15,503 bases of DNA from Promethearchaeota archaeon Loki_b32. Lineage in GTDB: Archaea > Asgardarchaeota > Lokiarchaeia > Sigyniarchaeales > SOKP01. The stretch spans positions 1 to 15,503 of the forward strand of contig NJBH01000058.1 in the NCBI GenBank assembly GCA_005223125.1. Direction: 5' to 3'. The translations under genes and the position numbers were made by a program. Below the pieces are notes generated by a model. It ran no database searches, was not told the origin of the DNA, and worked only from the letters and a program-made list of their open reading frames with translations. This document shows, one piece after another, positions 1-15,503 of the stretch; position 1 is the first letter of the stretch; each line of letters begins with the position of its first letter.

Positions 1-1
1 C

Positions 2-2569
2 CTCAAGTTCAGTTTTGTTGATGTATAAGATAAAATCTCCATTTAGTAAATTTAAACAAGTCTTAAGTAATAATTGAATATTATATCTAATATCTGCAGT
101 AAAGTTGAGAAAGTTTACATTTAGTTCGTATATTAAATTTTCATATATCTTCTTCTCTGTTATATCCTCGAGCCAAACTCTAATGTTAATAATTTGTCCG
201 TTTTCGTTGAAACGAGGGATTCTTTTTCCAGTTAACCATTTTAGCTTCCCTGATTTGTCAAATATTCTAAATTCTAATTCAGCTTCCTCATTAGAATCTA
301 AAAGTTTACGTAAATCTTTTGGGTGAATCAGTTTATTAAGAAAATGATCTTCAGTTAATTCTTCTTTAACATAACCAATAATTTCTTCTAATTTGGGATT
401 GAGATATATGATTTCCTTTTTAATAACGTCAATTTCTACTACTCCTACGGAGGAAGATTCTAATAGATCTCGATATTTTTTTTCGCTTCTTTTTATTGCT
501 TCTTCTGCTTGTTTTTGTGTGGTTACATCGTGAATGACTGCGAGAATATAAGTTTGCCCCTTCACATTGATCAAAGTTGATCTAACTTGTACCCAATTAA
601 TTTGATTGCCTTTACGTTTAATTGGAAATTCCACAGATTCTAATCGATTATCTTCCAATAAATCTTTATATCCATCTAGTAATTTTTCTAACCCATTTTC
701 ATGATAAATATCTAACTTTATAAAATTTTTACCAATAAACTCTCTTGGGGAATATCCAGTAATAGATTCTAACGCAGAATTACATTCTATTATATTTCCT
801 TTTAGATCAGTAAGTACAACTCCATCTGGAGATGTTTCAAATAGTTTATGATATTTAGCTTCCGATTCCTTTAATCTCTGTTCTGTGAGCTTTCTATCTG
901 TTATATCTACAATAGACACAATGACTTTTGACCATGTGCTTTCAGATTTTGGTACTATTGATGTCTTAGCATAAAGATATATAGTATCTCCTGTGAAGGT
1001 TTTAGAAACAATTTCCGACTCATACATTATTTCACCATTTATTAAAGATAGCATTTCCATTTTATTATCTAAAAATACTTCTTCAGTCATTATACTATCG
1101 CCTAGTTGATTCATTCTCAATATGAAATCTTCTTTACTGTTAGCTTTATATATTTCTAAAGTTTTCCTATTCACATCAATTACTTTGGCTTTAGTCATAA
1201 ACTTTAGAACTTCGTCAGGTTTATCATCAAAATATTTCTTGAAATCATTAATTCCTGTTGCTTTTAAATGATCGACATATCTTTTCATCTCTGAAAAGTC
1301 TTGGATCATCAAAGCAATTGGAGAATTTTCAAATAAATTGCGATATTTTTCTTCAGACGATCGTATTTTTTGTTCTGCATTCATTTTGGCAGTTACATCT
1401 ATCTGTGTTAGTAAATCCGCAGGTCGTCCTTGATAACTTATTGGTTTTGAGTAATTTTCAACATATCTTATATTCCCACTTTTCTTTATTATTTTTGCAA
1501 TATAGTGTATAATTATATCTTCTGAACCTTGTTGTTTTTTTGTTAATTGATTTAACATCATTTCTTTAGAATCAGGATAAATAACTTTCATAAATTCTTT
1601 AGGTTTCCATTGTCTAACTTCATCAATGGGATATCCATAAATTTCAGCCATTTGGTGATTCAAATATTTAATTTCAAAGTCTTGGATAATGCATATTCCC
1701 ATTAATGATTGTTCAGCAATAGTTCTAAATTTTTCTTCTGATTCCTTTAGCTCTTTTTCAGCTATTACAAGATTATTAATATCTGTTATGGTACCTCTTA
1801 TTCCTATAATTTGCTCATTTTTTAAAATGGGTTTTGAATGAATCATTGCATAAAATTCACGCCCATCTTTCTTTACTAACAAATATTTATGAGGTAATGT
1901 ATCTTTACCTTTAAGTAGTAATTTAATATATTTCGAGGCTTCCTCAAGATATTCGGGATCTACAAACTGGGTTATATTCAAGCCTAAGCTTATATCTTCC
2001 TCAGTATATCCAAATATCTTAAGGGCAGCTGAATTTACATATGTCAGATTTAAATTTAAGTCTGTCTCGAATATTACATCAGGTAGTAATTCGGCAATAT
2101 CTCTATATTTTTTCTCTGAATCTTCTAATTTTGAGATTTTTTTTATATAATTTTCTGTTTCTTCTAACTTTATCTCTAATTCTTTTATTTTTGAAATATC
2201 TCTTAATCTGATAATCAATTTTTGTTGATTTTTCTCATAATTAAATAAAGTAGATTTTAAATCCACCCATGTGAACTTTCCATTTTTATGTAATACTTTG
2301 ACATCGTGTGTATCTTTATTTTGTTGGATCATTCTTAATAGGTCGTTCTGTTGAGTATTATCTCCAAAATCAACTAAATTCAATAAAGATTTACCAATAA
2401 GAAACCCATCTGTATATCCTAATTGTTCTAGAAACTTGCATTCATGAACATATTCAATTTTAAATGAATTATCAGTTGAGGTGATAACAATTAAATCTTC
2501 CACGGTTTCCATAAAAAATGGAAAGATATTCTCAAAATTAGTATATTTATTTTTCTTATCAGAAATCAT
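2..2569 (-). CDS. Multi-PAS sensor protein, probably a histidine kinase (partial, C-terminus beyond window start)
   Basis: Open frame from ATG at 2569 (MISDKKNKYTNF...) to the window edge (...GDFILYINKTELE), 856 codons. GGAG lies about 9 nt upstream. About six PAS/PAC repeats with linkers such as SEKKYRDIAE, ESEEKFRTIAEQS, SSEEKYRNLFENSP, ESEAKYHKLFETSPDG and RSEKKYRDLLESS, and PAC ends RDIS/TDIN/IDVT/VDIT/HDVT/EDIT. The kinase domain is not visible in the window. Confidence 0.88.
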   Translation of the reverse strand, partial: MISDKKNKYTNFENIFPFFMETVEDLIVITSTDNSFKIEYVHECKFLEQLGYTDGFLIGKSLLNLVDFGDNTQQNDLLRMIQQNKDTHDVKVLHKNGKFTWVDLKSTLFNYEKNQQKLIIRLRDISKIKELEIKLEETENYIKKISKLEDSEKKYRDIAELLPDVIFETDLNLNLTYVNSAALKIFGYTEEDISLGLNITQFVDPEYLEEASKYIKLLLKGKDTLPHKYLLVKKDGREFYAMIHSKPILKNEQIIGIRGTITDINNLVIAEKELKESEEKFRTIAEQSLMGICIIQDFEIKYLNHQMAEIYGYPIDEVRQWKPKEFMKVIYPDSKEMMLNQLTKKQQGSEDIIIHYIAKIIKKSGNIRYVENYSKPISYQGRPADLLTQIDVTAKMNAEQKIRSSEEKYRNLFENSPIALMIQDFSEMKRYVDHLKATGINDFKKYFDDKPDEVLKFMTKAKVIDVNRKTLEIYKANSKEDFILRMNQLGDSIMTEEVFLDNKMEMLSLINGEIMYESEIVSKTFTGDTIYLYAKTSIVPKSESTWSKVIVSIVDITDRKLTEQRLKESEAKYHKLFETSPDGVVLTDLKGNIIECNSALESITGYSPREFIGKNFIKLDIYHENGLEKLLDGYKDLLEDNRLESVEFPIKRKGNQINWVQVRSTLINVKGQTYILAVIHDVTTQKQAEEAIKRSEKKYRDLLESSSVGVVEIDVIKKEIIYLNPKLEEIIGYVKEELTEDHFLNKLIHPKDLRKLLDSNEEAELEFRIFDKSGKLKWLTGKRIPRFNENGQIINIRVWLEDITEKKIYENLIYELNVNFLNFTADIRYNIQLLLKTCLNLLNGDFILYINKTELE

Positions 2570-2722
2570 ATATAGAGCTCCATTAGCCTAGGAATTTGAT
2601 AATTAATTATAATAATTATCTTATGGTAATTATAAATCCATAGTAAGAGTAATTTTATTTATATCTTATCTTAAAATGACATTTTCGTAATAGTTATATA
2701 GACAATTAGATTGTAAATTATG

Positions 2723-3751
2723 CTATAAAATATATTTCTTCAAAATCTTGTCATTTTCTTTTTCAATGGTCATTTCTTCAGCCAGATTGTTATAATCAGT
2801 TCCATAAATGATTTGACCTTGTAATTGATTTAAATCCGAATATCGTAAAGTCAGCTTGGCAGCAAATTTTAATGCACTATTATCATAATCCCCTTGTACA
2901 ATTGTTATTGGTCCAGAAATATCTTTAGCTTCAATTATTAGATCATTAGGGTTTTTAAGATTAATTAATTTCTTGTTTTCAGATTCATTTCTTCCTACTA
3001 TGATTTTTGTATTTTTATACCGGAAATGTCTCCCAACTTTTAAAATATGGATATCTTCCATTTTCAGATTTTTATTAAATCTCAAGTAATCTCTCATCCG
3101 ATTTGCAAAATTTCCGTCCGTTAATAAGCAACCTCCACAAGCATAGTAATTTTCTAAAAGTCCATGTTTTCTAGCTAATTCTAATTGTATTTTTCTGCTT
3201 CTTCCTTGTATACTTAATAATTTTTTTCGATCTATTAAGCCTTGTTCTTCATAAATAGTGGGTTTTAAGAGATGAGCTGATAGAGGTCTTAAAAGTTTGC
3301 CTTCAAGCCCAGATTCTTTTTCTACTAATTGAAGTGCTTTCATATGCTGGGATTTTGGTCTTTGGTTAAGGACTTCTCCAGTAAATATAAAATCAGCTCT
3401 AAGAGTTTTGTTAAATTCTTGTGCTTTTTTTAGAATATATATTCTACAATCAATACAAGGGTTTAGATTTTTTCCATACCCGTACTTAGGATTGCGAACA
3501 ATCTCTAAATAATCATCCCCCTTTGGGATAGTAAAGACTTTAATTCCAAGTTTATCATGATACAAATTTAATCCGCAATCAGAGTGACTTAAAACTTTAT
3601 CACACAAACAAAATGGGGATTTGAAATTCAAACCAATAACTTCAATCCCTTGTAATTGCAATAAAAGACAAGAAGTTAAACTATCCAAACCTCCTGATAC
3701 TAACCCAAGTCCTACTATTTGATCTTTTTTTATTATTTCTTCATCATTCAT
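2723..3751 (-). CDS. PP-loop ATPase of the ThiI/MnmA-like tRNA sulfurtransferase group, with a C-terminal NFACT-R/DUF814-like RNA-binding domain
   Basis: SGGLDS PP-loop; motifs GYGKNLNPCIDCR, TGEVLNQRPKSQ, LLRPLSA and GGCLLTD; C-terminal IIVGRNESEN...GPIT is typical of DUF814. Confidence 0.8.
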   Translation of the reverse strand: MNDEEIIKKDQIVGLGLVSGGLDSLTSCLLLQLQGIEVIGLNFKSPFCLCDKVLSHSDCGLNLYHDKLGIKVFTIPKGDDYLEIVRNPKYGYGKNLNPCIDCRIYILKKAQEFNKTLRADFIFTGEVLNQRPKSQHMKALQLVEKESGLEGKLLRPLSAHLLKPTIYEEQGLIDRKKLLSIQGRSRKIQLELARKHGLLENYYACGGCLLTDGNFANRMRDYLRFNKNLKMEDIHILKVGRHFRYKNTKIIVGRNESENKKLINLKNPNDLIIEAKDISGPITIVQGDYDNSALKFAAKLTLRYSDLNQLQGQIIYGTDYNNLAEEMTIEKENDKILKKYIL

Positions 3752-3894
3752 AATTATTATGTAACGTCTTTTAACTTCTAATGAAGAGCATTTCTCATAA
3801 GATTAAATGGTTTTGTTATGAATACTTAAAAGATCTTAAAAATTTATTTTTTACTTTAATCTTTTATAATTCAGTAATTCTAATCGAATATTTT

Positions 3895-4554
3895 TCAGTA
3901 GTTCCGAATCATTGCCCAATTAACTATATTTGTGTCTGGGATTTCATATTCTTTAAGAATTTTAAACCCAAACCGTTTAAAGATCCGTATATTTTTCTCA
4001 TTATTAGTATCTAAAAAGAAAGGTATATTTTGATTATCGATTTGATTAAAAATAGAACCAAATAAAACACGAGATAATCCTCTTCCTTGATATTGTGGAT
4101 TTATACCAATAATGGATAAGTACCAGTGGTGTGAAGGCATAAGACGCTCATGAACTGAATTTACATAATTATAAAATCTATTTTGTTTTTTGACAGCTTT
4201 ACTCCTAAGCTTAAAAAAATAAGATATTCCACCATTTAAAAGTCCCATACATGTTGTAACTTTAGCTTTATACGAAGGAAACCATACAGCAATTCCTTCT
4301 AATTTTGGTGAAGTTGTATGGACTATTCCATATTTTATCCCAATACGCAGTAATAATTCCATCATAGATGGTAATTTATTTTCTCTTTCTGTTGAATCCG
4401 GAAATAAGTATAACAATAAAGGGTCATTATGAAAAGCCTGACTCAGAACTTTACTTGCTAGTTTAATTTGATATTTGGATAGCTTTGTAAGATCGCTTAA
4501 TATGACTCCTACCATTTTATTACCTTTTCTTATACCTAATTTCCCTATAAACAT
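3895..4554 (-). CDS. GNAT-family N-acetyltransferase (true start may be ATG 4515)
   Basis: AFHNDP N-terminal motif; HWYLSIIGINPQYQGRGLS acetyl-CoA-binding motif A; FLDTNNEKNIRIFKRFGF motif B. Confidence 0.88.
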   Translation of the reverse strand: MFIGKLGIRKGNKMVGVILSDLTKLSKYQIKLASKVLSQAFHNDPLLLYLFPDSTERENKLPSMMELLLRIGIKYGIVHTTSPKLEGIAVWFPSYKAKVTTCMGLLNGGISYFFKLRSKAVKKQNRFYNYVNSVHERLMPSHHWYLSIIGINPQYQGRGLSRVLFGSIFNQIDNQNIPFFLDTNNEKNIRIFKRFGFKILKEYEIPDTNIVNWAMIRNY

Positions 4555-4695
4555 AATTGTGTTTTACAATTTAAAATCATGCATCACAATAATTAATACC
4601 TCGAAAATGGAAAAGCTAAAAAAAAATCAAGGATAATTTTTTATATATTATTAGTGAAATTTTCTAATAGAATACAATAATTATATATATTATAA

Positions 4696-4820
4696 GCCAG
4701 TGTTGCCGAGTCGTAAGGCGATGGCCTGCAGACTTCTTCTCGAAGGATGATAGCCATTTATCATGGGTTCAAAATGTTCTTTTGGGTAAATTGAGCATGA
4801 AATTCCCATCACTGGCTCCA
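4696..4820 (+). tRNA. tRNA-Cys(GCA) with two introns (4732-4751 at 37/38; 4774-4803 at 59/60) and encoded CCA
   Basis: Acceptor stem GCCAGTG/CACTGGC, U73 (4817) and CCA (4818-4820). D-stem GCC/GGC; anticodon stem ATGGC/GCCAT with CT-GCA-G; T-stem ATGGG/CCCAT. Removing 20 and 30 nt gives a 75-nt cloverleaf with T-loop TTCAAAT. Both introns have BHB geometry. Confidence 0.93.
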
Positions 4821-4835
4821 TTTTTTTTATTTTAT
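4821..4835 (+). terminator. Oligo-T archaeal-type terminator after tRNA-Cys
   Basis: TTTTTTTTATTTTAT immediately follows the CCA. Confidence 0.6.
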
Positions 4836-5087
4836 CTATCTTCAATGCAATATGTTCTATAATATAGACATGTTAAATTGTCTGTAGAATTTTTATTTAA
4901 CATATGAAAACTTGGGGTAAATAATATACGAATTCATTAAAGTGGAATAACAATAAAGTAAAAAAACAATTTTCATTAATAAAATAATTATATCCCTTTT
5001 CATTTAAAAGAGCTAATTAATAACAATTATAATTATCCTAAGATTAATTCATTAAGTAAGCGAAATAATATTAGAGATTGATCAATA

Positions 5088-6350
5088 ATGATGATATCAA
5101 GTGAAATTGTACGTGATGAGAAAATACGATCTATTATAAATTCGGATTATAAGAATGAAGAATTTGTAAATTTAATGCGAGCAATTACAAAAGAAGCGAT
5201 TGCCTCCAATTCTTTTTATAATATCCTCGCTAAAAAAGAGAATTTTAAAATAGATGATTTGAATACTATGGACGATTTAGCATTAGTGCCTCGAGTACCT
5301 GCTCCCTTATTTAAAGAATCAACAGGTATGTTTGAAAAGTTGCTGAAAATTCCATTAAATTCCCCTGAATTTGAGTTATGGAATGTTTCCTCTTGTACTT
5401 CTGGAGACCCTTCTTTAGTGGGACGTTCAAAGGACGATATAGAATTATTAGCGAGCATGACAATTAAATGTATATATGAATTCATTCCTATTCCAAAAGA
5501 AGAATGGTATAATACAATCTCATTTGATTTTGCTCCAAGTGTAACATTCTTAAATAGAATTGCATTGAGGTATACAAAAGTTAGACCAGTTAAATTATAT
5601 GGCAGTATTTTACACGAAATCTCAACAAGGATGTCGAACCCTAAATTTTTAATTAAGTTTTACCCTTTAAAAGCCTTAAAGGAAATCATTAAAAGGCGTA
5701 GTCTTGTAGGTGCTTTTGGAATCAATTCAAAATTTGTTATTAAAGAAGTTAGAAAAAATTTAGAAAGGTCAAAAGAAAAACAAAAGAATATTTCATTTGG
5801 AGGAAGTCTTCAGTTGCTAAATACTTTCATGAATGTCATTATGAAAGAAAAAGAAATTAAATTTGAATTGCCGGATTCTGTTGTCAATACAGGCGGCGGT
5901 GGTTGGAGTGGACATAAGTCGCAATTGAAATATCCTCCCATAGAAAAGGAAAAATTCGTTTCAGATTGTGTAGAGTGGTTTGGAACTAAAGCTGAAAGAA
6001 TCACCGATATGTATGGTTTTACTGAAACACCCATAACTTTTGGTAGTCATTGGTCAGATAAGCATCAAGATTTTATATTCCATTGTCCATCTCAAGCTAG
6101 AATTATTATCAGAGATTTAAACACTTTAGACCCTCTAAACAAATCAGGTGATAGAGGTTTTCTGGAAGTACTTACTCCATTTGGGGTAGCTGCCTCTGTA
6201 AATCATGCTATTATTATCGATGATCAGGTAGAATTAGTATCAAAAAATAAATGTCCTGAATGTGGATATGAAGGGGATACATTTATAGTTCATGGAAGGA
6301 TTAAAGATAAAGAAGGACTTGGTTGCTCATCAATTGTTGAGTGGATCTAA
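5088..6350 (+). CDS. LuxE-like acyl-protein synthetase (ANL adenylate-forming superfamily)
   Basis: SSCTSGDPS (variant of SSGTSG), TGGGGWSG (cf. LuxE GGGWK), DMYGFTE (cf. YGMTE), and C-terminal GRIKDKEGLGCS with the Cys matching the LuxE acylation-site motif. Confidence 0.8.
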   Translation: MMISSEIVRDEKIRSIINSDYKNEEFVNLMRAITKEAIASNSFYNILAKKENFKIDDLNTMDDLALVPRVPAPLFKESTGMFEKLLKIPLNSPEFELWNVSSCTSGDPSLVGRSKDDIELLASMTIKCIYEFIPIPKEEWYNTISFDFAPSVTFLNRIALRYTKVRPVKLYGSILHEISTRMSNPKFLIKFYPLKALKEIIKRRSLVGAFGINSKFVIKEVRKNLERSKEKQKNISFGGSLQLLNTFMNVIMKEKEIKFELPDSVVNTGGGGWSGHKSQLKYPPIEKEKFVSDCVEWFGTKAERITDMYGFTETPITFGSHWSDKHQDFIFHCPSQARIIIRDLNTLDPLNKSGDRGFLEVLTPFGVAASVNHAIIIDDQVELVSKNKCPECGYEGDTFIVHGRIKDKEGLGCSSIVEWI

Positions 6351-6594
6351 AGTTAATATTTTTTTCTTATAATCTTTTTTTACCAAGGTATTATTTAAGA
6401 TTTTTAAACCTTTTCAATTCTAATCATTGATTATCTAAATCATTTTAGGTATGAAAGAATATAATAAATGATATATTGCCAGATTGGGTATGAAAAAATT
6501 ATAAATTAATATGAAAAATTGGACTATATAAAAAATAAGTAAAAAGTATAAAATCAGAAACATAAAAGAAAAAATATAAAAAAATCGGTTTAAT

Positions 6595-7089
6595 ATGAGT
6601 GTAAAAAGACATGAAGGCCACGAGAGAGAAATTCCGAATGCCCATATTTACCATGCTATATTACCAATAATATTCTTCCTAATTTGGTTTTTAGATTCAA
6701 GTGTTTTTAAAATTTCAATTTTTTTAAACAACTATGTACCATTTCTAATTCGTGTAATATTATGCATTTCGGTTATAGCAATATCTCTAACGTTTATTTC
6801 ACTATCTCATCAAGTTTTATTTAAATCACATCAACCATCTACTTCTTTGATTACTAATGGGATTCTCGGATATGTTAGGAATCCAATGTATCTTGGAATA
6901 TTGTTAATATATGTTGCATTTATCTTTCTTTCGCTCTCATTAATTAGCATTGGCTTATTTGTTCTAATCTTTCTGGTTTATAACTGGATGGCAAACTTTG
7001 AGGAAAAAATTCTTGAAAATTTGTTCGGTGAAGAATTTTTAGAATACAAAAAAAAAGTGGGAAAATGGCTTCCAAATCCGTTTAAATGA
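6595..7089 (+). CDS. Isoprenylcysteine carboxyl methyltransferase / phospholipid methyltransferase family membrane protein
   Basis: Hydrophobic helices plus LITNGILGYVRNPMYLG and EEKILENLFGEEFLEYKKKVGKWLP, the ICMT/PEMT signature. Confidence 0.88.
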   Translation: MSVKRHEGHEREIPNAHIYHAILPIIFFLIWFLDSSVFKISIFLNNYVPFLIRVILCISVIAISLTFISLSHQVLFKSHQPSTSLITNGILGYVRNPMYLGILLIYVAFIFLSLSLISIGLFVLIFLVYNWMANFEEKILENLFGEEFLEYKKKVGKWLPNPFK

Positions 7090-7142
7090 TCATTATATCA
7101 ATAAATAAAAAGAAATAATGAAAAATCTTTAAAAATATTAGA

Positions 7143-7436
7143 TTATCTTTCAGTATAACCTACAAAACCCGCAATTAATACTAAAATTCCTCCTATTAGA
7201 CTAGTGTAAATAATCATTACAATTCCAATAACTACACAAATAATCCAGTTTAATTCAACAAATTTATGCGGAATAATTATACTTAATAAAATAATAACAG
7301 CTAGTGTAATTGATAACACTAATAAAATTACTCTTGAAACTTCTAAATTTCTGTCATCAAATTCTAGTAGTGCTTCTATTAAACTTATAGCAGCGCCTAA
7401 TGCAGCTAAAAGTTTCATTAGATCTTCATTTTGCAT
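7143..7436 (-). CDS. Small multi-pass membrane protein of unknown function
   Basis: ORF from ATG 7436 (MQNEDLMKLLA..., 97 aa) with three to four hydrophobic segments, ending IGGILVLIAGFVGYTER. Confidence 0.75.
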   Translation of the reverse strand: MQNEDLMKLLAALGAAISLIEALLEFDDRNLEVSRVILLVLSITLAVIILLSIIIPHKFVELNWIICVVIGIVMIIYTSLIGGILVLIAGFVGYTER

Positions 7437-7640
7437 TTTCAAAACCAATCTAGTTTGTATTATAAACAAAAATTAACTATGAGAAATATCTAAATTTAGT
7501 CTATTTAATTTTTGTTGGCAATTAAGTAAATAATGAAAATAGAATATTATCTAATTATTTCACATTATAATGAAATTATTTATATAAAAAAGCTTTTATT
7601 TATCTTGAAAATCAAATTATTAAATAGTTACTCAAGGTTT

Positions 7641-7931
7641 ATGAAGAATTTAGAAAAAGTAGAAAAAATCTTAAAAAAGCATAAAAATTATTTAAGGAAT
7701 AAGTTCTATATTGAGAAAATTGGTGTTTTTGGATCTTATTCAAAGGGTACACAAAAAAGCAAAAGCGATATAGATATTTTTGTAGAATTTTATCACCCAA
7801 TTGGATGGAAATTCTTCACATTAAAAGAATTTCTTGAAAATATATTAAGAATGAAGGTTGATTTAGCAACAAAAAATTCATTAAGACCTCAAATGAAGGA
7901 AGATGTTTTAAAAGATGTGATATATGTATGA
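7641..7931 (+). CDS. Minimal nucleotidyltransferase (MNT) antitoxin, MntA-like
   Basis: GVFGSYSKGTQKSKSDIDIFVEF fits GS-X10-DXD; KVDL motif. 96 aa from ATG 7641 is typical MNT size. The stop overlaps the downstream start (ATGA, 7928-7931). Confidence 0.9.
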   Translation: MKNLEKVEKILKKHKNYLRNKFYIEKIGVFGSYSKGTQKSKSDIDIFVEFYHPIGWKFFTLKEFLENILRMKVDLATKNSLRPQMKEDVLKDVIYV

Positions 7932-8299
7932 AAGAAAGAACATCTAAAATATATTTTGAGGATATAATCACCTTTTTTAAACGGATTGAATCTTACATTC
8001 AAGATTTAAACTTTGAAAATTTTAGAGAAAATCAATTAGTAATTGATGCTGTTATAAGAAATTTAGTGCTAATTGGTGAGGCTTCCAAAAATATCTTTTC
8101 TGAGACCTGAAAGAAATTCTCTAATGTCCCTTGGTCTGAGATGATTGGATTGAGAAATCTAGCCACTCACGGCTATTTCAAGATAGATCTTACAATTATT
8201 TGGGACATAATTACTAAAGATATCCCTGAAAATAAACAATCTATTCAAAATATTTTTAGTGAGTTGTTTAAAGAATCAGAAGAAAATAATAAGAAATAA
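7928..8299 (+). pseudogene. HEPN (DUF86/HepT-like) RNase toxin interrupted by an in-frame TGA at 8108-8110
   Basis: DAVIRNLVLIGEASKN precedes the TGA. The same frame continues KKFSNVPWSEMIGLRNLATHGYFKIDLTIIWDII... to TAA 8297-8299 and contains the R-X4-H motif (8153-8170). Confidence 0.85.
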
Positions 8300-8305
8300 A
8301 GATTT

Positions 8306-10027
8306 TTAAGCTCCATTCATAATTTTAATTTTTGGAGTATAATGGTCACCAATTGCATAGTTATTGAAGTTAATGCTATAATGATTTCGCCAATGAGCTT
8401 TAACATCTTCAAGCATAGCTTCCATAACACTTTCTTTAACCTTTCCTTCTGCGCAAATCGTAGTTCCCATTGGAGTTGCAGTAATCTCACCGTCTTTTAC
8501 TACAATCTGCCCATCTTTGATTGTATAAGCAGCTAAGGAAAATGCTTTTTCTATTGAATGACCCTCCATTTTCTTAGGATTTATCTTATAAATAGCAATA
8601 TCTCCAATCGCACTTAAACCTAAATGACCTCTATCACTCATTCCCAAGCATTTAGCCGTTCCTGCCCTTGTTAGAATAGAAATTTCATTAAGTGTCAATT
8701 CACGGTCAATATCTTTTAACTGAGACTTTTCAGAGGCTTTCTTGGAACACTGATTTAAAAGAACATCATCCCTTGATTTTTTATCCATGAGCCAGCGAAT
8801 GATTTGAGGGTATGATGTAAAAGGACCTCCATTAGGATGATCTGTGGTCATATATACTTGCCATGGATTCTTAGTTAAAAGCATAAGCTCTAAACCTATT
8901 GCCCATTGAACAGCATTAACAGCTACCTTTGGATTAAAGAAGTAAGGTACAATTCCTGAACCAGATTCGCCTTCAACTTGACCATTTATCCATTTAATTC
9001 CAGGTTTTGCGCCCCATGCTGATGTACCTCCCAGGTGGTGAAGTGCGAACTCCCAAGGTCCGTCTGCGGTCATTGTTGTAGTAGCGGCTTTACCAAAGAC
9101 AACTTGACCAGCATCTATGGTTATATGTTTATGGGAATTTAAATATTCAACGATATCTGCTGCACCAGATTCAAAATCCCCCCAGTTAGTACCTCCATAA
9201 GCGTTAAATTGACAGTGAGTAAGATGAAATGATGAATCCCTTCCGCTTTTTGATTGAATTTTTTCCATAGTTTGAAATGTTTCAAGCGTATGCTCCTTAT
9301 TGCCAGGATGTCCTAAATTATTTGCGTGAACATGGATAGTATGAGGTAATTTTAGGATCTCATTAACTTTTGCCAAACTTTCAACAATTTCTCGAGGGGT
9401 TACTTCAAAATGAAAAACATGATCATCAAGGGAATTAACATTTTTTCCCCATGCCCAGTTTTCTACACCTCCAGGATTTACAATTTTCACAGCATAACCT
9501 TTTGTTGCTTTCAATATCCAAGCAATATATGCTGCCAATTTCTCAATATTTTTCTGTTTAACATATTCCATTACAAACCAATTATTACCAAATAAGGGAA
9601 AGGCTGCCTTGTCTATTATAGGAATATCCAAGAATTCTTCATGAGTGTGACGTGCTTTAAGAAGAGGCATAGCAGGTTCCACAACTGTAGTATATCCTAA
9701 CCTCGCATATCTATACCCAGTTACCCACGTAGATGGTACAGACCATCCTGTCCCACTTCTTGTTAATTTAGTTCTTTTTTCATTAAATTCTGAAAGTTTA
9801 TCCTCAGGTCTAAAAGCTCGCCCAAGATTAACTTTAGTTCCCGCAATGTGTGAATGTATATCAACGCCGCCTGGCATTATTATCATTCCAGAGGCATCGA
9901 TGACTTTAACATCCCCATTAACTTTTTCTACAACAACACCGTTTTTAATGTGGATTTCTTTCTTTTCACCATCAATTTTATTTAATGGGTCATATACTAA
10001 GCCGTTTTTTATTATTAAGTCATTCAT
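8306..10027 (-). CDS. fwdA: Formylmethanofuran dehydrogenase subunit A (amidohydrolase fold)
   Basis: MPGGVDIHSHIAG, ARHTHEEF, YAVKIVNPGG, LPHTIHVHANNLGHPGN, HLTHCQF, TTTMTADGP, QWAIGLEL and TTDHPNGGPFTSYP; 573 aa. Confidence 0.95.
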   Translation of the reverse strand: MNDLIIKNGLVYDPLNKIDGEKKEIHIKNGVVVEKVNGDVKVIDASGMIIMPGGVDIHSHIAGTKVNLGRAFRPEDKLSEFNEKRTKLTRSGTGWSVPSTWVTGYRYARLGYTTVVEPAMPLLKARHTHEEFLDIPIIDKAAFPLFGNNWFVMEYVKQKNIEKLAAYIAWILKATKGYAVKIVNPGGVENWAWGKNVNSLDDHVFHFEVTPREIVESLAKVNEILKLPHTIHVHANNLGHPGNKEHTLETFQTMEKIQSKSGRDSSFHLTHCQFNAYGGTNWGDFESGAADIVEYLNSHKHITIDAGQVVFGKAATTTMTADGPWEFALHHLGGTSAWGAKPGIKWINGQVEGESGSGIVPYFFNPKVAVNAVQWAIGLELMLLTKNPWQVYMTTDHPNGGPFTSYPQIIRWLMDKKSRDDVLLNQCSKKASEKSQLKDIDRELTLNEISILTRAGTAKCLGMSDRGHLGLSAIGDIAIYKINPKKMEGHSIEKAFSLAAYTIKDGQIVVKDGEITATPMGTTICAEGKVKESVMEAMLEDVKAHWRNHYSINFNNYAIGDHYTPKIKIMNGA

Positions 10028-10045
10028 TTTAATTTTCCTATGTTA

Positions 10046-10062
10046 TATCAATGAACTTGATA
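10046..10062. promoter_or_regulatory. Inverted repeat TATCAA-N5-TTGATA just upstream of fwdA (candidate operator)
   Basis: Perfect 6-bp arms about 19 bp upstream of the fwdA ATG, between the gene and an AT-rich TATA-like tract near 10075-10085. Confidence 0.35.
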
Positions 10063-10274
10063 CTTGTGTGTGATTAATATTATATGGAATAAATCCAATA
10101 TTTTAAAGAATCTATTATTTTTATAAAGATTTATTATAAATTTTAAGCATACTTATGTTATACTTATATAATTGAATTCTGCTACTTTTTTGTATATGTT
10201 TAAACTTAAATAAAAGTTCTTTTTTGATTATTGTAATTTATGGAACAATAATTATAAGGGGTTATAGTAGGAAG

Positions 10275-10294
10275 ATAACCACCCAAATGGTTAT
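10275..10294. promoter_or_regulatory. Inverted repeat ATAACCA-N6-TGGTTAT upstream of the response regulator
   Basis: Perfect 7-bp arms, with a third GGTTAT half-site at 10260-10265. Confidence 0.35.
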
Positions 10295-10317
10295 TATTAA
10301 CTGCTAGGTATTTTTTG

Positions 10318-10695
10318 ATGATTAAGATTTTAATCGTTGATGATGATCAATCACTTCAGAGATTATATGGATTAATATTAAAAGACGCTGGTTTTGAGAT
10401 AATAGGCACAGCAATCAACGGGAAGGATGCGATTGAAAAATACACTACTCTAGAAGGAAAGACTGATCTAATTTTAATGGATCATCGAATGCCGATAAAA
10501 AATGGACTAGATGCTATGGTTGAAATCTTGAAAATTAATAAAAAAGAGAAAATAATTTTTGCTAGTGCTGATATAAGCGTAAAACAAAAAGCAATATCTC
10601 TTGGCGCTGTTGCCTTTCTTGATAAACCCTTTAAAATGCAACAACTATTAATCACAATTCAGAAGATTGTTAAAGAATTAATAATAGAACACTAG
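10318..10695 (+). CDS. Single-domain response regulator receiver (CheY-like)
   Basis: KILIVDDD acidic pocket, DLILMDHRMP phosphoacceptor Asp, IIFASAD and FLDKPF conserved Lys-Pro; no output domain. Confidence 0.93.
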   Translation: MIKILIVDDDQSLQRLYGLILKDAGFEIIGTAINGKDAIEKYTTLEGKTDLILMDHRMPIKNGLDAMVEILKINKKEKIIFASADISVKQKAISLGAVAFLDKPFKMQQLLITIQKIVKELIIEH

Positions 10696-10762
10696 TTTTT
10701 TTAGAGAATTAATTAAGCTATTTTCTTTGTTTATGATAAAAAAAAAAAAGTTATTTTTTAAA

Positions 10763-11260
10763 TTAACTAGTGGCCCCACCTATTACTCCTAATACTCCTC
10801 CTCCAATTGCTAAAAAGAATCCTATCCATAGACCCCAATCCACTCCAGGCTCGCTCCCCCAGAAGAGGCTTTCACCTCCTAAGAGTAGAGCTATATCTTC
10901 GAAATCACCCAATTCAGCAAACAAAGCAATAGTAAGGATAATTGGCCCAGCTATCATAAGGACTCCGCCCAAAATTCCAATTATTTTATTCCCAGCTAAG
11001 CCACCGATTATAGCTAGAGCTCCTCCTGCAACAATTAACACACCCACAATCAACAAAAATATATCCTCAGCGTATTCAGGTCCATACGCAACACCCATAA
11101 GTTCCCCAGTACTAGATCCAAATCCCCCTAAAAAAATGCTAAGAACAGGAGCACCATCAAGTCTCCATAAACAAAAGATTTCGGGCAAAACAAAATATAA
11201 ACCTATAGTAAGAATTCCTAAAATACCACCAATTATGGCGATTATTTTACCTGCACCCAT
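10763..11260 (-). CDS. Gly-rich membrane protein of unknown function (paralog of 11423-11911)
   Basis: ATG 11260 preceded by a GTGA SD-like element. Starts MGAGKIIAIIGG, has about four transmembrane segments, ends GGGVLGVIGGATS. Confidence 0.85.
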   Translation of the reverse strand: MGAGKIIAIIGGILGILTIGLYFVLPEIFCLWRLDGAPVLSIFLGGFGSSTGELMGVAYGPEYAEDIFLLIVGVLIVAGGALAIIGGLAGNKIIGILGGVLMIAGPIILTIALFAELGDFEDIALLLGGESLFWGSEPGVDWGLWIGFFLAIGGGVLGVIGGATS

Positions 11261-11329
11261 ATTTATCACACTTTTTTTTAATACTATTTCGATTCTTAAT
11301 TTAAAAATTATTTAATATAAGATAGATTG

Positions 11330-11353
11330 AAGGTAATATATAAGATTTACCTT
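11330..11353. promoter_or_regulatory. Inverted repeat AAGGTAA-N10-TTACCTT centred between divergent paralogs
   Basis: Perfect 7-bp arms enclosing TATATAAGAT. Its centre (11341.5) equals the midpoint between the two ATGs (11260 and 11423). Confidence 0.5.
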
Positions 11354-11422
11354 TGGTTTTATTGGAATAAGTTATCTAATTTTTATATTAAAAGTAAAAA
11401 AAAATAAGAGAAGTGAAAATTT

Positions 11423-11911
11423 ATGGGAGTTGGAAAAGTTTTTGTTATTCTTGGTGCTCTATTAACCCTTGCATCAACGTTTTTCTTATCATTTTTTGCC
11501 GTTGGAGGAGATTTCTATGGCTCGGGAATAGGATTTGCTTTCAATATCGGTGACATAATGGCAAATCCGGGTGATTATGTTCTTGGAGAAACTATGACTG
11601 TGTATATAGTTGCAATTGTCTTTATCGTTTTCTTGGTTTCTGGAGTTTTACAATTGATTGGATTAGCAAGCCGGGCATTCGCAATTATTGGTTCGATTAT
11701 TGTTCTTGGTGTAGGTGTAACAATTTTATTAGCTATTCTTGATGTTTTCCCAGATATAACCCCTTACGCGAGTCTATTAGTTGGTGAGGCTATTGCACCT
11801 GATGTTTGGCCATTTGATGTAGCTTTAGGAGATGCTTCTTTAGGAGTATATACCCTATTAGCCGGAGGTGCTTTGGGCTTAATAGGTGGTATTCTCGGCA
11901 CATCAGATTAA
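11423..11911 (+). CDS. Gly-rich membrane protein of unknown function (paralog of 10763-11260)
   Basis: Starts MGVGKVFVILGA, has about four transmembrane segments, ends AGGALGLIGGILGTSD; GTGA element upstream. Confidence 0.85.
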   Translation: MGVGKVFVILGALLTLASTFFLSFFAVGGDFYGSGIGFAFNIGDIMANPGDYVLGETMTVYIVAIVFIVFLVSGVLQLIGLASRAFAIIGSIIVLGVGVTILLAILDVFPDITPYASLLVGEAIAPDVWPFDVALGDASLGVYTLLAGGALGLIGGILGTSD

Positions 11912-12079
11912 TAAATTAGAAGAATTTATTTATTTTTTTTATTATCTTTTTTTTCCCAGGTATCTTCCCTTTAATTTTTTGATTTAATAGGTTATTTATA
12001 TTCATTAAAATAAGTAGATTCTTATCATTTTGTTTAATTTCTTTATCAATCGAAATAAATTTTGTTTTTTTATTTTTAA

Positions 12080-12520
12080 TTAGCCCGAGAAGCTTTGTAT
12101 TATTAAATGACAATATTGAATATCATTGGTATCAACAGTAGAACTTACTAACATCGAAATATTATGAGTTCCAACCGACCATCCTTCACTAAAATAATTT
12201 AGCGAAACTGAATGAAAATAACTTGAATAATTTCCTGTGTAACCTCCAGCTCGAGCATTTGGATTACTTATAATAAGTCCATCGATGTAATAATATATTG
12301 TTACATCTGATCTACCTAAATTTCCATTTATTAAGGCTGTACATGTAAATGAGAGCAGAATTGATGCTTCAGTTGTTAAATCAATGCTTATAGACATGTT
12401 TGGAATTGGTAAATACGCACCATCTAAATCGAAAGTACCATCATAGTATCGATGCCAAATATTTTGTACGGTTAACTCATTAATTTCTGATTCAATAGCA
12501 TTTTGGTCATTCCAAACCAC
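12080..12520 (-). pseudogene. Beta-rich, probably extracellular protein, apparently 5'-truncated
   Basis: 146-codon frame with extracellular-like composition, including several N-X-S/T sequons (NMS, NYS, NIS). It has no signal or anchor helix, only a GTG start, and abuts a divergent gene fragment with no promoter space. Confidence 0.55.
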
Positions 12521-12712
12521 ACAGGAAATAATAGTTTAATCTGGGAGGGGCATTATGCAGGTATTGAGAGGGAGTATTATCAGATGGAAAAATTAACTAA
12601 TTTAGATCAGCTACCTCCCTATGGATTCAAAGTTAGCTGTTTTCCTATTAAAATTTTGAAAGCAAGTGCCGCCTGGGTAAGACCAGTAGCTATAATCGGG
12701 ATCAATGATTAA
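12521..12712 (+). pseudogene. C-terminal fragment of a cyclase / kynurenine formamidase (KynB-like) family protein
   Basis: TGNNSLIWEGHYAGIEREYYQMEKLTNLDQLPPYGFKVSCFPIKILKASAAWVRPVAI matches the C-terminal pattern of the cyclase family. The N-terminal HxGTHxDAP metal motif is absent. Confidence 0.8.
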
Positions 12713-12818
12713 TCTTTATTAATTGTTTTTTTTTTTATAATTGTTAGATTATATTCACAACAAGATTAATATGGTTATCAAATTGAAAGTTTAGTGAGTA
12801 AGCAAGAGTAGAATTCAA

Positions 12819-15104
12819 TTAAATAACCCAATAATAGGGTGTTTCTTCACCATTTTCTCCTTTAGCTGAAAAAATTCTGTTCAAATACTCTAAATTATAA
12901 TAAGCTTCTATTTCCTCTTCACTAAGTTGGTCAAAAAATCTCCAGCTAAACGGCGAATAGTAATCTTTAGGTAAAATTAATATAACTTCTGTATTATATA
13001 ACGATTTCAAATTTTTCAATATATTTGTACCATTGAAAATATGCAAAGATGGATGAACTAAATGGCTATCTACTGTTAAAAAGTAATGAACCAATTCTAA
13101 ATTAAGTTCTTTATTTTTATCTTCAAAAGGATAATCATAATATATAAAAATTGCATACCAACCAAATTCAGAAATGATAACCGTTTCGTTAGAAGTATAA
13201 TTTGAATACCATTGTATAGAATTCACTTCTCGTTCTTGTAAATTAAAAGTATCTATGTTAGTTGAATCATATAAATATGAGGTATAAATTGAAAAAATAA
13301 TAAGAGAAATCAAAAATATTTTGAATTTTCTCTTTTGGAAAGAGTTAGTTTTTAATAATTTATACAGGTAAGAAACAAATCCTATTACAATTATTATTGT
13401 AGTTATATAAAATACTCTTAAAAAGAAAGTGGTCATCCCGACAATCGCATCATATAAAAACATTAATAAAAACATCAAATCTACTGCTAGTCCCCATAAA
13501 AACAAAGGCTTACCTCTCGGTTTATATTGGAAAATTAAAAATCCCCATATCGCAAAGGAACTAATAATTAACATTTCTATAAAATAAATGACGTATGTAA
13601 TAGAAATATTAAAAACTGTTAGATTAAAAAGGGTAAAAACAATAGAGAGAATAATTATTAACCCAAAAATTAATGGAAATATAAATCTTTCTTCTATTTT
13701 TTTATAAACTCTTTTTTCCTTACCAGTTATTATTAATAAAAATGTTCCCCTAGAAAAATCCAATGATTTTCGATAACGTACTAGAATTAATGCTACAACA
13801 AAAATAAATGCTAAGGCTCCAAAAAGTAGATAATACCATGGGATAATCCTAAAAGGATCAAAAAACTTAAAATGACCTGTACTGATATTGAAAGAGTAAG
13901 AAATAATAAAAATACTGAAAAACAATATTAAAAGTAATAAATCAAAACCTCTTCGATAATTTTTTACAAAATATACTAAATAAACCCATAAATAAGAGAT
14001 TACTAAAATCATTGTTAGTAATGAATGAGTTAGAAAAGAGCTTATAAATATAAATATTAACAAAATGTATGAAAATAATATATTTGAGAAAATTTCTTCC
14101 TTTTTTGGGATTTGCTCTTTAATTAATCCTTGTAATCTCACATAAAGAATAAAAAATATAACTAATCCTTGTATTAAAACAATACTTGATGGCCAGAATT
14201 GAACCATCATAAACCAAGAAAATCCAAATGACGAAACTAATAAAAAGACTCCAAAAATAGCTAAGTCTTTATTTTTAAAAATCCTCATTAAAAGATTGTA
14301 TACTATTAATGATGACAAAGGAATAGTATAGAAACAAAAATATTTCGGTAGTAATATTAAATCCAATCCAGAAAAAAAGTGAATAACTGCTCCAAATATA
14401 TGGAATCCTAATGTGCCATAATACGCATTCATCGGAACATAATTGATTTCAGTTATGTATTTGACAATTGAAATATGTAGCCATGCGTCTGTTCCCGCAA
14501 AAATACTTGTATTAACAATATTTAATATACAAATTAATATGATAAAAAAGCTTAATAAAATAACATTTAGAGAGATATTTCTTTTAATAAAATTACTTAA
14601 AGAAAATTTCTCGTTGCTTATTTGTTTATAATCCAAACTTTTTACTTTTTTAAGAAAGAAACCTGTTCCTCGATAATAACCATGAAATATCACTATTAAG
14701 AGAATTGAAAAGTAAACTAAAACCAAAGTAAAGAAGAAATATTCAAATGATATTGGCAAATTAAAATATGAGCCAATATATCCGATTATAATATAAAATG
14801 ATAAATTAGATACGATTGTAATCCCTATTTTTTCTCGAAAATTTAAATCCATGTTCTTAATTAAAATAAAAAAAATGGGATAAGTAGGTAAGAATAATAT
14901 GGTAAAAATTGCACTTGATTTTAATAATAACTGAATAAGAAGAAATAGAACCAAGCTATTGGTCTCCAATACAATATTTTCAACATGAATCACTTTCAAA
15001 TACATGAACAAAATACAAAATAAAGAAATGAAAAAAGTAATTAACCTTATTCTGTATTTAATAAAGAAGAATATTGTTTTAAAATTGAACATAATTGTAT
15101 TCAT
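12819..15104 (-). CDS. Large polytopic membrane protein, putative GT-C-fold glycosyltransferase
   Basis: 761 aa with many hydrophobic helices. A loop GTDAWLHISIVKYITE...YYGTLGFH follows a transmembrane helix and resembles the acidic first external loop of GT-C enzymes. C-terminal soluble domain EREVNSIQWY...VIISEF. Confidence 0.65.
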   Translation of the reverse strand: MNTIMFNFKTIFFFIKYRIRLITFFISLFCILFMYLKVIHVENIVLETNSLVLFLLIQLLLKSSAIFTILFLPTYPIFFILIKNMDLNFREKIGITIVSNLSFYIIIGYIGSYFNLPISFEYFFFTLVLVYFSILLIVIFHGYYRGTGFFLKKVKSLDYKQISNEKFSLSNFIKRNISLNVILLSFFIILICILNIVNTSIFAGTDAWLHISIVKYITEINYVPMNAYYGTLGFHIFGAVIHFFSGLDLILLPKYFCFYTIPLSSLIVYNLLMRIFKNKDLAIFGVFLLVSSFGFSWFMMVQFWPSSIVLIQGLVIFFILYVRLQGLIKEQIPKKEEIFSNILFSYILLIFIFISSFLTHSLLTMILVISYLWVYLVYFVKNYRRGFDLLLLILFFSIFIISYSFNISTGHFKFFDPFRIIPWYYLLFGALAFIFVVALILVRYRKSLDFSRGTFLLIITGKEKRVYKKIEERFIFPLIFGLIIILSIVFTLFNLTVFNISITYVIYFIEMLIISSFAIWGFLIFQYKPRGKPLFLWGLAVDLMFLLMFLYDAIVGMTTFFLRVFYITTIIIVIGFVSYLYKLLKTNSFQKRKFKIFLISLIIFSIYTSYLYDSTNIDTFNLQEREVNSIQWYSNYTSNETVIISEFGWYAIFIYYDYPFEDKNKELNLELVHYFLTVDSHLVHPSLHIFNGTNILKNLKSLYNTEVILILPKDYYSPFSWRFFDQLSEEEIEAYYNLEYLNRIFSAKGENGEETPYYWVI

Positions 15105-15503
15105 CTATTATTTACTTTTAAAATATATAAAATTAGTTATTGATGAGAAAGTTAATGTTTTTATTATCCCTTTCAATATTTCTTCTGATTTGTCTTTTGG
15201 AAATGGTAAATCTGATCTAACCTTATTAATAGTTCATTAACATTACTATAAACTAATTATTTTTTTCAAAATTAGCAAATTATCAGTTAATATAAGTAGA
15301 AACTGATTATAGTGTTTCCTTTATTGTAATTTAAATATTTCTTAAAATAATTTTTAATTAAAAACATATTTTCTATTGAGAGTATTTTTAAATCTATAAA
15401 TTAATCTCATTTTTAAAGATTTTAAATCTTACTCCGACTAAAATCGTGATTATCCCATTCTTAAAAATGTCGGATTTCGCGAATATTCCGGTAAAAGGAT
15501 CTG

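Follow-up and report, generated by a model that had tools for sequence, protein, structure and literature searches.

Introns at position 59/60 of tRNAs occur in several archaea, the Thermoproteales among them. More generally, BHB introns are established in D-loops, T-loops, variable regions and acceptor stems (PMC3241643), and the lysine of a Crenarchaea-specific loop of EndA is known to confer broad specificity on the enzyme (Hirata et al. 2011, PMC3241643). An EndA of (alpha-beta)2 type with an L1 loop has also been described for Asgard archaea (Kaneta et al. 2018, PMC5829648). Asgard tRNA genes can harbor multiple introns at non-canonical positions (Valentin-Alvarado et al. 2024, PMC11291895). 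Goswami et al. (2026, bioRxiv 10.64898/2026.10.13.758758) reported heavily interrupted Asgard tRNAs, with T-arm introns at canonical BHBs and repeated recent gains, and found almost no intron families common to different tRNA types within one genome. For Thermoproteales, intron families that are common to several tRNA types have been described (summarised in PMC4033280 and PMC4090602). A close counterpart of the present gene comes from ARMAN-2, in which pre-tRNA-Cys(GCA) carries a 59/60 intron and pre-tRNA-Pro(GGG) is interrupted at both 53/54 and 59/60 (Fujishima et al. 2011, PMC3239211).

Here we analyze a tRNA-Cys(GCA) gene of Promethearchaeota archaeon Loki_b32 (G000 in our genome set), a MAG of 4.13 Mb that is 95.5% complete and has a GC content of 29.9%. 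The window is an entire 15.5-kb contig of this genome, labelled C35. The gene occupies positions 4696-4820 on the forward strand and measures 125 nt including two introns. Its anatomy and its relatives lead us to infer that it is spliced twice, and we consider it very likely to be functional.

Architecture of the tRNA-Cys gene

The exons and introns of the gene, along with the T-run that follows it, are listed in Table 1. Joining the exons in silico (minus 4732-4751 and 4774-4803) yields a 75-nt tRNA with U73, an encoded CCA and a perfect 7-bp acceptor stem, and ARAGORN calls this molecule tRNA-Cys(GCA). The GCA anticodon, the U73 discriminator and the class I cloverleaf are accompanied by a CysRS in the same genome (catalytic domain, 354 bits), which together make up the features expected of tRNA-Cys. 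The sequence of exon 1 is identical in 11 congeners and differs by one mismatch in 4 more, and where relatives have no T-loop intron, exon 2 runs straight into exon 3. The eight-T run presumably acts as the transcription stop, as is general for archaeal poly-T termination.

Table 1. Features of the tRNA-Cys(GCA) locus of Loki_b32, with positions numbered along the window
Feature	Position	Strand	Description	Basis
Exon 1	4696..4731	+	Acceptor 5' strand GCCAGTG; D-arm GCCG/AGGC with 7-nt loop; anticodon stem 5' strand ATGGC; loop CTGCAG; anticodon GCA (4728-4730); G37 (4731)	Sequence; ARAGORN cloverleaf of the spliced 75-mer
Intron 1	4732..4751	+	20 nt; canonical position 37/38; relaxed BHB	ARAGORN -i; geometry scores
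Exon 2	4752..4773	+	A38; anticodon stem 3' strand GCCAT; variable loop TTATC; T-stem 5' strand ATGGG; T-loop nucleotides 54-59 TTCAAA	Sequence; ARAGORN
Intron 2	4774..4803	+	30 nt; non-canonical position 59/60 in the T-loop; strict hBHBh'; family F1	
Exon 3	4804..4820	+	T60; T-stem 3' strand CCCAT; acceptor 3' strand CACTGGC; discriminator U73 (4817); encoded CCA (4818-4820)	
Eight-T run	4821..4828	+	Immediately 3' of CCA	Sequence

The native, unspliced locus is not called by ARAGORN, either with or without intron mode, and gives no match to the Rfam tRNA model at the gathering threshold or at E 0.01. When only intron 2 is deleted, ARAGORN -i detects the gene and assigns intron 1 to position 37/38. 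A preliminary description of this DNA had placed the tRNA-Cys(GCA) gene and both introns, had supposed that standard scanners could miss the gene, and had proposed running ARAGORN on the spliced 75-mer. All its coordinates and pairings are borne out by the sequence, the gene is indeed overlooked by ARAGORN and the Rfam tRNA model, and the spliced form is recognized by ARAGORN as described above.

Intron 2 folds into an hBHBh' motif with 5/4/5 pairs in the T-stem, central helix and outer helix. The T-stem ATGGG/CCCAT pairs 4763-4767 with 4805-4809, the 4-bp central helix TTCA/TGAA pairs 4768-4771 with 4798-4801, and the outer helix TGTTC/GAGCA pairs 4775-4779 with 4793-4797, one of its five pairs being G.U. 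The bulges are AAA (4772-4774) and ATT (4802-4804). The intron thereby displays the 3-nt bulges, the 4-bp helix and the flanking helices that characterize archaeal BHB introns. Cuts after the second base of each bulge leave the 7-nt T-loop TTCAAAT, just as the preliminary description had it for this strict motif. Among the 30-nt deletion registers that we compared, 59/60 is the only one that combines a BHB with the exact mature sequence.

Dinucleotide shuffles of intron 2 match its BHB quality at these boundaries in 0.11% of cases. A BHB motif alone is nevertheless no evidence, because such motifs are common in an AT-rich genome; a scan of Loki_b32 returned 108,031 strict BHB-like motifs with 3/4/3 pairs. 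The BHB of intron 2 carries weight only alongside the restored cloverleaf and the data from relatives. The predicted folding energy of the T-arm minihelix speaks against the BHB, since the MFE structure, a 6-bp outer helix with a 6x6 internal loop (-12.8 kcal/mol), is favored over the BHB conformation (-9.7 kcal/mol).

Intron 1 adopts a more relaxed motif, composed of a 6-bp exon helix, a 4-bp outer helix CTTC/GAAG and the 3' bulge ATA. Its central helix CUGC/GAUG forms two of four pairs (C-G, U.U, G.A, C-G), and since only these two are present, its cleavage depends on an assumed broad specificity of EndA. The preliminary description passes over this weakness. The intron was also considered as a C/D-box or other guide RNA, an idea that we rejected, the near-C-box GATGATA not being conserved in orthologs.

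Splicing machinery and the tRNA set of Loki_b32

Excision at a non-canonical position calls for a suitable EndA, a point made in the preliminary description, and the genome holds two EndA genes that appear to fit this role. The EndA alpha (202 aa, C18:184174-184779) has its best match in the catalytic alpha subunit of A. pernix (3P1Z_B, E 2.4e-35). The Tyr/His/Lys triad is kept, with Y143/H151/K182 aligning with Y125/H133/K164 of A. pernix, and K60 aligns with Lys44 of the Crenarchaea-specific (L1) loop. In the beta-like paralog (205 aa, C2:78431-79045), Ser replaces the catalytic His, as expected of a structural beta subunit. An RtcB is found as well (568.6 bits). Judged from these sequences, the host encodes a predicted endonuclease for non-canonical positions along with an RNA ligase.

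The EndA alpha gene directly adjoins one of two paralogous genes for the A-type ATPase catalytic subunit (C18:184810-186150 and C18:191686-193023). The two are 73% identical and lie ~5.5 kb apart, and the pair is also present in most congeners.

We infer that the tRNA-Cys precursor is transcribed, cleaved and ligated, in a pathway that could run as follows. A precursor of 125 nt, with two protein-spliced introns, would be transcribed and then met by a heterotetramer-type EndA composed of catalytic alpha subunits with the broad-specificity loop and non-catalytic beta subunits. This enzyme would cleave after base 2 of each 3-nt bulge, one pair of cuts falling at the relaxed BHB of the anticodon arm (37/38) and the other at the strict hBHBh' stacked on the T-stem (59/60). 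Ligation of the three exons by RtcB would give the 75-nt tRNA with anticodon GCA, U73 and CCA, which CysRS would then charge.

An archaeal tRNA set is expected to comprise ~45 tRNAs, of which Rfam and ARAGORN find about 20 in Loki_b32 (21 and 23, respectively, with no Cys in either). A strict-BHB scan combined with ARAGORN, allowing single and paired introns, contributed only ~12 credible additional tRNAs, and the census remains incomplete at ~35 tRNA-like calls in total. At least seven other tRNAs of this genome (Ser-GCU, Thr-UGU, Ala-like, Arg-CCU, Lys-UUU, Met-CAU and Ser-GGA) contain T-loop introns of 29-34 nt at 58/59 or 59/60, indicating that T-loop introns are routine in this organism. 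In addition, Gly-UCC is interrupted at 53/54. The hidden intron-bearing tRNAs are spread over contigs C4 (19335-19364 and 18445-18474), C11, C37, C45, C48, C57 and C29.

The preliminary description had raised the case of an intact tRNA-Cys elsewhere in the genome. A second tRNA-Cys did not turn up in Loki_b32 with ARAGORN, Rfam, the BHB-aware scan or a BLAST search for the spliced 75-mer, the last of which returned just the three exons of the locus itself. Because the census is incomplete, the status of this gene as the only tRNA-Cys rests on BLAST and the BHB-aware scans; a highly divergent or multiply split second tRNA-Cys may lie elsewhere in the genome. The spliced 59|60 junction is also matched exactly over 16 nt at C67:32248-32263. 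This hit, which sits in apparent coding sequence and outside any tRNA context, was dismissed as chance, with ~0.06 such matches expected by composition.

The tRNA-Cys genes of congeners

A pattern based on the 3' exon retrieves tRNA-Cys in 38 of 54 congeners, with 0 matches in the control. The recovered genes fall into type A, present in 16 genomes including Loki_b32, and type B, present in 22. Among type A genes, those of G011, G017, G045, G054, G059, G006, G051 and G068 contain only the 37/38 intron and have an uninterrupted T-loop. The mature tRNA-Cys predicted for Loki_b32 is matched by those of G011, G017, G054 and G059, and that of G045 departs from it by a single variable-loop difference. 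Introns at both 37/38 and 59/60 are found in Loki_b32 and G003, a combination of 37/38 and 58/59 in G067, and an intron at 45/46, with or without that at 37/38, in G007, G016, G014, G020 and G062. Intron 1 is absent from G007, G016 and G014, and in three congeners the sole intron is ~30 nt long and located in the variable region.

The survey of orthologs envisaged in the preliminary description thus finds the 59/60 intron in 2 of the 38 recovered tRNA-Cys genes (G000 and G003) and precise intron-less T-loops in several others. With such a distribution, the 59/60 intron of tRNA-Cys appears to be an addition. G003 is an independent assembly, and its homologous intron has the same length of 30 nt and the same 59/60 site. 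It is syntenic with Loki_b32 and shows the highest neighbour-gene identity, 73% vs at most 67%. A clade of these two genomes is not supported by the tree of the syntenic GNAT neighbour, which is star-like. AtpA, with two paralogs per genome, gives no clear species order, and neither does the RpoB domain, which is 95-99% identical everywhere.

On Rfam RF00005, those single-intron orthologs that we scanned reach 54-56 bits, above the cut-off of 29. Compensatory changes among orthologs turn T6-A67 into C6-G67 in the acceptor stem and ATGGG/CCCAT into GGGGG/CCCCT in the T-stem, pointing at selection on the spliced fold. Within a single genus, tRNA-Cys offers a clean natural experiment, in which introns sit at 37/38, 45/46, 58/59 or 59/60, or are missing, while the mature sequence is near-invariant.

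Type B genes are mostly intron-free. In five of them (G044, G066, G005, G015 and G069; loci L106, L135, L136, L133 and L137), an insert of ~29 nt is located in the anticodon loop immediately 5' of the anticodon (~33/34), which is another non-canonical site. The variable region of type B genes (22 congeners, loci L104-L138; e.g. L104, G001:C133 ~7476-7560) spans 12-14 nt and includes a small covarying hairpin, TGC-loop-GCA, with loops such as GAAA and GCAA. Too short to be a BHB intron, this hairpin resembles an additional mini-arm on a class I tRNA.

Two other readings of the locus can be weighed against these data. It might be a decaying tRNA-Cys pseudogene with two insertions that are never removed, the cell being served by another, undetected tRNA-Cys. 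The silence of the standard scanners and the gaps in the genome-wide tRNA census would be in line with such decay, but the scanners equally miss over half of the tRNAs expected in Loki_b32, and no other Cys-like sequence was found in the genome. Moreover, the exons match those of intron-poor orthologs at 100% identity, stem changes across species are compensatory, both insertions sit exactly where their excision restores the cloverleaf, and the same 30-nt insertion persists in G003. We regard decay as highly improbable and keep to a functional gene whose introns would both be spliced out. The other reading concerns the exact cut in the anticodon arm. As intron 1 and exon 2 both begin with A, cleavage one base later, at 38/39, would produce the same mature RNA as cleavage at 37/38, and the poor central helix at 37/38 leaves some room for that register or for a non-BHB route. 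At 38/39, however, the geometry is much poorer, with one of four central pairs and no exon helix, in Loki_b32 as well as in every ortholog that permits this register. At 37/38, central pairs in other type A orthologs mostly number three of four, and three orthologs form all four. A shifted cut or a non-BHB route is accordingly very unlikely, and excision of intron 1 at 37/38 is the reading we retain.

Intron family F1 and comparison with known systems

A BLAST search with the intron region hit a different tRNA in G010 and G023. This tRNA has the acceptor strand GGGCCAT and the anticodon loop CTTATAA; after in-silico splicing, ARAGORN mostly assigns it to Ile(UAU), and tRNA-Ile(UAU) is its probable identity. 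Its T-loop intron in G010 is 31 nt long, is located at 59/60 and has a 21-nt identical run in common with Cys intron 2. When the 3' end of this tRNA was surveyed in 45 congeners, introns of this family, termed F1, were found at 12 loci in 11 genomes, and a second Ile(UAU) intron family, at 58/59, in three genomes; the Ile(UAU) genes of Loki_b32 and G003 have no T-loop intron. A pattern search for F1 in 154 genomes of the order retrieved matches in the own genus only, plus one dissimilar match in another family. The F1 matches are confined to Ile(UAU) and Cys, and the control gave 0 matches. The 59/60 introns of Cys and Ile(UAU) are hence similar introns at the same position in different isotypes. 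BLAST of intron 2 against Loki_b32 revealed no paralog, so that multiple copies within one genome were not observed.

In the Ile(UAU) gene of Loki_b32 (C57:25989-26170, +, locus L139), ~58 nt are inserted in the D-loop, and the 37/38 site is interrupted by an intron of 54 nt. The Ile(UAU) genes of congeners additionally harbor introns of ~30 nt in the T-loop and the variable region.

Alignment of the Cys and Ile T-arms with their introns (alignment A1) gives a mean column identity of 87%. In this alignment 95.8% of the BHB cells are paired, and one pair of the outer helix switches between CG and UA in five sequences. Intron 2 of the Loki_b32 Cys gene is 81% identical to the Ile intron of G010 and no closer, at 77%, to the Cys intron of G003. 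From these sequences, Cys intron 2 would derive from the Ile(UAU) family F1, and on balance we favor a transfer in which the T-loop of tRNA-Cys, nearly identical to that of tRNA-Ile(UAU), received the intron from the latter. With GGGTTCAAA and TCCC bordering the intron site in both T-arms, recombination through microhomology is possible; RNA-level routes or an unsampled third source are possible alternatives to it. If the Ile-to-Cys transfer is true, insertion would seem to be guided by microhomology of the T-arms. The three markers (AtpA, RpoB and GNAT) leave both its direction and its timing tentative.

The likeness of the Cys and Ile(UAU) introns could also stem from convergence, driven by the same TTCAAAT loop, BHB geometry and AT-richness, or from a third, unsampled mobile source. 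Global identity gives this account some ground, as unrelated AT-rich T-loop introns of ~30 nt are already 50-63% identical and shuffling with the last 6 nt held fixed yields up to 81%. Furthermore, no genome has both hosts occupied, Ile(UAU) being intron-free at this site in both G000 and G003, and Goswami et al. [quoted passage not shown] Because percent identity is a weak measure for AT-rich 30-mers, we relied on the longest identical run instead. The run of 21 nt between Cys and Ile(UAU) exceeds the null maximum of 14 nt in 20,000 shuffles, and ~15 nt of it, in the loop and the outer helix, are free of constraint from the exons. By comparison, the 50-63% range is that of the seven other T-loop introns of Loki_b32 measured against Cys intron 2, several of them in identical TTCAAAT loops. 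The F1 pattern is limited to one genus and two hosts, and a third source would still imply that the intron is mobile. We therefore hold convergence or a third source to be rather unlikely, and the Ile-to-Cys transfer remains the reading we prefer.

The preliminary description overstated the novelty of the gene on two counts. A 59/60 intron in tRNA-Cys(GCA) had been published for ARMAN-2 (PMC3239211), and interrupted Asgard tRNAs with BHB introns in the T-arm were likewise known (PMC5829648, PMC11291895, bioRxiv 10.64898/2026.10.13.758758). The ARMAN-2 gene resembles the present one in isotype and in the 59/60 position, with T-loop introns being cut by a broad-specificity EndA. In contrast, the ARMAN-2 Cys intron is a relaxed hBH processed by an epsilon2 EndA, whereas that of Loki_b32 is a strict hBHBh' in a genome with an EndA of predicted (alpha-beta)2 type. 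The two introns look like independent origins in unrelated phyla.

The EndA of Aeropyrum pernix (PMC3241643; PDB 3P1Z) aligns with the Loki_b32 enzyme over 160 residues, in which the triad and the loop lysine are kept. Assays of the A. pernix enzyme have covered introns of the anticodon loop and the D-loop as well as a BHL minihelix, whereas the Asgard enzyme is known from sequence. The present gene provides short substrates for assays of Asgard EndA, namely a T-arm minihelix of 47 nt (4763-4809) for the strict BHB and, for the relaxed one, an anticodon minihelix of 37 nt (4721-4757).

The resemblance to the multi-intron tRNAs of other Asgard archaea (PMC5829648, PMC11291895, bioRxiv 10.64898/2026.10.13.758758) extends to the (alpha-beta)2 EndA with an L1 loop, the combination of 37/38 and T-arm introns, the canonical BHB in the T-arm, repeated lineage-specific gains and the failure of some annotators. 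In this respect the gene is one more case of a known pattern, that of intron-riddled Asgard tRNAs hidden from common annotators. The focal families of Goswami et al. (2026) are Freyrarchaeaceae, Jordiarchaeaceae and Atabeyarchaeaceae, and neither Lokiarchaeia nor Promethearchaeia is named in the main text. What is new here is the cross-isotype family F1 of Ile(UAU) and Cys, a modest and small addition that bears on how archaeal tRNA introns arrive.

In Thermoproteales, closely similar introns at the same position in different isotypes point to copying between tRNA genes, and such families recur within one genome across many tRNA types (summarised in PMC4033280 and PMC4090602). Unlike these, F1 is one family with two hosts, and both hosts are never occupied in one genome. 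It becomes visible only when genomes of one genus are compared, and represents the kind of sharing that the within-genome test of Goswami et al. (2026) would miss.
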